From: an uncultured Bifidobacterium sp.
GTDB taxonomy: Bacteria > Actinomycetota > Acidimicrobiia > Acidimicrobiales > Ilumatobacteraceae
Length of the DNA: 64,000 bases
Direction: 5' to 3'
NCBI GenBank assembly: GCA_964614655.1
Contig: CAZTPF010000007.1
Span: 17,819 to 81,818 of the forward strand
The notes below the pieces were generated by a model. That model was not told the origin of the DNA. It ran no database searches and was given only the letters and a program-made list of their open reading frames with translations. The translations under genes were made by a program, and so were the position numbers. This document shows, piece after piece, positions 1-64,000 of this stretch (positions within the stretch are counted from its first letter, which is position 1; the number at the start of each line of letters is the position of its first letter).

Positions 1-600
1 GTCGTCGATTCCGTTGGCATCGGCGATGGAGCGCCAGCGACCGGCGTCCCCGTAGATGTCGTCGGCGACGGTGTCGAGGTACTGGCCCGACTCGAGTCGG
101 CGGATCTGACCGGGGTTCGGTGTACCCGACGTCGGATTCTGGGGTGGGAGATTGCCCTCGTCCTCGAACTGCTGGAACGACATCGAGACCTCGGCACGCA
201 ACGGTTCGCCGGCCGCCGAGAAATACGTGAAATTGAGATCGAAGCTCGTGATCACCGCTTTGTAGGAGCGCATTTTCCCCCAGTGGAACTGCACCCACGG
301 AGGACGCGTCATGTTGCGATCCTCCTTGGTCCCCTTGATCTTCTTGTCGGTCATCGTGAGTTTGAAGAGTTCGTCGGTGATCTTGGTGACCGGCTTGCCG
401 CTCGCCGACGAGTCGAACATCGCCGTCAAGGAGAACTCGATGGATCCACCGCTGTTGAACTGGAGTTGAGGCGCGTTGGAACCGGGCGTGTCGTTGGCAC
501 TCCAGGAATTGCGCTTGGAGAACTTGAGTTCGTTCGGGTTGAACATGAACTCGATCTTCTTCTTGGTCTCGGTCATGAGATAGGCCTTCTGGATCGCCAT
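1..600 (-). CDS. CIS tube-initiator / baseplate hub protein with LysM-like C-terminal region (Afp7/Pvc7-like), 3' end truncated by window edge
   Basis: Not in ORF track because there is no stop in the window. Manual reverse-complement translation from ATG at 598-600 gives MAIQKAYLMTETKKKIEFMFNPNELKFSKRNSW...TRPPWVQFHWGKMRSYKAVITSFDLNFTYFSAAGEPLRAEVSMSF, then the LysM-like YLDTVADDIYGDAGRWRSIADANGIDD. A GGGAGGAAGG SD-like motif lies about 10 nt upstream. The start is 3 nt after the stop of the upstream ORF. Confidence 0.8.
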   Translation of the reverse strand, partial: MAIQKAYLMTETKKKIEFMFNPNELKFSKRNSWSANDTPGSNAPQLQFNSGGSIEFSLTAMFDSSASGKPVTKITDELFKLTMTDKKIKGTKEDRNMTRPPWVQFHWGKMRSYKAVITSFDLNFTYFSAAGEPLRAEVSMSFQQFEDEGNLPPQNPTSGTPNPGQIRRLESGQYLDTVADDIYGDAGRWRSIADANGIDD

Positions 601-603
601 CGG

Positions 604-3600
604 CTACCACCTTCCTCCCGCGATACCGCGACGTTCGAGTTCGTTGCGCAGCCGCTCGTCGACGATTCGATTGATCCAGTCCATGAGGTCGAGCAGTTGG
701 CTCGTGGTGACTCCGGAAGCAGGACTCTCGCCCGACACCTGGCCGACGATCTGAACCGGACCGGGGGCGACGGGGAGACCAGTCGTCGAGCGTCGGATGG
801 TCGACGAAGACGTGGGCGAAGAGTTCGACGCGCCGTTCCGCCCCAACGTGGCCGCCAGAACCGGTGACACGGTCCGACGGATGGACGGGGTGGGTTCGAA
901 CCCGTTCTCCAGCATGCGCGCCATGTCGTCGGCGCTCATCGAACCATCCGATGCATCGGATGCCGAACCCATCGGCGAGCCAGACGAACGCGACGACCGT
1001 CGCACGACCACGGGAGAGCGCCGTCGTCGAAGGTCGGAGAGGTTCGATGCCCGGTCGACCGCAGTCGACTCGTCTGACTTCGAGACGCTTCGCGCACCTC
1101 CGGCTGGTGAGATAACGACGGGTGCGACGGGCAACACCGCATCGCGTGTTGCGGTGCGCCGAGCAGTGCGAGTCGGGCTGCTGAGCGATCGACGCAGTCG
1201 GCCGCGCGACGCGACCGCCGAGGCCTGGCCCGGATCGAATCGACGAGAGGGGAGAGCGAACCCCGACGCGGTGGAATCAGTTCGTGCAATCGTCGAGGTC
1301 GACCCGATAGGCGAACGTCGGCCGGTCGATCGGGAGACAGGCGAGTCGGCGGTTCCCGTCGGGCCCGATGTCGAGGCCCACGACGAGTCGCTTCCGGCGG
1401 ACGGACGTGAGACGAATGCCGCGGCGATCGAACTTCCCGCCGCCGAGTCGTTCATCGAGCGCGAGACCCGTGCGGCGATCTCCGACGGTGACGGAGGGGC
1501 CGGAATTTCCGATCCACTCTGGGATTCGGGTCGCCGTACTCCCGTCGTCCAGTTCGAATCGGCGACCGAGCGGCGGATCGTCGGACGCGAGGCGATGTCG
1601 GTTGTCGGATCGGTGGACGCGTCAGCGTCTCGCTCGGCGAGGCGTCGACTGAACTCGGCCGCCGCCTCGGGTCCGGCTCCGGTGGCGCGCGGACCGGATC
1701 GACGAGTCGTGGACGTCAGAACGGACGACGAGGCGCTCGAAGCCGACGTGCCCGATGGGGAGGCTGATCCTGTCGAGGTGTTCCGGCGAACGTCGGCGCG
1801 TTGGGAGAACATCCGCGAACTCGTCCAAGAGTCGGCTGCCGAACCTCCGCTCTGTCGGTTGCCGATCGAACGGGCCAACAGGCCGACGAAGGGAGACGGG
1901 CCGCTACCACCCGGCAGAGCCGTGACGGCCGACGGTATTCGAGACTCCGTGGTCCGAGAGCCGGTCGATCGGCGAACGGTGTCGAGAGCGAACTGTCGTC
2001 GGACGGCAACCGAAGACGGGCCGGTGGTGGGTGAGCGTCGTTCCGATGTGGTGCGTGACGATCGAACGTCTCTCGAGCCGTCGGAGACGACCCGTGGCGC
2101 GTCTGTCGTCGAGTCGAGGGTGGAACGAATGGCCTCGACCCGCGAAGAAGTCGTTGCCGTCGAGCTTCGCGGGCGACGATCGGCGGTCGGCGACGACGTC
2201 GGGCGCCGGCCGGTGTCGACTCGCTGTTCGGCGGGCGTGGAGGTCGGGGACGCGGCCAAAGCCGAGAGAACGACGCTGCTGGACGGGGATCGCCGAACCA
2301 GATCGCCGGCCCGGGGCATGGTGCGACGCCGAAGCTCGGAAGGCCGGTCGCTCGACGTCGGTTGCTCGGCCAAACGGGCGACACGTTCGGCGAGACTCGA
2401 TGGCGGCTCGTGGCTCGTCGGTTGGTCGCTGGGGATCTCGTCGGGTTCGGGGAGGCCGACACTTCGTCGCCAACTCGGAGCCGTCCAGGACCTCCCCAGG
2501 TTGGCGGTGTCGGTCGAGGAATCTGGGAGCCGATTGTTCGGCCGTGTCGTCGTTCCGAGGGTGGAAGCCGTCGGCGAGGATGATGTGGTCGGCGTGCCCG
2601 ATGTCGTCCGTGAAGTTGGTCGTGTCGGAGAGGGCGCCGACATCGGTGCCGTGGTCGGGGACGCCGGTGAACTCGAAGTCGACGGTGTCGTCGTCGACGG
2701 TTGTGGCCTTGGGGAGTCCGACGACGGCGTCGAGTCGATCATCGAGCGTCGACGAGACGCCGGGTCGATCAGTGTCGGGGCATCGTCGTTCGACGATGGT
2801 GTCGGAACGAAGGTCGTCCAGTCGGGTGACCGGGAAGTCGACGTCTTCGGTTGCGAGACACTCGACGCTGTCGATGGAGATGGGGATGTCGATGTCGATG
2901 TCGCTGGGGACGGGGATGTCGACATCGACGACGGTGTCGCCTGACGCGTCGTCGGTTCGGGTCGACTCGACGCCCGACGCTGAACGTCGGACGACGAGGA
3001 GGGCCCCGAAGTCGAAGGGGTTCGGTTCGGTGGCGTGCGGGTCGACCTGTTGTCGTCGGACGAGGCGCGTGACGACGACCGAGTGTTGACCGAAGTGCGC
3101 GACGTCGATCCGTTCGTCGAGGTGGTTCCTCGTGCCGAAGATGTACTCGCCGGTCGTGGCGTTGGTTCGGCTGGAGGGCCGTCGCGGTCGGACGACGAGC
3201 CCGATGGAAGGGCCAAAGGACGTGCCCGCGGCGGTCGTGGTGTGGCCGGTCGGACCGGCGCGAGACGAGTGGGAGCGATGTGAGCGTCGTTCTGGTTGGG
3301 TGGACGGCGGGAGGGCTGCAGTCGGCGGGCGATCGACGACGGTGCAGTCGAGTCACCGAGCAGACTCCGGCCGCGAGCGTGCGAGGCCATGGGTAGGCCT
3401 CGCGGTGGGGCCTGGCGGACGACTCGATTTCGTGAACGGGCCCGTCGAATGGCGATGAGGTCGCGGTCTCGCCACGGGTCGAGATCGTCCTGTCGGCCGG
3501 CGACCGCCGGCAGGAGCCACTGCGGGAACTTGACGTCGGCGTGTGACGCCGTGCTCGTCAGATTGCGTCGCACGGTGGCGGGGCGAGCGAGTCCGTTGGC

Positions 3601-3720
3601 CAACATCTGAGAGTTCGACACGACTCGACCGATACGGGGGCGCGTGGCGAGAGCACGTGAGGTGATGATCGGTTGCGAACGCGTGATGCGCCGGAGAGGA
3701 AGAGCACTCACATCAGCCAT
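604..3720 (-). CDS. Large Ser/Thr/Pro/Arg-rich low-complexity protein in the tape-measure (Afp14-like) position of the CIS operon
   Basis: Uninterrupted 1038-codon ORF. It starts 6 nt after the tube-paralog stop and ends 3 nt before the Afp7-like start. The N-terminus (..HADVKFPQWLLPAVAGRQDDLDPWRDRDLIAI..) and C-terminus (..SQLLDLMDWINRIVDERLRNELERRGIAGGRW) look like ordinary protein. The central ~800 codons are TSTSPSPS-type low complexity, and the reading frame there is ambiguous (see findings). Confidence 0.55.
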   Translation of the reverse strand: MADVSALPLRRITRSQPIITSRALATRPRIGRVVSNSQMLANGLARPATVRRNLTSTASHADVKFPQWLLPAVAGRQDDLDPWRDRDLIAIRRARSRNRVVRQAPPRGLPMASHARGRSLLGDSTAPSSIARRLQPSRRPPNQNDAHIAPTRLAPVRPATPRPPRARPLALPSGSSSDRDGPPAEPTPRPASTSSARGTTSTNGSTSRTSVNTRSSSRASSDDNRSTRTPPNRTPSTSGPSSSSDVQRRASSRPEPTTRQATPSSMSTSPSPATSTSTSPSPSTASSVSQPKTSTSRSPDWTTFVPTPSSNDDAPTLIDPASRRRSMIDSTPSSDSPRPQPSTTTPSTSSSPASPTTAPMSAPSPTRPTSRTTSGTPTTSSSPTASTLGTTTRPNNRLPDSSTDTANLGRSWTAPSWRRSVGLPEPDEIPSDQPTSHEPPSSLAERVARLAEQPTSSDRPSELRRRTMPRAGDLVRRSPSSSVVLSALAASPTSTPAEQRVDTGRRPTSSPTADRRPRSSTATTSSRVEAIRSTLDSTTDAPRVVSDGSRDVRSSRTTSERRSPTTGPSSVAVRRQFALDTVRRSTGSRTTESRIPSAVTALPGGSGPSPFVGLLARSIGNRQSGGSAADSWTSSRMFSQRADVRRNTSTGSASPSGTSASSASSSVLTSTTRRSGPRATGAGPEAAAEFSRRLAERDADASTDPTTDIASRPTIRRSVADSNWTTGVRRPESQSGSEIPAPPSPSEIAARVSRSMNDSAAGSSIAAAFVSRPSAGSDSSWASTSGPTGTADSPVSRSTGRRSPIGSTSTIARTDSTASGFALPSRRFDPGQASAVASRGRLRRSLSSPTRTARRTATRDAVLPVAPVVISPAGGARSVSKSDESTAVDRASNLSDLRRRRSPVVVRRSSRSSGSPMGSASDASDGSMSADDMARMLENGFEPTPSIRRTVSPVLAATLGRNGASNSSPTSSSTIRRSTTGLPVAPGPVQIVGQVSGESPASGVTTSQLLDLMDWINRIVDERLRNELERRGIAGGRW

Positions 3721-3726
3721 GGGCGA

Positions 3727-4266
3727 TCACCGCTTGGCCTTCTTCGGGGCCGGCTTCTTCTTGGGTGACGACTTCTTGGCCTTCTTGGCCGGTTTGGCCT
3801 TGTGATCGGTCACGGTGAATCCGTGGTGCGCGATCTCCAGTTCTTCGATCGGGAAATCGTCGTTGGAGATCGAGAAATCCGGACCACTCCACGACACCGG
3901 AAAGGCTTCCTGAAGTGTCCAGGTTCGCAACCTTTGGCCATCGGCGCTGACGAGTGTGATGGCAACGGTCGTGCGCTTCAGTTTGTTGCCGTTCTTCTCG
4001 AAGGCGCCGGCCGACGAACCGTCGATCCAGACGAGAAACCCGTTGTCTTCCGTGATTCCGCGTTTCAGGCGGACGTTGTCGAACGTGAAGCGCCCGGGCA
4101 GTTTGTGGGTGTGGAAGTTCTGTCCGCCCTCCACGACTTCTTCGACTTCGACGGTGACCGACAGCCCTGATGCCTCGCTGAACTGTCCGAGGGGACGTCC
4201 GTCGACCTCGACCATGAAGGTGGCCGAGGTGGGGCTGAAGTCTCGGTAGGCGTCGAACTTGGCCAT
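3727..4266 (-). CDS. Phage/CIS tail tube protein paralog (T4 gp19 / Afp5-like) with Lys/Ala/Pro-rich C-terminal tail
   Basis: 179 aa. FMVEVDGRPLGQFSEASGLSVTVEVEEVVEGGQNFHTHKLPGRFTFDNVRLKRGI...WTLQEAFPVSWSGPDFSISNDDFPIEELEIAHHGF parallels the tube gene at 4944-5378. The C-terminus is HKAKPAKKAKKSSPKKKPAPKKAKR. Confidence 0.87.
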   Translation of the reverse strand: MAKFDAYRDFSPTSATFMVEVDGRPLGQFSEASGLSVTVEVEEVVEGGQNFHTHKLPGRFTFDNVRLKRGITEDNGFLVWIDGSSAGAFEKNGNKLKRTTVAITLVSADGQRLRTWTLQEAFPVSWSGPDFSISNDDFPIEELEIAHHGFTVTDHKAKPAKKAKKSSPKKKPAPKKAKR

Positions 4267-4273
4267 GGCGAAC

Positions 4274-4453
4274 TCAGGCAGTCAGCAATTTCTTGGCCTC
4301 GTCGAGGGCCCGCCGGTTGAGCGCAGCCACCCGCTCCACGAGGTTCACGCGGTCGGCGTGCTGAAGGTCGAGTAGCCGATCGAGATCCCAATGGATGTGA
4401 TAGGCGAGATAGGCGATCTCGTCCCACAGTGCGTCCTCGGGATACAGCTCCAT
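4274..4453 (-). CDS. Small conserved CIS-associated protein (DUF6760-like), 59 aa, absent from ORF track
   Basis: Manual translation: MELYPEDALWDEIAYLAYHIHWDLDRLLDLQHADRVNLVERVAALNRRALDEAKKLLTA. The ATG (4451-4453) overlaps the upstream TGA (4453-4455) as ATGA. The stop is 7 nt before the next tube gene. The YP-x-D-x-LW-x-E-x-A-x-x-AYH-x-HW pattern matches small proteins I recall from actinobacterial CIS loci. Confidence 0.65.
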   Translation of the reverse strand: MELYPEDALWDEIAYLAYHIHWDLDRLLDLQHADRVNLVERVAALNRRALDEAKKLLTA

Positions 4454-4944
4454 CAGTTGTCTCGGTGGACCTCTTCGATCACCGATCCTCCGCGCCGACG
4501 GCCAGTGGCGATTTGAACGTCGTCGTCATCGTCGTCCTCGTCGAACGCTTCCTCGAGCTCGACGATGTCGTCCACCTCGTCGAGCTCGGCGGCCGAGCTT
4601 CCGGCGATCGCCTGGTTCGCCTCGTCGAGGAAAGCCTGGACATCGGCGGGGCTCCCGAAGTTGATCACTCCGTAGAGGTCCTGTAGGAACGCCAGGTCGG
4701 CGGCGAACAGATTCTCGATCTCGCGGGGAGTGACCGCCGACAGAGTTCCGAGTTCGGTCACCACTCGAGCCAGGACGATGATCGTCAAGTACGGATCGTC
4801 CGCACTCTGCACGCGCGGATCCCGCAACGGCTCGATCTCGTCGCGAGCCGTTGCGAGTCGCATGACGCCACGGCGATGCACGGTCCCGTCGGGACCGAGG
4901 TAGCCGCGCGGCAGAGTGAAGGCGAACTCCGTCTTGAGTGCCAT
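4453..4944 (-). CDS. Phage tail assembly protein-like (CIS chaperone position), 163 aa
   Basis: Internal ATG at 4942-4944 of tracked ORF 4453..5295, overlapping the tube stop as ATGA. Sequence is MALKTEFAFTLPRGYLGPDGTVHRRGVMRLATARDEIEPLRDPRVQSADDPYLTIIVLARVV..., followed by an acidic tail DEVDDIVELEEAFDEDDDDDD. It resembles proteins annotated as phage tail assembly protein in actinobacterial CIS clusters. Confidence 0.75.
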   Translation of the reverse strand: MALKTEFAFTLPRGYLGPDGTVHRRGVMRLATARDEIEPLRDPRVQSADDPYLTIIVLARVVTELGTLSAVTPREIENLFAADLAFLQDLYGVINFGSPADVQAFLDEANQAIAGSSAAELDEVDDIVELEEAFDEDDDDDDVQIATGRRRGGSVIEEVHRDN

Positions 4945-5378
4945 CAGGCCTTGAAGAGTCCTTCGTGGGTGATGGTCAGTTCTTCGATCATGACGTCGTC
5001 GGTACCGGCATCGAGGTCGGAGGCACTCCACTTGGAAGGCCAGCCGCTCTCGAAGTTCCAGCGACCGACCTCGGTTCCGGCCGCGTCGTAGATGACGATC
5101 GAGCCGTTGGTGCGCTCGACGGTTCCTTCGAGCACGTTCTTGTGCCAGTCGATGATCGCCGTGTCGGCCGAGAGGCCACGCTTCAGGACGATGTCGTCGT
5201 ACTTGGTGCGACCTGGACGCTTGCGGATGATGATCTTTCCACCCACGGTGTCCTGGTACTCGACCACTTCGGTCGAGTAGCTGAGTCCGGAACATCCGGT
5301 GAAGCGTGCGAGTTCGACGCCCTCCAGCTCCAGAGCGAATTGAGATCCGAGAAATTCGAGATCGTGATCATTGGCCAT
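4944..5378 (-). CDS. Phage/CIS tail tube protein (T4 gp19 / Afp1-like)
   Basis: 144 aa. FALELEGVELARFTGCSGLSYSTEVVEYQDTVGGKIIIRKRPGRTKYDDIVLKRGL...WNFESGWPSKWSASDLDAGTDDVMIEELTITHEGL. Lies directly downstream of the sheath gene (22-nt spacer). Confidence 0.9.
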   Translation of the reverse strand: MANDHDLEFLGSQFALELEGVELARFTGCSGLSYSTEVVEYQDTVGGKIIIRKRPGRTKYDDIVLKRGLSADTAIIDWHKNVLEGTVERTNGSIVIYDAAGTEVGRWNFESGWPSKWSASDLDAGTDDVMIEELTITHEGLFKA

Positions 5379-5400
5379 GATTCATGTTCCTTTCGAGAGA

Positions 5401-6957
5401 TCAGGAGGCCTGACGGAGCTGGCTGATACGGAAGATGACGAATTCGGCGGGCTTCACCGGAGCGATGCCGACTTCGACGATGACTTTGCCCTGATCGATG
5501 GAATCAGGCGGGTTGGTCTCGGCATCGCACTTCACGAAGAAGGCTTGCTCGGCTGTGGCGCCGAACAGGGCACCGTCTCGCCACAGTCCACGGAGGAAGG
5601 CCGAGATGGTTCGCTTGAGTCCTTCCCAGAGCTTCTGGTCGTTCGGCTCGAACACTGCGAACTGCGTGCCCTCCATGATCGCGGTTTCGATCATGTTGAA
5701 CAGGCGGCGAACGTTGATGTACGTCCAGTCGGTGTTCGACGACAGCGTGCGAGCGCCCCAGACACGGATGCCGCGGGTGCCGAAGGGGCGGATGCAGTTG
5801 ATGCCGATCGGGTTGAGCAGAGCCTGCTCACCCTTCGTGATGTCGAGCTCGGTCGACAGCACGCCGCGCACGACTTCGTTGGCCGGTGCCTTCCACACAC
5901 CGCGTGTGTCGTCGACTCGGCTCCAGATGCCGGCCACATGGCCCGACGGCGGTACGAGAATCGTCTCGTCGGCCGGGCTGGTGCTCGCCGGATTGTCGAC
6001 GCGGATCCACGGGTAGTAGAAGGCGGCGAAAGCCGAGTCGTACATGGCGACGTCGGAGCGCCACTCCTTCACCTGCTGGGGTGACATTCCCGGGGGAGCG
6101 TCGAGGACGGCCATGCGGTTGGCCTGACCTTCGCAGTGGGTGATGAGGGCGGTCTGAACGGCCTTCCACATGCCGAGATCGACCGATCCGTCGTCCTTGG
6201 TGGCGGCGGTGATCAGGTCGGGGACCATCACCATCGTGACCTCGTCGGCGATGACGAGACCGTTGATTCCGGTGCGATCGCTCTCGCTGCCGGCGAAGTG
6301 CTTGGTCTTGACTTCCACCGGGACGGCGGGGGCCGGAGTGATCGCAAAGACGCCGGTCTTGAGTCCGGCGAGCGACAAATCGGTGAGGCTCTTCAGGTCG
6401 ACCTTCGTCTCGACCTTCACCTTCTTCGACTGGCCGTTCACGGCCTTCACGACATCGGCGAGCGACACGTCGTCGAAGCGCTCGACCTCTTCGCCACCCT
6501 CGTTCACGACGAGGTTGAACTTCGGTGCTTCTTTCTCCTCGACGGGGGAACCCGGCTCGATGGTGACCGACAGCCCGTCGGCAGCTCCGATCGACTGGAT
6601 CTCGAGCGGTTGTCCGAGCGCACGGTCGACGGCAGGCAGAGCCAGCTGACCAGGCTGATCGGACGGAGCCTGGTGGGCGACTCGCACGATGTAGGCGAGG
6701 CCACCACCGTTGTTGAAGAAGCCGTAAACCGAGTGAGGGAGCATTGCACCGGGCACGAAACCGCCGTAGAGCGACTCGTACTGGGTCCAGCTCGTGACCA
6801 GACGCGGCTTCAAGCCCTGGGGATCACTCGGATCGTCCTTCGGATAATCGGCGGTGAAACCGACGAAGGCCGCAACGGCGGTGAGACCTGCCGACAGTGT
6901 GGCTTGGCCCGAAGGCACTTCTTCGACGTAGACACCTGGAGTCAAGTACGAGGGCAT
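5401..6957 (-). CDS. Contractile tail sheath protein
   Basis: 518 aa. The N-terminus MPSYLTPGVYVEEVPSG and C-terminal ..GINCIRPFGTRGIRVWGARTLS..DWTYINVRRLFNMIE..FEPND..LW are typical of the phage tail sheath family. A GGGAAAGGAAA SD lies upstream. Confidence 0.93.
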   Translation of the reverse strand: MPSYLTPGVYVEEVPSGQATLSAGLTAVAAFVGFTADYPKDDPSDPQGLKPRLVTSWTQYESLYGGFVPGAMLPHSVYGFFNNGGGLAYIVRVAHQAPSDQPGQLALPAVDRALGQPLEIQSIGAADGLSVTIEPGSPVEEKEAPKFNLVVNEGGEEVERFDDVSLADVVKAVNGQSKKVKVETKVDLKSLTDLSLAGLKTGVFAITPAPAVPVEVKTKHFAGSESDRTGINGLVIADEVTMVMVPDLITAATKDDGSVDLGMWKAVQTALITHCEGQANRMAVLDAPPGMSPQQVKEWRSDVAMYDSAFAAFYYPWIRVDNPASTSPADETILVPPSGHVAGIWSRVDDTRGVWKAPANEVVRGVLSTELDITKGEQALLNPIGINCIRPFGTRGIRVWGARTLSSNTDWTYINVRRLFNMIETAIMEGTQFAVFEPNDQKLWEGLKRTISAFLRGLWRDGALFGATAEQAFFVKCDAETNPPDSIDQGKVIVEVGIAPVKPAEFVIFRISQLRQAS

Positions 6958-7171
6958 CTGTTTCCTTTCCCGTGCTCTATGAGGTCGTGAGTTGAGTTCT
7001 GACGCTGATGGATGATCTGTTCAACACGAGCCTGCTGCCCGTCCGGGCAAGCGGGTTCGTGTCATCGACTGTGACGGCACAAACCGACGTCGATCTCAGT
7101 CTCGATCCGCCGAGCCACAGTCGGTGAATCGCCCCCGTTCTCACGTCTTTCCCTCCGTCGTCCTCATGAAC

Positions 7172-7200
7172 GTACTCGTCGATCCGAGAGCGACGAGTAC
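7172..7200. promoter_or_regulatory. Perfect 10-bp inverted repeat (GTACTCGTCG-N9-CGACGAGTAC) in the CIS/phoH divergent intergenic region; candidate operator or 5' UTR hairpin
   Basis: Arms at 7172-7181 and 7191-7200 are exact reverse complements. The repeat ends about 20 nt upstream of the AGGAGGA-preceded ATG at 7220. Confidence 0.3.
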
Positions 7201-7219
7201 GGATGTCAGGAGGACAAAC

Positions 7220-8323
7220 ATGACAGTAGACGACCTCCTGCACAGACGCAAGATGTCTCGTTCAATTCGCGTGTCGGAGCGCTCGGGGTACGGGTTGGGT
7301 GGGTCGGCTCGAGCCTCGGCTAACCTCACCGCATGGGCCGCCGCCCCCGACGCACGCATGACGCCTCCAAGTAGTCCTTCCACCGTGGTCGTCCCCGGCC
7401 CGCATCTGATGCCGGCGCTCCTGGGGTCTCGAGACGCTCATCTACGGGCCATCGAGGGGGCTTTTCCCGACACCGACATCTCGGTTCGCGGGAACGAAGT
7501 TCGCATCACGGGGCCCGAGTCGGGGCGGGTCGCTCGCCTGTTCGAGGAGCTGGTCCTGGTCCTTCAGCGAGGTGAACCTCTCGACACCACTGTCGTCGGT
7601 CGAAGCATCTCGATGGTGAACGCCGACGAGCGTCCGAGCGCAGTGCTGACCGACGACATTCTCCGTGGCGCCAAGGGGAGATCGATCAGGCCGAAGACCG
7701 CCGGCCAGAAGAAGTACATCGACGCCATCCGCGACAACGTGATCACCTTCGGAATCGGACCGGCGGGAACGGGAAAGAGTTGGCTCGCCGTGGCGATGGC
7801 GGTTCATGCGTTGCAGAGCCGCTCGGTCCAGCGGATCATCCTCACACGCCCGGCGGTCGAAGCCGGAGAGCGTCTCGGGTTCCTTCCGGGTGACCTGATG
7901 GCCAAGATCGATCCGTACCTCCGCCCTCTCTACGACGCCCTGTACGACATGCTCGACGTCGAAGCGGTGCAGAAGCTTCTCGAAAAGCAGACCGTCGAAG
8001 TGGCTCCACTCGCCTTCATGCGCGGTCGCACGCTCAACAACAGTTTCATCATTCTCGACGAGGCGCAGAACACGACTCCCGAGCAGATGAAGATGTTCTT
8101 GACCCGAATCGGATTTGGATCGCGCGTGGTCGTCACCGGCGACACCACGCAGATCGACGTGCCCGGTGGTCGCAGCGGATTGGTCGGGCTCGAGACGATG
8201 CTCGCCGGTATCGACGGTCTCGCGTTCGTCCGACTCGGTTCCGGCGACGTCGTTCGGCACCGCATCGTCGCCGAGATCGTCGAGGCGTACGAGAGAAGTT
8301 CGTCGACGAAGGGAAATGCGTGA
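7220..8323 (+). CDS. phoH: PhoH-like ATPase
   Basis: Walker A GPAGTGKSWLAVAMAV, and ..ILTRPAVEAGERLGFLPGD..KIDPYLRPLYDAL..IILDEAQNTT. The start is uncertain: ATG 7220 has an AGGAGGA SD, ATG 7358 is an alternative, and the tracked ORF begins at 7124. Confidence 0.9.
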   Translation: MTVDDLLHRRKMSRSIRVSERSGYGLGGSARASANLTAWAAAPDARMTPPSSPSTVVVPGPHLMPALLGSRDAHLRAIEGAFPDTDISVRGNEVRITGPESGRVARLFEELVLVLQRGEPLDTTVVGRSISMVNADERPSAVLTDDILRGAKGRSIRPKTAGQKKYIDAIRDNVITFGIGPAGTGKSWLAVAMAVHALQSRSVQRIILTRPAVEAGERLGFLPGDLMAKIDPYLRPLYDALYDMLDVEAVQKLLEKQTVEVAPLAFMRGRTLNNSFIILDEAQNTTPEQMKMFLTRIGFGSRVVVTGDTTQIDVPGGRSGLVGLETMLAGIDGLAFVRLGSGDVVRHRIVAEIVEAYERSSSTKGNA

Positions 8324-8928
8324 CCGCTGGTCCTCCACGGTTGCGTCGTCGCCCCCGCGTGGGTGGTGACGGTGCGCCCGAAGTGTTCTGTGCCGACGAA
8401 CAGACGCTCGTCGCCGTCGATCTCGAACGCTGGCAGACGTTGGCCCGGCACGTCCTCGAAGCAGAAGGGGTCCGTGGTGCCTGCGAACTCAGCGTGTTCT
8501 TCGTGTCGGTCGACGACATGACCGACCTCAACGTCACGCACATGTCGGGCTCAGGCCCCACCGACGTTCTGTCGTTCCCGATCGACGGAGGAGCGGTCGT
8601 CGACGTCGACGCCGGTGCGAGCCGCGGCCCGGATCGTCCCGAATCCGACCCGTCCGACCTGCCGCTTCTTCTGGGCGACGTCGTGATCTGTCCCGAAGTG
8701 GCCGAGACACAAGCTCCCACGCACGCCGGATCGCTCGACGACGAGATGGCACTGCTCGTCGTTCACGGTGTGCTGCACGTGCTCGGATGGGATCACTCCG
8801 ACGATGACGAGCGCGAGGCGATGTGGCGTCGCCAGCGGGAGTTGCTCGAGGCTCACCATTGGCAGGGCCCAGCTCCCGACTCGTTTCGAGCCGACATGAA
8901 CGACGGGGCGGAGGAAGACGGTCGATGA
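8320..8928 (+). CDS. ybeY: rRNA maturation endoribonuclease YbeY
   Basis: Zinc motif HGVLHVLGWDH and upstream TDVLSFP. The GTG start overlaps the phoH stop (GTGA). Conserved phoH-ybeY order. Confidence 0.9.
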   Translation: MTAGPPRLRRRPRVGGDGAPEVFCADEQTLVAVDLERWQTLARHVLEAEGVRGACELSVFFVSVDDMTDLNVTHMSGSGPTDVLSFPIDGGAVVDVDAGASRGPDRPESDPSDLPLLLGDVVICPEVAETQAPTHAGSLDDEMALLVVHGVLHVLGWDHSDDDEREAMWRRQRELLEAHHWQGPAPDSFRADMNDGAEEDGR

Positions 8929-10244
8929 GTTCGGTCACCATTCTCGGAGCGTTCACCGGCCTCGACTGGGGGCTGCTCGCCGTCATTTTGATCCTTCTCG
9001 TCTTCCTGATCTTTCTCGCCGTCGCCGAGATGGGGTTGTCGCGAATGACCAAGCCCAAGGCGGCGGCGCTGGCCGAGCGTCGGCCGAAGCAAGGCAAGGC
9101 GCTCGTCGAACTGATCGACGAGCCCGAGAAGTGGATCAATCCTCTTCTCCTCACGGTCAACGTCAGCCAGACGGTGCAGGCGACCCTCACCGGTGTGGTG
9201 ACGGCCCGAGCGTTCGGTCCCGTGGGCATCGCGGTCGGTGTCACGTTGAACGTGCTGGTTTTCTTCGTTCTCGCCGAAGCGGTTCCGAAGACCTACGCCG
9301 TCATCCACTCCGAGAGGGCTGCCCTTCTGTCGGCCCGAGGCATCCGCGGTCTCGTCGCCTTTCCTCCGCTGAAGCTGGTCTCACGCGCTCTCATCAAGCT
9401 CACCAATGTGATCGTGAAAGGCAAAGGCCTCGAGGACGGCCCGTTCGTGAAGGAGCAGGAGTTCCTCGGTGTGGTCGAAGTCGCAGCTCAAGAGGAAGTC
9501 ATCGAGAAGCACGAGCGTGAGCTCATCGAGTCCGTGATCGAGTTCGGAGACACCGTCGCTCGAGAGATCATGGTCCCACAGCCCGACATGATCACCGTTG
9601 CGGTGTCGTCCACCGTCGACGAGGTGATCGGTGTCAGCATCGCCCACGGTTTCTCCCGGATGCCGGTGATCAACGACGACGACGACGTCGTCGGAGTCGC
9701 CTTCATGAAGGATCTCGTCCGTCTCGAACGCCTCGGACGCGGCGCCGAACTCGTGACGGCGCACATGCGCGACGTCGTCGTGGTACCCGAGAACAAGCCG
9801 GTCGCAAAGTTGATGCGCGAGATGCAGACGAACAAGTTCCATCTGGCGGTTGTCGCCGACGAGTACGGATCGATCACCGGCATGATCACCCTCGAGGACT
9901 GTCTCGAAGAACTCGTCGGCGAGATCGTCGACGAGTACGACCGTGAGGAAACCGAGATCAGCCAGCTGCCCAACGGCGACTTGTTGGTTCTCGGCTCGAC
10001 GAGCGTGTCGGACGTGAACGAGAAGTTGTCGACCCACATCCCCGACGAGGAGTGGGACTCCATCGGAGGATTCGTGTTCGGCACCCTCGAACACGTGCCC
10101 TCGGTCGGTGAGTTCGTCGATTTCGAGGGCTGGAGATTCCGAGTGGCCGAGTTGAAGGGTCGCCGGATCCAGAAGGTCCGCGTCACCCTCATCGAAGTCC
10201 CGTCCGACCAGCCGACGGAGGATGAGTCGACAGCGACCAACTAG
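8925..10244 (+). CDS. Hemolysin-family / CNNM-type membrane protein (DUF21 + CBS pair + CorC_HlyC)
   Basis: ATG 8925 overlaps the ybeY stop (ATGA). TM N-terminus is LLAVILILLVFLIFLAVAEMGLSR. CBS region is REIMVPQPDM..., and the C-terminus is TLEDCLEELVGEIVDEYD...GWRFRVAELKGRRIQKVRV. Confidence 0.88.
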   Translation: MSSVTILGAFTGLDWGLLAVILILLVFLIFLAVAEMGLSRMTKPKAAALAERRPKQGKALVELIDEPEKWINPLLLTVNVSQTVQATLTGVVTARAFGPVGIAVGVTLNVLVFFVLAEAVPKTYAVIHSERAALLSARGIRGLVAFPPLKLVSRALIKLTNVIVKGKGLEDGPFVKEQEFLGVVEVAAQEEVIEKHERELIESVIEFGDTVAREIMVPQPDMITVAVSSTVDEVIGVSIAHGFSRMPVINDDDDVVGVAFMKDLVRLERLGRGAELVTAHMRDVVVVPENKPVAKLMREMQTNKFHLAVVADEYGSITGMITLEDCLEELVGEIVDEYDREETEISQLPNGDLLVLGSTSVSDVNEKLSTHIPDEEWDSIGGFVFGTLEHVPSVGEFVDFEGWRFRVAELKGRRIQKVRVTLIEVPSDQPTEDESTATN

Positions 10245-10253
10245 GTTCGCCCC

Positions 10254-10991
10254 ATGGACATTCGACTCGACGGCAAAGTCGCCCTGGTGACCGGGGCATC
10301 GCGGGGAATCGGCCGAGCCATGGCCAAGACGATGGCCGAATCGGGAGCGAGCGTGATGATGGTCTCACGCAAGATCGACGAATCGTCGCTCGAGGGCATC
10401 GACGGCGAAGTCTCGATCCATCCTGCCAACACCGGTGACGTCGAGGCCGGTCGCCGTTGTGTCGAGGTGACGCTCGAGAAGTACGGGCGGATCGACGTTC
10501 TGGTGAACAACGCCGCCACGAACCCTTATTTCGGAGACACCCTCGGCGTCGACGAGGCTCGCTACGACAAGACCTTCCAAGTGAATCTTCGCGGACCGAT
10601 CTTTTGGACGGCCGCCGTGTGGGACGCGTGGATGAAGGACAATCCCGGAGTCGTTCTGAACGTGGCGTCGGTCGGAGGTATTCGCTCCGAGACCGGTCTC
10701 GGTGTCTACAACCTCACCAAAGCCGCCCTCATCCATCTGACCCGTCAGCTGGGCGGGGAACTCGGTCCGACTCGAGTGGTCGGAATCGCGCCGGGCTTGG
10801 TCACCACCGACTTCGCCGCCTTCCTCGTCGACAATTTCGGTGATCGGCTGGCGGCGGCGCTTCCGACGAAGAGGTTGGGCGATCCACAGGACATCGCGAA
10901 TCTGGCCACTTTCCTCGTGTCGGACGCCGCCAGCTGGATCACTGGCGAGACCTACGTGATCGACGGCGGTGCCGGAACCCGTTCCAGTTGA
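10254..10991 (+). CDS. SDR family oxidoreductase
   Basis: GKVALVTGASRGIGRA Rossmann motif, NNAA, and the Y-x-x-x-K motif YNLTKAAL. Confidence 0.85.
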   Translation: MDIRLDGKVALVTGASRGIGRAMAKTMAESGASVMMVSRKIDESSLEGIDGEVSIHPANTGDVEAGRRCVEVTLEKYGRIDVLVNNAATNPYFGDTLGVDEARYDKTFQVNLRGPIFWTAAVWDAWMKDNPGVVLNVASVGGIRSETGLGVYNLTKAALIHLTRQLGGELGPTRVVGIAPGLVTTDFAAFLVDNFGDRLAAALPTKRLGDPQDIANLATFLVSDAASWITGETYVIDGGAGTRSS

Positions 10992-11054
10992 CGGAGTTCG
11001 TCGGCGAGTCGACGTCCGGCGATGCCGAGGGCGACCGCCGTTGCGGCGAATCGT

Positions 11055-11852
11055 TCACTCGGAGAAGTTCTGGAAGATACGAGGAAGGTCGGGATACCGG
11101 CCGGTGTTGCCGCCGCCGTCGATCGAGAGGAACGACGCGCTCATGAACGTCGAGTCGTCGGACGCGAGGAAGAGGGCGAGTTCGGCGATCTCGGCCGGTT
11201 CGGCGAATCGATGGAGGGGAGCGTTCTCCACGAACTCGTCGACGACACCTGGAACGCCGAAGAAGCCTGCTGTGGCGTTGGTGCGGACGAGTCCGGGAGC
11301 GATGGTGTTGGCGCGGATGTTCCTTTCGCCGAGCTCCATGGCCGCCACACGAGTGAGCATGGCCACCCCGGCTTTGGCCGCACAGTAGGCGGCCATTCCC
11401 TTGGAGGGCTGAATGGCGTTGAGAGACGCAATGGTCAGAAGTGATCCGCCGTCGCGCATCGTTCTCGACGCATGCTTGACGGTGACGAAGACCCCGGTGA
11501 GGCACAGGTCGATGATGCGTTGCCATTCGTCGAGAGGATGATCGGCGAGGAGTCCGTACGTCCCGGCGCCGGCATTGGCGACGACCACGTCGACTCCGCC
11601 AAAGTGCGACGCGGCGACGGCGAAGAGGTTCTCGACGTCGGTCTCTCGGGTGACGTCACAGCGGGCAGTGACGAGGAAGCGATCGGATGCCAGCTGTTCC
11701 ATGGCCGCCAAGCCGCCTTCGTCGACGTCGCCGGCCACCACGCAAGCTCCCTCGGACAGGAATTTCTCGGTGATGGCGAGGCCGATACCCGACGCCGCGC
11801 CGGTGACGACTGCGACTTTTCCGGACAGGCGGTCGAAGGTTCGTGTTGTCAC
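11055..11852 (-). CDS. SDR family oxidoreductase
   Basis: GTG at 11850-11852 gives VTTRTFDRLSGKVAVVTGAASGIGLA..., NAG, and YCAAKAGV. The Arg-rich upstream part of tracked ORF 11055..12527 overlaps menE and is rejected. Confidence 0.82.
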   Translation of the reverse strand: MTTRTFDRLSGKVAVVTGAASGIGLAITEKFLSEGACVVAGDVDEGGLAAMEQLASDRFLVTARCDVTRETDVENLFAVAASHFGGVDVVVANAGAGTYGLLADHPLDEWQRIIDLCLTGVFVTVKHASRTMRDGGSLLTIASLNAIQPSKGMAAYCAAKAGVAMLTRVAAMELGERNIRANTIAPGLVRTNATAGFFGVPGVVDEFVENAPLHRFAEPAEIAELALFLASDDSTFMSASFLSIDGGGNTGRYPDLPRIFQNFSE

Positions 11853-11872
11853 GGGCCGACAGTAGCCCTTCG

Positions 11873-12997
11873 TCAGAGGTCGCGCAGTCGCTGCTCGACG
11901 AGTTCGCGAACCGCGCCTCGTCGGATCTTGCCGAGCGAAGTCGTCGGCATCTGCGACAGGTGAACGACGCGCTTCGGTGCGCAGAACGCCGGCAACTGGG
12001 ATCCGACTGCGTCCCGAAGGGCCGCGACGTCGAGATCGTGATCGGTGGTGGCGGCCACGACCATCTGCCCCCATTCTTCGTCGGTCACTCCCACGATGCA
12101 GACGATCGACTCGGGAAAGAATGTGGAGACGGCACGTTCGACGGCATCGGGCCAGACCTTCTCGCCGCCGGTCTTGATCATGTCGTCGAGTCGCCCGTCG
12201 ACGGACAGAACGCCGTCGACGAACGAGCCCACGTCGCCGGTGTGCAGCCATCCGTCGTCGTCGATCACAGTCGTTCCGTCGCGGTAAGTGCGCATGTTGG
12301 TGGGCGACTTGATCAGAATCTCGCCGTCGTCTCCGATTCGGATCTCGACGCCGTCGAGCGGAGATCCGTCGTAGACGACGCCGCTCCCGGTCTCGGTGAG
12401 CCCGTAGGTGGCGACGACGTGCGGCGGTCGATCGGCGGGCGGACGGGATCCTCCCAGAAGTACACAGCGAAAGATGTCGGGATCGATTCGTCGGAGCGCA
12501 GTCGGGACGAGAGACACGTGGGTGCATCCGGAGGCGGCGGCATCACGGACGACATCGGCGTCGAACTTCTCGACGACGGTCAGGTCGGCACCGGTGTCGA
12601 GGGCCTTGAAGATCACCGACAGCCCACCGACGTGAGAAAGAGGAAGGCAGGCGAGCCAGTGCGTGTCGGGTCCGGAGGGGAGTCGGCGACTCCCGAGGCG
12701 AGCCGAGGCACGAACGGCGTCGCGAGTGAGGACGACTCCTTTGGGTGTTCCTGTGCTCCCGCTGGTCGCCACGACGAGGGCGTCACCGTCCTCCACGTCG
12801 AGTCCGCCGTCGAGTGCGATCTCGCCATCAGTCGTACGGACGAACGAAGCGCCGAGCGTGAAGGCGACCCGCCGTCGCTCGTCGATTCCGAGTCGCTGAT
12901 CGAGGGGCAAGATCGCGTCGCCGCGGTCCAGGACGTTCGTCAGGTGATCGACGAACGACGGACCGGCGGGCAGATCGAGCGCGACGAGTCGAGGCAC
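11873..12997 (-). CDS. menE: o-succinylbenzoate--CoA ligase (AMP-binding enzyme)
   Basis: AMP motif TSGSTGTPKGVVLT, ..YGLTETGSG.., and GWLHTGDVG. The short ~374-aa form and the menaquinone gene neighbourhood support MenE. Confidence 0.7.
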   Translation of the reverse strand: MPRLVALDLPAGPSFVDHLTNVLDRGDAILPLDQRLGIDERRRVAFTLGASFVRTTDGEIALDGGLDVEDGDALVVATSGSTGTPKGVVLTRDAVRASARLGSRRLPSGPDTHWLACLPLSHVGGLSVIFKALDTGADLTVVEKFDADVVRDAAASGCTHVSLVPTALRRIDPDIFRCVLLGGSRPPADRPPHVVATYGLTETGSGVVYDGSPLDGVEIRIGDDGEILIKSPTNMRTYRDGTTVIDDDGWLHTGDVGSFVDGVLSVDGRLDDMIKTGGEKVWPDAVERAVSTFFPESIVCIVGVTDEEWGQMVVAATTDHDLDVAALRDAVGSQLPAFCAPKRVVHLSQMPTTSLGKIRRGAVRELVEQRLRDL

Positions 12998-13024
12998 CCG
13001 ATCAGGCTAGGTCGCGTCACTTCG

Positions 13025-14431
13025 TCACCAGGTCGGATCGATGGGAGTCGCGAGGCCGAGCGCCTGGTCGACGGCCGACGCCACGTCGAGGCAGATCAGA
13101 TCGTCGTATCGCCAACCTGACACCTGGACCCCGACGGGCAGGCCGTCGGCGATTCCGGCGGGGACGACGGCGGCCGGCGATCCGAAGAGATTGGCCGCCA
13201 TGACGGGGCGGAAGGTCTCGAACACGACCTCGGCCGAGGCGGCGTCGAGGAGGTCGAATCCGTGAGGGAAGGCCGGCAAGGCCCAGGTTGGCGAGAGAAG
13301 AACGTCGAAGTCGGCGAACCACTCGGACCACTCGCGTGCGAGCTCGTGTCGCTGGGCGTGGAGAAACGTGATGGCGGTCTGATCGAGTCGAGGAAACTTC
13401 TCGCGTCCGAATTCGAGGAAGCGCCGGGCGTCGTCACCGAGGACGCCGTCGAGGAGCGGCTGCATCACGGAGAGTTCCGCATTGAGGGTGGCCGACCACA
13501 TCTCGATGGCCGACTCGAAACGCGGAGGAAGCGCTTCCACCACGTCGTGTCCGAGCGACGACAGCACGTCGGCAGCCGATCGCACGACGGACGCGATTCC
13601 CGGGTCGGTCCGGCCACCGGGAACGTCGGCCATCACTGCTACACGCCAGGGGCGGTCCTCGGGTGCTCGGCTCAGGTGGGCGGGTGTCGAATAGGGATCG
13701 CGGGAGTGCGCGCCCCGGATGGCATCGAATCCGATGCGGACGTCGTCGATACGTCGAGCCATGACCCCGTCGACAAGCATGAGTTGCGAGGCCAAGCCGA
13801 GCGACGTGGGCGGAATCTCGGTGGCCCATGGAACGATGCCTTGCGTCGGCTTGATCGACGCGACTCCGCAGCAGTGCGCAGGGTTGCGCAAGGACCCCCC
13901 GATGTCGTTACCGAGTCCGATCGGAGACATTCCGGATGCGAGGGCGGCCGCCTCACCCCCGCTCGAACCACCGGCGGTTCGGTCGTGGTGCCACGGATTG
14001 CGAGTGAGCCCGTGCAACGACGAATCGGTGTGGACGCGCAATCCCATGTCGGGGAGGTTGGTGCGTCCGATCGGAATCGCGCCGGCCCGTCTCATGCGCT
14101 CGACGATCGGGGCATCGGATGAACTGATCGCTTGAGCGAGAGCTGGCACCGCGTTCGTCGTCGGAGTGCCGGCCAGATCGATGTTCTCCTTGACGGTGCA
14201 GGGAACGCCGTGCAACGGACCGATAGGTTCGCCCGCTCGTCGCATTGCGTCGGCGCGATCGGCATCGGCTCGCGCTCGGTCGTCGAAACGATGAACGATC
14301 GCGTTCAATCGCGGATTGACGTCGTCGACACGCGAAAGGTGCGCGTCGACGACCTCGCGACTCGACACCTCGCCACTTGCGATCAAACGGGCGAGTTCTC
14401 GCGCCGACTGGCGCCACAATTCGTCGGACAC
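13025..14431 (-). CDS. Amidase (amidase-signature family)
   Basis: GGSSGGEAAALASG signature and GNDIGGSLRNPA; 468 aa. Confidence 0.88.
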   Translation of the reverse strand: MSDELWRQSARELARLIASGEVSSREVVDAHLSRVDDVNPRLNAIVHRFDDRARADADRADAMRRAGEPIGPLHGVPCTVKENIDLAGTPTTNAVPALAQAISSSDAPIVERMRRAGAIPIGRTNLPDMGLRVHTDSSLHGLTRNPWHHDRTAGGSSGGEAAALASGMSPIGLGNDIGGSLRNPAHCCGVASIKPTQGIVPWATEIPPTSLGLASQLMLVDGVMARRIDDVRIGFDAIRGAHSRDPYSTPAHLSRAPEDRPWRVAVMADVPGGRTDPGIASVVRSAADVLSSLGHDVVEALPPRFESAIEMWSATLNAELSVMQPLLDGVLGDDARRFLEFGREKFPRLDQTAITFLHAQRHELAREWSEWFADFDVLLSPTWALPAFPHGFDLLDAASAEVVFETFRPVMAANLFGSPAAVVPAGIADGLPVGVQVSGWRYDDLICLDVASAVDQALGLATPIDPTW

Positions 14432-14488
14432 GATGGCGACAGTATCCCGTCCTCATCGGTACTCTGGCCGGGTGGTTCGGGGTCTTGA

Positions 14489-15352
14489 GTGAATCGCTGG
14501 ATCGTCGGGTCCCGGCCCCGCACTCTTCCGGCAGCCATCGTGCCGGTCGCCTTGGGTGCAGTCGTCGCCGTTGGCGAGGGTGGTGCCGTCTGGACGTCCG
14601 TGCCGTTGGCGGCGGTCGTCGCTTTGGCCCTGCAAGTGGGCGTCAACTACGCCAACGACTACAGCGACGGGGTTCGCGGTACCGACGACGAGCGGGTCGG
14701 GCCGGTTCGTCTCGTGGCATCAGGTCTGGCGACAGCTCGTGCGGTGAAGGTGGCCGCCATCGGGTCGTTCGGCGTGGCGGCGGCGGTCGGTCTGGTGCTC
14801 GCCGCCATGACGACGTGGTGGCTGCTCGTCATCGGCGCGGCCTGCATTCTGGCCGGTTGGTTCTACACGGGCGGCCCGCGCCCTTACGGCTACGCCGGGT
14901 TCGGTGAGGTCTTCGTTTTCGTCTTCTTCGGATTGGTGGCCACCGCCGGTACCACGTACGTCGTGCTCGAGCGCCTGCCGGCTGCATCGTGGTGGCTCGG
15001 AACGTCGACCGGCGCTCTGTCGTGCGCGTTGCTCGTCACGAACAACCTTCGCGACGTGCCGACTGATCGTCTCGTCGGCAAGAACACGTTGGCCGTTCGT
15101 CTGGGCGTCGAGCGAACACGCATTCTCTACGTCGCTTTGATCGCGGTGTCGTTCGTCACCTTGATCGTGGCGGGCGTCGATCGTCCCGAGTTCCTCGTCG
15201 GTCTGCTGGCTGTCCCGCTCGCCGTGCGTCCGGTGCGCGACGTTCTCGCTGGCGCGAGCGACCGGGAACTCGTCCCGATCCTCGGCGGAACGGGCCGAAT
15301 CCAGTTGGTCGTCGGAGTGCTCGTGGTGGCATCGACGATCGTGTTGGGTTAG
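14489..15352 (+). CDS. menA: 1,4-dihydroxy-2-naphthoate polyprenyltransferase (UbiA family)
   Basis: N-terminus SRPRTLPAAIVPV, the Asp-rich motif NDYSDGVRGTD, a second motif NNLRDVPTDR, and multiple TM helices. Confidence 0.85.
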   Translation: MNRWIVGSRPRTLPAAIVPVALGAVVAVGEGGAVWTSVPLAAVVALALQVGVNYANDYSDGVRGTDDERVGPVRLVASGLATARAVKVAAIGSFGVAAAVGLVLAAMTTWWLLVIGAACILAGWFYTGGPRPYGYAGFGEVFVFVFFGLVATAGTTYVVLERLPAASWWLGTSTGALSCALLVTNNLRDVPTDRLVGKNTLAVRLGVERTRILYVALIAVSFVTLIVAGVDRPEFLVGLLAVPLAVRPVRDVLAGASDRELVPILGGTGRIQLVVGVLVVASTIVLG

Positions 15353-15361
15353 TTTCGACCG

Positions 15362-15631
15362 ATGGCGTCCTTACCCCCTCCGCCTCCCGCCGGTGACCGC
15401 TCCGGAACTCCCCGCACCGATGCTCGTGCGGTCGCCGCTCTCGTCTGCGGCATTCTCGGTCTTTTGATTCTCGGTCTGGTGTTCGGCGCCGTGGCCGTGA
15501 TCCTCGGTCGCCGTTCTCGTCGCGAGATCATGGAGCAGCCGGCCGTCCTGAAGGGTCTCGGTCTCGCCACGGCGGGCATGGTGCTCGGCGTGATCGACAT
15601 GGCGGCTTACATCTTCATCGTCTTCGCCTGA
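15362..15631 (+). CDS. DUF4190-like small membrane protein
   Basis: Pro-rich N-terminus, then two hydrophobic helices ALVCGILGLLILGLVFGAVAVILG and LGLATAGMVLGVIDMAAYIFIVF. Confidence 0.6.
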   Translation: MASLPPPPPAGDRSGTPRTDARAVAALVCGILGLLILGLVFGAVAVILGRRSRREIMEQPAVLKGLGLATAGMVLGVIDMAAYIFIVFA

Positions 15632-15641
15632 GCGCGATCAC

Positions 15642-16460
15642 CTAGCTTGCCGTTCGACTGCTCTCGACGATCGTGGCCATGGTGATCGGATCCTCGAGGT
15701 GCACGGCGTGCCCGCGACCCGGTACGTCGACTCGTCGAACCTGACCGCCGAACAGTTCGGCCATGCGGTCGGCGATCGTCGAGAACTTAAGGTCGTCGCG
15801 ACCGGTCACCAATGTCGTCGGGCAGTCGATGTCTCCGAGTCGCGACCAGAGAGAATCCTGAACGCCGGTTCCGGCCGATCGCAGAGAGTGGGCCAGACCC
15901 GAGGGCGTGTTCCGACGACGATCGTCGAGATTTTGCCGGTCGGTCGGAAGCGAGGCGAAGAGCGGTTGGCTCAACCACTCGCTCAGGAAGGCGTCGAGAT
16001 CCATGGTTTCGAGCCGTTCGGCGAGCTCGTCGTCCCGTCGTCGACGCTCAGCGCGCTCGGACGCATCGTCGAGACCAGGTGACGCCCCGACGAGGACGAG
16101 AGCGAGTGCTGCGTCGGGGTGGTGGACGGCGATGTGCAGAGCCGTGCGCCCTCCCATGGAGTAGCCGACGTAGACGGCGGGTGGCAGGTGGGTGGCGAGG
16201 GCGTCGGCATAGTCGGCGATTCCGATACGACACCCCGACGATGCGCCGTGGCCCGGCGCGTCCGGCAGGTAGATCTCGGCGTCGGGGTCGAGGTGGGTGA
16301 CGACCGGATCCCAGGAGCGACCGGTCTGGGTGAACCCGTGCAACAGGACGATCGGTGGACGTCGACCCGCCCGTCGGTGGACGTGCAATTCGCCGTCCTC
16401 GTCGATGGCGAGTTCCGACCAGACGGGATCCACGGAACCTCGATCGTCACTCGGCCGCAC
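15642..16460 (-). CDS. menH: Alpha/beta hydrolase, likely SHCHC synthase
   Basis: LLHGFTQTGRSW and the nucleophile elbow GYSMGG. It lies between menA and menD. The functional assignment rests on context. Confidence 0.62.
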   Translation of the reverse strand: MRPSDDRGSVDPVWSELAIDEDGELHVHRRAGRRPPIVLLHGFTQTGRSWDPVVTHLDPDAEIYLPDAPGHGASSGCRIGIADYADALATHLPPAVYVGYSMGGRTALHIAVHHPDAALALVLVGASPGLDDASERAERRRRDDELAERLETMDLDAFLSEWLSQPLFASLPTDRQNLDDRRRNTPSGLAHSLRSAGTGVQDSLWSRLGDIDCPTTLVTGRDDLKFSTIADRMAELFGGQVRRVDVPGRGHAVHLEDPITMATIVESSRTAS

Positions 16461-17115
16461 GAGAGGCAGCGCGTCGAAGAACCCTTTCGAAGGTGTCGCT
16501 GTCCTGCGCGCCCGGGATGGCCCACTGCCCTTCGATCACATAGGTGGGCACTCCGGTGATCCCGTGACTCGCGGCCTGGGCGAGTTCTTCGTTCACTTCG
16601 CCCACACCCGAATCAGAGGCGAGGAAATCGAGGACTTCCTCGGCGGTCGAATCGAGGATCGGTGCCGCGATCTCGGCGAGAGTGTCACGATCTCCGATGT
16701 GTCGACCTTGGACGAAGTAGGCCTCGAGAAGAGCTTCCTTCAGTCGTTCCTGCGATCCGTCCGCCCGCTCGCCGGCGAGCCACAGCAGTCGATGGGCGAG
16801 GAGCGTGTTGGACCGTTGGGCGATGTCCATACGGAAGGCGAGTCCGTCCTCGGCCGCCGTCCGGGTCAGGTGGTCGAGAATGGCGTCGGCTCGTTCGGCG
16901 CCCCCGAACTTCTTCGCGTAGCCCTCGCGAGCCGGGACGGAGCGATCCTTGGGTGCCGTCGGGTCGAGTTGGTAGGCCCGATAGATCACGTCGACCTCGA
17001 CGGGGTCGTCGCCGGTCGACAAAGCGTCGAGGGCACGCTCGAAACGCCGCTTTCCGATGTAGCACCACGGACAGATCACGTCCGACCAGATCTCGACCCG
17101 CAGAACCCTCGCCAC
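16447..17115 (-). CDS. DsbA/FrnE-family thiol-disulfide oxidoreductase
   Basis: VEIWSDVICPWCYIGKRRF CxxC motif; C-terminal GVPTYVIEG. Confidence 0.85.
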   Translation of the reverse strand: MARVLRVEIWSDVICPWCYIGKRRFERALDALSTGDDPVEVDVIYRAYQLDPTAPKDRSVPAREGYAKKFGGAERADAILDHLTRTAAEDGLAFRMDIAQRSNTLLAHRLLWLAGERADGSQERLKEALLEAYFVQGRHIGDRDTLAEIAAPILDSTAEEVLDFLASDSGVGEVNEELAQAASHGITGVPTYVIEGQWAIPGAQDSDTFERVLRRAASRAAE

Positions 17116-17187
17116 GACGTCACCCTAATTGGCCAACTGACACGTCCGACATCGTCGTAGTCCAACCAGATCCTCGTAGCGTTCTCG

Positions 17188-18888
17188 GTGATGGCGATCG
17201 GTGACCAAGACGCAACGGGCGGCCGATCGGCCGACGTGCAGGCGACCTTCTGTCGTGCACTGGTCGACGAGTGGGTGCGACTCGGAGTCGACTCGGCTTT
17301 CGTCGCCCCTGGGTCGCGGTCGACACCGATGGTGTTGGCCTTGGCCGCCGATTCCCGTGTCGCCGTTCACGTGTTCCACGACGAGAGATCGGCAGCGTTC
17401 GCCGCTCTCGGCGCCGGATTGCGATCCGGTCGTCCGAGTCTCGTCGTCTGCACGAGCGGAACGGCCGCCACCCATTTCCACGCGGCGGTCGTCGAGGCCG
17501 ATCTGGCGGGTGTTCCGATGATCGTCGTGACCGCCGACCGTCCTCCCGAATTGCACGGTGTCGGAGCTCCCCAGACGATTCGACAGGACGATCTCTACGG
17601 ATCGGCCGCCCATTGGTTCCACGATCCCGGGGTACCGATGGCGGACTCGCGATCGTCGTGGCGTGGAGTGGCTCGACGATGCGTGAACGAAGCGGTGCGT
17701 CGACCGATGGGAGCGGTGCACCTCAATCTTCCGTTCCGTGAACCGTTGGTGGGCGTGGCCGACGATCTTCCCGACGTCGATTCTGACGAGCCTCACACCG
17801 ACACGTCGTCCAGCAACGTGTTCGCACACCAGACGATCGATCGTCTCGTGTCGGAGTGGTCGGTCGCCCGACCTCTTCTCGTCGCCGGGCGAGGGGCGAC
17901 CGGGCGTCTGATGGAGGTGGCGATCGGTCGTGGCTGGCCAGTTCTCGCCGAAGCTCGGGCACGCGATTGCGCCGACGTGATCACTCATTTCGACTCAATC
18001 GTTCGACACGCCCCCTTCGCCGATGCCGAAATTCCCGATCTGGTGGTTCGAGTCGGTGATCCTCCGGCCTCGAAGGTTCTCGGCCAGTGGCTGCTCCGCC
18101 ACGAGGTTCGACAGATCCACGTGTCACCGGACGGTCGCGTGTACGACCCTGATCGAGTGATGGCCGAACGAATCGTGTGCAACGCCGATGATCTGGTGGC
18201 CGTCTTCGACGCCGTTCGCCCGTGTGATCCGACGTGGACCGAACGTTGGAGCGATGCCGAACGAAAGGCGCGAGTCGCCGTCGACGTCGGATTGCGAAGC
18301 GAAGACGCGACAGGCGTGGCGTCGGTCGTGGCATTCGCGCACGGATTGCCCGAGACGGCGGCGCTGGTCGTGTCCTCGTCCATGCCGATCCGCGACCTCG
18401 AGTGGTTCGGTGGCCGACTCGGTGATCGACTCGTGTTCAGCAACCGGGGAGCCAACGGCATCGATGGCGTGATCGCGACGGCCATTGGCGTGGCGACCGC
18501 GCACGAGGGTCCGGTCGGTGTTCTGATCGGCGACGTGGCGACCTTGCACGACTCGTCGTCGTTGGCTGCTCTGGCCCGACGAGGCCTCGACGTGCGCATC
18601 CTGGTCGTCGACAACGACGGTGGAGGAATCTTTCATCATCTGCCGCAGAGAACGTCGGTCGAACCGGCGGTGTTCGAAGCCTTGTACGGGACGCCTCACG
18701 GCACCGACTTCGCGGCGCTGGCGTCGGCGCACGGCCTCCGTGCTCGAGTCGTGGTCGACACCGGATCGCTCGTCGCCGCGGCCGCCGAACCGGGACCGAG
18801 TCTCACGATCGTGCGGACCGATCGTGATCGCGACGTCGAAGCACATCGACGCCTTCACGCGGCGGTGGCCCGAACACTCGACGAGTGA
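17188..18888 (+). CDS. menD: SEPHCHC synthase (thiamine-diphosphate enzyme)
   Basis: FVAPGSRSTPMVLAL, VCTSGTAATHF, LTADRPPEL and the TPP-binding VVDNDGGGIF. 566 aa, in men gene context. Confidence 0.88.
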   Translation: MMAIGDQDATGGRSADVQATFCRALVDEWVRLGVDSAFVAPGSRSTPMVLALAADSRVAVHVFHDERSAAFAALGAGLRSGRPSLVVCTSGTAATHFHAAVVEADLAGVPMIVVTADRPPELHGVGAPQTIRQDDLYGSAAHWFHDPGVPMADSRSSWRGVARRCVNEAVRRPMGAVHLNLPFREPLVGVADDLPDVDSDEPHTDTSSSNVFAHQTIDRLVSEWSVARPLLVAGRGATGRLMEVAIGRGWPVLAEARARDCADVITHFDSIVRHAPFADAEIPDLVVRVGDPPASKVLGQWLLRHEVRQIHVSPDGRVYDPDRVMAERIVCNADDLVAVFDAVRPCDPTWTERWSDAERKARVAVDVGLRSEDATGVASVVAFAHGLPETAALVVSSSMPIRDLEWFGGRLGDRLVFSNRGANGIDGVIATAIGVATAHEGPVGVLIGDVATLHDSSSLAALARRGLDVRILVVDNDGGGIFHHLPQRTSVEPAVFEALYGTPHGTDFAALASAHGLRARVVVDTGSLVAAAAEPGPSLTIVRTDRDRDVEAHRRLHAAVARTLDE

Positions 18889-18916
18889 CGGAGCCCGGCG
18901 GTCGTTCGCGCCCTGA

Positions 18917-20113
18917 TCAGGCGCGAACGATGGCCGAGAGCATCGCCTGGAACTTGGCCTGCGTCTCGGCCAGCTCGGCGTCGGGGTCGGAGTCGGCCAC
19001 GATGCCACCTCCGGCGACGAGTCGAGCGCGACGTCGATCCTCGGAGAACTCGGCGCAACGAATCGTGACTGCCCAGACCCCGTCTCCCGTCGCGTCGACC
19101 CATCCGACAGCTCCCCCGTAGCGACCACGGTCGAAGCCCTCGACGTCGGCGATGAGGCGTAGCGCATCGGTTCGTGGATGACCTCCGAGGGCGGGAGTCG
19201 GACACAGTCGTCGGGCGAGAGAAAGGGCGTCGGGTCGCGGATCGCTGAGGCGCCCTTCGACGAGAGTGCCGAGATGTTGAACGTTGGCGACCGGCACGAT
19301 CGACGGTTCGGGTTCCCAGTCGAGATAACTGCAGTCGGGGAGGAGCATGTCGTGGACGACGTCGATGACGACCCGATGTTCGACCTGATCCTTCACACTC
19401 GCCACGAGGGCCCGGGCGAGTTCGGCATCGGTGACAGGATCTCCGGTTCGGGGTGTCGTGCCGGCGAGCGGGTGCGACCGGACCACGTCACCTTCGACCG
19501 ACACGAGCAGCTCGGGTGACGCTCCGATCAAACCTTCACACGAGTAGCGATAGCTCGAACCGAAAGAAGCTCGTAGGCGAAGGAGAACGGAGTGGACGTC
19601 GATGGGGTCGTCGGATTCGACCGTGAGTTCACGGGCGATCACAGCCTTGACGAGGTCGCCTCGTCGAACGGCGTCACGAGCCGATTCGACGGCCGAGCGG
19701 TGTCGTGAGACCGGGGTGCGGGGTGAGACGACGAAGCGCGAGGAGCGGGGAGTCGGCCGAACCGGAGGTGCCAGACTCGCCAGGCGATCACCGTCGGATG
19801 AAGGGTCGCCGACGCAGGTCACCCAGACGTTTCCGGTCGCGGTCTTGCGGACCACGATCTCGGGAATCGTGAGTCGGCACGAGTCCGAGGCGAGGAACGG
19901 AAGAGCGCCGAAAGCGAGCGGACCGGCCTCGCCGTTCGATCGATCGTCGTGTTCGATGGCTCGCAGGACGGCGAGAGCCTCGGACTCGTCGACGTGGGCG
20001 GCGACGCCGCGCCCAGCGAAACCGACCCCGTCGCGAACGAAGAGTGCGCCGTCCCCGCGAGCGACGTCGTTCAGATCGAGGTCGACGTCGAGGAGCGTCG
20101 TCCGGGCCTGCAC
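18917..20113 (-). CDS. menF: Isochorismate synthase
   Basis: Chorismate-binding C-terminus ..LCPTPALGGHP..GRYGGAVGWVDATGDGVWAVTIRCA..AGGGIVADSDP. Start is GTG 20113 or TTG 20119, the latter overlapping the menG stop. The tracked ORF extends spuriously to 20455. Confidence 0.85.
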   Translation of the reverse strand: MQARTTLLDVDLDLNDVARGDGALFVRDGVGFAGRGVAAHVDESEALAVLRAIEHDDRSNGEAGPLAFGALPFLASDSCRLTIPEIVVRKTATGNVWVTCVGDPSSDGDRLASLAPPVRPTPRSSRFVVSPRTPVSRHRSAVESARDAVRRGDLVKAVIARELTVESDDPIDVHSVLLRLRASFGSSYRYSCEGLIGASPELLVSVEGDVVRSHPLAGTTPRTGDPVTDAELARALVASVKDQVEHRVVIDVVHDMLLPDCSYLDWEPEPSIVPVANVQHLGTLVEGRLSDPRPDALSLARRLCPTPALGGHPRTDALRLIADVEGFDRGRYGGAVGWVDATGDGVWAVTIRCAEFSEDRRRARLVAGGGIVADSDPDAELAETQAKFQAMLSAIVRA

Positions 20114-20115
20114 GT

Positions 20116-20823
20116 TCAATCCCGAGTTGCGGTGAGGAGTTGAGTGATCCCGCCCGAGAAGACTCGATGGCGGGCGTCGGAGAAACCGGCCTCTCGGAGG
20201 TGAGCGAGCATGACGTCGGGCTCGGGGAGGTAGGCCACACTCTTCGGCAGGTAGCGATAGGCGGCGCCGTCGGAGAGAAGACCTCCGATCTTCGGAACGA
20301 CCTTGCCGAAGTAGAAGCCGTGGCCGACACGGATGAGGCGACTCTTCGGAACTCCGACGTCGAGCAGAGCGATTCGCCCACCGGGGCGAACGACCCGAGC
20401 GAGCTCGCGGAAAAAGACCGGAAGGTCGACGAGATTGCGCAGGGCGAACCCGCACGTCGCGCCATCGACCGATCCATCGGCGAGAGGAAGTCGAAGGACA
20501 TCGGCCTGCGACCGCGGCGCACGAGAACGATCGGCGGCCAGCATGCCGAAACTGAGGTCGAACGACAAGGGCTGGAGACCGGCCCGACGGAGATCGATGC
20601 AGAGGTCACCGGTTCCGCTCGCCAGATCGATGACCCGACTTCCGCTCGGCAGTCCGAGTTCGGCCACCGCCTTCTTGCGCCAACGAACGTCGAGACGGAA
20701 CGTCATGATGCGGTTGACCATGTCGTAGCGAGGGGCGATGGCATCGAACATGCTGCGTACCGCCGTGACCTTCTCGTCGCCGGTCGGCAGCTCTCGGGTG
20801 TCCCAGGCACGATCCTTCGTCAC
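20116..20823 (-). CDS. menG: Demethylmenaquinone methyltransferase
   Basis: VRSMFDAIAPRYDMVNRIMTF, SAM motif VIDLASGTGDL, and RVVRPGGRIALLD. Confidence 0.88.
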   Translation of the reverse strand: MTKDRAWDTRELPTGDEKVTAVRSMFDAIAPRYDMVNRIMTFRLDVRWRKKAVAELGLPSGSRVIDLASGTGDLCIDLRRAGLQPLSFDLSFGMLAADRSRAPRSQADVLRLPLADGSVDGATCGFALRNLVDLPVFFRELARVVRPGGRIALLDVGVPKSRLIRVGHGFYFGKVVPKIGGLLSDGAAYRYLPKSVAYLPEPDVMLAHLREAGFSDARHRVFSGGITQLLTATRD

Positions 20824-20937
20824 GGCGTCAGGCTATGGGGCCATGTCTCCCGGTGTCCTCTCGGGTCGCCGACAGGGGTCACGGCTGGTCAGAATGGAGG
20901 CGGGTCGGCACCGGTCGGCCTGTGGGGGGACAGTGCA

Positions 20938-22176
20938 ATGATCGATTTCACCTTGGCACCGGAGCACGAGGAGATTCGCCGTCGTGTCCGAGACTTCGTG
21001 GACGGACACATCCGCCCGGCGATCGAACCCTTCGGTCATCGGGAGGAGATGGATGCCGACGCCCACCGGGCGTACGTGGGCGAACTGATCCGTTTGCGCA
21101 AACTTGCGGTGAGCGAAGGTTTGTGGCTTCCGCACATGCCCAAGGAGTGGGGCGGAATGGGGCTCGGTCACGTGGCTCTGGCGATGGTTCAGGCCGAAGC
21201 GGCACGAACTCGAGTCGGACCGTGGGTGCTCAATTGCCAGGCTCCCGACGAAGGAAACATGCACACGCTCGTGCACTGGGGGACCGACGAGCAGAAGCAG
21301 AAGTACCTGAAGCCTCTGTGCGACGGCGTGAGCTCGTCGTGTTTCGCGATGACCGAGCCGGAGGTCGCCGGTTCCGATCCCACGCTGATTCGCACCCACG
21401 CCATCAAGGACGGAGACGAGTGGATCATCAACGGCCACAAGTGGTTCATCTCGGGGGCCAACCGCGCCAAGTTCGCCATTCTCATCGCCCGTACCGAGAT
21501 GGACGTTCCCGAGGGTTCACGCGGCGCGAATACCGCCTTCATCATCGACTTGCCGGCCGAGGGCTGGAACAACGTTCGTGAAGTCGAGACGATGCATGGT
21601 CCCGGCGGGCACAGCGAAATCGTGATCGAGGATCTTCGAGTCCACGATTCGCAGATCCTCGGCGGTCGCGGCAACGGTCATCGACTGGGCCAATACCGTC
21701 TCGGGCCGGCTCGACTGGCGCACTGCATGCGATGGATCGCCCAGGCCGAGACCGCTCTCGACATGATGGTCGACCGCTCCTTGAAGCGTTACTCGCACGG
21801 GTCGTATCTCGCCGAGAAACAAGGGGTCCAGTGGATGATCGCCGACTCGGCGATGGAGCTGTACCAGTGCAAGCTCATGGTTCTGCACGCCGCCTACAAG
21901 ATCGACCGGGGCGACGACTTCCGGACCGAGGTGTCGATGGCCAAGCACTTCGTGGCCAACAGTCTCAACCGAATCATCGATCGGGCGATCCAGGTTCACG
22001 GTGCTCTCGGCTACTCGACCGACACGCCGCTCGCCAACATGCTGCAACACGCCCGTTGGGCTCGTTTCGCCGACGGCGCCGACGAGATCCATCAGATGCG
22101 GATCGCCGAGAACACGATCAAGTCCTTCACCGACACTGGGAGCACTCGACTCGCGACCGGAGATCTGCCGGTCTGA
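20938..22176 (+). CDS. Acyl-CoA dehydrogenase
   Basis: ATG 20938 gives MIDFTLAPEHEEIRRRVRDFV.., CFAMTEPEVAGSDP, INGHKWFISG, and QVHGALGYS. The upstream part of tracked ORF 20044.. overlaps menG/menF and is rejected. Confidence 0.88.
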   Translation: MIDFTLAPEHEEIRRRVRDFVDGHIRPAIEPFGHREEMDADAHRAYVGELIRLRKLAVSEGLWLPHMPKEWGGMGLGHVALAMVQAEAARTRVGPWVLNCQAPDEGNMHTLVHWGTDEQKQKYLKPLCDGVSSSCFAMTEPEVAGSDPTLIRTHAIKDGDEWIINGHKWFISGANRAKFAILIARTEMDVPEGSRGANTAFIIDLPAEGWNNVREVETMHGPGGHSEIVIEDLRVHDSQILGGRGNGHRLGQYRLGPARLAHCMRWIAQAETALDMMVDRSLKRYSHGSYLAEKQGVQWMIADSAMELYQCKLMVLHAAYKIDRGDDFRTEVSMAKHFVANSLNRIIDRAIQVHGALGYSTDTPLANMLQHARWARFADGADEIHQMRIAENTIKSFTDTGSTRLATGDLPV

Positions 22177-22178
22177 CC

Positions 22179-23792
22179 CTAGGACGGGTCGACGATGCTC
22201 TTGGCCCATCGGTAGTCGGCCTTGCCGGACGGTGATCGCACGATGCGATCGACGAACACGTAGTCCTTGGGCAGTTTGTACCGGGCCACGTGGCGGGCCG
22301 CCTCGGCGTTCAGTTCCTCGTTGGTTGCCGTGGTTCCCGAGCGAAGTTGCACGACGGCCACCACCTCGCTGCCCCACCGTTCGCTCCTTCGTCCGGCAAC
22401 GACGCAATCGAACACAGCCGGATGGGGCTTGATCGCCGCTTCGACTTCTTCGGCGAAGATCTTCTCGCCACCGGAGTTGATGGTGACCGAATCCCGGCCT
22501 CGGAGTTCGACGGTGTTGTCGGCGAGCAGGACGGCCCGGTCTCCGGGGACGACGTATCGAACGCCGTCGATCACCGGATACGTCCGCGCCGTCTTGGCCG
22601 GATCACCGAGGTAGCCGAGAGCGAGGCGTCCGCTCTTGGCGAGCCAGCCGACGTGATCTTCGCCAGGCTGCACCACCCGTGCCAGGTCTTCGTCGAGGAC
22701 GTGGTTGTTGGGGGCGAGCGGAAACGTGCCGGTCGACGCGTTGCCACCGGTCGAGAAGTGCTGGAGTTGTCCGCCGGCCTCCGACGAGCCGAGTCCGTCG
22801 AGAATCGTGAGAGTCGGATGGTGGGCGAGGAACTCGTCCTTCATGTGCGCCGAGAGAGCCGCTCCTCCCGAAATGAGAACGACGAGACTCGAGATGTCGT
22901 ACGAACCGCGATCGAGCTCGTCGAGGAGGGGTCGGCCGAAGGCGTCACCCACGATGAGTAGGAAGTCGATGCGCTCCCGCTCGACGATCGTCCAGATGTC
23001 GACCGGGTCGAGGCGCTCGGGCACCGAGGGGACGAACACCGTTCCACCGGCGTTCCAGGTGCCGAAACTCAGCCAGTGTCCGGCTCCGTGCATGAACGGT
23101 GGAGGAATCAAGGCTCGACGTCCGGTGGTCGCCGCCACGAAGTCGGCAACCGTGGTCGCCTCGCGGGATCCGGCGAAGCATTCGGTGAGGGCGTCGGCCT
23201 GTCGCCACATCACACCTTTGGGCATTCCGGTCGTCCCTCCGGTGTACAGGATGTACAAGTCGTCAGGAGACGAGGGCGGCAACCGATCGGGACTCGACGC
23301 GGCGAGTGCGTCCTCGTACCACACCGCTCCGTCGAGCAATGGTGCTCCGCTCTCGTCCGGCACCTGGATCAGAACGGAGAGGCGGGGTGTGCGATCTCGT
23401 ACCGCGGCCAAGGTTTCGGCGAAGGCCGAGTGGTAGACGATCGCCGTGGCGCGTGAATCGTCGAGCAGGTACGAGAGTTCTTCGGCGACGTACCTGTAGT
23501 TGACGTTGAACGGAACGACTCGCGCCTTGAAAGCAGCCAGCATGCTCTCGAGGTATTCATTGCCGTTGTGGAGATAGATCGCCAGATGATCCTGTCCGCT
23601 CTCGTGGGCGGCGAGGTTCGGGCGTTCGGTGTGGCAGCCGAGTCCTCGAGACGTGAAGTAGTTGCCGAGTCGACGCGTCCGCTCGGTCACCTCGTCCCAG
23701 GTATAGCGGCGGTCGCGGAACACGAGGCACTCCTCGTCGGGACGCGTCGCCGCGATGGCTTCATGGATCTCGCCGACCGTGAATTCGTGCAC
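22179..23792 (-). CDS. Acyl-CoA synthetase (AMP-dependent ligase)
   Basis: YTGGTTGMPKGVMW, GLGSSEAGG, and the C-terminal SPSGKADYRWAK. Confidence 0.88.
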   Translation of the reverse strand: MHEFTVGEIHEAIAATRPDEECLVFRDRRYTWDEVTERTRRLGNYFTSRGLGCHTERPNLAAHESGQDHLAIYLHNGNEYLESMLAAFKARVVPFNVNYRYVAEELSYLLDDSRATAIVYHSAFAETLAAVRDRTPRLSVLIQVPDESGAPLLDGAVWYEDALAASSPDRLPPSSPDDLYILYTGGTTGMPKGVMWRQADALTECFAGSREATTVADFVAATTGRRALIPPPFMHGAGHWLSFGTWNAGGTVFVPSVPERLDPVDIWTIVERERIDFLLIVGDAFGRPLLDELDRGSYDISSLVVLISGGAALSAHMKDEFLAHHPTLTILDGLGSSEAGGQLQHFSTGGNASTGTFPLAPNNHVLDEDLARVVQPGEDHVGWLAKSGRLALGYLGDPAKTARTYPVIDGVRYVVPGDRAVLLADNTVELRGRDSVTINSGGEKIFAEEVEAAIKPHPAVFDCVVAGRRSERWGSEVVAVVQLRSGTTATNEELNAEAARHVARYKLPKDYVFVDRIVRSPSGKADYRWAKSIVDPS

Positions 23793-23878
23793 GAACGGAC
23801 GTTAGGAAACTTCGGCGGGCGCCGACGTATCAGGAGCCCGTCTCGGGTCCGTCACGGGAGGCTGGTTAGGGTGGCGAC

Positions 23879-24874
23879 GTGTTCGACACCGCACCGGTCG
23901 CCGGCAGTTCTCCGGACGGGATCGTCTTTGGAATCTTCGCCCCGCAGGGCTGGAAGATGGAACTCGCCTCGATCGACGGTGCTTCGGCGAAGTGGCAGCG
24001 GACGGTCGAGGTGGCCACTCTGGCCGACGAACTCGGTTACGACTCTCTGTGGTTGTACGACCATTTCCACAACGTTCCTCGGCCGTCGCACGAGACAGTC
24101 TTCGAATGTTGGACGACCCTCTCGGCTCTCAGCCAGTTGACCCGCCGGATACGACTCGGCCAGATGGTCGGTTGCAACAGCTATCGGAACCCGGCTCTCA
24201 TCGCCAAGATCACGTCGACTCTCGACGTCGTGTCGGGCGGCCGCCTCGAATGGGGAATCGGCGCCGGTTGGTACGAGAACGAATACCGGGCCTACGGATA
24301 CGAATTTCCGAAACCGAAGGACCGGATCGGAATGCTTCGCGAGAGCGTCGAGATCGTTCGTTCCATGTGGACCGAACGCGAGACCACTTTCAAGGGCAAG
24401 TACTACGAGGTCGTTCGCGCCAACTGCGATCCGAAGCCCGTTCAATCTCCGCGACCGCCGATCCTGATCGGAGGCGGCGGGGAGCAGCTCACTCTTCGAG
24501 TCGTCGCCGAGCACGCCGATTGCTCCAACTTCGGCGGCCGTCTCGACGAGTGGATCCGCAAGCGCGACACGCTGTGGCGTCACTGCGAGCGAATCGGCCG
24601 CGATCCCGGCGAGATCCGAATGACGTGGTCGCCCGAGGTGTTCATCCGACGGACCGAGCGCGAGGTGTCAACTGCCGGCAGCCGAAGTCTGTGGAGTGAG
24701 GACGTGGAGAGCTGGACGACCGGAAACTTGGTCGGCACTCCTGATCAGGTGGCCGACAAGATCGGCTCGTACATGGCCGCCGGCTGTCGTGGTTTCATTC
24801 CGTGGTGTGCCGACTATCCCGACACCGAGACCCTCGAGTTGTTGGCGACCGAGGTCATGCCTCGGTTTCGCTGA
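23879..24874 (+). CDS. LLM-class (luciferase-like) F420-dependent oxidoreductase
   Basis: ADELGYDSLWLYDHF, SGGRLEWGIGAGWYENEYRAYG, and PPILIGGGGE. Confidence 0.82.
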   Translation: MFDTAPVAGSSPDGIVFGIFAPQGWKMELASIDGASAKWQRTVEVATLADELGYDSLWLYDHFHNVPRPSHETVFECWTTLSALSQLTRRIRLGQMVGCNSYRNPALIAKITSTLDVVSGGRLEWGIGAGWYENEYRAYGYEFPKPKDRIGMLRESVEIVRSMWTERETTFKGKYYEVVRANCDPKPVQSPRPPILIGGGGEQLTLRVVAEHADCSNFGGRLDEWIRKRDTLWRHCERIGRDPGEIRMTWSPEVFIRRTEREVSTAGSRSLWSEDVESWTTGNLVGTPDQVADKIGSYMAAGCRGFIPWCADYPDTETLELLATEVMPRFR

Positions 24875-24898
24875 CGACGTTCGATGCTCGGTCGCGCT

Positions 24899-25357
24899 TC
24901 AGAAGAAGCTTCGGAAGATGATCTCGGCGACGCACGACGGCTTGCTGGCTCCTTCGCATTCGAAGGTGAACTCCATCGTCATCTGAACGCCCCCGGACAC
25001 GTCCTCGACCTCGAGCAGCTTCACACCGAGACGAAGGCGCGACCCCACAGGGACGGGAGACGGGAAGCGAACCTTGTTGGCCCCGTAGTTCACACCCATG
25101 GAGAAACCGTCCACGCGCACGACGGTCGGGTAGAGCATCGGTCCGAGGGACAACGTGAGGTAGCCGTGAGCGATCGGTCCACCGAAGGGGCCCGACTTGG
25201 CTCGTTCGACGTCGACGTGGATCCACTGGTGGTCGCCGGTGGCGTCGGCGAACTGGTTGACCCGCTCCTGAGTGATGTCGATGTAGTCGCTGTAGCCGAG
25301 ATGTTCGCCGACGGCTCCCTTGAGCTCGTCGACGCCGGAAAGAATTCGAGGTGCCAT
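24899..25357 (-). CDS. MaoC-like (R)-hydratase/dehydratase
   Basis: FADATGDHQWIHVDVERAKSGPFGGPIAHG hot-dog fold motif; 152 aa. Confidence 0.85.
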   Translation of the reverse strand: MAPRILSGVDELKGAVGEHLGYSDYIDITQERVNQFADATGDHQWIHVDVERAKSGPFGGPIAHGYLTLSLGPMLYPTVVRVDGFSMGVNYGANKVRFPSPVPVGSRLRLGVKLLEVEDVSGGVQMTMEFTFECEGASKPSCVAEIIFRSFF

Positions 25358-25402
25358 GGCCCGATCGTAGTGTGCCCTCGCGTCCGGGCCGCCTCTCGGG
25401 AC

Positions 25403-25885
25403 TCAGCGATACCAGAGGCGTTGGTGTTCTCGACTGTGCGGATGGAGCAAAAGGGCACAGAGAGCCACCTCGAAGAGAAACGAGATGGTGTTGCGGCCGG
25501 TCAGTTTGTCCCAGAGGCCGACGAAAGGGAGATCGGCGAGCACCCAGAAGCGGAGGGCGAACGGTGAGAAGGCGGCGATCAGTCCGAATCGATATCCGAG
25601 GCGACGATCGTTCGCCATGAGGAATCCCGACAGCACGTGGGCGGCGACGATGAGGAGTCCGACGAGGAGGCCGAGTGATCCTTTCGACACTCGGGCGTAG
25701 CCGATCCAGTCCGAGCGATCGAGCAGGCCGACAAGAGCGAAAAGTCCGTTGAGATACAGGAGCCACGTGGCGATCTGCAGGGTCTGCGGCTGCATACGGT
25801 CGAACCAGCGGCGAGGATCGAGACGGGCACGGGACATCACTCCAGGATCGCGCACGGGGCTCCGAGAAGAAGACTCGGCGCTCAC
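25403..25885 (-). CDS. Hypothetical integral membrane protein
   Basis: 160 aa with about four hydrophobic helices (IATWLLYLNGLFALVGLL, LGLLVGLLIVAAHVLSGFLM, ...). No recognisable family. Confidence 0.5.
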   Translation of the reverse strand: MSAESSSRSPVRDPGVMSRARLDPRRWFDRMQPQTLQIATWLLYLNGLFALVGLLDRSDWIGYARVSKGSLGLLVGLLIVAAHVLSGFLMANDRRLGYRFGLIAAFSPFALRFWVLADLPFVGLWDKLTGRNTISFLFEVALCALLLHPHSREHQRLWYR

Positions 25886-25915
25886 GAGATGTGATACGAA
25901 CGTCGTCGTGGAACC

Positions 25916-26788
25916 GTGGTCGGTGTCGAGTACGACGGGTGCAAGGTGACTCGTTCGGGTTTCGTGACCCTCGTCGGACGACCGAACGTCGGCAAATCAT
26001 CGCTCGTGAACGCCATGTGCGGGCGCAAGGTGTCGATCGTGTCCGACAAGCCTCAGACGACCCGTCGGCAGGTGAGGGGGATCGTCACCCGACCCGAGGG
26101 CCAGCTCGTCTTCGTCGACACCCCGGGCCTTCACAAGCCGGTGACCGCACTCGGTGAGCGGGTCAACACGGCGGCCCTCGACAGCATCGTCGACGTCGAC
26201 GTCGTTTGCCTGGTGATCGACGCCACTCAGACCGTCGGATCGGGTGACTCGTGGGTGGCCTCGCGTCTCGACGTGGCGCGATCGGTCGTCGTTCTCAACA
26301 AGATCGACGCCGTACCACGCGAGACCGTGGTGGAGCAGTTGGCGAAGCTCTCGTCACTCGATGCCGAGAGCTATTTCCCGGTTTCGGCGCGTACCGGAGA
26401 GGGAGTCGACGCCCTCGTCGACCATCTGTTCGGGCGACTTCCCGAAGGGCCGCTCTACTATCCCGACGACGCCATCAGCGACGTGTCCGAGTCCGACTGG
26501 GTCGCCGAACTTGTCCGCGAAGAACTGCTCGGCATGATGCACGACGAGTTGCCGTATTCGATCGCAACGCGGGTCGTCGACGTCGAAGACGGCCGCATCG
26601 TCTGCGAGATCCTCGTCGAACGGGAGAGCCAGAAGGGCATGGTGATCGGGCGCGGCGGTGCGGTATTGAAGCGAGTCGGTCGGCGTGTCCGCAAACAACT
26701 GCCGCCCGGCACTGCTCTCGACTTGAAGGTCAAGGTCGACAAGGACTGGCAGCGTCGACCCGAACGCATCGAGCGCCTCGGCTACTGA
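25916..26788 (+). CDS. era: GTPase Era
   Basis: G1 motif GRPNVGKSSL, DTPG, NKID, and a C-terminal KH region ILVERESQKGMVIGRGGAVLKRVG. The start may be the GTG near 25945. Confidence 0.93.
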   Translation: MVGVEYDGCKVTRSGFVTLVGRPNVGKSSLVNAMCGRKVSIVSDKPQTTRRQVRGIVTRPEGQLVFVDTPGLHKPVTALGERVNTAALDSIVDVDVVCLVIDATQTVGSGDSWVASRLDVARSVVVLNKIDAVPRETVVEQLAKLSSLDAESYFPVSARTGEGVDALVDHLFGRLPEGPLYYPDDAISDVSESDWVAELVREELLGMMHDELPYSIATRVVDVEDGRIVCEILVERESQKGMVIGRGGAVLKRVGRRVRKQLPPGTALDLKVKVDKDWQRRPERIERLGY

Positions 26789-26807
26789 CCGCCTCGGCGT
26801 ACGAACG

Positions 26808-27452
26808 TCAGCAGGCGAATCCTCCGGGCAGGAGGTTGCCGTAGTCGTCGCAGGCCACGAGTTCTCCCGGTTCGGTGAGATCTCCACGCCCGCGCGGCAC
26901 GGCGATCGGTTCCGAATCGCTCGAGAAGACGATCTGGCCGATTCCGGCCCGACGCGTGAGGGTCAGAACGATCTGAGCGACTGCGAGTCGCTGTTCGGGT
27001 CCGGTGACGATGAGGGTGAAGGCGGGATCGAGGTCGACGGTGGCCACACCTCGTTCCACGGTCACGTCGATCACGAGTCCGGGCGGCAGCGCGCTCCGCA
27101 GTCCGGCCGCCTCGTCGATGTCGGGAATTCCCTCGCTCAAAGCGGCCAGCACTTGCGGGGCCGACGCCGGGCTGAGAAGCAATCGGGCGATGGGGACGAT
27201 CCGCGAACCGGACACGAAGAAGAGTTGAACTTCCTCCACCGGGAGGGTCGTGGTCGTCGTCGAAGGGGGTGGTTCGACGACGGTCGTAGTGGTCGACGTC
27301 GACGTCGTGGGCGGCAGGGTCGTGGCCGTGAACTGTTCGGGAATCGCGCCCGGGTCGATCGGGCGACTCGACGACGTGGTGGGTACACCGCACCCGACGA
27401 CGAGCAACAAGGACAGCGCGAGGAGGATCGACGGACGGTGACGGTGACTCAT
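26808..27452 (-). CDS. GerMN-domain lipoprotein (LpqB-like, short)
   Basis: Lipobox LLLVVGCG, then a Thr/Pro linker and a GerMN-like core (LFFVSGSRIVPIAR...). The ATG overlaps the kinase stop (ATGA). Confidence 0.65.
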   Translation of the reverse strand: MSHRHRPSILLALSLLLVVGCGVPTTSSSRPIDPGAIPEQFTATTLPPTTSTSTTTTVVEPPPSTTTTTLPVEEVQLFFVSGSRIVPIARLLLSPASAPQVLAALSEGIPDIDEAAGLRSALPPGLVIDVTVERGVATVDLDPAFTLIVTGPEQRLAVAQIVLTLTRRAGIGQIVFSSDSEPIAVPRGRGDLTEPGELVACDDYGNLLPGGFAC

Positions 27453-28834
27453 CGGCTCGCTCCTGGAATCTCGACGACGAAGCGTGCTCCGCCCGACGGG
27501 ACGTCCTCCACCCAGACTTCGCCGCCGTGGGCACGTGCGTGCTCGGCGACCAACGCCAGGCCGAGGCCGGTCCCACCGACTCTTGTTCGTCCGGCCGAAC
27601 CTCGCGCGAAGCGCTCGAAGATGCGCGCTCGCTCGCTCGGAGCGACCCCGGGCCCGGCGTCTTCGACGGCGAGTCGCGTCGAGGCTCCGCCTCCGCCCTC
27701 GACGACGACCCGAGTCGGACCGCCGCCGTGAAGTCGGGCGTTTTCGAGAAGATTGGCGACGATTCGCTCGAATCGGCGCTTGTCGATCGATGCGATCGGA
27801 CTCGAGCCGGGAGTCACGTCGATGTTCAGACCGGACAAGTCGTAGCGCTGGGCCACCCGTCGTACGAATTCGACGAGATCGACGTCCTCGCGGTGGACGT
27901 CGACGATTCCGACGTCCATACGTGACAACTCGAGGAGATCGAGAACCATCTGGTCGAATCGCCGCACCTGCGAGACGACGACGTCCAGTGCTTGTTGGGT
28001 TCTGTCGCCGAGATCGGCGCGACGTGCGTCGAGGACTTCGACAGCCGCGGCGAGCGCAGTGACCGGGCTGCGCAATTCGTGCGACACGTCGGAAGCGAAT
28101 CTGGCCTCCCGTTCGATCCGGGTCTGAACGGCGTCGGCCATGTCGTTGAACGTCGTGACGAGACGCGAAAGATCGGGATCGGATTCCGGTTCGAGTCGGG
28201 TGTCGAGGCCACCGACTGCGATGTCGCCGGCTGCTCGCGTCACTCGCTGCAACGGGCGCATGAGACGCCGACTGACGATCCAGCCTGACGCTCCGGCCAC
28301 GGCTCCGATGACCAACGTGCTGACCACCAGCGCCGACCCGATGATCGTGAGAGCGCGCTGGTCGTCGTCGATGGGGAAGGCTTCGAAATAGTGCGCTTCG
28401 GCGGCGGGGATGGCCACGCCAAGACCGATGTACGAGGCGTCGGCGAGAGTGAAGCGCTGATACGAGGTCGTGCCCTCGAGGGTCTCGCTGATCAGTTCGG
28501 ACGGGAAGGCGTTCTGGGTGAAGCGAAGGTCCTGTGAGTAGAAGAGCCGTTCGCGGTCGAGGTGGAGGACGGCGAACCCGCCCTGCTCGGTTCGGACGCT
28601 GTTGATCAGTTCGAATGCTTCGCCCCGTCGGGTCTCGAGTTGCGATCGGACGAATTCGGCGTTGGTGAAGGCCTGTCGCTCGACCGAGTCGTCGCGCCGA
28701 TCGAGCAGATAGCTCCGCGCCACGAAATAACTGACGAGAGACAGCGACAGTGACGTGAGCAGGCCGACCAGGACGAAAAGGAGCGTCACTCGGGTCCGAA
28801 GCCGCAACGGACGGCGGCGCGTCGTGTCGGCCAT
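27449..28834 (-). CDS. Sensor histidine kinase (HAMP-HisKA-HATPase)
   Basis: H-box FASDVSHELRSPVTAL, N/G boxes LLENARLHG, VEDAGPGV and GGTGLGLALV, plus two TM segments. Start is ATG 28834 or 28852. The tracked ORF runs on to 29092. Confidence 0.88.
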   Translation of the reverse strand: MADTTRRRPLRLRTRVTLLFVLVGLLTSLSLSLVSYFVARSYLLDRRDDSVERQAFTNAEFVRSQLETRRGEAFELINSVRTEQGGFAVLHLDRERLFYSQDLRFTQNAFPSELISETLEGTTSYQRFTLADASYIGLGVAIPAAEAHYFEAFPIDDDQRALTIIGSALVVSTLVIGAVAGASGWIVSRRLMRPLQRVTRAAGDIAVGGLDTRLEPESDPDLSRLVTTFNDMADAVQTRIEREARFASDVSHELRSPVTALAAAVEVLDARRADLGDRTQQALDVVVSQVRRFDQMVLDLLELSRMDVGIVDVHREDVDLVEFVRRVAQRYDLSGLNIDVTPGSSPIASIDKRRFERIVANLLENARLHGGGPTRVVVEGGGGASTRLAVEDAGPGVAPSERARIFERFARGSAGRTRVGGTGLGLALVAEHARAHGGEVWVEDVPSGGARFVVEIPGASR

Positions 28835-29118
28835 GACTCCATCCTGCCCCATCTGAACGGATCGACCAGTCGCTGGGAATCGAGGGAGACGGATCCGGAC
28901 ATGACGCCGCCCGACTCGGGAAGACCGGCGAGTCGGGCGGCGGATCTCGTTCGGTTCCGCCGGCCGACGAGGATCAGGGGGAGGACGACCCCCGTCGGAC
29001 CAGCGTGAACGGGGACAGTGTCCCGAGGTCGTGTGAAAGGACGGTGCGGGATCTGTGCGTTTTCTGTAACAAAACCGCGAAGGTCGAGACACCCCAGGTC
29101 ATGGGTCAGAATGGGCCG

Positions 29119-29805
29119 ATGAACACGATCCTGTTCATCGAAGACGACGATCAGATCCGCCTGGCGTTACGGCTGGTTCTGGAGGACGAAGGTTTCTCGG
29201 TCACCGAGGCGCCAGACGGTCGATCGGGTCTGGCAGCCTTCCATGCCGCCGAACCCGACCTGGTTCTCCTCGATCTTCGGCTGCCGGATCTGTCGGGGTT
29301 CGAGGTCTGCCGAGCCCTGCGGGCCATGTCGATCGTTCCGATCGTGATGGTGACCGCCCAGACGGACACCAACGACATGGTGGCCGGTCTCGAAGCAGGC
29401 GCCGACGACTACGTGACGAAACCGGTGGTTCCAAAAGAACTGGCGGCCCGCATCCGCGCTCACTTGCGCCGTGTACAACTCCAGGGCGACGTCCCGCCGC
29501 CCGTCGACGTCGAGACCTTCGGCGACATCGAACTCCGACGCGAGCAAGGCGTCGTCCTCAAGTCTGGTCGCGAGATCGCGCTCACCAAGACCGAGTTCAA
29601 TCTGCTCTGCGAGTTCGCCGACCACCCGAACATCGTTCTGTCGCGCGATCAACTGCTCGAACGAGTCTGGGGTTACGACTACCTCGGCGACAGTCGGCTC
29701 GTCGACGCTCACGTGCGCCGTCTTCGGGTGAAGATCGAGGACCACCCTGACGAACCACGGCTCGTGATCACGGTTCGCGGTATCGGTTATCGAATGGTTC
29801 GCTGA
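29119..29805 (+). CDS. OmpR-family response regulator
   Basis: MNTILFIEDDDQIRLAL..DLVLLDLRLPDLSG receiver domain, and a winged-helix C-terminus LTKTEFNLLCEF..VRRLRVKIE..ITVRGIGYRM. An alternative ATG is at 29101. Confidence 0.9.
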   Translation: MNTILFIEDDDQIRLALRLVLEDEGFSVTEAPDGRSGLAAFHAAEPDLVLLDLRLPDLSGFEVCRALRAMSIVPIVMVTAQTDTNDMVAGLEAGADDYVTKPVVPKELAARIRAHLRRVQLQGDVPPPVDVETFGDIELRREQGVVLKSGREIALTKTEFNLLCEFADHPNIVLSRDQLLERVWGYDYLGDSRLVDAHVRRLRVKIEDHPDEPRLVITVRGIGYRMVR

Positions 29806-29808
29806 CGC

Positions 29809-31710
29809 TCACCCGTCGATCGAGTTGAGGAAGTCGACGACCTCTTGCCGGTCGATCGTGCGCTTCATGGGTGGCATGGCGGCCAGGAGATGTCGTCGAT
29901 AGCCGGCGGTGGCGAGGCGCGGATCGAAGACGGCAACGACACCGCGATCTGTTGTCGACCTGATGAGGCGACCGGCCGCCTGGGCGAGCAGCGTCGCCGC
30001 TCGTGGAAGATCGATGTCTCGAAACGCCCGATCACCGACTCGTTCCCGACGAGCCGAGAGAAGTGGGTCGTCGGGCCGAGGAAACGGAATGCGGTCGATC
30101 GTGACGAGAGACAGCGTGCGACCGGGGATGTCGATTCCCTGGAAGAAGCCGGCGGTGGCGAAGAGGCACGAGTTCTCGTCGGCGACGAAGGCTTCGACGA
30201 GCCGGGACTTCTGCGACTGGTCCCGTTGCGACATGACCGTCACGTCGAGGATCGGGCGCAGGGCGTCGACGGCGGCGTCCATGGCCCGGTAGCTCGTGAA
30301 GAGGGCCAACGTTCGTCCTCGTGCGGCGGTGATCAGTCGAAAGAGCTCGTCGTTGACCGCACTCTGGAAGGCGGCACCGTTCGGATTCGGAAAGTTCGAC
30401 GGGCAATACAGGAGAGAGTTGGCCGGGTAGTCGAAGGGGCTTCCGACGTCGAGCGCATCGTACGTGTCGGTCTCGAGACCGATTCGTTCGGGGAGATTCT
30501 GGGGGATCGTCGCACTGGTGAGAACGGCGGTGCGTCGCGACCAGGCGGCGTTCGACAGGACCGGTCCGACGTCGAGCGGTGCGATGTCGAGTCGGAGGGA
30601 ACCCTCGGCTCCTTGCACGAAGGGGACACGAGTGGAGTCGATGGCCAGTGCGAGATCGAGATCGTCGGCGAGTCGAGTGGAGAGTTGCTGGGCGCGCAGT
30701 CGCCTCTGGTTGGCGTCCTCGTCGGACGTCTCGACTTTGCGTAAGGCGTCGAGGACGTCCCCGACGACCCGGCGCGCGTCGAGAAGTAGGTCGACGAGGT
30801 CGTCGGGTAGCGGAACGGGAAGGCGCCGATCGGAGTGCGAACCGAGGCGTCGCTCGAGTTCGTCACCGAGCGCGTCGACGGCGGTATGGAGGGCCGAATC
30901 GTCGACGATTCGCGAGACGGCGGAACCGAGGCGATGAAGACGAGAGCGCGAGAAAGACACGGCGACCGAATCGCTGATGATGTCTTCGAGTCCGTGGGCT
31001 TCGTCGACGACGACGATGTCGTGCTCGGCGAGGATCGCCCCGTCGGCCGCCACGTCGAGTCCGTACAGATGAGTGTTCACCACGACGATGTCGGCTTCCG
31101 ACGCCCGCAGTCGAGCCAGTTCGGCGAAACACGTTCCTCCGAGCGGGCAGCGGCGGGCGCCAGGACACTCGTCGGACCCGACCGTGACGGCACTCTCGGT
31201 GTCGCGTCCGATGCCGAACGGAAGATCGGCCAAGTCGCCGGTCTCGTGACGGTCGGACCACTCCTTGACCTTGGCGACTTCGCGTCGGAGACGATCGGTC
31301 GTTCCCTCGAGCTGCATCTGCTCGGGGCCCTGGCGTGACAGTGTCTCTTCGAGGCGCTGTCGACACACGTAGTTGCTGCGTCCTTTCAGGACGGCCCATT
31401 CGAGTTCTCGGCCGAGGGCGCGAGCGACCGTGTCGGCCACCAGAGGAAGGTCCTTGTGCGCCAATTGATCCTGCAGCGCTTTCGTCGCCGTCGTGACGAC
31501 GGCCTTGCGCCCCGAGGCGACGACCGGAACCAGATATCCGAGAGTCTTGCCGGTGCCGGTTCCGGCCTGAACGACGAGATGGCGGCCGGTTGCGACCGCC
31601 GAATCGACGGCTTCGGCCATCGCTCGCTGTCCGGGGCGATCCTCGGTCGATCCGAGAGCCTCGGTCGCGATGTCGAGCAGATCGCGTGTCGAGAGGGGGC
31701 GGGGCGGCAC
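29809..31710 (-). CDS. dinG: ATP-dependent DinG/Rad3-like helicase
   Basis: VVQAGTGTGKTLGYLVP Walker A, the DEAH-like VVDEAHGLED, and a C-terminal helicase motif TSATIP.../GRLIRS. Confidence 0.85.
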   Translation of the reverse strand: MPPRPLSTRDLLDIATEALGSTEDRPGQRAMAEAVDSAVATGRHLVVQAGTGTGKTLGYLVPVVASGRKAVVTTATKALQDQLAHKDLPLVADTVARALGRELEWAVLKGRSNYVCRQRLEETLSRQGPEQMQLEGTTDRLRREVAKVKEWSDRHETGDLADLPFGIGRDTESAVTVGSDECPGARRCPLGGTCFAELARLRASEADIVVVNTHLYGLDVAADGAILAEHDIVVVDEAHGLEDIISDSVAVSFSRSRLHRLGSAVSRIVDDSALHTAVDALGDELERRLGSHSDRRLPVPLPDDLVDLLLDARRVVGDVLDALRKVETSDEDANQRRLRAQQLSTRLADDLDLALAIDSTRVPFVQGAEGSLRLDIAPLDVGPVLSNAAWSRRTAVLTSATIPQNLPERIGLETDTYDALDVGSPFDYPANSLLYCPSNFPNPNGAAFQSAVNDELFRLITAARGRTLALFTSYRAMDAAVDALRPILDVTVMSQRDQSQKSRLVEAFVADENSCLFATAGFFQGIDIPGRTLSLVTIDRIPFPRPDDPLLSARRERVGDRAFRDIDLPRAATLLAQAAGRLIRSTTDRGVVAVFDPRLATAGYRRHLLAAMPPMKRTIDRQEVVDFLNSIDG

Positions 31711-31725
31711 GTCTCGACCGTACCG

Positions 31726-32382
31726 TCAGGCGGTGCGAGCCAAGGCGATGGCGGCGTCGAGGTCGTCGGCGTCGAATTCGGGCCACGTGCGGTCGGTGTA
31801 GTACGTCGGCGCGCCGTTGGCCTGCCAGAGCAAGAAGTTGGAGACTCGGTGTTCTCCCGAGGTTCTCACCATCACGTCGACCATCGGCATGTCGGGGAGA
31901 TACATGCCAGCCGAGAGCGTGTCGACGGTCGTGGGTCGAGCCGAGCGAAGAGCTCGTCGACCGGCCTCGACGATTTCGGCCCGGCTTCCGTAGTCGAACG
32001 CGACGGTCAGAGTCATCTTGCGATTGTGTCTGGTGTCGGAGATCGCCTTCTCGATCGCCCGTTGCACGAAGACCGGAGTCCGCGCCGACGGATCATCGAA
32101 GGGGCGACCGATCCACTGGACTCTGACGCCGAGTTCGTTCAATTCGGCGACCCGTCCGAAGAGTCGACGATGCAGTCCGAGGATGTGGCGCACCTCGCGG
32201 CGTGGTCGGATCCAGTTCTCGGTCGAGAACCCGAAGACCGTGAGCCAGTCGACGTCGCGGGCGACGGCGGCTCGCACGACATCGGCGAGGTTCTCCTCGC
32301 CGGCCGTGTGGCCGGCAGTGCGGGGCAGGTGCTGACGCTGCGCCCAGCGGCCGTTTCCGTCCATGATGCAGGCCACGTGCAC
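31726..32382 (-). CDS. uppS: cis-prenyltransferase (undecaprenyl-diphosphate synthase family), catalytic-type but lacking the C-terminal RxG motif
   Basis: The GTG start gives HVACIMDGNGRWA, then FGFSTENWIRP, and RTSGEHRVSNFLLWQ. It ends ..AAIALARTA, with no RRFGG-type tail (see finding). Confidence 0.85.
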   Translation of the reverse strand: MHVACIMDGNGRWAQRQHLPRTAGHTAGEENLADVVRAAVARDVDWLTVFGFSTENWIRPRREVRHILGLHRRLFGRVAELNELGVRVQWIGRPFDDPSARTPVFVQRAIEKAISDTRHNRKMTLTVAFDYGSRAEIVEAGRRALRSARPTTVDTLSAGMYLPDMPMVDVMVRTSGEHRVSNFLLWQANGAPTYYTDRTWPEFDADDLDAAIALARTA

Positions 32383-32423
32383 GTGAGCGAGGGTAGCGGG
32401 CGCGTTTCGGTCACAATGGCTCC

Positions 32424-33017
32424 GTGGTGCTCGAGTCCTCTTTGCCGGCGGCGCTTCGACGCGGGATGCGTCGTCTCGCTCGCCGAGCCAAGGGTGAGGG
32501 CAGTTCTCGCTCGCTTCACGTCGTGGTGTGCGGGGGGACTTGCGAGGAGTGGTCGCGCCGAAGTGACGAACACTGGAACCAGTGGGCGGCCGAGATCGCC
32601 GCGGCGGCCGCGGGCGAAGGAGTGGGGTCGGTGACGGTGTATCCCCTCACAGGATCGACCGCGAGCTCAGGCGCGATTCGCCGGTGGAGCATCGCCGGCG
32701 TCGCCGTGACCGCGTGCGAGGAGGCCGACGGACGTCGGCGAATGGCCGAGGTGATCGATTCGTGGCCCTCGGGCCTGGCCATGACCGAAGAGACGTTGGG
32801 CCGCGCCCTCGTCGGCCCGGGCGGCGACCCCGACGTCGTCGCGGTGGTCGGTGCAACCGGTCGCCTTCCCACCGCGCTCGTGTGGGAGCTCGCCTACGCC
32901 GAGTTGGTCGACGTCACCACCGACTGGGAGTCCTTCTCGGGACGAGAACTGAGCGCGGTCATCGACGAATTCCGTACGAGGAATCGGCGCTTCGGCGGCG
33001 TCGACGAAGCACCGTGA
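32424..33017 (+). CDS. Degenerate cis-prenyltransferase-fold paralog that retains the C-terminal RxG motif
   Basis: LHVVVCGGTCEEWS stands in place of HVAxIMDGNGRWA. The C-terminus LVWELAYAELVDVTTDWESFSGRELSAVIDEFRTRNRRFGG aligns with the UppS C-terminus LLWQIAYAELYF..RERRFGG. The stop overlaps the recO GTG. An alternative start is ATG 32466. Confidence 0.65.
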   Translation: MVLESSLPAALRRGMRRLARRAKGEGSSRSLHVVVCGGTCEEWSRRSDEHWNQWAAEIAAAAAGEGVGSVTVYPLTGSTASSGAIRRWSIAGVAVTACEEADGRRRMAEVIDSWPSGLAMTEETLGRALVGPGGDPDVVAVVGATGRLPTALVWELAYAELVDVTTDWESFSGRELSAVIDEFRTRNRRFGGVDEAP

Positions 33018-33787
33018 CGTCTCGGCTCTATCGCGACACGGGGATCGTGCTCCGTACCTATCGACTGGGTGAAGCCGATCGGATCGTGGTGTTCCTCACC
33101 GAGAACAACGGCAAAGTGCGGGCGGTTGCGAAGGGAATTCGCAAGACGCGGTCGAAGTTCGGCGGTCGGCTCGAACCGCTGTCTCTCGTGAACGTCCAGT
33201 TCCACCGCGGCTCGTCGCTGGACGTGGTGAGCCAAGTGGAGACGGTCGATGCTTCGACGTCGGCCTACGGCGATCTCGACGTGATGACCGAGGCCAGTGC
33301 GGTGCTGGAAGTCGTCGACCAGCTGATTCCCGATCGCGAACCGGTTCCTCAGATCTTTCGCATGTTGTCCGGCGTACGGCGAACCTTGCTGGAGAGGCCG
33401 TCGCCGCTCGTCGTCCCGGCTTTCATCTGGAAGCTCCTCGCCGCCGAGGGAGTTCGTCCCGAGCTCGACCGCTGTGTGGGTTGCGGTGGAGGCGAGGACG
33501 AGGTCGGGGGCTTCGTGGCCTTCGATTCGACGATGGGAGGAGTGCAGTGTCGACGCTGTCGAACCGGAGTCGCCGTCAGCGATCGGGCGGTCGCCCTTCT
33601 GCGTGACATGTTGGGAGGCCGCTTGTCGATGGTTCTCGACGCCGCTCACGATCCGGCTGGACAGAGGCTCGACGATCCGACGGCGTCGGAAGTCTCCGAT
33701 CTCGCCACCCGCGCCTTCGAATCCCATGTCGAGCGCCGCCTGCGATCGGTCGGGATCTTCGAGCGTCACGACGACCGCGGCTCCTGA
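33014..33787 (+). CDS. recO: DNA repair protein RecO
   Basis: GTG 33014 gives VTSRLYRDTGIVLRTYRLGEADRIVVFLTENNGKVRAVAKGIRK.., and the Cys cluster CVGCGG...QCRRC. Conserved era/recO/uppS neighbourhood. Confidence 0.9.
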   Translation: MTSRLYRDTGIVLRTYRLGEADRIVVFLTENNGKVRAVAKGIRKTRSKFGGRLEPLSLVNVQFHRGSSLDVVSQVETVDASTSAYGDLDVMTEASAVLEVVDQLIPDREPVPQIFRMLSGVRRTLLERPSPLVVPAFIWKLLAAEGVRPELDRCVGCGGGEDEVGGFVAFDSTMGGVQCRRCRTGVAVSDRAVALLRDMLGGRLSMVLDAAHDPAGQRLDDPTASEVSDLATRAFESHVERRLRSVGIFERHDDRGS

Positions 33788-33854
33788 CGGCGTCGTCGAC
33801 CGGGAGCGCGCGGAGCCCGGGCGATCTCGGCGTGATCCCGTAGCCTGGGCGACC

Positions 33855-35165
33855 ATGCCTGCCAACGACCTCGACCAGATCGTCAATCTCGCCAAGCGAC
33901 GTGGCTTCGTCTATCCGTCGGCCGAGATCTACGGCGGTTTCCGTTCGAGCTACGACTACGGCCCGCTCGGATCGCTGATGTTGCGCAACGTGCGCGAGGC
34001 ATGGGTTCGCGACATGGTTCAAAAGCGCGACGACGTCGTCTTGATCGACGCCGCGATCCTCGGCCCACCGCAGGTGTTCGAGGCCAGTGGTCACCTCGCC
34101 AACTTCAGCGATCCACTCGTCGACTGCCGCCAGTGCAAACAGCGTTTTCGAGAGGATCATCTGGAGAACAAGGAGGTGTGCCCCGGTTGTGGGGCGTCGG
34201 GCACTCTCACCGAGGCCCGAGCCTTCAACCTCATGTTCAAGACCTACGCCGGACCGGTGGAAGGCGCCGGAGCCGAGGTGTACCTGCGTCCCGAGACGGC
34301 CCAGGGAATGTTCGTGAACTTCGCCAACGTGCTGCAGACGAGTCGCAAGAAGCCGCCCTTCGGTATCGCACAGGTGGGGAAGAGCTTCCGCAACGAGATC
34401 ACTCCGGGCAACTTCATCTTCCGGACCCGCGAATTCGAGCAGATGGAGCTCGAATTCTTCGTGCCGCCGAGCGAAGGACCGTCGTGGTACGAGTACTGGT
34501 GTCGGACCCGACTTCAGTGGTACGTCGACCTCGGAATCCCGAGCGACATGCTGCGACTCCGAGCCCACGACGCCGATGAGCTCAGCCACTATTCGGCGGG
34601 TACGGCCGACGTGGAGTTCATGTACCCGTGGGGATGGGGTGAGCTCGAGGGAATCGCCCAGCGAACCGATTTCGATCTCGGACAGCACGCCAAGCATTCC
34701 GGTCAGAAGCTCGACTTCTTCGATCAAGCAACCAACGAGCGATACGTGCCCTACGTGATCGAACCGGCGGCCGGCGTCAACCGCGCCATGGCCGCCTTCT
34801 TGCTCGCCGCTTACAGCGAGGACGAGATCGACGGCGAGGTGAGGACGGTTCTGCGGCTGCATCCACGCCTGTCGCCGTACAAGGTTGCTGTTCTCCCCTT
34901 GAGCAAGAAGGACACGTTGACTCCGCTCGCGCGCCAGGTCTTCGCGTCCTTGTCCGATCGCTACATGGTCGATTACGACGACACGCAGTCGATCGGGCGG
35001 CGCTATCGCCGTCAGGACGAGATCGGTACCCCACTCTGTGTCACCGTCGATTTCGACAGTCTCGAGGACGGCGCGGTCACGGTCCGCGACCGCGACACGA
35101 CCGAACAGGAGCGCGTCCCCATTTCCGATCTCGACGTGCACCTTCGGCGTCGACTCGGGTTCTGA
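33855..35165 (+). CDS. glyQS: Glycine--tRNA ligase (homodimeric type)
   Basis: ATG 33855 gives MPANDLDQIVNLAKRRGFVYPSAEIYGG.., LRPETAQGMFVNF, GKSFRNEITP, and FRTREFEQMELEFF. Confidence 0.92.
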   Translation: MPANDLDQIVNLAKRRGFVYPSAEIYGGFRSSYDYGPLGSLMLRNVREAWVRDMVQKRDDVVLIDAAILGPPQVFEASGHLANFSDPLVDCRQCKQRFREDHLENKEVCPGCGASGTLTEARAFNLMFKTYAGPVEGAGAEVYLRPETAQGMFVNFANVLQTSRKKPPFGIAQVGKSFRNEITPGNFIFRTREFEQMELEFFVPPSEGPSWYEYWCRTRLQWYVDLGIPSDMLRLRAHDADELSHYSAGTADVEFMYPWGWGELEGIAQRTDFDLGQHAKHSGQKLDFFDQATNERYVPYVIEPAAGVNRAMAAFLLAAYSEDEIDGEVRTVLRLHPRLSPYKVAVLPLSKKDTLTPLARQVFASLSDRYMVDYDDTQSIGRRYRRQDEIGTPLCVTVDFDSLEDGAVTVRDRDTTEQERVPISDLDVHLRRRLGF

Positions 35166-35265
35166 CGGTCAGGAGTTCGGCCGACCGTGCCGGGCGGTCT
35201 ACCGTGATGCTGAGTCGACATCGTGTCGATCGAACGTTCGTGGAACGTCGAGGGAAGGGGAAGTG

Positions 35266-35571
35266 ATGGCACGAATTGCAGTGTGGGCGAAGATTCCGGC
35301 GGCCCCCGGAAAGCGTGACGAGCTGGCCAAGGCTCTGGAGACCGCTCTCGAGACCGCCAAGAGCGAGTCGGGGACGATCTACTACATCCTGCACGCTGAC
35401 GCGAAGGACGAGAACGCCCTCTTCATGTACGAGATGTACGAGGATCAGAGCGCGCTCGACGCGCACATGGGTTCCGAGGCCTTCAAGGCACTCGGTCCGA
35501 GCATCGGACCGTTCCTCGGTGGTGCCCCCGAACTCAACTTCCTCGCGCCTCTCGGCGGCAAAGGCGCCTGA
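35266..35571 (+). CDS. Antibiotic-biosynthesis-monooxygenase (ABM) domain protein
   Basis: 101 aa. MARIAVWAKIPAAPGKRDEL..., and LFMYEMYEDQSALDAHMGSEAF. A GGGAAGGGGAAG SD lies upstream. Confidence 0.75.
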   Translation: MARIAVWAKIPAAPGKRDELAKALETALETAKSESGTIYYILHADAKDENALFMYEMYEDQSALDAHMGSEAFKALGPSIGPFLGGAPELNFLAPLGGKGA

Positions 35572-35574
35572 TCC

Positions 35575-36366
35575 GTGGGCGGCCGCACCTATCTCGACGG
35601 CATCCTCGCGGTGCATCGAGGTCGGGCGGCGGCCGACACGAGGGACGTCGACGAGCTCATCGTGGCCTGCCGGCCTTTGGACGACTGCCGCGGATTTCGT
35701 CGTCGACTCTCCACCGATTCGAAGGACGGGCTGGCGGTCATCAGCGAGATCAAACGCCGGTCTCCGTCGAAAGGCGATCTGAACGCGTCCCTCGATCCGG
35801 TGACGATGGCCCGCAGCTACGAGGCCGGGGGAGCGTCGTGTCTGTCGGTCCTCACCGATGTCGAGCACTTCGGCGGCTCACCCGACGATCTGCGTGAGGC
35901 GAGGTCGGCGGTGTCGCTCCCGGTCCTCCGCAAGGATTTCACCGTCGACGCCCGTGACGTCGTGGACGCCCGTCTGATGGGTGCCGATTGCGTCCTGTTG
36001 ATCGCCGCCGCACTCGAACCCGCCGAACTCCACGAGTTCCATCGTCTGGCCGAAGCGATCGGTCTCGACGTTCTCGTCGAGATTCACGACGAGAACGAAC
36101 TCGAGGTCGCTCTCGGAACCGGGGCATCGCTCATCGGTGTGAATCAGCGTGATCTCGTGACCTTCGACGTCGACCACGAGCGAGCCGTGAGAATGGCGAG
36201 GTCGATCCCCGATCACGTGGTGAAGGTCGCCGAAAGCGGCGTGCGCGGCGTCGACGATGCTCGTGCCCTTCGCGATGCGGGATATGACGCCGTGCTCGTC
36301 GGCGAGAGTCTGGTCACGTCGGGCGATCCGAGCCGAGCCGTCCGCCTCTTGCGCGCCGTGCGCTGA
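35575..36366 (+). CDS. trpC: Indole-3-glycerol-phosphate synthase
   Basis: ISEIKRRSPSKG, LSVLTDVEHFGGS, LRKDFTVD, and IGVNQRDL. Confidence 0.92.
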   Translation: MGGRTYLDGILAVHRGRAAADTRDVDELIVACRPLDDCRGFRRRLSTDSKDGLAVISEIKRRSPSKGDLNASLDPVTMARSYEAGGASCLSVLTDVEHFGGSPDDLREARSAVSLPVLRKDFTVDARDVVDARLMGADCVLLIAAALEPAELHEFHRLAEAIGLDVLVEIHDENELEVALGTGASLIGVNQRDLVTFDVDHERAVRMARSIPDHVVKVAESGVRGVDDARALRDAGYDAVLVGESLVTSGDPSRAVRLLRAVR

Positions 36367-36420
36367 CACCGGAGGGCCAATTCGAAGACGCTCGCCGGAC
36401 CGTTTGGGTACCGTGTCTCC

Positions 36421-37074
36421 GTGTTCGTCAAGATCTGCGGCATCACGTCGGAGGAAGACGCTCTGCTCGCTGTGGCCATGGGCGCCGATGCCGTCGGATT
36501 CGTGTTCGCCCCGTCGCCCCGACAGGTCTCGGCCCAGACCGTGTACGACATCACTCGTCGCCTTCCCCCCGAGATCCTGACCGTCGGCGTGTTCCGAGAC
36601 GAGTTGCCGGACCGCGTGTTCGAGGTGGCATCTCGTTCGGGAGTGAAAGCGGTCCAACTCCACGGACGTGAGACGGCTCGTCACGTCGCCCAACTGAGTG
36701 AGAACGTCCGTTGGATCATCAAAGCGGTGTCGGCCGGCTCGCCCGAAGCGGCTCGAGCCGACGAATACGGAACCGACTTGATCCTCGTCGATGCTCCGGA
36801 GCCCGGATCGGGAAAGGTCTTCGACTGGTCGCTCGTGGATGCGATTCCCGGTGGCCTGCGGCTGATCCTCGCCGGAGGCCTGACCCCCGACAACGTGGCG
36901 GACGCCATCGACGCCGTCGGTCCGTGGGGTGTCGACGTCAGTTCGGGGGTCGAGAGCTCGCCGGGACGCAAGGACCCGGTCAAGGTCCGCCAGTTCATCG
37001 CCCGGGCTCGATCCGCTGCACCCGAGGAGTACTCGACGACCGACGATCCTCCGTACGACTGGTTGGACGAGTAA
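36421..37074 (+). CDS. trpF: Phosphoribosylanthranilate isomerase
   Basis: [34 protein letters not shown], and GLTPDNV. Confidence 0.9.
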
Positions 37075-37157
37075 CTGAGTTCACGTCTGTTGCCGGCAAT
37101 CGACTGAGGGACGGGGCGCCCCGGGTGCGATCATGTCGGGTAGGACGAAGGAGAATC

Positions 37158-38333
37158 ATGGCTACCTCGGCGAAATCGATCATGGGCGAACCCACTGATG
37201 CCGGTCGTTTCGGCGATTTCGGTGGTCGGTTCGTCCCGGAGACCCTCGTGCCGGCGTGCCAGGAGCTCGAATCCTCTTTCCGTGAGGCGTGGGCCGATCC
37301 GATCTTTCGTGGTGACCTAGATGCCGTCCTTCGGGAGTACGCCGGCCGGCCGTCGATCCTGACCGAGTGTCGGCAACTCGGCGCGCAGCTCGGGATACGG
37401 CTCGTTCTGAAGCGCGAAGACTTGAACCACACCGGCTCGCACAAGATCAACAACGTTCTCGGTCAGGCCTTGCTCGCCAAGCGCATGGGCAAGAAGCGAC
37501 TGGTCGCCGAGACCGGCGCCGGTCAACACGGGGTGGCGTCGGCGACGGCCGCTGCCCTTCTCGGTCTCGAATGCAAGGTCTACATGGGCGCGGTCGACGT
37601 CGAACGTCAGGCCCTGAACGTGTTCCGGATGAAACTGCTCGGCGCGGAGGTCGAAGCCGTGCACAGCGGAAGTCGAACTCTGAAGGACGCCGTGAACGAA
37701 GCCATGCGCGACTGGGTTGCCACTGTCGAGTCGACTCACTACTGCCTCGGATCCGTCATGGGTCCGCATCCCTACCCGTGGATGGTGCGCGAGTTTCATC
37801 GAGTGATCGGCAACGAGGCTCGAGAGCAGTGTCGTGACACCTATGGCGCCGACCCCGACGTGGTCGTCGCGTGTGTCGGAGGCGGTTCGAACGCCATCGG
37901 TATCTTCTCGGGCTTCGTCGACACCGCCGCCCGTCTCGTGGGTGTCGAACCGGCCGGAGGCGCAGCGGTCGGGCGCGGTCAGCCAGGTGTCGTGCACGGT
38001 ATGCGGAGCTATCTCATGCAGGACGAGTACGGACAGGTGCAGGAGGCTCATTCGATCTCGGCCGGGCTCGACTATCCGGGAGTCGGACCCGAGCATTCGT
38101 ACCTGGCGTCGATCGGACGCGCCGAATACCCAACGGTGACCGATGCCGAGGTGATCGAAGCCTTCCAGCTGCTGGCTCGTACGGAGGGGATCATTCCGGC
38201 TCTCGAATGCGCTCATGCTCTGGCCTGGATCGCTCGTGAAGCTCCGAACATGCAGGGACAGACGGTCCTCATGAATCTCTCCGGGCGAGGCGACAAGGAC
38301 GTCGGTCAGATGATGGAAGTGCTGGGATCGTGA
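37158..38333 (+). CDS. trpB: Tryptophan synthase beta chain
   Basis: ATG 37158 with a [24 protein letters not shown], the PLP lysine motif [11 protein letters not shown], and GGGSNAIG. Confidence 0.94.
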
Positions 38334-39124
38334 CGAGCCTCGACCTCGAAGGTCGTCTGCGTCGTCACCGAGACTCGGGTCGCAAACTTCTCGTTCCTTA
38401 CATCACCGGTGGTCTCACCGGCTGGGTCGACGCGGTCCGTGCCGCCGCTGCTTCGGGCGCCGACGCCATCGAGATCGGCATCCCGTTCTCCGATCCGGTC
38501 ATGGACGGGCCGGTGATCCAGCAGGCGAGCCAAGCGGCTCTCGGTGCGGGTGCGACACCGGTGTCGATCCTGCAAGAAGTTCGTAGCGTCGACGTGGACG
38601 TGCCGCTGGTCGTGATGTGCTACTACAACACAGTGCACCATGCCGGGCACGAGCGGTTCGCGGCTCAGTTGAGCGAGGCCGGAATTTCCGGTGCCATCGT
38701 TCCCGATCTACCTCTCGAGGAGTCGGACCCCTGGTGTCGAGCGGCCGACGAGGCGTCGATCGCCACCGTGATGTTGGCGGCGCCGACCGCTCCCGACGAT
38801 CGCTTGCCCCGCGTGTGTGCTCGAGCGCGCGGCTTCGTGTACTCGGTCGGACTGCTCGGAGTCACTGGCGAGCGGGATGCTCTGGCCAGCACGGCGACCG
38901 AGTTGGCCGGACGACTGAAGGCCGTGACCGATCGCCCCGTGGTGGTCGGAGTGGGGGTGTCCAACGCCGCTCAGGCCGTCGAAGCCTGCCGAGTGGCCGA
39001 CGGAGTGGTCCAGGGGGCGTCGGTCGTGCGTCGGCTGATGGACGGCGGACCGGATGCGGTCGCCGACTACGTGGCCGAGGTCCGCCAGGCGCTCGACGAA
39101 AATTTCGTGACATCAATTTCTTGA
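38330..39124 (+). CDS. trpA: Tryptophan synthase alpha chain
   Basis: The GTG overlaps the trpB stop. [25 protein letters not shown], and [13 protein letters not shown]. Confidence 0.92.
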
Positions 39125-39205
39125 CACGAATGGACGACTGAGTGCTGGTCGGGGGAGGGTGACGTCGCCCGAATGGGCATCCCCCCACAGGAAGGAAGAC
39201 CCCTC

Positions 39206-39736
39206 ATGAAGAAAGTGTCCGTGACAATCGTCGCTGGCTTGTTGGCCGTCTTGGCCGCTTGCGGTGACGACGAATCCACCGCGACGACCACCGCAGCCGC
39301 CACCGTTGAAGCCGGAGACATCGTCGCCGTGGCCAGCGGTGCCGGATCGTTCTCGACTCTCGTCGCCGCCGTTCAAGCGGCCGATCTGGTCGGAACTCTC
39401 CAGAGTGACGGCCCGTTCACGGTGTTCGCGCCGACCGACGACGCGTTCGCTGCTCTGCCGGCCGGTGTTCTCGACGCCTTGCTTCTGCCCGAGAACAAGG
39501 ACGTCCTGGTGAAGATCCTCACGTACCACGTGGTCGCCGGCAAGGTGATGGCTGCCGACGTGACCGCTGGTGACGTGGCGACGGTCGAAGGACAGACGAT
39601 CGCCCTCGGAACCGACGGCGGTGTGACGGTCAACGGTGCCAACGTGGTCACCGCCGACGTCGAAGCGTCGAATGGCGTGATCCACGTGATCGACGCCGTG
39701 ATCCTTCCCCCGGACGTCGATCCCTCGGCCCTCTGA
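39206..39736 (+). CDS. Fasciclin (FAS1) domain lipoprotein
   Basis: [20 protein letters not shown] lipobox. [43 protein letters not shown]. Confidence 0.85.
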
Positions 39737-39775
39737 CAACCCGAATGGTGACGGGGCTCTGCGACACTGGTCGGC

Positions 39776-40084
39776 GTGAGCGACTGCGAATTGTGTCAGG
39801 CGTCCCGTTTCACCGAATGGTTCCACGAGGACGATGAATGTTGGATCGCCGAGTGCGAATCGTGTCTGGTGCCGATGGTCGTGTGGAAGACACACGGCCA
39901 TCGGCCCGATGACGACACGAGAAACCGCCTACAGGCGACGTTGATCGATGTCGTGGCAAGGTACTTCGTCGACGAGATCTACGTCGACGACGTGATGCGA
40001 GCGATTCCCGATCACTACCACGCCCACGCGCGTGGACGAGGCAAGTGGGGCCGGCAGCCGCTCGAACGTCGGCCGGGTGTCTGA
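39776..40084 (+). CDS. Hypothetical Cys-rich protein with HxHxH motif (HIT-like?)
   Basis: 102 aa. CELC...CWIAECESC, followed by IPDHYHAHARG. Codon usage is coding-like. The family was not recognised. Confidence 0.5.
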   Translation: MSDCELCQASRFTEWFHEDDECWIAECESCLVPMVVWKTHGHRPDDDTRNRLQATLIDVVARYFVDEIYVDDVMRAIPDHYHAHARGRGKWGRQPLERRPGV

Positions 40085-40306
40085 AGAATTCGGGTCAGCA
40101 GGGTCGGCGGATCGGGCGTCCGTACATGTTGCCTCTTTCGGTCGTGTCCGCAGTGGACGTGCTCACGTCGTCTACGTAAGCCCACTCTCCGCGTCGATCC
40201 AATGGGCCGTTCGTCCCAGATTTCATGGTTTCACCACGCTGAGTGGCCAACGGGACGCCGATCGTCGATCTGGGTCGGGCTCGGCTCGACAACTACGGTG
40301 ACGGGT

Positions 40307-40774
40307 ATGGCGTCCACCGGATCTTTGGCAGCGGGCCGGAAGGCCCCGGCTTTCACCCTCGTCGACCAGGACGGAAACAAGGTGCGGCTCTCGTCGTTCG
40401 CCGGTCGTCGCGTCCTGGTCTACTTCTACCCGAAGGCCGACACCCCCGGGTGCACCCAGCAGTCGTGCTTGCTTCGGGACGTCGTGCCCAAGATCGGCGA
40501 CACCGCTGTCGTCGGAATCAGCCCGGACGCTCCGGCCAAGCAGAAGAAGTTCGCCGAAAAATACGATCTGCCGTTTCCGCTTCTCGCCGACGTCGAGCAC
40601 GTGGTCGCCCAGAAGTACGGAGTGTGGAAACAGAAGTCGATGTACGGCCGCACGTACATGGGTGTCGAACGTTCGGCCTTCCTCATCGGAGCGGACGGCA
40701 AGATCGAAGAGGCTTGGTACAAGGTGTCGCCCAAGGACACACCGGTCAACCTCTTGAAGGCCCTCGGACGATGA
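40307..40774 (+). CDS. bcp: Thioredoxin-dependent thiol peroxidase (Bcp/PrxQ)
   Basis: ATG 40307. APAFTLVDQDGNKVRLSSF, and the peroxidatic Cys motif YFYPKADTPGCT. Confidence 0.9.
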   Translation: MASTGSLAAGRKAPAFTLVDQDGNKVRLSSFAGRRVLVYFYPKADTPGCTQQSCLLRDVVPKIGDTAVVGISPDAPAKQKKFAEKYDLPFPLLADVEHVVAQKYGVWKQKSMYGRTYMGVERSAFLIGADGKIEEAWYKVSPKDTPVNLLKALGR

Positions 40775-41199
40775 CGACACTTCCCTTGCCGATCGACGTG
40801 CTGCCGCATCGGCCGCCGTTTCTCTTCGTCGATCGCGTGATCGAACTCGAACCGGGTCGATCGGCGACTGGAGAGTGGGCGCTCACGGGTGACGAGTGGT
40901 TCTTCAAGGGACACTTCCCGGGCCGTCCCACATTGCCCGGAGTTCTGATGTGCGAGGCCATCGCCCAGTTGGGCGCGATCGCGGTGCTCACGGTGGATGA
41001 TCATCGCTCTCGCCTTCCCCTCTTCGGAGGCCTCGATTCGGCTCGCTTCCGCCGCCAGGTCGGACCGGGCGACGTGTTGCGCCTCGACGTCGAGCTCGGA
41101 CGCATGTCGTCACGGGCGGGGAAAGGATCGGGGCGCGCTCTCCTCGGCGATCAGGTGGCCTGCGAATGCGACCTCATGTTCGTGCTCGTCGACCCGTGA
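40771..41199 (+). CDS. fabZ: 3-hydroxyacyl-ACP dehydratase
   Basis: The ATG overlaps the bcp stop. LPHRPPFLFVDRV, and FFKGHFPGRPTLPGVLMCEAIAQ. Confidence 0.88.
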   Translation: MTTLPLPIDVLPHRPPFLFVDRVIELEPGRSATGEWALTGDEWFFKGHFPGRPTLPGVLMCEAIAQLGAIAVLTVDDHRSRLPLFGGLDSARFRRQVGPGDVLRLDVELGRMSSRAGKGSGRALLGDQVACECDLMFVLVDP

Positions 41200-41239
41200 C
41201 GAGCCGTCGATTCCGGCATCGTCGCCGAGTGTGATCGGT

Positions 41240-42418
41240 TCAGCGCGGCGGGGTGAGAATCAGCGAACCGTTGTGTCCGCCGAAACCGAAATTGTTCGAG
41301 ATGGTCGGTCCGGGCGTCCACGGTCGTGGAGAGCCCGTCACGAGATCGATCGTCATGTCGTCGTCGAGTGTCGTCGTGTTGGCCGTCGGTGGGATGAGCG
41401 CATTCTGGAACGCGAGAACGACCGAGGCGGCTTCCAGAGCACCGGCTGCGCCGAGCGCGTGCCCGGTCACACCCTTGATGCTCGTCACCGGGACTCGACC
41501 GATGCCGAAGACTTCACTCACTGCTGCCGCTTCGGCGGCGTCGTTCAACGGAGTGGAGGTCCCGTGGGCATTCACGTGCACGATGTCACCAGCAGTGAGG
41601 CCGGCGTCGTCGAGAGCCAGTCGCATGCAGGCGATCGCTCCACGGCCTCCGGGTGACGGTGCAGTGATGTGATGCGCATCGGCGTTGCTCGCCGAGCCCA
41701 GGATCTCGGCGAGAACCGTCGCCCCGCGACCGACCGCGTGTTCCCATTCCTCGAGGACGAAGATCGCCGCCCCCTCACCCATGACGAACCCGTCACGCCC
41801 GGCGTCGAAGGGACGGCTGATCCCGGACGACGAAAGAGCAGTCATGTTGCCGAATCCGGCCAAGGAGACTGCAGTCGCAGCCGCTTCGCTTCCACCGCTG
41901 ATCATGGCGTCGCATCGTCCGGAGGCGATCAGACGTGCCGCGTAGCCGAGAGCGTGTGTCGATGCCGCGCAGGCGGTGCAGATCGTCTCGTTCGGACCTT
42001 GGAGACCGTGGCGCATCGAGATGGCGGCGCCGGTGGCGTTGGCCATCATCATGGGAACGAGGAACGGCGACACTCGACGATCGCCTTTGGCGAGGCGCAC
42101 CTCGACCTGTTCTTCGAGTGTGGTCAAACCGCCGATTCCGGTTCCGACCACGACTCCGAACCGCGCCGGATCGACACCGACGTCACCTGCTTGGGCGAAG
42201 GCTTCCGATGCCGCGGCCAGGCCGAACTGCTCGACGCGGTCGGCGCGTCGAGCATCCTTGGGGGAGTCGAAGAAGGGCGAGGGGTCCCAGTCGTCGATCC
42301 GAACCGCCCGCCCTCCGGTGGCACCAGGGCCGAGAAGACCCGACCAGAAGGCGTCGCGCCCGACACCACACGTGGCGACGACCCCAAGGCCGGTGATCGC
42401 GACTCGCCGGCCTGTCAT
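41240..42418 (-). CDS. fabF: Beta-ketoacyl-ACP synthase II
   Basis: RRVAITGLGVV, active-site CTACAAS, HITAP, NAHGTSTP, and FGFGGHNG. Confidence 0.93.
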   Translation of the reverse strand: MTGRRVAITGLGVVATCGVGRDAFWSGLLGPGATGGRAVRIDDWDPSPFFDSPKDARRADRVEQFGLAAASEAFAQAGDVGVDPARFGVVVGTGIGGLTTLEEQVEVRLAKGDRRVSPFLVPMMMANATGAAISMRHGLQGPNETICTACAASTHALGYAARLIASGRCDAMISGGSEAAATAVSLAGFGNMTALSSSGISRPFDAGRDGFVMGEGAAIFVLEEWEHAVGRGATVLAEILGSASNADAHHITAPSPGGRGAIACMRLALDDAGLTAGDIVHVNAHGTSTPLNDAAEAAAVSEVFGIGRVPVTSIKGVTGHALGAAGALEAASVVLAFQNALIPPTANTTTLDDDMTIDLVTGSPRPWTPGPTISNNFGFGGHNGSLILTPPR

Positions 42419-42654
42419 CAGAGTTTGCCGACGATGAGATCGTAGGCCTGACCGACGGTCTTCACTCCTTCGATCTCCTCTTCGGGAACTTCGATCCCGA
42501 ACTCCTCTTCGAGAGCCATGACGAGCTCGACCAAGTCGAGGCTGTCGGCTTCGAGGTCGTCACCGAAACTGGCCTCGGGGACGACCTTGTCGGCATCGAC
42601 ACTCAACACGTCGACGGCGCACTTGCGGAAGCGTGCGAAGAGTTCCTGATCCAT
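42418..42654 (-). CDS. acpP: Acyl carrier protein
   Basis: 78 aa from ATG 42654 (GGGAGGA SD). The phosphopantetheine site is [23 protein letters not shown]. The stop overlaps the fabF start. Confidence 0.92.
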
Positions 42655-42755
42655 TGTTCCTCCCGTGTCGAGAGCCGCGGATCGGCTCTGTCGAACGACG
42701 TTGCTGACCCGATCCACTGTAAACGCTCGGGACGATCCAGAGCCGAATACCCGAG

Positions 42756-43463
42756 CTAGTGCCCCATTCCGAGACCACCATCGACCGGTACCACGGCACC
42801 GGTGATGTACGCCGCGTCGTCGGATGCCAGAAAGGCCACGACTCCGGCGATTTCGTCGGGAGATGCGATTCGTCCGAGGGGAACCGAAGCGGTCAGGGCG
42901 GCGAGACGCTCCTCGCCCAGTACGGCGGTCATGTCGGTCTCGACGGGGCCGGGAGCGACGACGTTCACGGTGATGGAACGGGATCCGAGTTCTCGGGCCA
43001 GACTCCGAGCCAGACCGACGAGTCCAGCTTTCGACGCCGCGTAATTGGCCTGGCCGGCCGAGCCGAGTAGCCCGACGACACTCGAGAGCAGGACGATGCG
43101 GCCACGACGCGCCCGCAGCATGGTCTGGGCGGCGCGTTTGCACACGCGATACGCACCCGTCAGGTTGGCGTCGACCACCGACGCGAAGTCCGACTCCGAC
43201 ATCCTGAGGAGCAAGGTGTCCTTGGTGACGCCGGCATTGGCGACCAGGATTTCGACCGGACCGAATTCGGATTCGACTGCGGTGAAGGCGGCGTCCACAT
43301 CGGACGACGACGTGATGTCGCACTTGACAGCGAAGAAGCCGTCGGGCGGTGGTGTCGAGTTGTAGGTGATGGCGACCTTGTCGCCGAGGGCGGCGAACCG
43401 ACGAGCGGTCGCGAGTCCGATGCCGCGGGAACCGCCGGTGACGAGGACGACCCGTCCGCTCAC
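42756..43463 (-). CDS. fabG: 3-oxoacyl-ACP reductase
   Basis: [17 protein letters not shown], and [11 protein letters not shown]. Confidence 0.9.
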
Positions 43464-44410
43464 GTGCGCGGTCCCCAGCGAAGAAGAGCCGATGCAGCCG
43501 TCATGCCTCCGCCGAATCCGACGAGCAGGACGAGGTCGCCCGGTGCGATTCGTCCCTTCGTCAGGGCGTCGTCGAGGGCGAGCGGGATGGACGCCGCCGA
43601 CGTGTTGCCGGTGCGGTCGAGAACCACCGCGGTGCGCTCCATGTCGACACCGAGCCGCTCGCAGGCGGCTTGGATGATGCGGATGTTCGCTTGATGGGGG
43701 ACGAGCAGAGCGACGTCGTCACCGGTGACTCCGGCGTGGTCGAGCACCTTCGTGGCCGAGTCGACCATGATGCGCACGGCGCGACGGAAGACTTCCTTGC
43801 CCTCCATCTGGATGAACCCTCCGACGTCGGCCCACAGGATCGGACCGGCCGAACCGTCGGCGTCGAGATCCCAGGCGACGAGTTCGCCGGGGCCATCGCA
43901 CGACTGCACGACGACCGCGCCTGCTCCGTCTCCGAAGAGAACCGCCGTGTTGCGATCGCTCCAGTCGGTGATCTTCGACAGGGAGTCGGCTCCGATCACG
44001 AGAACGTTCCGGGATCCCATGGCGATGAGCCCGTGGGCGGCCACCAGCGAGTAGACGAAGCCGCTGCACGCCGCATTGATCTCGAAGACTCCGCAACGCA
44101 TCCCGAGCGCGTCCTGAACGGTCGCCGCATTTCCCCACTGCTTGTCGGGAGTCGTGGTCGCGATGATCAGAGCATCGATGTCGGACGGAGAGAGACCAGC
44201 CGAAGTGATCGCCGCTCGTCCGGCTTCGATCGACATGCCGATCGTGGTGCCGTCGACGTGACGTTCGCGTATTCCGCTTCGCTCGACGATCCATTCGTCG
44301 CTGGTCTCGACCATGCGCTCGAGATCGTGATTGGTGAGCACCTTGGGCGGAAGATACGAGCCCCAACCGACGATGGTCGCACCACGAGCCGAAGGATCGG
44401 TGGCCGGCAT
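43460..44410 (-). CDS. fabH: Beta-ketoacyl-ACP synthase III
   Basis: [10 protein letters not shown] active-site Cys, [16 protein letters not shown], and FGGGMT. Confidence 0.92.
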
Positions 44411-45585
44411 CAGATGGTCCTCAACCAGGCGATGGGTTGCCGGGGAGTGACGCGTTCGCCGTCGACGGCGATGAACGCTTGGAGTATCCCGTCGAACGCC
44501 GAACGCACTTCGACCGTGCCGATGTGCCCGAGGACGGTTCCGATCGACACGTGCGATCCCGGCTCGACGTCACCTCTCGGGGTGAAGACTCCAGCGCCCG
44601 GACTGACCACCAGGCGTTCGACGGCGAACAAGTGCTCACCCTCGTGCTGCGCCTTGGCGGCCGAACGTCCGTCGTTCACCCACTCGAGCAACTTGTCGAG
44701 GTCGTCGGGAGTGGAGACCGAGATGGTTCGCGATCCGTCGAGGGTCCGCTTCGTCATGCCGGTCAACACCCCTCCGGGCCCGAGTTCGGCGAAGGAGACG
44801 ACGCCGAGACGAGACAACTCGAGGAGACATTGCTTCCAACGAACCGGACTCGAGAGTTGGGCCGACAGAAGGCTCGACCACTCCGATCCGGAGGCATGGG
44901 CGAGGGCGTCGACGTTGCTCACGACCGGCATGTCGGTGTCGCGGGGCGAGGCGGCGGCGATGGCCGAGCGGAGTCGATCACGCGCCGGCGCCATGAACGG
45001 CGTGTGGAACGCCCCGGAGACCTGGAGGGGCATCGACTTCTTGGCTCCGAGTTCTTTCGCGATCTCACTTGCTCGCGCCACACCGTCGGGTGATCCGGCG
45101 ATGACAACTTGACCGGGAGCGTTGAAGTTGGCGACCCACACGTCGCTGTCGGCCCGCCGACAGGCCACTTCGACGTCCTCGTCATCGAGGCCGAGGACGG
45201 CAGCCATGGTTCCCGGATGCTGTTGGCCGGCATCGTGCATCGCCGCGGCCCGTTCGACGACGAGTGCCACACCCTCGTCGAACGACAGAGCGCCGGACGC
45301 GCAGAGCGCGGTGTACTCGCCGAGCGAGTGCCCGGCGCAGAAGCCGGCGTCGATTCCGAGTCGCTCGACGGCATCGAGCACCACGAGGCTCGAGACGAAG
45401 GTGGTGAGCTGAGCGTTGCGCGTGTCCTTCAATTCGTCGGCGTCGGCGTCGAGCAAGAGACGGGCGACGTCTCGTCCGGCGAACTCCGAGGCTTCGCCGA
45501 CGAGTTCCCAGCTCTCGTGGTCGACCCACGGACGACCCATGCCGGGGCGTTGGGAGCCCTGGCCGGGAAAGGTGAACGCGAGCAC
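44410..45585 (-). CDS. fabD: Malonyl-CoA:ACP transacylase with a C-terminal biotinyl/lipoyl-like domain lacking the modifiable Lys
   Basis: FTFPGQGSQRPGMG, the active site GHSLGEYTAL, and SGAFHTP. An extra ~75-aa C-terminus VVSPGAGVF...GTVLGHIGTVEVRSAFDGILQAFIAVDGERV resembles BCCP but lacks the AMKM lysine. Confidence 0.88.
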   Translation of the reverse strand: MLAFTFPGQGSQRPGMGRPWVDHESWELVGEASEFAGRDVARLLLDADADELKDTRNAQLTTFVSSLVVLDAVERLGIDAGFCAGHSLGEYTALCASGALSFDEGVALVVERAAAMHDAGQQHPGTMAAVLGLDDEDVEVACRRADSDVWVANFNAPGQVVIAGSPDGVARASEIAKELGAKKSMPLQVSGAFHTPFMAPARDRLRSAIAAASPRDTDMPVVSNVDALAHASGSEWSSLLSAQLSSPVRWKQCLLELSRLGVVSFAELGPGGVLTGMTKRTLDGSRTISVSTPDDLDKLLEWVNDGRSAAKAQHEGEHLFAVERLVVSPGAGVFTPRGDVEPGSHVSIGTVLGHIGTVEVRSAFDGILQAFIAVDGERVTPRQPIAWLRTI

Positions 45586-45742
45586 GTTCGAACGATAATC
45601 GGCGTCGGACGACCGATCGGGTTACTGCGCAGTAGTCGGATCGAATGGAGCCCGCGGGACATCGTCGTGAGGCTGGTGGTCGGCCGGATCGTCGGGGGAG
45701 AGATATCGAGAGCGAAATCGAGAGGGATAGGGTGTCGCCTGC

Positions 45743-45818
45743 GCCCCGGTAGCCCAACGGCAGAGGCAGCGGCTTCAAACTCCGTACGGTGTGGGTTCGA
45801 ATCCCACCCGGGGCACCA
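45743..45818 (+). tRNA. tRNA, 76 nt with encoded CCA. Best cloverleaf gives anticodon CAA (Leu/UUG) on a class-I, Gln/Glu-like body. Isotype is uncertain.
   Basis: Acceptor GCCCCGG/CCGGGGC. D-stem GCC/GGC with GG in the loop. Anticodon stem GCGG(C)/(U)CCGU with loop UUCAAAC. 5-nt variable loop ACGGU. T-arm GUGGG-UUCGAAU-CCCAC. A73, then CCA. Confidence 0.8.
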
Positions 45819-45900
45819 TTCTCCCCGCTTCGACCCACCTCGGGGGTTCCGATCCCCGATGCGGAGGCTTTTCCGTACACTTTCCCCCGTGGGACAGCGG

Positions 45901-46182
45901 ATGATCGAGCGTCGTCTCCGGGAAGCCGGAGATCGCCTGCGTCGCCTTCGCGGCGAGCTGAGCATCGTCGATGAGCAGTTGCGTCACCTCTCCGACGAAG
46001 CCGACGACATGGGCCTGCGGGCCCTGGTGTCGGAAACTCCGGGCGCGGACAGCGAGTATCGGGAGGCCAGACGGCACGCCGATGCGATGCGGGCTCACCG
46101 CGAACAGGTGGTGGCGTCGATCGCCGAGCTCGAGGCTCGGCAGGACGCGTTGCTCGATCGCTTGGCCCGTCAGTCCGGCTGA
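45901..46182 (+). CDS. Small coiled-coil hypothetical protein
   Basis: 93 aa. MIERRLREAGDRLRRLRGELSIVDEQLRHLSDEADD...IAELEARQDALLDRLARQSG. It lies upstream of the ANTAR regulator. An alternative GTG start is at 45889. Confidence 0.55.
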   Translation: MIERRLREAGDRLRRLRGELSIVDEQLRHLSDEADDMGLRALVSETPGADSEYREARRHADAMRAHREQVVASIAELEARQDALLDRLARQSG

Positions 46183-46212
46183 ACGTATCGCTCCCGTCGG
46201 GTCCGTCTCTGG

Positions 46213-46800
46213 TTGAATGTCCGGGTGAGCATTCGCGTCGTGATCGCCGAAGACGAGGCCATCATTCGCCTCGACTTGAAAGAGACCCTGCTCGAAGAGG
46301 GTTACGACGTGGTCGGTGAGGCCGGTCGAGGCGACGTCGCTCTCGATCTCATCCGTTCGACCCGACCCGATCTGGCGATCCTCGACGTCAAGATGCCCGG
46401 AATGGACGGCCTCGAAGTCGCGCGTCACGTGGCCGACGAGCGCATCTGCGGTGTGTTGGTCCTCACCGCGTTCAGCCAGCGCGAGGTCATCGAGCAGGCC
46501 CGCGACGCCGGAGCGCTCGCCTATCTGGTCAAGCCGTATCAAAAGAGCGATCTCGTGCCGGCGATCGAGGTCGCGATCGGCCGTTTTCGTGAGCTTCAGT
46601 CGTTGAGCGGAAGTGTCGACGCCCTCGGTGAACAACTCGAAATTCGTAAGTCGATCGACCGAGCGAAGGGACGGCTCATCGACGAGCATGGGATGAAAGA
46701 GCAGGACGCCTTCTCGTTCATCCAGAGAACGGCGATGAAGGAACGGTCTCGTATGAAGGACGTCGCCGATCGAATCCTGGCCGGTGAACTGACTCCGTGA
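46213..46800 (+). CDS. ANTAR-domain response regulator (PdtaR-like)
   Basis: Receiver domain VVIAEDEAIIRLDL..DLAILDVKMPGMDG, and ANTAR LEIRKSIDRAKGRLIDEHGMKEQDAFSFIQRTAMKERSRMKDVA. The start may be GTG 46225. Confidence 0.88.
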   Translation: MNVRVSIRVVIAEDEAIIRLDLKETLLEEGYDVVGEAGRGDVALDLIRSTRPDLAILDVKMPGMDGLEVARHVADERICGVLVLTAFSQREVIEQARDAGALAYLVKPYQKSDLVPAIEVAIGRFRELQSLSGSVDALGEQLEIRKSIDRAKGRLIDEHGMKEQDAFSFIQRTAMKERSRMKDVADRILAGELTP

Positions 46801-49451
46801 GCGGCTCTCGTCCGACCGTTCTGGTTCTCGACGGGAACTCGCTCACCTATCGAGCGTTCTTCGGTCTGCCGACCGACATGGTGACCGCCAGCGGACAGGT
46901 CACGAACGCGGTGTACGGGTTCACGTCGATGCTGGTGACGATGTTGAAGGAACATCGTCCGGCCGGGCTGGTGGTCGCCTTCGATCGATCCGAGCCGACT
47001 TTCCGTCACGAGGCCGAACCCACCTACAAAGCGCAGCGCGAATCGGCCCCCGACATCTTGCGTCAGCAACTCGGGATCGTGAGAGAGCTGCTCGCCGCGC
47101 TCGGAGTCACGGTTCTCGAGTTGTCCGGTTTCGAAGCCGACGATCTGATCGCCACCGCCGTCGATCGATCGGTCGACGCGGGATTCGACGCGATCGTCGT
47201 GACCGGAGATCGCGACAGCTATCAACTCGTCCGTGATCCGCACGTGAAGGTCTTGTACAACCGGCGAGGTGTGACCGACTACGTCTTGTACGACGAAGCA
47301 GGAATCGTCGAACGCACCGGTGTCACGCCGGCCCAGTATCCGGCCTACGCCGCTCTGCGCGGTGATCCGAGCGACAACCTCCCGGGCGTTCCGGGAGTGG
47401 GGGAGAAGACGGCCGCCAAACTCATCGTGAAGTACGGAGGACTCGACGGAATCTTCGCCCATGTCGACGAGCAGACGCCCAAACTGCGGGCAGCACTGGC
47501 CGAGAACGAACAGTTGGCCCGCAAGAACGAGAGTCTGATGACTCTGCGCCACGACGCACCCGTCGAGTTCGATCCGCAGCGATGCGGAATCGAACCCCAG
47601 ACGGAGGAGCTCCGTCGACTTCTGGAGTTCCTCGAATTCCGCGCCCTCGGCGATCGACTCGCCGATGCGCTCTCTTCGCTCGGGGTCGTCGGCGCAGCGG
47701 TCCCCGAACCTCGGGACGAGATCGAGATCGAGGTTCTCGACGGATTGTCGGTCGAGGAGATCAGGTCTCACCTGACGGCGGCTCCGTCGGTCGATCTGGC
47801 CGGCGCATGGGACGGAGAGCCCGGTCGATCGCGACTCGCCGGAGTGGCGGCGGCGGTGGCACCGGGTCGAGCTATCTGGATCGAAGCGTCCAGTCTCGCC
47901 ACTTCGTCGGTGGCCGGAGTCCTCTCGTCTCTCACCGCGCGTGGCCACGACGTGAAGCCATTGTGGCGGTCCCTTCTCGATCTCGGGGTCGAGCCCCCGA
48001 CGCTGACCTTCGACAGTGCCATCGCGTCGTATCTTCTCGATCCGAGTCGGGCCGTGTCGCTCGCCGGTCTCGTCGCCGAACATTCCGACCGTTCGGTACC
48101 CGAGGTGTCGGCTCCCGACGGAGAACTCGATCTCGGCGGAGCCGATGTCGCTGCGGTCGCCGCCCACGTCGCGGTGTCGGTCGGCCTCGTGTCCGAGTCG
48201 CTGACCGCGTCGCTCTCGTCGCTCGGAATGATGTCGCTCTTCGACGAGATCGAGATTCCATTGGTCTCCGTCCTGGCTCGAATGGAATCGGTCGGAATCG
48301 GGGTCGACGCCGAACGGCTCGGACAGATCGCCCGTCGTCTGACCGCAGAGACTGAGACGCTGGCCGGCACCTTGCAGGATCTCGCCGGTGGCCCTTTCAA
48401 TCCGAACTCTCCGGCCCAGCTCGCCCGAATTCTTTTCGAGGACAAGGGACTGAAGCCGCCCAAGAAGACCAAGACCGGCTACTCGACCGACGCCGCCACT
48501 CTCGAGAAATTGCGCGACGAATGGCCGGAGTTCATCGACACCTTGCTCGAATACCGCGAGCTCGAGAAGCTCCGCGGCACGTACGGCGAGGGACTGCAAT
48601 CCGAGATCGGCGACGACGGGCGTATCCATGCCACGTTCCAGCAGACGGTGGCGAGAACCGGCCGTTTGTCGAGCGAACATCCGAATCTCCACAACATTCC
48701 GGTCCGAACCGAGCGGGGTCGAGAGTTCCGGGATGCGTTCGTTCCGGCTCCCGGATTCGTCTTCCTCGTCGCCGACTACAACCAGATCGAGCTCCGCTGC
48801 ATCGCGCACCTCGCTCAGGACCCGGGACTGATCGACGCATTCACGAGTGGTCGTGACGTCCACCGCGCCACGGCGTCTCAGGTCTTCGACGTCCCGGAGT
48901 CCGACGTGACCGGCGATCAGCGTTCGTACGCGAAGATGGTGTCGTACGGGCTTGCCTACGGAATGGAAGCCTTCGGGCTGGCTCAGCGACTCTCGGTCCC
49001 GGTGAGCGAAGCGCAGTCGATTCTCGATGCCTACTTCGCCGCGTTCCCCAACGTTCACGACTACATGGAGCGAACCGTCGCCGAAGCACGCGAACGCGGG
49101 TACACCGAAACCCTCTTCGGTCGACGTCGCCCGATCCCCGAACTCCAGAACGCGAACTTCCGTGTTCGACAGGCCGGTGAACGACAGGCCATGAACGCCG
49201 GAATCCAGGGGCTGGCGGCCGACATCTTCAAGGTCGCGCTCGTGCGAGTCGACCGAGCGCTTCGGGACTCGGGCGGTGCGAGTCGTCTCGTTCTTCAGGT
49301 TCACGACGAGGTCGTCGTCGAAGTTGCCGAGGACGAGCGCGTGGAGGTCGGCGACGCAGTGATCGACATCATGAGGAAGGCCGCCGACCTCGACGTCCCG
49401 CTCGACGTGAACTTTGCTTGGGGCCCCTCGTGGGGTGCGGCCAAGTCGTGA
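46797..49451 (+). CDS. polA: DNA polymerase I
   Basis: 5'-nuclease N-terminus LVLDGNSLTYRAFF, polymerase motifs DYNQIELRC, RRPIPEL.., QVHDEVVVE, and RSYAKMVSYGLAYG. The GTG overlaps the upstream stop. Confidence 0.94.
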   Translation: MSGSRPTVLVLDGNSLTYRAFFGLPTDMVTASGQVTNAVYGFTSMLVTMLKEHRPAGLVVAFDRSEPTFRHEAEPTYKAQRESAPDILRQQLGIVRELLAALGVTVLELSGFEADDLIATAVDRSVDAGFDAIVVTGDRDSYQLVRDPHVKVLYNRRGVTDYVLYDEAGIVERTGVTPAQYPAYAALRGDPSDNLPGVPGVGEKTAAKLIVKYGGLDGIFAHVDEQTPKLRAALAENEQLARKNESLMTLRHDAPVEFDPQRCGIEPQTEELRRLLEFLEFRALGDRLADALSSLGVVGAAVPEPRDEIEIEVLDGLSVEEIRSHLTAAPSVDLAGAWDGEPGRSRLAGVAAAVAPGRAIWIEASSLATSSVAGVLSSLTARGHDVKPLWRSLLDLGVEPPTLTFDSAIASYLLDPSRAVSLAGLVAEHSDRSVPEVSAPDGELDLGGADVAAVAAHVAVSVGLVSESLTASLSSLGMMSLFDEIEIPLVSVLARMESVGIGVDAERLGQIARRLTAETETLAGTLQDLAGGPFNPNSPAQLARILFEDKGLKPPKKTKTGYSTDAATLEKLRDEWPEFIDTLLEYRELEKLRGTYGEGLQSEIGDDGRIHATFQQTVARTGRLSSEHPNLHNIPVRTERGREFRDAFVPAPGFVFLVADYNQIELRCIAHLAQDPGLIDAFTSGRDVHRATASQVFDVPESDVTGDQRSYAKMVSYGLAYGMEAFGLAQRLSVPVSEAQSILDAYFAAFPNVHDYMERTVAEARERGYTETLFGRRRPIPELQNANFRVRQAGERQAMNAGIQGLAADIFKVALVRVDRALRDSGGASRLVLQVHDEVVVEVAEDERVEVGDAVIDIMRKAADLDVPLDVNFAWGPSWGAAKS

Positions 49452-50206
49452 GCCAGCCGCCGGACCGCGACCACTGGTTCGAGCCGATTGCCGAACATCT
49501 CGGGGCGGCTTATCTCCGCTACTCGTTCACCAAGGGCACTCGGCAAGAGGTCGACTTCCTCTGCGAAGTACTCGAGTTGTCCCCGGGGAGCCGAGTTCTC
49601 GACGTCGGCTGCGGACCCGGACGTCACGCTCTGGAACTGGCGCGGCGAGGAATGCGCGTTCACGGAATCGACATCAGCCAGACCTTCGTCGATCTGGCCC
49701 GGAAGTCGGCGGCCGACGAAGGCCTCGACGAGGTGGTGTTCGAACGTGTCGACGCCCGAACCCTGGGCGATTCGGTCACCGTTCCCGGTGAATTCGACGC
49801 CGCCGTGTGCCTGTGCCAGGGCGGGTTCGGGCTCATGCGCGATCCGGACGACGACCGGCGAATCCTGGCCGGCACGGCCGATCGCGTCCGGATCGGAGGT
49901 CGACTCGCGTTGTCGGCGTTCAGTTCCTACTTCTCGGTTCGATATCACGACGACGCCACCTTCGACGCCGATCTCGGGGTGTCGCACGAGCGTACGGTCG
50001 TGAAATCCGAGGCCGGGGTCGATCGGGAGGTCGATTTGTGGACCGGATGCTTCACGCCGAGAGAGCTACGACTTCTCGCCGAGGGCTCGGGTTGGAGGGT
50101 CGACGAGATCTGGTCGGTCGATCCGGGCTCGTACCGGCGCGAAGCGCCCACGACCGAGTCGAGTGAATTCCTGGTCGTCGCCACCCGGGAACCCGGTCGC
50201 CCGTAG
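49448..50206 (+). CDS. Class I SAM-dependent methyltransferase
   Basis: VLDVGCGPGRHALELARRG motif I. GTG 49448 overlaps the polA stop. The tracked ORF starts at 49418. Confidence 0.78.
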   Translation: MSQPPDRDHWFEPIAEHLGAAYLRYSFTKGTRQEVDFLCEVLELSPGSRVLDVGCGPGRHALELARRGMRVHGIDISQTFVDLARKSAADEGLDEVVFERVDARTLGDSVTVPGEFDAAVCLCQGGFGLMRDPDDDRRILAGTADRVRIGGRLALSAFSSYFSVRYHDDATFDADLGVSHERTVVKSEAGVDREVDLWTGCFTPRELRLLAEGSGWRVDEIWSVDPGSYRREAPTTESSEFLVVATREPGRP

Positions 50207-50303
50207 GGTCCGGCTGCTTCCAGGGGTAGCCTGACCAAGCCCTCTCCAAGGGTGTTTCCATCCGTCCGATCGACGTTCCACGTCCTCTCGAAAGTGCATT
50301 CCC

Positions 50304-51596
50304 TTGTCCGACCTCTTGACCTCCACCAGCCCCATGGGCAACTACGACGCCGACGGCAACTACCAGCCGCGCAAAGTGACCGAGAACGACCTCGACAAAC
50401 CCTTCTCGGAGGCGATCGAGGGGACGCTCGTCGAGGTGGAGGACGGTCAGGTCGTTCATGGAACCGTGGTCAAGATCGATCGTGACGAAGTTCTGCTCGA
50501 CATCGGCTACAAGAGCGAGGGAGTCATCCCGTCCCGTGAGCTGAGCATCCGCAACGACGTCGATCCGAACGAGATCGTGAAGTTGGGGGAGAGCGTCGAG
50601 GCACTGGTCCTTCAGAAAGAAGACAAGGAAGGTCGACTGATCCTCTCGAAGAAGCGCGCCCAGTACGAGCGTGCGTGGGGCGACATCGAGAAGAAGAAGG
50701 AAGCCGACGAGATCGTCGAAGGTCTGGTCATCGAGGTCGTCAAGGGCGGCCTCATCGTCGACATCGGTCTTCGAGGCTTTCTCCCGGCGTCCTTGGTCGA
50801 GCTTCGTCGCGTCCGCGACCTTCAGCCCTACGTCGGCAAGGTCCTGCAGGCCAAGATCATCGAACTCGACAAGAATCGCAACAACGTCGTTCTGTCCCGT
50901 CGTGCGTTCCTCGAGGAGACGCAGAAGGAAGCCCGTGACGGTTTCCTCTCGAATCTGAAGGTCGGCGACGTCCGCGACGGCGTGGTGTCGAGCGTGGTGG
51001 CCTTCGGCGCCTTCGTCGATCTGGGTGGTATGGACGGTTTGATCCACGTGTCCGAGCTCTCGTGGAACCACGTCGATCATCCGAACGACGAGGTGAAGGT
51101 CGGCGACAAGGTCACCGTCAAGGTTCTCGACATCGATTACGACCGCGAGCGCATCAGCCTGTCTCGCAAGCAGACGCAGAAGGATCCGTGGGAGGTGTTC
51201 GCCTCGTCGCACGAGGTCGGCCAGCTCGTCTACGGCCGCGTGACCAAGCTCGTACCGTTCGGTGGATTCGTCCAAGTGGGCGAAGGAATCGAAGGTCTCG
51301 TCCACATCTCCGAGATGAGCACCCAGCACGTCGACGCGCCCGAGCAGGTCGTGACTCCCGGCGAAGAGCTCTGGGTCAAGATCATCGACCTCGACGTGCC
51401 GCGTCGTCGGATCAGCCTCAGCATCAAGCAGGCCGCCGAAGGTGGCGAGCTCGCCGAGGAGTATCGCAAGCATTTCGAAGTCGACGAGCACGGCAACTGG
51501 ACGACCGGAGCCGACGACGCGTCGCGTGAGTCGACCTGGGCCGAGTACTACGGCGACTCCGCCGAAGCTCCGGCCGCCGACGCCCCCGAAGCCTGA
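50304..51596 (+). CDS. rpsA: 30S ribosomal protein S1
   Basis: Four S1 repeats (GTVVKIDRDEVLLDIGYKSEGVIPSRELS, GLVIEVVKGGLIVDIGLRGFLPAS, GVVSSVVAFGAFVDLGGMDGLIHVSELS, GRVTKLVPFGGFVQVGEGIEGLVHISEMS). Start is TTG 50304 or ATG 50334. Confidence 0.93.
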   Translation: MSDLLTSTSPMGNYDADGNYQPRKVTENDLDKPFSEAIEGTLVEVEDGQVVHGTVVKIDRDEVLLDIGYKSEGVIPSRELSIRNDVDPNEIVKLGESVEALVLQKEDKEGRLILSKKRAQYERAWGDIEKKKEADEIVEGLVIEVVKGGLIVDIGLRGFLPASLVELRRVRDLQPYVGKVLQAKIIELDKNRNNVVLSRRAFLEETQKEARDGFLSNLKVGDVRDGVVSSVVAFGAFVDLGGMDGLIHVSELSWNHVDHPNDEVKVGDKVTVKVLDIDYDRERISLSRKQTQKDPWEVFASSHEVGQLVYGRVTKLVPFGGFVQVGEGIEGLVHISEMSTQHVDAPEQVVTPGEELWVKIIDLDVPRRRISLSIKQAAEGGELAEEYRKHFEVDEHGNWTTGADDASRESTWAEYYGDSAEAPAADAPEA

Positions 51597-52250
51597 TCAC
51601 GTTCTTTCGATCCGCACCAGCCCGAGTCGCGCCGCTCTGACGACGGCCTGGGTCCGGTCGTCGACGTCCAATTTGTCGTAGACCGAGGCCAGATGGTTCT
51701 TCACGGTCTTCTGGCTGATGAAGAGTTTGTCGGCGATCTCGACCGTGGTGGCGCCCTCGGCCACGAGGACGAGAACCTCGTGCTCACGCTCGGTGAGGAG
51801 TGAGTCGCCCGTCGGACTCCCGGGAGTGTCGGCCAGAACGCTTCGTACGTCGGCCGACAGCACGACGTCACCGGCCATCGCGTCGCTGATGGCGGCTTCG
51901 AGTTCCTCGACGTCGCAATCCTTGCTGAGGTAGCCGCGCGCTCCGGCGGCCAGAGCGTGACGCACCGTGACGGCGTCGACGTGCATCGACAGCATCACCA
52001 CCCGTCGACGACGATCGACGGCCAGTATCTCCTTCAGGGCAGTGATTCCGTCGCCGTTCGGCATGGCGACGTCGAGGAGTACGAGATCGGGTTCGTGCTG
52101 TCGGGTGAGACGGGCGGCCTGCTTTCCGTCGGCGGCTTCTCCGACGACGTCGTGTCCGCCTTTTCGCAGGCGATCGGCGAGAAGACGTCGAAAGAGGCCG
52201 TGATCGTCCGCCACGACGATTCGCGCCGAGATGTTCGCCGAGTCGCTCAT
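51597..52250 (-). CDS. LuxR/NarL-family response regulator
   Basis: Receiver domain IVVADDHGLFRRLL..DLVLLDVAMPNGDG, and HTH LTEREHEVLVLVAEGATTVEIADKLFISQKTVKNHLASVYDKL. No kinase is adjacent. Confidence 0.9.
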   Translation of the reverse strand: MSDSANISARIVVADDHGLFRRLLADRLRKGGHDVVGEAADGKQAARLTRQHEPDLVLLDVAMPNGDGITALKEILAVDRRRRVVMLSMHVDAVTVRHALAAGARGYLSKDCDVEELEAAISDAMAGDVVLSADVRSVLADTPGSPTGDSLLTEREHEVLVLVAEGATTVEIADKLFISQKTVKNHLASVYDKLDVDDRTQAVVRAARLGLVRIERT

Positions 52251-52328
52251 GCGGGGAGGGTACCGACAACGGCTCCCGGGTTCCGGTCGCCCTCGGCATC
52301 TCGGGCTCGAAGCACCTAACGTGACGTC

Positions 52329-52976
52329 ATGATTCTCGTGGGTCTGACCGGCGGCATCGGGTCCGGGAAGTCGACCGTCTCCGAACTGCTGTCGCGTCGC
52401 GGCGCGGTGATCGTCGACGCCGACGCCATCACGCGTGAGGTGCAGCTTCCGGGCTCACCGGTCCTCACTGCGTTGGCCGAGGCCTTCGGATCCGAGGTGA
52501 TCGCAGCCGACGGGAGTCTGGATCGGGCGGCGGTGGCCAACGTCGTCTTCTCGGACCCTGAAGCGCTCAAGAAATTGAACGCCATCGTCCATCCGGCGGT
52601 GGGTCGGCTGATGAACGATCGAATTCTCGAACAGCGTGCCACCCACAACGTGGTGATTCTCGACATTCCTTTGCTGACCGAGAATCCGCGCGAGGGCCTG
52701 CAGGGTCGAATCGTCGTCGACGTTCCCGTGGAGACCCAAGTCGACCGTCTCGTGCGGCATCGTGGTTTCTCCGAGGACGATGCCCGAGCACGGATCGCCC
52801 GTCAGGCGTCGCGTGAAGAACGATTGGCGGCCGCCGATTTCGTCATCGACAACAGCGGTGTTCCGGCCGATCTCGAGCCCCAGTTGGATCGGCTCTGGGA
52901 TTGGCTGACGTCTCTACCGCAGTTGCCGCATGACTACGAACCGATTCTTCCGACCTCGCGTCCATCTCAGGCATGA
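52329..52976 (+). CDS. coaE: Dephospho-CoA kinase
   Basis: [18 protein letters not shown]-loop, and IVHPAV. Confidence 0.9.
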
Positions 52977-55003
52977 CTGACGAACGTCGCCTGCGAGTCG
53001 TCTCGGAGTTCGAGCCGGCCGGTGACCAGCCGGCGGCCATTCGGGCCCTGTCGGAGGGGATCGAAGAGGGAATGCGCTTCCAGACACTGCTCGGCATCAC
53101 CGGCTCCGGGAAGAGCGCAACGATCGCCTGGACGATCGAGCAGGTGCAACGACCCACTCTGATCCTGGCTCCCAACAAGAGTCTCGCCGCTCAATTGGCA
53201 CAGGAGATGAGGGAATTCTTTCCCGACAATCGCGTCGAGTACTTCGTGAGCTACTACGACTACTACCAACCCGAGGCCTACATCGCCTCGAGCGACACCT
53301 ACATCGAGAAGGACTCGTCGATCAACGACGAGATCGACCGACTTCGGCATTCGGCGACTGCTGCTCTCCTGACTCGGCGAGACACGATCGTCGTCGCTTC
53401 CGTTTCGTGCATCTACGGCATGGGTGATCCCGACGAGTACAGGGGGCAACTTCTCGAGTTGCACTGCGGGGTCGACTACGACATGCGCAGCGTTCTTCGA
53501 CGCCTCGTCGACCTCCAGTACGACCGGAACGACATGGCTCTCGGGCGCGGCAACTTCCGTGTGAGGGGTGACACGATCGAGATCCATCCGGCGTACGAAG
53601 AATCCGTTCTTCGAGTCGAGATGTTCGGTGACACCGTCGACCGCCTCACGATGATCGATCCTCTCACCGGCGAAACCCTTCGCGAGTTGAGCGAAGTATT
53701 GGTCTTTCCGGCGACTCACTACGTGGCGGGAGACGAGCGGATGCGACGGGCGATCCTCGGTATCGAGGCCGAGTTGCAAGAGCGTCTGCAGGTGTTCGAG
53801 AAGGAAGGAAAGCTGCTCGAGGCGCAACGTCTCCGCATGCGAACCCAGCACGACCTGGAGATGATTCAGGAGGTCGGATACTGCAACGGCATCGAGAACT
53901 ACTCGATGCACATCGACGGTCGCAGTCCGGGTGAACCGCCCTTCACCCTTCTCGACTACTTCCCGAAGGATTACCTTCTCGTGATCGACGAAAGTCATGT
54001 GGCGGTCCCGCAGTTGCACGGCCAGTTCGCCGGTGACCGGAGCCGCAAAGACGTTCTTGTCGAACACGGCTTTCGCCTGCCGAGCGCTCGTGACAACCGC
54101 CCTCTTCAGTTCGACGAGGTGATGGAGCGCCTGAATCAGGTGGTCTTCCTGTCGGCGACCCCGGGTCCGTTCGAGCTCGAGCGCTCGGAGAAGGTGGTGG
54201 AACAGATCGTCCGGCCGACCGGACTGGTCGATCCCGAAGTCGTGGTCAAGCCCACCAAGGGGCAGATCGACGACTTGATCACCCAGATCGAAGATCGAGT
54301 CGGACGTGGTGACCGAGTCCTCGTGACGACTCTGACCAAGAAGATGGCCGAGGATCTGACCGACTACCTCCTCGAACACGGACTACGGGTTCGCTACCTG
54401 CACAGCAACGTCGACACGATCCAGCGAATCGAAATTTTACGTGCTCTGCGTCTCGGCGAGTTCGACGTTCTGGTCGGAATCAATCTCCTTCGTGAAGGTC
54501 TCGACCTGCCCGAAGTCAGCCTGGTGGCGATCCTGGACGCCGACAAAGAGGGCTTCTTGCGCAGTGAGACCTCGCTGATCCAGATGATCGGGCGCGCCGC
54601 TCGAAACGTCGACGGTCAGGTCGTGATGTACGCCGACCAGATGACTCCGTCGATGGAACGGGCCATAGGCGAGACCAATCGACGGCGCGGACTGCAGGTC
54701 GCCTACAACACCGAACACGGGATCAACCCGCAGACGATCCGCAAGGCGGTGGGCGACATCTTGTCGATGTTGCGCCCCGAAGGCGAGTCCGCTCCCGTTC
54801 CCGGCAAGGATCGGCGGCGTCAGCGTGAACGCGACCGGGTCCAGAGGGAACTGCGAACGCTGCCTCAGCAGGAGATGGCCCGACTCGTGCAGACGCTCGA
54901 GGAGGAGATGCACGAAGCAGCGGCCGATCTCCGTTTCGAGTACGCCGCTCGCCTGCGTGACGAAATCAACGAACTACGGCGAGAAATGAAGGATGCGGGT
55001 TAG
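52973..55003 (+). CDS. uvrB: Excinuclease ABC subunit B
   Basis: [25 protein letters not shown], and the C-terminal UVR domain [15 protein letters not shown]. The ATG overlaps the coaE stop. Confidence 0.95.
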
Positions 55004-55038
55004 GGGGCGCTCGGGTCGGCATCGGTAATGTCGGCCGG

Positions 55039-57882
55039 GTGTCCGACCAGCTGATCGTCCGAGGGGCCCGCGAGCACAACCTCAAGAATCTGAGCGTCGA
55101 CATTCCGCGCGACAAGATCGTCGTTTTCACGGGTTTGTCGGGCAGTGGCAAGTCGTCGTTGGCTTTCGACACGATCTACGCCGAGGGGCAACGGCGTTAC
55201 GTCGAGTCGCTCAGTGCCTACGCGCGGCAGTTCCTCGGCCAGATGGACAAGCCGGACGTCGACGTGATCGAGGGTCTGTCACCGGCGATCTCGATCGATC
55301 AGAAGTCGGCCAGTCGGAATCCGCGTTCGACGGTCGGCACCATCACCGAGGTGTACGACTACCTTCGGCTCCTCTACGCCCGGATCGGAGTGCAGCACTG
55401 CCCCAAGGACGGCAGTCGTCTGGCCCGACAGACTCCGCAGCAGATCGTCGACCGTGTCCTCGCGCTCGACGAGGGGACTCGCTTCCAGGTCCTGGCCCCG
55501 GTCGTCCGAGGCCGCAAGGGTGAATACGAAACCCTGTTGAACGACGTCGCGGGACAGGGATTCGTGAGAGCTCGTGTCGACGGCGAGACCGTCGACATCG
55601 CCGAGTTCCTGAATCGTCCGACCAAGCTGGCGCGCTACGAACAGCACACGATCGAAGTCGTCGTCGATCGACTCGTCAACAAGAAGGGGATCGAGCGGCG
55701 GCTCACCGACAGTCTGGAGACGGCCCTCCGGCTGGCCGACGGTGTGGCCGAAGTCGAGATCGTCTCGGACTCCGAACCCGAACTTCTCACGTTCAGTCAG
55801 CATCTGGCCTGCCCGAAGTGCGGGTCGTCGTACGAGGAGCCCGCTCCTCGTAGCTTCTCGTTCAATTCGCCGTACGGAGCCTGTGAGACATGCGACGGAC
55901 TCGGTACGACATTCGAGGTCGACCCCGAGCTGGTGGTTCCCGATCCCGATCTGGCGCTGAGCGAAGGGGCGATCGCGCCCTGGAGGAGTGCGCACACCGG
56001 GTTCTTCCAGCGGATCCTCGAGTCGGTGGCCGAGGATCACGACATCGACCTCGATCGCCCGTGGTCGAAACTCTCGGCCAAGTCCAGGAAGATCGTCCTG
56101 CAGGGGTTGCCCGGCACGATGACGGTTCGCTTCAAGAATCGCTACGGACGAGTCCGACAGTTCAACACGACGTTCGAAGGTGTGATCCCGTGGATCAAAC
56201 GACGTCACGAATCGGCCGAGAGCGACTGGTCCCGTGAACAGTACGAGGGCTACATGCGCCAGGTGCCGTGTTCGGCATGTGGCGGAGCCCGACTCAAACC
56301 GGCCACGTTGGCGGTCACGGTGAACGACCGCAACATCTCGGAGGTCTGCGATCTGCCCATCTCCGAGTCGGCGGCTTTCCTGCGGGGACTCCAGCTGTCC
56401 GATCGAGATCGCATGATCGCCGAGCGGGTCGTCAAGGAGATCGACGCTCGCCTCGGTTTCCTTCTCGACGTCGGTCTCGATTACTTGACCCTGTCGAGGT
56501 CGGCCGGAACCTTGGCCGGTGGCGAGGCACAGCGCATTCGCCTGGCCAGTCAGATCGGATCCGGGCTCGTCGGAACGCTATACGTCCTCGACGAACCCTC
56601 GATCGGACTCCATCAACGCGACAACCGCCGCCTCATCGACACCCTGCTACGTCTGCGTGATCTCGGGAACACGGTGCTCGTCGTCGAACACGACGAGGAG
56701 ACGATCCGGGAGAGCGACTGGATCGTCGACATCGGACCCGGAGCCGGCGAGCACGGTGGGGAGGTCGTCTACAGCGGCCCGGTCAAAGGCATCCTGAAAT
56801 GCAAGGAATCGGTGACGGGCCAGTACCTGTCGGGGAAGAAGTCGATACCGGTCCCCGAGGTCCGGCGTCAGCCAGGTGATCAATGGCTCGAGATCGTCGA
56901 AGCTCGAGAACACAACCTGAAGAACTTGAACGTCCGTATTCCACTCGGATGCTTCGTGGCCGTCACCGGCGTCTCGGGCAGCGGAAAGAGCACCCTCGTA
57001 CGGGACATCCTCCTGCCCGTTCTGATGCAGAAGATCTACAAGTCCAAAGAGGCGCCGGGAAAGCACAAGCGGGTGAACGGAGTCCAATTCCTCGACAAGG
57101 TGATCGACATGGATCAGTCGCCCATCGGACGAACTCCCCGTTCGAATCCGGCCACCTACACCGGAGTGTTCGACGGAATTCGAAAATTGTTCGCCTCCAC
57201 CGCCGAGGCCAAGGTCAGGGGCTACCAGCCGGGTCGCTTCTCCTTCAACGTGCAAGGTGGACGCTGCGACGCCTGTTCGGGAGACGGAACCATCCGTATC
57301 GAGATGCACTTCCTGCCCGACGTCTACGTGCCCTGTGAGGTCTGCAAGGGCGCGCGCTACAACCGGGACACCCTCGAGATCGCCTTCAAGGGCAAGAACA
57401 TCTCCGACGTCCTCGACATGCCGATCGAAGAGGCACTGGGGTTCTTCGCCAATCAGCCGTCGATCGCCCGTCACATGCAAACTCTCGTCGACGTCGGTCT
57501 CGGGTACGTGAGACTCGGCCAATCGGCACCCACTCTGTCGGGTGGTGAGGCGCAAAGAGTGAAGTTGGCGACCGAACTCGCCAAGCGGAGTACCGGTCAC
57601 ACCATCTATCTCCTCGACGAACCGACGACCGGCCTGCACTTCGAGGACGTCCGGCGTCTGCTCACGGTGTTGTCCCGGCTCGTCGATCAGGGCAACACGG
57701 TGCTCGTCATCGAGCACAACCTCGATGTCATCAAGACGGCCGACTGGATCGTCGACCTCGGTCCGGAGGGTGGCCACGGTGGCGGAACCGTCGTCGCCGA
57801 GGGTTCACCGGAGGTCGTCGCGCGAACGAAAGGAAGCCACACCGGGCGTTTTCTGGCCGATCTGCTGTCGGCATCCGCATGA
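55039..57882 (+). CDS. uvrA: Excinuclease ABC subunit A
   Basis: [46 protein letters not shown], a second ATPase [18 protein letters not shown] twice, and zinc modules. Confidence 0.95.
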
Positions 57883-57905
57883 TGGTGCGCTCCTAGGCTG
57901 AAGTC

Positions 57906-59786
57906 ATGCGCGAGCGCCCGACCGGCATTCCCGATTCCCCGGGCTCGTACCAGTTCAAGGACTCCCACGGGCGCGTGATCTATGTGGGCAAGGCGACCAG
58001 CCTTCGTTCACGTTTGTCGAGCTACTTCCAGGATCCGGCCCTCCTCCACCCGCGAACTGCGCAGATGGTGTCGGAGGCCGACAACGTCGAGTGGATCACG
58101 GTTCGCAACGAACTCGAGGCCCTGATGCTGGAGTACAACCTCATCAAGGAGCATCGTCCCCGTTTCAACATTCGACTGCGAGACGACAAGAGTTATCCGT
58201 TCCTCGCCGTGACGGTCGATGAAGAATGGCCTCGCGCCTTCGTCATGCGCGGAACGCGTCGAAAAGGGACGCGCTACTTCGGGCCGTTCGCCCACGCCTA
58301 CGCGATCCGGGACACTCTCGATCTGCTTTTGCGGACCTTTCCGATTCGCACCTGTAGCGACGGGAAGTTCGAACAGCATCGGAGACTCGGCCGACCCTGT
58401 CTGCTGTACCACATCGAGAAGTGCAGCGGCCCGTGTGTCGGTGCAGTCGAGTCGACCGCTTATTCGTCGTTGGTACGAGATCTGTGCAAGTTCCTCGACG
58501 GCGACACCGACGACGTCGTCCGTGATCTACGTGCACGGATGGAAGAGGCGTCGAAGGATCTCGAGTTCGAACGGGCGGCGAGACTTCGGGATCGCCTCCA
58601 GTCCGTCGAACGGGCCGTCGAGAAGCAGCAGATGGTGGCCGAGCGCGACGAGGACTTCGACGCCATTGCGGTCGTCGACGACGAACTCGAGGCAGCTGTC
58701 CAAGTGTTCTACGTTCGCAAGGGCCGGGTCGTCGGACGCAAGGGTCTGGTGGTCGACAAGGTCGAGGATCTGACCTCTGCTGGTCTCGGACACCGCATCG
58801 TCGAACTCCTCTACGGAGAAGAACCGGTTCTCGGTACGCCGCCGGCTCTGCTCGTGGAGACCGAACCCGATCGGGTCGAAGTCCTCGAGGAATGGTTGTC
58901 GACTCGGCGCGGATCGAAGGTGAGCGTTCGGGTTCCGAAGCGAGGTGACAAACGCGCCCTTCTCGACACGGCGCGCCTCAACGCCAAGGAGGAGTTCACA
59001 CGTCATCGAATCAAGCGGGCGAGCGACCACAACAGTCGCAGTCGTGCCCTGACCGAGATCCAGGACGCTCTCGGCCTCCCGGAAGCACCGCTCCGTATCG
59101 AGTGCTACGACATGGCCCACCTCCACGGAACCGATTACGTGGGCTCGATGGTGGTCCTGGAGGACGGGCTGCCGGCCAAGCGGGAATACCGACGATTCAA
59201 GATCAAGACGGTCGACGGAAACGACGACTACGCGGCGATGCGAGAAGTCCTGACGCGCCGTCTGTCGGCCTATCTTCGTGAACGTGACGAGATGATCGGA
59301 GAGGAGGGTTCGGCGCCTCGACGTTTCGCCTATCCACCGCAATTGCTCCTCGTCGACGGCGGTCGGGGTCAACTGGCGGTGGCGGTGGACGTGGTGAGAG
59401 AGCTCGGTCTCGACGCCGAGATTCCGGTCGCCGCTCTGGCCAAGAAGTTCGAGGAGGTGTTCGTTCCCGGTCGTGACACTCCGGTCGTCTTGGCGCGCGG
59501 GAGCGAGGGGCTCTTCATGCTGCAGAGGATTCGTGACGAGGCGCACCGCTTCGCCAACACGTTCCATAGGGAATTGCGCAGCAAGCGGATGACGAGTGGC
59601 TCGCTGGCCGGAATTCCCGGGCTCGGAGAAGCGAGGCAGAAGAAGCTGGTCAAGACGTTCGGCGGGGTGAACGCCGTCAAGGCGGCTTCACTCGACGATC
59701 TTCTGGCGGTGTCATGGTTGCCGAGTGCGGTCGCCCGTGCAGTCCACGAGAAGTTCCACGGACCCGCGGCCGATCACGAGAAGTGA
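57906..59786 (+). CDS. uvrC: Excinuclease ABC subunit C
   Basis: GIY-YIG PGSYQFKDSHGRVIYVGKA, UVR domain FERAARLRDRL, and a C-terminal HhH region LAGIPGLGEARQKKL. Confidence 0.94.
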   Translation: MRERPTGIPDSPGSYQFKDSHGRVIYVGKATSLRSRLSSYFQDPALLHPRTAQMVSEADNVEWITVRNELEALMLEYNLIKEHRPRFNIRLRDDKSYPFLAVTVDEEWPRAFVMRGTRRKGTRYFGPFAHAYAIRDTLDLLLRTFPIRTCSDGKFEQHRRLGRPCLLYHIEKCSGPCVGAVESTAYSSLVRDLCKFLDGDTDDVVRDLRARMEEASKDLEFERAARLRDRLQSVERAVEKQQMVAERDEDFDAIAVVDDELEAAVQVFYVRKGRVVGRKGLVVDKVEDLTSAGLGHRIVELLYGEEPVLGTPPALLVETEPDRVEVLEEWLSTRRGSKVSVRVPKRGDKRALLDTARLNAKEEFTRHRIKRASDHNSRSRALTEIQDALGLPEAPLRIECYDMAHLHGTDYVGSMVVLEDGLPAKREYRRFKIKTVDGNDDYAAMREVLTRRLSAYLRERDEMIGEEGSAPRRFAYPPQLLLVDGGRGQLAVAVDVVRELGLDAEIPVAALAKKFEEVFVPGRDTPVVLARGSEGLFMLQRIRDEAHRFANTFHRELRSKRMTSGSLAGIPGLGEARQKKLVKTFGGVNAVKAASLDDLLAVSWLPSAVARAVHEKFHGPAADHEK

Positions 59787-60688
59787 GGAAGGACCTCGCT
59801 GCGGAACATTTCGTAATTCTCTCGTCGAGCTTCGGCGTCGGCACCGAGGGTGAAGTCGGGGACGATGATCTCGTCGAATCCGGTGTCGACGAACGCTCCG
59901 ATGGCATCGACGATCGACTGGACCGAACCGGCGATGGAGCGATCTGGTGGGGCGACGGCGAGGACGGCTGCCGCCGCCGAGTCGTCGACGGTGGGGAAGA
60001 AGAGGGCCTGGACGGAACGGTGCAATGAGTCGGGGTCGCGGTCGTGACGCTCGCATGCTCGGTCGACCACAGCGGCCTTGGTCGCTGCGACTTCCGGTGT
60101 GCCCCACGTGTTCCACTCGTCGGCCGACGTGACGGTGATGCGCGACATGCGCGGCCCGCCGGTGCCGACCATGATGGGTAGGCGGCTCTGGACCGGCCGC
60201 GGCCGACACGGCGCGTCGGTGATCGTGAAGTGCCGTCCGGCGAACGTCGTCCGGTCCTCGGTCAAAAGCTGGCGGACGATCGTGAGCGCCTCCTCGAAAC
60301 GGTCGACACGATCCCTGTTGTCGAGAAGGGGTATCCCGTACGCCCGATGTTCGTTGACCTGCCAGCCGGCACCGATCCCGAGGGTCAGGCGTCCACTGCT
60401 GATGCGGTCGAGTGTGGCGGCGGTGTTGGCGAGCAGCGCGGGATGGCGGACGGTCGTCGGGGACACGAGTGAGCCGATCCGGATGCTCTCGGTGACTGCT
60501 GCGGTCGCCGAGAGCATCGACCAGATCTCGTGGACGTCACCGTCGGCCACCGAGCCGTCCTCGGTGTTGGGCATGAAGTGGTCCGCGTACCACAGACAAT
60601 GCCAGCTTCCGTCGTCGACGAACTCGGCGAGTGAACGAAGTTCCTCCCACGAACGTTCGGGTGACGGCCAGACGGAGAAGAGGGTCAT
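59774..60688 (-). CDS. LLM-class F420-dependent oxidoreductase
   Basis: LWYADHF, SGRLTLGIGAGWQVNEHRAYG, and PIMVGTGGP. Its 3' end overlaps the uvrC 3' end by 13 nt (convergent). Confidence 0.82.
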   Translation of the reverse strand: MTLFSVWPSPERSWEELRSLAEFVDDGSWHCLWYADHFMPNTEDGSVADGDVHEIWSMLSATAAVTESIRIGSLVSPTTVRHPALLANTAATLDRISSGRLTLGIGAGWQVNEHRAYGIPLLDNRDRVDRFEEALTIVRQLLTEDRTTFAGRHFTITDAPCRPRPVQSRLPIMVGTGGPRMSRITVTSADEWNTWGTPEVAATKAAVVDRACERHDRDPDSLHRSVQALFFPTVDDSAAAAVLAVAPPDRSIAGSVQSIVDAIGAFVDTGFDEIIVPDFTLGADAEARRENYEMFRSEVLPHFS

Positions 60689-60747
60689 GGTCGGACCCTA
60701 GTGAGGATCGAGAGCGAACGTCGCCCCTGCGCACCTAGGGTGTCGAC

Positions 60748-61488
60748 GTGGGAGATCGTCTCTGGGAGGACAACGCGACGTGGTGGATCGAGGGTTTCAC
60801 CGATGGCGCCGACCCCGAGTACGAAGAACAGATCGTCCCGATGGCGATCGCCGACCTCGACGGATATCGGACGATTCTCGACGTGGGTTGCGGCGACGGG
60901 CAGATCGGTCGAGCCGTGACGAAGGCTCATGGTTGTCACGTCGTCGGCATCGATCCGACCTGGAATCAGATCAAGGTCGCCAAGGAGCGGAGTCTGAGGG
61001 ACGCCGATTCTTCGATGTCGGTCGCCCGGGCCGGAGCAGACCGCCTTCCCTTCGTCGACGAGTCCTTCGACGCGGTGGTCGCCTGCCTGGTGTTCGAGCA
61101 CATCAGAGAGGTCGACTCGGCGATCGGTGAGGTGGCGCGAGTCCTTCGACGGGGCGGGCGGTTCTCCTTCTTCTTGAATCATCCGCTCCTTCAGACTCCC
61201 GGCAGCGGATGGATCGACGATCAGGTCCTCGATCCTCCCGAACAGTATTGGAGAATCGGTCCGTACCTGATCGAAGAAGAGAGCGTCGAGGAAGTCGAGA
61301 AGGACGTGTTCATTCCCTTCATCCATCGTCCGTTGTCTCGCTACGTCGGAGCGATGGTTCGAAACGGTCTCGTCGTCACCGGAATGACCGAACCGGCACC
61401 CCCAGCTGGATTCCTGGCTCGGGCCTCTGAGTACGAAGCGGCATCGACGATCCCACGCCTTCTTCATCTGCAAGCCGAAAAGCTCTGA
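60748..61488 (+). CDS. Class I SAM-dependent methyltransferase
   Basis: ILDVGCGDGQIG motif I, and RVLRRGGRFSF. Confidence 0.78.
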   Translation: MGDRLWEDNATWWIEGFTDGADPEYEEQIVPMAIADLDGYRTILDVGCGDGQIGRAVTKAHGCHVVGIDPTWNQIKVAKERSLRDADSSMSVARAGADRLPFVDESFDAVVACLVFEHIREVDSAIGEVARVLRRGGRFSFFLNHPLLQTPGSGWIDDQVLDPPEQYWRIGPYLIEEESVEEVEKDVFIPFIHRPLSRYVGAMVRNGLVVTGMTEPAPPAGFLARASEYEAASTIPRLLHLQAEKL

Positions 61489-61521
61489 CGGCGCGGTGTC
61501 GACGCCCATGCAACGTCGGCC

Positions 61522-62385
61522 TTGCTAGCGTCGTCGTCAGTGGCCGACATCTTGGTGATCACGGGTATGTCCGGCGCCGGTCGCAGTGCGACGGCGGCCG
61601 TCCTCGAAGATCTCGGCTGGTACGTGGTCGACAACCTTCCGACCACCTTGGTCGACACGATCGTCGAGTTGGCCAGTCAGCCCTCGTCGTCGATCGAGAG
61701 ATTGGCCTTGGTGGCCGGTCGCCAACATCTGGAGCTCATGCCGAAGGTGGCCGGTCTTCGGTCGGCGGGGCACCGGGTGAGGGTCGTGTACCTCGACGCC
61801 TCCGATCACGAGTTGGTGAACCGCTACGAAGCGACCCGTCGTCGGCACCCGCTCGCCGACGAGGCCGAGGGCCTCTTGGAATCCATTCAGAAAGAACGGA
61901 CCCTTCTCGAGTCGATCCGAGCCGACTGCGACCTGTCGATCGACACGACCGATCTGAACGTCCACCAGTTGAAATCCCGTCTGCTCGACGTTTTCGAGAC
62001 GAGTGGCGCCGAGCGTCTCGAAGTGACGGTCGAGTCGTTCGGATTCAAGTACGGCATTCCTCTCGACGCCGATGTCGTCATGGATGTTCGATTCCTACCC
62101 AATCCGCACTGGGAGGAGAGCCTCCGCCCCCTGACCGGACTCGACGAACCAGTTCGGCGTTTCGTTTTCGATCAGACGTCGGCCGGGCGGTTCGTCGACG
62201 ATTTCGTGACCCTCATCAGCGGCGTTCTGCCCGAGTTCGTGAAGGAGGGGAAGAGTTATCTCACGGTGGCTGTCGGATGCACCGGTGGGCGTCACCGCTC
62301 GGTTGCCATCGCCGAAGAGGTCGCCAATCGGCTTCGGCGGAGCGGTCAGCCGGTTCGGACCGGCCATCGTGACGTCGGTCGCTGA
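61522..62385 (+). CDS. rapZ: RNase adapter / nucleotide-binding protein RapZ (YvcJ)
   Basis: ILVITGMSGAGRSATAAVLEDLGWYVVDNLP, FGFKYG, and the C-terminal VGCTGGRHRSV. The start may be GTG 61540. Confidence 0.9.
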   Translation: MLASSSVADILVITGMSGAGRSATAAVLEDLGWYVVDNLPTTLVDTIVELASQPSSSIERLALVAGRQHLELMPKVAGLRSAGHRVRVVYLDASDHELVNRYEATRRRHPLADEAEGLLESIQKERTLLESIRADCDLSIDTTDLNVHQLKSRLLDVFETSGAERLEVTVESFGFKYGIPLDADVVMDVRFLPNPHWEESLRPLTGLDEPVRRFVFDQTSAGRFVDDFVTLISGVLPEFVKEGKSYLTVAVGCTGGRHRSVAIAEEVANRLRRSGQPVRTGHRDVGR

Positions 62386-62471
62386 ACGGCGGGGAATACG
62401 GAGGCAGGGGCAGCCTCGGAACTAGTTTCGGCGACGACGAGTCGGGGTTTTCCGACGGGAAAGGGGCAGTC

Positions 62472-63488
62472 ATGGTGGTCCGAGTGGGAATCAACGGTTT
62501 CGGTCGCATCGGTCGGAACTTCTTCCGGGCGGTTCGGAGCCGGGGTGCCGACGTGGAGATCGTGGCCGTCAACGACCTCGGGTCTCTCGAGACGATGGCT
62601 CATCTCCTGAAGTACGACTCGGTTCTCGGTGTCCTCCCGAACGAGATCAAGGCGACTGCCGACGGCGTGTCGGTGGATGGCTCGACGATCAAGGTTCTGA
62701 GCGAGCGTGATCCCAAGAATCTCCCGTGGAGCGATCTCGGCGTCGATCTCGTGATCGAGAGCACCGGAATCTTCACCAAACGTGATTCGGCTGCCGCCCA
62801 CCTGGAAGGTGGAGCGCCACTGGTGATCGTGTCGGCCCCGTGCGACAACGCCGACGCGACCTTCGTGTTCGGAGTGAATCACGACGATTTCGACCACGGA
62901 CGCCACAAGGTCGTCTCGAACGCCAGTTGCACCACGAACTGCTTCGTCCCGCTCGTGAAAGTCCTCGACGACGCCTTCGGTGTCAGCGAGGGCCTCATGC
63001 AGACCGTCCACGCCTACACCGGCGACCAGATGCTCGTCGACGGTCCGCACAAGGATCTTCGACGAGCTCGAGGTGCGGCGATCAACATCGTTCCGACGAG
63101 CACCGGAGCGGCGCGAGCGACGAGCCTCGTCCTCGAGAGCATGAAGGGCAAGCTCGACGGAACCTCCCTTCGAGTTCCGGTCCCGACCGGTTCGATCGTC
63201 GACTTCACAGTCAACTTGAACACATCGGCATCGGTCGATGACATCAATGCGGCGTTCAAGAAGGCCGCCGAGTCGTCGCCGTTGAAGGGTGTTCTTCGTT
63301 ACACGGAGGATCCGATCGTCTCGAGCGACATCGTGACCGATCCGCACAGCAGCATCTTCGATGCCGGACTCACGGCGTCCATGGGCAAGATGGCCAAGGT
63401 TCTCGCTTGGTACGACAACGAGTGGGGCTACAGCAATCGCCTGGTCGACCTGACGCTTCACGCCGGTACGCGTATCGAGCGTTCCTGA
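62472..63488 (+). CDS. gap: Glyceraldehyde-3-phosphate dehydrogenase (type I)
   Basis: VGINGFGRIGRNF, the active site SNASCTTNC, and WYDNEWGYS. Confidence 0.95.
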   Translation: MVVRVGINGFGRIGRNFFRAVRSRGADVEIVAVNDLGSLETMAHLLKYDSVLGVLPNEIKATADGVSVDGSTIKVLSERDPKNLPWSDLGVDLVIESTGIFTKRDSAAAHLEGGAPLVIVSAPCDNADATFVFGVNHDDFDHGRHKVVSNASCTTNCFVPLVKVLDDAFGVSEGLMQTVHAYTGDQMLVDGPHKDLRRARGAAINIVPTSTGAARATSLVLESMKGKLDGTSLRVPVPTGSIVDFTVNLNTSASVDDINAAFKKAAESSPLKGVLRYTEDPIVSSDIVTDPHSSIFDAGLTASMGKMAKVLAWYDNEWGYSNRLVDLTLHAGTRIERS

Positions 63489-63491
63489 TCG

Positions 63492-64000
63492 ATGATCGGC
63501 GATCTTCCGACACTCGAAGATCTGGGGCCCGTCGACGGTCGACGAGTTCTGGTTCGCACCGACTTCAACGTTCCGCTCGAGACTCTCCCGGACGGCTCGA
63601 GGCGGATCACCGACGATTTTCGTATCCGCGCCGCTCTGCCGACCATCGAATGGCTGACCGAAAGGGGAGCTCGAGTCGTGTGCGCGAGCCATCTCGGTCG
63701 GCCGAAGGGTGCGCCGGATCCGAAGTACTCGATGGAACCGGTGGCGGCCCGGCTCGAGGAACTTGCACCCGGTGTCGAACTTCTCGAGAACTTGCGCTTC
63801 GACGCCGGGGAAGAGGCGAATTCCGACGACTTCGTCGCCCGATTGGTGTCCGGTGTCGACATGTACGTCGACGACGCCTTCGGTGCCGCCCACCGGGCCC
63901 ATGCGTCGATTGTCGGCCCGCCTCGTACTCTGCCGTCGGCGATGGGCCGGCTGCTCGCTCGTGAGGTCGAAGTTCTCCTCGAGTTGCGTCGCCGCCCCAA
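63492..64000 (+). CDS. pgk: Phosphoglycerate kinase, 3' end truncated by window edge
   Basis: Not in ORF track because there is no stop in the window. Manual translation: MIGDLPTLEDLGPVDGRRVLVRTDFNVPLE...ITDDFRIRAALPTIEWL..GARVVCASHLGRPKG..DDAFGAAHRAHAS. Confidence 0.9.
   Translation, partial: MIGDLPTLEDLGPVDGRRVLVRTDFNVPLETLPDGSRRITDDFRIRAALPTIEWLTERGARVVCASHLGRPKGAPDPKYSMEPVAARLEELAPGVELLENLRFDAGEEANSDDFVARLVSGVDMYVDDAFGAAHRAHASIVGPPRTLPSAMGRLLAREVEVLLELRRRP

Follow-up and report, generated by a model that had tools for sequence, protein, structure and literature searches.

A predicted-disordered polycationic protein in the tape-measure slot of an actinobacterial contractile injection system

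The window, the whole stretch of 64,000 nucleotides analysed here, comes from an uncultured Ilumatobacteraceae-like actinobacterium of freshwater/marine type and carries a chromosomal contractile injection system (CIS) with a phage P2-like gene order. The genes run in the order sheath, tube, tail-assembly chaperone (TAC, PHROG 508), DUF6760, second tube, a large ORF at 604..3720 and CIS_tube/LysM initiator (Table 1); VgrG, gp25 and baseplate J follow the initiator in relatives. A Pvc16_N terminator is also among the CIS parts present, together with the sheath, the gp19-like tube and the initiator. The initiator has a weak Phage_P2_GpU match, and the LysM part is present in its full-length orthologues. 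A divergent PhoH gene lies upstream of the sheath gene. No capsid genes accompany the CIS cluster in the window or in the complete related cluster L007, which has housekeeping genes on both flanks. The ORF at 604..3720 is the largest of the cluster, and in L007 all other genes are otherwise assigned, leaving no second tape-measure candidate. The gene order bears out an earlier note made from the letters of this DNA, which had placed the ORF at the tape-measure position of a CIS operon.

Table 1. Features of the CIS operon and regions of the 1038-aa protein. Coordinates refer to the window; dN/dS values are relative to the related locus L002.
Feature	Coordinates	Strand	Evidence or detail
Sheath protein, first gene of the operon	5401..6957	(-)	PF04984, PF17482
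Inner tube protein	4944..5378	(-)	PF06841, E 2.2e-35
Acidic TAC-like protein, 163 aa	4453..4944	(-)	PHROG 508, E 5.5e-7
DUF6760 protein, 59 aa	4274..4453	(-)	PF20546, E 1.8e-7, 31.6 bits (cut-off 27)
Second tube/adaptor protein, gp19-like, CIS5-like	3727..4266	(-)	PF06841, E 6.9e-37; NF053770
Tape-measure-slot ORF, 1038 aa	604..3720	(-)	ATG start, TAG stop
Conserved N-terminal region, aa 1-182	3175..3720	(-)	Conservation, dN/dS 0.03
Disordered (predicted) Ser/Thr/Arg/Pro/Ala-rich middle, aa 183-926	943..3174	(-)	dN/dS 0.35, AF2
Conserved C-terminal region, aa 927-1038	607..942	(-)	SADDMARMLENGFEP, dN/dS 0.075
C-terminal amphipathic helix (predicted), aa 1006-1030	631..705	(-)	TSQLLDLMDWINRIVDERLRNELER; AF2 pLDDT about 90
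Shine-Dalgarno (SD) sequence of tube-initiator gene	610..619	(-)	GGGAGGAAGG within last codons (GGA GGA AGG TGG, ..GGRW)
Tube initiator, CIS_tube domain, cut by window edge	1..600	(-)	PF19266, E 3.3e-27

The charges of the operon products should be noted. The ORF product (net +62) is complementary to the TAC protein (-21) and the inner tube protein (-11). The C-terminal tail of the TAC protein is rich in Asp and Glu, and that of the second tube protein is rich in Lys. The L007 orthologue of the TAC protein also matches PHROG 508 (E 1.1e-7). The presence of this homologue implies a tape-measure-like client, and we infer that the basic 1038-aa protein is its partner. The start of the DUF6760 gene overlaps the TAC stop, and DUF6760 is equally placed in the Nocardioides and Kitasatospora loci. 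The DUF6760 gene and the TAC identity of the acidic protein, like the hydrophobic-Arg-Arg motif and the double role of the GGRW codons described below, go beyond what the earlier note recorded.

The genes around the ORF are tightly packed, with no overlap between the ORF and either neighbour. The ORF starts 6 nt past the stop of the second tube gene, and the initiator ATG lies 3 nt beyond its own stop. Its last codons double as the SD of the initiator gene. The stretch GGAGGAAGGTGG is kept in the window and in six of the eight related loci checked, with one-base variants in L002 (GGGGGAAGGTGG) and L009 (GGAGGTAGGTGG). Of the translational coupling proposed earlier for both sides, the downstream part is therefore plausible, whereas the case for the upstream part is weaker.

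The ORF could be taken for an artefact of a high-GC genome, an open frame that is antisense or out of the true frame, with the real product encoded otherwise. Its GC content per codon position is atypical (0.59/0.72/0.71, versus about 0.6/0.43/0.8 in the neighbours), and a plus-strand ORF of 715 aa (797..2944) overlaps it in antisense. The comparative sequence data refute this explanation. The codon-position pattern arises from the Ser/Thr/Pro/Ala/Arg codons, and the operon itself lies on the minus strand. The frame, start, stop and protein motifs, including invariant Trp and Phe residues, are kept in 29 proteins (mean column identity in the alignment, 42%), and the same conservation holds across loci of differing GC content. 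The frame is open, with the ending ...ERRG..GGRW, in 9 of 11 genome loci, namely L001, L002 and L004-L009 (eight ORFs, complete or almost so, of about 1000-1380 aa) and L010, which contributes only a cut C-terminal fragment. Orthologous loci thus keep the frame of 604..3720, and the outcome named beforehand as a refutation, a protein in another frame, is not what they show. Differences from L002 in the N-terminal region pile up at third codon positions (7/5/89), and the dN/dS values (Table 1) indicate purifying selection that is strong on the termini and relaxed in the middle. The antisense ORF was rejected as a real product; it is a shadow that is not retained, and none of the relatives has an antisense ORF of at least 500 aa overlapping the gene.

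The composition of the 1038-aa protein (about 108 kDa) is extreme. Ser (19.7%), Arg (13.5%), Thr (11.2%), Pro (10.8%) and Ala (10.4%) together make up 65.5%, whereas Phe (1.0%), Trp (1.0%), His (0.4%) and Lys (0.3%) are scarce and Tyr and Cys are absent (0%), in agreement with the low complexity first noticed. The CIS proteins encoded beside it have ordinary compositions. In an AF2 model built from the 29-sequence alignment, the mean pLDDT is 41 and 883 of the 1038 residues are below 50, though the alignment is shallow and low confidence is not proof of disorder. The predicted helices (aa 82-97, 443-451, 612-619, 684-698, 749-752, 930-938, 988-996 and 1006-1030) are all short and total about 8% of the protein. 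The charge-hydropathy plot places the protein, and not its neighbours, on the disordered side. These predictions support the suggestion of a disordered chain instead of a classical α-helical tape measure. No transmembrane segment is found in the protein (maximum 19-residue Kyte-Doolittle value, 1.31).

The conserved N-terminal block extends over about 180 residues and is predicted to be non-globular, in contrast to the ordinary block of about 110 residues described in the earlier note. Its sole predicted helix is aa 82-97; it contains the invariant blocks MASHARGR, APSSIARRL and NDAH, and four hydrophobic-Arg-Arg motifs about 41 residues apart, at aa 10, 51, 92 and 132. The middle bears the majority of these motifs and includes conserved islands at WTTF 301, WRRSxGL 417, AERVARLA 444, LVRRSP 474, PGGSxxSPFxG 603, TGAGPEAAAEF 680, RLRRS 841 and LPVAPVV 863. 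The C-terminal region has two IRR[ST] motifs and the terminal helix, which fits the amphipathic end proposed before. This helix (column identity 0.90) is the only high-confidence structural element of the protein and may be a hub-docking anchor. Over the whole protein, the hydrophobic-Arg-Arg motif is present in 16 copies where 3.0 are expected (z 7.9), about 10 of them at conserved positions, and arginine conservation is higher in the motif than elsewhere (0.60 vs 0.38, p=0.002).

Twenty-seven homologues were found among 1.84 billion representatives. All are from Actinomycetota MAGs, several of them Ilumatobacteraceae, and they retain the frame, termini, disorder and charge (net +58 to +92 in the family) despite differing GC content. 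Disorder and charge do not stem from GC content, for relatives keep them both at low GC (P0156, L007) and at very high GC (P0158). P0158 is rich in Ala, Arg, Gly, Pro and Val, not in Ser and Thr. Within the window's clade, the proteins total 986-1092 aa (SD 27), while lineages differ by as much as 146 aa in the segments between conserved anchors. For seven lineage representatives of this clade, the observed length SD is 25.5, versus 70 expected for independent segments (permutation p=0.004); protein lengths serve here as a proxy for particle lengths. Variable length between conserved termini, which the earlier note proposed to look for, is therefore seen in the internal segments, with the total held. 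A 444-aa member, P0166, also exists.

Searches of Pfam, NCBIfam and PHROGs (E<=0.1) gave no tape-measure or other match for the 1038-aa protein, and none of the 29 members matches a tape-measure family at E<=1. The PDB yielded no match to the profile or to the termini searched separately, and no relatives were found in GenBank phages or IMG/VR. DUF4157/eCIS_core (PF13699) is absent from the window protein and all 29 members, whereas the same model does match the same-slot proteins of Kitasatospora and Kineosporiaceae. Neither effector nor catalytic domains are found in any of the 29 members, and searches of L007 and L006, both complete related clusters, out to 10 kb on either side gave no AAA+ loading ATPase.

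The same slot is filled by analogous disordered proteins with repeated motifs in Nocardioides sp. C4-1 (1332 aa), on a megaplasmid of S. clavuligerus (1381 aa, about 25 PAVQR repeats) and in a Dehalococcoidia MAG. The PLSDB gene table has merely the last 71 codons of the S. clavuligerus ORF. Like the window protein, these proteins are long (888-1381 aa), of low complexity and without a Pfam domain, and they contain repeated hydrophobic-[RQ]-R motifs. The N-terminal region of the window family is homologous to that of the Nocardioides-type family (hhalign probability 82%, E 1e-5). The proteins of the Nocardioides, Kineosporiaceae and Dehalococcoidia loci share with the window protein a C-terminal helix ending in ..E[LI]ERRG.. 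(ELERRG or IERRG within the last 15 residues), a likeness that is not significant by the family HMM. There are also differences. The same-slot proteins of Nocardioides, S. clavuligerus and the Dehalococcoidia MAG are rich in Ala and Pro, whereas the window protein is rich in Ser and Thr; the Streptomyces analogue uses VQR where VRR is used elsewhere; and in Streptomycetaceae the gene comes before the second tube gene, unlike in the window. Total length is less constrained than in the window's clade, and the Nocardioides-type sister family (888-1332 aa) gives no length-compensation signal (p=0.28).

These proteins form a conserved, annotation-poor class of predicted-disordered proteins in the classical tape-measure slot, beside a TAC. 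We consider it probable, at roughly 0.6, that the gene encodes a disordered polycationic tape-measure equivalent of the P2-ordered CIS, which replaces the helical rod. The slot, the chaperone, the predicted disorder, the charge, the conserved termini, the motif enrichment and the total length within the family point to this reading; the ruler function, as distinct from a role as ejected lumen cargo or plug, is putative. The C-terminal amphipathic helix would dock in the hub of the tube initiator and spike. The acidic TAC, possibly with DUF6760, would coat the basic chain and keep it soluble and extended until acidic tube subunits displace the TAC and polymerise around the chain, with the hydrophobic-Arg-Arg short linear motifs as repeated contact points. 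Polymerisation would halt once the N-terminal 180 residues are exposed and engage the Pvc16_N terminator, so that the contour of the disordered chain, not a helix rise, would set or limit particle length. Contraction would expel the chain, which may hence also act on the target.

The lineage II and Streptomyces CISs are reported to have no Afp14-type tape measure, yet to be of uniform length (PMC6899500, PMC10066040, PMC12237407, PMC10286715). The 1038-aa protein is a good candidate for the part reportedly lacking in this class, one that sets length or fills the lumen. Known CIS tape measures span 0.216-0.229 nm per residue (bioRxiv 10.64898/2026.05.27.728243), at which 1038 aa would correspond to about 224-238 nm, a realistic CIS length; the window CIS is known here from genes, not from particles. 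A more tentative possibility, to which we give less than even odds, is that the family and the VRR/VQR-repeat analogues of Nocardioides, S. clavuligerus and Chloroflexota together are the 'missing' lineage II tape measure, a fully disordered, chaperone-extended polycationic ruler that the tube would read through regularly spaced hydrophobic-Arg-Arg motifs, with particle length following from chain length.

Several observations count against a ruler: the protein has no tape-measure-family similarity and no central α-helical region, the Nocardioides-type family shows no compensation, P0166 has 444 aa, and the S. coelicolor CIS has a uniform length of 268 nm apparently without a gene in the slot (PMC12237407; 10.1101/2022.08.10.503483), which means that this CIS lineage can set length by other means. 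The last point and the poorly conserved length of the Nocardioides-type family also speak for a rival reading, in which the protein is a lumen-loaded cargo, plug or effector, Tme-like and derived from a tape measure, whose DUF4157, transmembrane and enzymatic domains have been lost or were always missing. Its C-terminus would be anchored to the spike or initiator, and the Arg-rich chain would be ejected into a target or into the envelope of the producer itself, to act there in a cell-penetrating-peptide-like or nucleic-acid-binding manner. The slot is shared with the effector Tme of S. davawensis (PMC11126660), the same-slot proteins of Kitasatospora and Kineosporiaceae bear eCIS_core/DUF4157, and the high net charge of the family agrees with such a role. 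We nevertheless regard pure cargo as rather unlikely, since the 29 members have no DUF4157, transmembrane segment or catalytic domain, the loci examined have a TAC but no AAA+ loading ATPase, and a pure cargo would hardly account for the compensation of total length seen in the window's clade. One role does not rule out the other, because phage tape measures are ejected too.

Dense phosphorylation at RRxS/RRS-like sites or O-glycosylation of the Ser/Thr-rich chain, with the modified polymer as the functional form, is improbable. Ser and Thr make up 31% of the protein, and its 15 RR[ST] sites resemble basophilic kinase consensus sites. However, the conserved cluster has neither a kinase nor a glycosyltransferase, and the protein lacks a signal peptide that would export it to mannosylation machinery. 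P0158 and the Nocardioides and Streptomyces analogues also show that richness in Ser and Thr is not universal, whereas the hydrophobic-RR/QR motif persists. The idea of a heavily modified linker, raised at the outset, is accordingly not upheld.

If the tape-measure reading is correct, a disordered chain with short linear motifs could determine tail length, a principle that matters for the engineering of CIS length and cargo capacity. As a cargo, the protein would be an unusual payload, polycationic and enzyme-free. Genetically testable candidates exist in the cultured strains Nocardioides sp. C4-1 and S. clavuligerus.

Among actinobacterial CISs, a counterpart in position is Tme of S. davawensis; this protein, too, is largely disordered (about 70%), and it co-purifies with the spike and tube initiator (PMC11126660). 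Tme and tme-like genes are likewise the largest ORFs, directly upstream of the baseplate genes (PMC11126660). Unlike Tme, the window family has no DUF4157/eCIS_core, transmembrane helices, coiled coil or nuclease/effector domain, and the window protein is half the size (1038 aa vs 2247 aa). Sle1/Sle2 of the S. lividans SLP, again from an actinobacterial CIS, is proposed to be a lumen protein derived from a tape measure (PMC13277306). Sle1, however, is a 440-aa coiled coil plus a globular helical domain; its gene precedes the sheath gene, and it has a DUF4157 partner (PMC13277306); upstream of the window sheath there is no Sle1-like gene, PhoH being located there. The eCIS cargo that has a disordered N-terminal loading sequence differs in that its N-terminus is short and is followed by a folded effector domain, and in being loaded by the cluster AAA+ ATPase (Cis15), which L007 and L006 lack in the span searched, whereas the window protein is predicted to be disordered throughout.

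The tape measures of phages and CISs (P2 gpT, T4 gp29 and Afp14/Pvc14/Alg14 = Cis14) share with the window protein the slot after sheath, tube and TAC and before the initiator/hub, the status of largest ORF, conserved termini around a variable middle, a chaperone encoded alongside and, in the window's clade, a conserved total length. They differ in their mostly α-helical or coiled-coil centre, and the window protein matches none of these families in sequence and has an extreme composition, a strong positive charge and repeated hydrophobic-Arg-Arg motifs. In Afp-type eCISs, the tape-measure gene is located elsewhere, after the fibre gene. YscP and FliK, of type III secretion systems and flagella, are extended or disordered rulers whose residue number is thought to set tube length. 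Their machine is unrelated, no T3S4 domain or homology to them was detected here, and the ruler role of the window protein is putative; conserved functional ends separated by a tolerant spacer are nevertheless common to both. If the ruler reading is true, the measuring principle would be nearer to that of YscP/FliK than to that of the helical phage tape measures.

ORF 604..3720 (-) extends from an ATG start codon to a TAG stop codon and encodes 1038 residues, as the earlier note described. It lies among genes for contractile injection system (CIS) components, with spacers of 6 and 3 nt on its two sides and no overlaps. The composition of the product should be noted. Ser (19.7%), Arg (13.5%), Thr (11.2%), Pro (10.8%) and Ala (10.4%) make up 65.5% of the residues; Lys accounts for 0.3% and Phe and Trp for 1.0% each, Tyr and Cys are absent, and the net charge is +62. 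The low complexity noticed at first reading is therefore real, and the adjoining CIS proteins are ordinary in composition. The C-terminus of the second tube/CIS5-like protein (tube2; window 3727..3800 (-)) is a histone-H1-like Lys/Ala/Pro tail, KAKPAKKAKKSSPKKKPAPKKAKR, with a net charge of +12, which is unusual in a tube or adaptor protein.

Genes neighbouring ORF 604..3720 in the CIS cluster
Feature	Coordinates	Strand	Remark
Sheath gene	5401..6957	(-)	upstream of ORF 604..3720
gp19-like tube gene	4944..5378	(-)	upstream of ORF 604..3720
Acidic 163-aa protein gene	4453..4944	(-)	upstream of ORF 604..3720
59-aa ORF, DUF6760 (E 1.8e-7)	4274..4453	(-)	upstream of ORF 604..3720
Second tube/CIS5-like gene (tube2)	3727..4266	(-)	upstream of ORF 604..3720
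CIS_tube-domain tube initiator	starts 3 nt past the stop of ORF 604..3720	(-)	truncated by window edge

The GC contents at the three codon positions of the ORF (0.59/0.72/0.71) are atypical compared with those in the adjoining genes (about 0.6/0.43/0.8), and its third codon positions coincide with those of a 715-aa antisense ORF, 797..2944 (+), rich in Asp, Glu, Gly, Val and Arg. A wrong-frame artefact was therefore a possibility to rule out. The odd value at the second position reflects codons for Ser, Thr, Pro, Ala and Arg. Among 5.8 billion proteins searched, 30 were relatives. In the alignment of 29 sequences (mean column identity 42%), invariant Trp and Phe residues and several conserved blocks sit in the frame of ORF 604..3720. 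Synteny is common to eleven genome loci, all from Actinomycetota MAGs and several from Ilumatobacteraceae; in the complete ones, the same frame is open for about 1000-1380 codons and ends in ..ERRG..GGRW. None of the eleven has an antisense ORF of at least 500 aa over the gene, so 797..2944 (+) is a shadow ORF. Compared with one of these loci, L002, the N-terminal region differs at codon positions 1/2/3 by 7/5/89, and dN/dS is 0.03 at the N-terminus, 0.35 in the middle and 0.075 at the C-terminus. The earlier note had asked whether orthologous loci encode a different protein in another frame; the relatives keep this one. Frame conservation, the pattern across codon positions and the absence of any conserved alternative ORF exclude the artefact reading. 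One MAG homologue (L003:9977-12270) stays open for no more than 732 codons and has a different end, probably because of a frameshift or an assembly error. This MAG is labelled 'uncultured Bifidobacterium sp.' yet carries an actinobacterial CIS of the window type, and the label looks doubtful.

The final four codons, GGA GGA AGG TGG ('GGRW', window 607..619 (-)), constitute the Shine-Dalgarno sequence of the initiator gene. They are kept at the DNA level in the window and in six of the eight related loci checked, with one synonymous change each in the loci L002 and L009. Since these codons form the ribosome-binding site, some of what looks like protein conservation is a constraint on the DNA. 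They are rare codons for a genome of 65% GC.

The AlphaFold2 model of the product, built with the 29-sequence alignment, has a mean pLDDT of 41, with values below 50 in 883 of the 1038 residues. Only short helices are predicted, on conserved islands (residues 82-97, 443-451, 612-619, 684-698, 749-752, 930-938, 988-996 and 1006-1030), the last of which reaches a pLDDT of about 90. The conserved N-terminal 180 residues are also predicted to be non-globular. In the charge-hydropathy analysis, the product falls on the disordered side, whereas the sheath, tubes and chaperone plot as folded. Both predictions agree with the disorder expected in the earlier note. The product contains no hydrophobic segment of membrane-helix grade. 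Disorder persists family-wide with net charges of +58 to +92, and the composition shifts with GC: Q, N and K take the place of some R, T and P in the lower-GC relatives (locus L007 and proteins P0020 and P0156), and a very high-GC relative, P0158, is A/R/G/P/V-rich. The selected property is thus a basic low-complexity chain, not Ser/Thr content per se. Post-translational modification as the basis of its role, proposed earlier as a heavily phosphorylated or glycosylated linker, has no support.

The family is narrow: HMMER, run exhaustively against 1.84 billion representatives, returned only 27 members. No known family was matched in Pfam, NCBIfam, PHROGs or the PDB (with the profile, N-terminus and C-terminus), and neither GenBank phages nor IMG/VR contained relatives of the product. 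In the window's clade, total length is confined to 986-1092 aa (SD 27), with inter-anchor segments differing by up to 146 aa and a middle merely 22-39% identical. Among seven lineage representatives, the SD of the anchored span is 25.5 aa, compared with a median of 70 under independent permutation of the segment lengths (p=0.004). This compensation points to selection on total length, as expected of a ruler. Length variation between conserved termini, which the earlier note suggested checking, is thus found inside the protein. A second clade is about 30% longer (1176-1380 aa), and the sister Nocardioides-type family (888-1332 aa) shows no length compensation (p=0.28). Two far shorter members, P0166 (444 aa) and P0171 (338 aa, partial), retain the motifs of the N-terminus as well as the helix at the C-terminus; should P0166 be complete, the ruler model would predict a much shorter particle for it.

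A hydrophobic-Arg-Arg motif, usually with S, T, N or Q as the next residue, is present in 16 copies where 3.0 are expected (z 7.9), and all representatives tested show enrichment (z 4-13). Some ten copies are conserved in position, and arginines in the motif are more conserved than the others (0.60 vs 0.38, p=0.002). The first four copies, in the N-terminal block, are spaced by 41, 41 and 40 residues. Across representatives, a weak bump at lags 36-47 weakly suggests a general periodicity, too weak to claim one motif per tube ring.

The gene order of the cluster agrees with that of phage P2, namely sheath FI, tube FII, chaperones E/E', tape measure T, U and D. The acidic protein (net charge -21, with an Asp/Glu tail) matches PHROG 508 'tail assembly chaperone' (E 5.5e-7; orthologue, E 1.1e-7), and the initiator has a weak GpU match. 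The start of the DUF6760 gene overlaps the stop of the chaperone gene, and the DUF6760 product may correspond to the second chaperone that phages make by frameshift. In Nocardioides, Kitasatospora and S. clavuligerus loci, too, the chaperone and DUF6760 genes stand ahead of the big ORF. The complete cluster at L007 consists of a divergent PhoH gene, then sheath, tube, chaperone, tube2, a 1176-aa homologue, LysM initiator, VgrG, gp25, baseplate J, Tail_P2_I, a zinc-ribbon protein, a Pvc16_N terminator and a CarboxypepD_reg protein, and it holds no other tape-measure candidate. Its end (L007:15710-18996), with equivalents at L001 and L004-L006, encodes a double zinc-ribbon protein and the Pvc16_N terminator, together with the CarboxypepD_reg protein of about 707 aa, which has five such domains and is possibly a fibre or surface-binding element. 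No AAA+ ATPase lies within 10 kb on either side of the L007-type cluster, which is unusual for a CIS.

More distant loci were located by using the tube initiator as a handle, and the content of the same slot was then read. In Nocardioides sp. C4-1, a cultured isolate, the slot encodes a 1332-aa Ala/Pro/Ser/Thr-rich protein without Pfam domains, in which VRR motifs number about 15 and the C-terminus has a helix (..VVERIEERVVDELERRGRR..). The gene is located at L012:6003-10001, on JBDUUE010000006.1 of assembly GCA_039939255.1. A profile-profile comparison (probability 82%, E 1e-5) shows that the N-terminal block is common to the family of this protein (11 sequences) and the window family. The slot holds a VQR-motif protein ending in ..LLAQIERRGGRY in a Dehalococcoidia MAG, a protein ending in ..VLAELERRGGRY with an eCIS_core/DUF4157 domain in a Kineosporiaceae MAG, and a 1243-aa DUF4157 protein on a Kitasatospora plasmid. 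The S. clavuligerus megaplasmid NZ_CP065235.1 carries a 1381-aa ORF with about 25 'PAVQR[AT]P' repeats in a 4-kb stretch of the CIS cluster (L016:14792-18937). Over this stretch, the PLSDB gene table lists just an antisense ORF and, for the last codons, a 71-aa hypothetical protein, so gene tables may hide such proteins. In a more remote CIS (L013, a contig of GCA_030841365.1), only a 56-aa gene lies between tube2 and initiator; the slot is effectively empty, and the cluster encodes two sheath proteins (683 and 775 aa). A 36-column C-terminal HMM scored against six-frame ORFs of the distant loci placed the correct C-termini among the top matches, at scores nowhere near significant (E about 3). 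The case for a C-terminal helix homologous beyond the family is therefore limited to the recurrence of E[LI]ERRG in the final 15 residues of proteins picked by neighbourhood and not by sequence.

The best-supported reading, to which we assign a probability of about 0.58, is that the product is a tape-measure equivalent made of a disordered polycation; we infer all of its mechanistic steps. The C-terminal helix would anchor in the hub and the acidic chaperone would hold the polycationic chain, around which the acidic tube subunits (net -11 each) could polymerise with the RR motifs as contacts, and the conserved N-terminal block may signal termination. Known CIS tape measures have alpha-helical centres with 0.216-0.229 nm per residue, and Alg14 has been shown to be a ruler (10.64898/2026.05.27.728243). 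The published coefficient gives about 224-238 nm for 1038 residues. The contour of a disordered chain, 0.36-0.38 nm per residue, allows up to roughly 390 nm.

The main rival, a lumen cargo or plug of the Tme lineage with no ruler role, is less likely. It would recall Tme in the S. davawensis slot, a protein that is disordered over about 70% and has been co-purified with spike and initiator; Tme also has DUF4157, transmembrane helices and a nuclease (PMC11126660). The length compensation in the window's clade is what a ruler would show. The ruler and cargo readings do not conflict, as ejection is also the fate of phage tape measures. In S. lividans, Sle1, a coiled-coil protein encoded upstream of the sheath, is a proposed tape-measure-related cargo (PMC13277306). 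Homologues of afp14 are generally absent from lineage II eCIS (Chen et al., PMC6899500), and three Streptomyces papers report no tape-measure gene, yet uniform particles that measure 230 or 268 nm and have 60 tube layers (PMC10066040, PMC12237407, PMC10286715). Given the divergent transcription of sco4248 and sco4249, S. coelicolor seems to have an empty slot (10.1101/2022.08.10.503483), and we claim no equivalent gene there. Analogues in cultured Actinomycetes make the ruler hypothesis directly testable in those organisms.

We found no published description of a disordered RR/QR-motif class in the literature. The product of ORF 604..3720 occupies the position of a tape measure but has neither sequence homology to tape measures nor their helical centre, and it lacks the DUF4157, transmembrane and effector features of tme-like genes. 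We therefore class it as a tape-measure-slot protein of CIS, and it belongs to an undescribed family.

Follow-up and report, generated by a model that had tools for sequence, protein, structure and literature searches.

The window analysed here, a stretch of 64,000 nucleotides, carries two divergent genes of the cis-prenyltransferase family whose start codons lie 41 bp apart. We refer to them as gene A and gene B. Together with their immediate neighbours, they are arranged as follows:

29809 to 31710, minus strand: DinG-like helicase (PF13307, PF00270, PF06733), 15 bp downstream of gene A and on the same strand
31726 to 32382, minus strand: gene A, a UppS-like cis-prenyltransferase of 218 aa, predicted catalytic subunit (open reading frame, motifs, PF01255)
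32383 to 32423, no strand: A/B intergenic region of 41 bp, presumed from its sequence to be the site of both promoters
32424 to 33017, plus strand: gene B, a degenerate UppS paralog of 197 aa, putative non-catalytic accessory subunit (open reading frame, motifs, PF01255)
33017 to 33787, plus strand: recO (PF11967, PF02565), whose start overlaps the gene B stop codon by one base

The glycyl-tRNA synthetase gene (glyS) comes next after recO. The relatives of this organism belong to the Acidimicrobiia, specifically to the freshwater 'acIV' lineage of the Ilumatobacteraceae, and exact look-ups of the gene A and gene B proteins in a protein collection returned no match.

The short intergenic region presumably holds the promoters of both genes. 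A TACCCT box precedes the GTG start of gene A by 7 nt, CACAAT precedes the GTG start of gene B by 6 nt, and a TACCCT, TACCGT or TACGGT box is found genus-wide at the same distance from the GTG or ATG start of gene A. The position of these boxes so near the starts suggests leaderless or near-leaderless transcripts of both genes. A scan for sigma-70 consensus promoters and for terminators found nothing, and the promoters assigned to A and B are putative.

Gene A starts with MHVACIMDGNGRWA, continues through FSTENW and RTSGEHRVSNFLLWQ, and ends in AAIALARTA followed by a TGA stop codon. Its catalytic motifs are unbroken from D8, the equivalent of E. coli D26, to RTSGEHRVSNF, and the C-terminal RxG tail is absent. 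The point at which the protein stops is precise: in 25 of 25 full-length relatives the RxG block begins 16 residues past the WPxF motif, and gene A runs for 15 residues past its WPEF before it reaches the stop codon. The alignment with full-length relatives also shows a five-residue insertion (at RPFDDPSARTP), the absence in this genus of the N-terminal extension, and a changed interface motif, where AYxE has become NGAP (WQANGAP in place of the W[EQ]xAYxEL of its relatives). The identity of gene A to full-length UppS from Acidimicrobiia is 40-50%.

Gene A belongs to the cis-prenyltransferase superfamily and has the UPPS fold. PF01255 matches it over positions 1-209 of 219 (E = 9e-60; 202 bits against a cut-off of 27), and the NCBIfam uppS model TIGR00055 scores 181 bits against a cut-off of 109.55. 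Both gene A and gene B stay under every full-length NCBIfam PRK equivalog cut-off, the best score for A being 201 bits against 348. Its relatives in the PDB include 7cpn (5e-49), Rv2361c (2vg2; 9e-44) and E. coli UPPS (8e-38). An AF2 model (pLDDT 80.6, pTM 0.81) comprises the entire UPPS domain and is predicted to end in a helix, residues 205-217, without a flexible tail. Gene A is not a canonical homodimeric UPPS, as the catalytic motifs and the C-terminal RxG are not in one polypeptide. The E. coli UPPS sequence that served as visual reference in our alignment and as outgroup in our tree agrees in its C-terminal half with the PDB alignment.

Gene B presents the reverse pattern of losses. Its translation contains HVVVCGGTCEEWS, GATGRLPTALVWELAYAELVDV and FRTRNRRFGGVDEAP, in that order, and PF01255 matches it at positions 146-219 only (E = 3e-8; 33.8 bits against a cut-off of 27). 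MDGNGRW has become GGxxxxW, without the catalytic Asp, FSxENW is deleted along with about 50 residues of the tunnel-forming region, and RTxGExRxSNF has been replaced by GxxxRLPxxL. What gene B retains is the interface segment beta-E/linker/beta-F (PDVVAVVG...LVWELAYAELV) and the C-terminal RNRRFGG. A sequence-only reading of this DNA had already described gene A as keeping the catalytic motifs and stopping where RxG should begin, and gene B as a 197-aa paralog about 40 bp away that has lost the catalytic residues and retained the dimer interface and the C-terminal segment. The open reading frames, their spacing and the alignments bear out this description in full, and every motif that it quotes is present.

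Despite its losses, gene B belongs to the same superfamily by profile and by fold. The AF2 model, built on an alignment of 21 sequences, confidently predicts a reduced UPPS domain (mean pLDDT 80.8, pTM 0.77) in which disorder is confined to residues 1-27, and Foldseek aligns this model with UPPS structures at probability 1.00 and TM 0.46-0.54; a TM of about 0.5 is expected, as the domain carries a deletion. We found no transmembrane-like segment in gene B, the maximum Kyte-Doolittle hydropathy over 19 residues being 1.32, within the beta-sheet core. The gene is under purifying selection, with a dN/dS of 0.05-0.34 (median about 0.14; pairwise Nei-Gojobori estimates over 17 species pairs), compared with 0.02-0.15 for gene A and 0.03-0.17 for recO over 17 species pairs, and it evolves 2-4 times faster than gene A. 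This constraint is unevenly distributed. The mean frequency of the top residue is 0.68 for residues 136-193 against 0.18 for residues 1-27, and among 21 members of the genus there are 25 invariant columns, RRFGG included, while the remainder drifts to about 30% identity. PDLVVVLG, LVWELAY[SA]E[LI]V and R-x-R-R-F-G-G show little or no variation among the orthologs. The conserved segment corresponds to beta-E and beta-F with the linker between them, together with the last helices, the elements that have been assigned to the dimer interface (PMC7573591).

The same division is seen wherever the two genes are found. RxG after WPxF is present in none of 102 gene A orthologs, and all 107 gene B orthologs end with the C-terminal RRFG[GSN]. 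Likewise, WELAY[SA]E[LI] is essentially invariant across the 107 gene B orthologs, and in the gene A orthologs W-[EQ]-x-A-Y-x-E-L has become W-Q-x-x-G-x-x-x, the change of Tyr to Gly being invariant and the Glu mostly lost. These complementary losses, recurring in 102 A and 107 B orthologs from different species, are far beyond chance. The tail of the gene A orthologs extends 9-28 residues past WPxF (median 15), and it ends at TGA in 69 orthologs, at TAA in 18 and at TAG in 9, with unrelated final residues. The mixed stop codons and unrelated ends indicate that the truncation is old and maintained, and that it does not stem from a common sequencing error.

We also considered whether frameshifting or read-through could rescue an RxG on gene A, and rejected this candidate. 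The codons that follow its TGA do encode RYG, in frame with the helicase start, and the closest relative is the only other genome in which this is so. Across 97 loci, R.G occurs within 8 codons of the stop in 8, with mixed stop codons and with further stops downstream, a frequency that by our estimate is roughly what chance would give at this base composition.

Searching all six frames of the assembly (2.2 Mb in 86 contigs, 91.6% complete) turned up gene A and gene B as its only PF01255 genes. The same genome encodes two phospho-sugar transferases of the MraY/WecA family and one BacA/UppP. With these users of the lipid carrier present, the cell must use a polyprenyl-phosphate carrier and needs a working synthase for it. 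The sequence-only reading had named a full-length uppS elsewhere, or a frameshift restoring the RxG, among the things to look for. No canonical full-length uppS was found elsewhere in this genome or in the closed genomes of pair-bearing relatives, and the recurrence of the truncation in about 100 species, with differing stop codons and tails, excludes the frameshift.

Within the genus, both genes are found in 21 of 24 other species; two fragmentary assemblies have a single gene, and one further species has the pair plus a spurious sub-threshold match. The profile coverage is the same genus-wide, with A matching from position 1 to about 209 and B from about 115/147 to 219, on the opposite strand and a few hundred bp away. 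Extending the survey to 121 genomes from 51 genera of Ilumatobacteraceae, we count the pair in about 33 of the 51 genera, a single full-length gene in 16 and no match in 2; the sequence-only reading had suggested such a survey of related genomes for the same paired genes. Exactly A and B are present in six genomes that are assembled as one contig (G079, G116, G132, G059, G122 and G066). In a pattern scan of 80 loci, with one genome per species, A is adjacent to B and divergent in about 75. Genus g43, represented by the closed genome G066, has the two genes about 1 Mb apart, showing that linkage is not obligatory. The two genes are inherited together: only one A-type genome, 85% complete, has no detectable B, and in three genomes B alone was seen, in one case at the edge of a contig.

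Outside this family, each of 16 other families of the order has one uppS locus; 13 of these loci are full-length (1-219), and the other 3 are either fragmented or run off the end of a contig. At the class level, full-length B-like matches (E below 1e-38) come from a single family (f1), and where genomes of other orders have two PF01255 matches, these are two complete, unlinked paralogs, both with RxG, one of the uppS type and the other more divergent. The split is restricted to part of the Ilumatobacteraceae. We tried the divergent paralog type as a source of gene A and rejected it, since gene A is only 28-34% identical to it compared with 40-50% to the uppS type.

Gene order offers a view of how the pair may have originated. 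In the other families and in the single-gene genera of the Ilumatobacteraceae, the helicase points leftward and is followed by uppS, recO and glyS, all pointing rightward, so that the DinG-like helicase is the divergent neighbour of a full-length uppS; in pair-bearing genomes helicase and A point leftward and are followed by B, recO and glyS, all pointing rightward. By this comparison, gene B, which occupies the slot upstream of recO, is the positional heir of the ancestral uppS, and gene A is an additional copy placed in inverted orientation between the helicase and B. In the trees, A and B are each monophyletic (100/100 for both) and each sits on a long stem, with a branch length of 1.1-2.5 substitutions per site for gene A. 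An unconstrained tree groups B with the full-length UppS of its own family (87/84) and places A next to UppS from a different family in the same order (L008; 99/93); under an AU test, a sister relationship of A and B was not rejected (p = 0.56). Given this placement and this test, gene A could have arisen by inverted duplication in situ or by transfer within the order, and it is possibly a within-order xenolog. We propose that the resident uppS upstream of recO would have degenerated into B within the Ilumatobacteraceae, and that a second, inverted and fast-evolving copy would have become gene A. The monophyly of each gene argues for one origin, and does so better than the RecO tree, a weak single-gene tree in which the pair label is strongly clustered and needs at least 3 changes.

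These observations can be read in the light of what is known about the family. Throughout it, each active site depends on the C-terminal RxG of the other protomer, which reaches over the interface, closes the site and helps to bind the diphosphate of IPP there; in human DHDDS/NgBR, it is the NgBR tail that crosses into the DHDDS active site, and the transverse contact is also seen in homodimeric enzymes (PMC7573591). The heteromer has a kcat about 400-fold above that of the DHDDS homodimer (PMC7573591), and RxG mutations cripple E. coli UPPS, the Giardia cis-prenyltransferase and Methanosarcina MaUPPS-B (bioRxiv 10.1101/139675). The Arg of the motif is not universally required, as yeast Nus1 has N in its place (PMC7573591).

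We therefore put at about three in four the probability that A and B each contribute one subunit to an obligate heteromeric cis-prenyltransferase, and that this enzyme is the organism's only synthase of a polyprenyl-diphosphate carrier of the undecaprenyl type. The motifs, the absence of other such genes from the genome, the conservation, the selection, the fold and the gene order are observed; we infer that the two proteins pair physically, that the tail acts in trans and that activity depends on both. Gene A would supply the catalytic machinery, that is, the binding of the allylic substrate and of IPP, the Mg-binding Asp and the hydrophobic tunnel. Gene B, catalytically dead and with its tunnel deleted, would pair with A through the usual UPPS-type interface and insert its RRFGG into the active site of A, so that each A/B dimer would have a single complete active site. 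Two sites without a tail would be expected in an A2 homodimer, and tails without a site in a B2 homodimer. The change of Tyr to Gly at the A interface may disfavour A2 and favour A/B. To our knowledge, all known heteromeric cis-prenyltransferases differ from homodimers in chain-length control, and the A/B product may consequently differ from C55. Judged by sequence, the pair has the features that define a heteromeric cis-prenyltransferase, namely a catalytic protein without RxG, a non-catalytic partner with the interface and RxG, and the co-occurrence of both without a homomeric enzyme. The findings agree with all the predictions about sequence that the heteromer hypothesis makes and that our analysis could address. 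Taken across the family, it seems probable that at least 33 genera of Ilumatobacteraceae, comprising the freshwater acIV lineage and marine relatives of Ilumatobacter, rely on an obligate two-subunit carrier synthase that evolved independently of the DHDDS/NgBR system of eukaryotes and archaea, in which the uppS beside recO became the tail donor and a divergent second copy the sole catalytic subunit.

Could gene A work by itself? As a self-sufficient homodimeric UPP synthase adapted to the lack of RxG, it would leave gene B free for another role, such as regulating A or acting as its chaperone, sensing the polyprenyl or IPP pool, or serving a function tied to the recO operon. Every cis-acting catalytic residue is in gene A, the two genes are unlinked in genus g43, and the long stem of gene A could be an adaptation to working without a tail, for which lineage-specific changes such as the RPFDDPSARTP insertion and WQxxGxx could compensate. 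Moreover, DHDDS homodimers keep a weak, measurable activity (PMC7573591), so gene A alone might suffice at a low level. However, a self-sufficient A would leave unexplained why the best-conserved part of B is the UPPS dimer interface together with R-x-R-R-F-G-G, in 107/107 orthologs, and why the loss of the tail in A is perfectly coupled to its retention in B across about 100 species; in addition, RxG mutations have been strongly deleterious in each cis-prenyltransferase tested (bioRxiv 10.1101/139675). We regard this explanation, with any of these roles for B, as unlikely.

We find it very improbable that gene B is a decaying pseudogene, the remains of the ancestral uppS at its place upstream of recO once A had replaced it, and barely credible that the split is an artefact of assembly, binning or gene calling. 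A relic would fit the ancestral slot that B occupies, the loss of its catalytic motifs and about 50 aa, and its faster evolution relative to A. Yet the reading frame is open in 107/107 species from about 33 genera, dN/dS stays well under 1, the fold is confidently predicted, and 25 columns are invariant in the genus; nor would a relic preserve its C-terminal motif perfectly with synonymous sites saturating (dS up to 1.5). As for an artefact, the genome is in 86 contigs and 91.6% complete, so a frameshifted or chimeric full-length uppS, or one hidden in the unassembled 8%, has to be considered, and the RYG after the TGA of gene A stands near the real RxG spacing. Against it, the truncation recurs in 102 orthologs from independent assemblies, with all three stop codons and unrelated tails, the post-stop RYG is common only to the nearest relative, and the pair is all that is present in one-contig genomes (G079, G116, G132, G059 and G122).

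If A and B do form a heteromer that arose independently from an ordinary uppS, several consequences would follow. The sequence-only reading had considered such an arrangement not to be established in bacteria, and the literature that we searched is in agreement: our full-text searches found heteromeric cis-prenyltransferases reported for eukaryotes and Euryarchaeota only, and no paper linking Ilumatobacter with undecaprenyl synthesis. A 2026 review describes all characterised bacterial enzymes of the family as homomeric, and reviews up to 2026 treat the heteromeric form as a eukaryotic and euryarchaeal trait and use it in arguing the origin of the eukaryotic enzyme. A bacterial heteromer of this kind would show that evolution can split a homodimer with a trans-acting tail more than once, and the pair would be a clear natural example of duplicated genes degenerating in complementary ways. 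It would also provide a soluble, two-gene and recently diverged system in which to dissect how RxG activates the partner site, with full-length sister enzymes as controls, and it would be relevant to UPPS-targeted inhibitors and to cell-envelope biosynthesis in one of the most abundant groups of freshwater actinobacteria. In annotation, B is readily labelled 'uppS' or 'hypothetical' and A a complete UppS.

The canonical UPPS and DPPS homodimers, such as E. coli UppS, M. luteus 1F75, M. tuberculosis Rv2361c and T. fusca 7CPN, share with A and B the fold, PF01255, the interface elements and the slot beside recO. In the canonical enzymes, however, each protomer has a catalytic site and an RxG tail, giving two active sites per dimer, whereas in A/B these are split over two genes and one site would be expected.

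The eukaryotic enzymes, DHDDS/NgBR (NUS1) and yeast Rer2 or Srt1 with Nus1, resemble A/B in having a catalytic subunit with intact motifs and without a functional RxG (PMC7573591). Similarly, NgBR/Nus1 is, like B, a pseudo-cis-prenyltransferase whose catalytic residues are gone and whose tunnel has collapsed, and which keeps the interface and the C-terminal RxG and completes the partner site (PMC7573591). The sequence-only reading had likened the two genes to DHDDS/NgBR, and this stands for the complementary split of motifs; it does not extend to common descent. The gene B profile matches the bacterial UPPS 1f75 at E = 4e-19 and NUS1 chains at 3e-3 to 4e-3, and in the tree B nests among the UppS of Acidimicrobiales. 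Its origin is thus independent of NgBR: B is no NgBR ortholog but an independently degenerated bacterial UppS. In contrast to eukaryotic NgBR, B also has no transmembrane domain, and in contrast to DHDDS, A has no C-terminal helix-turn-helix extension, so on these grounds no heterotetramer would be expected. The two genes lie adjacent and divergent on a bacterial chromosome, and their expected product would be a bacterial cell-wall carrier lipid rather than long-chain dolichol.

The archaeal heteromers, MA3723/MA4402 and MM_0618/MM_1083 of Methanosarcina and Af1219/Af0707 of Archaeoglobus fulgidus, are like A/B in being prokaryotic, soluble, two-gene systems, in which a catalytic protein without RxG works with a partner resembling NgBR and devoid of a transmembrane domain, and in making a medium-chain carrier. 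Published descriptions call their accessory subunits NgBR/Nus1-like and suggest a link to the eukaryotic system (PMC12998183). That published description sets them apart from gene B, which is a recent derivative of a bacterial uppS, confined to part of one actinobacterial family.

The distance between A, the catalytic UppS-like gene that lacks the C-terminal RxG tail, and B, its degenerate, non-catalytic paralog, varies among the relatives of the window. In a few species (L093, L042 and L089), 0.6-2 kb of extra sequence separates the two genes, instead of tens of bp. At L093, they are placed as follows:

1097-1951, catalytic gene A
4028-4630, non-catalytic paralog B

In genus g43, the two genes are unlinked: in the closed genome G066 (L128, L129) they lie about 1 Mb apart, at positions 3.30 Mb and 4.36 Mb, and recO is still found downstream of B despite the distant A. 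Similarly, A and B are on different contigs in G110, another g43 genome.

Other members of the same family, from genera g55 and g63 (L120, L121, L122, L134), carry one full-length uppS with an RRKG tail. This gene adjoins neither recO nor the helicase gene, shares just 36-41% identity with A and forms its own separate long branch; it may represent a displaced or replaced uppS. In genome G082 (genus g59), a full-length uppS apparently occupies two adjacent frames (C17:170859-171483), which is a frameshift or assembly error. This locus is no A/B arrangement; its frames correspond to profile positions 11-98 and 99-219. Apparent paralog decay occurs in family f35, from the same class as the window, where five in-frame stops break one of the two cis-prenyltransferase paralogs of a very small genome of roughly 1 Mb (G235:C1:445163-445830). 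This copy appears to be pseudogenised in a streamlined lineage, and the other sampled members of its genus apparently keep both paralogs.

Directly behind the TGA stop of A, the window encodes R-Y-G-R-D, followed by the start codon (GTG) of the gene for the DinG-like helicase (31708-31728, minus strand), which is read in the frame of A. Hypothetical read-through of the TGA would therefore produce an A-helicase fusion with an R-x-G that is shifted by one residue from its canonical spacing. This post-stop R-Y-G is common only to the window and its closest relative, L034, and across 97 loci an R-x-G follows the stop of A at approximately chance frequency.

At the other end of the gene, in the window (32383-32400) and the loci of its genus (L015-L039), a TACCCT/TACCGT/TACGGT box is conserved 7-8 nt 5' of A's GTG/ATG start, which directly precedes the first beta-strand (HVACIMDG). 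This arrangement suggests that the A mRNA is leaderless. In other genera, about 10 additional residues are present at the N-terminus of A instead, with an ATG further upstream. As regards B, residues 1-27 (32424-32504) are basic and poorly conserved; their pLDDT is low, and a helix is predicted for residues 10-22. An N-G-x-V-F-x-R-R-R-like motif is present at the N-terminus in relatives. This region may serve in membrane association or in regulation.
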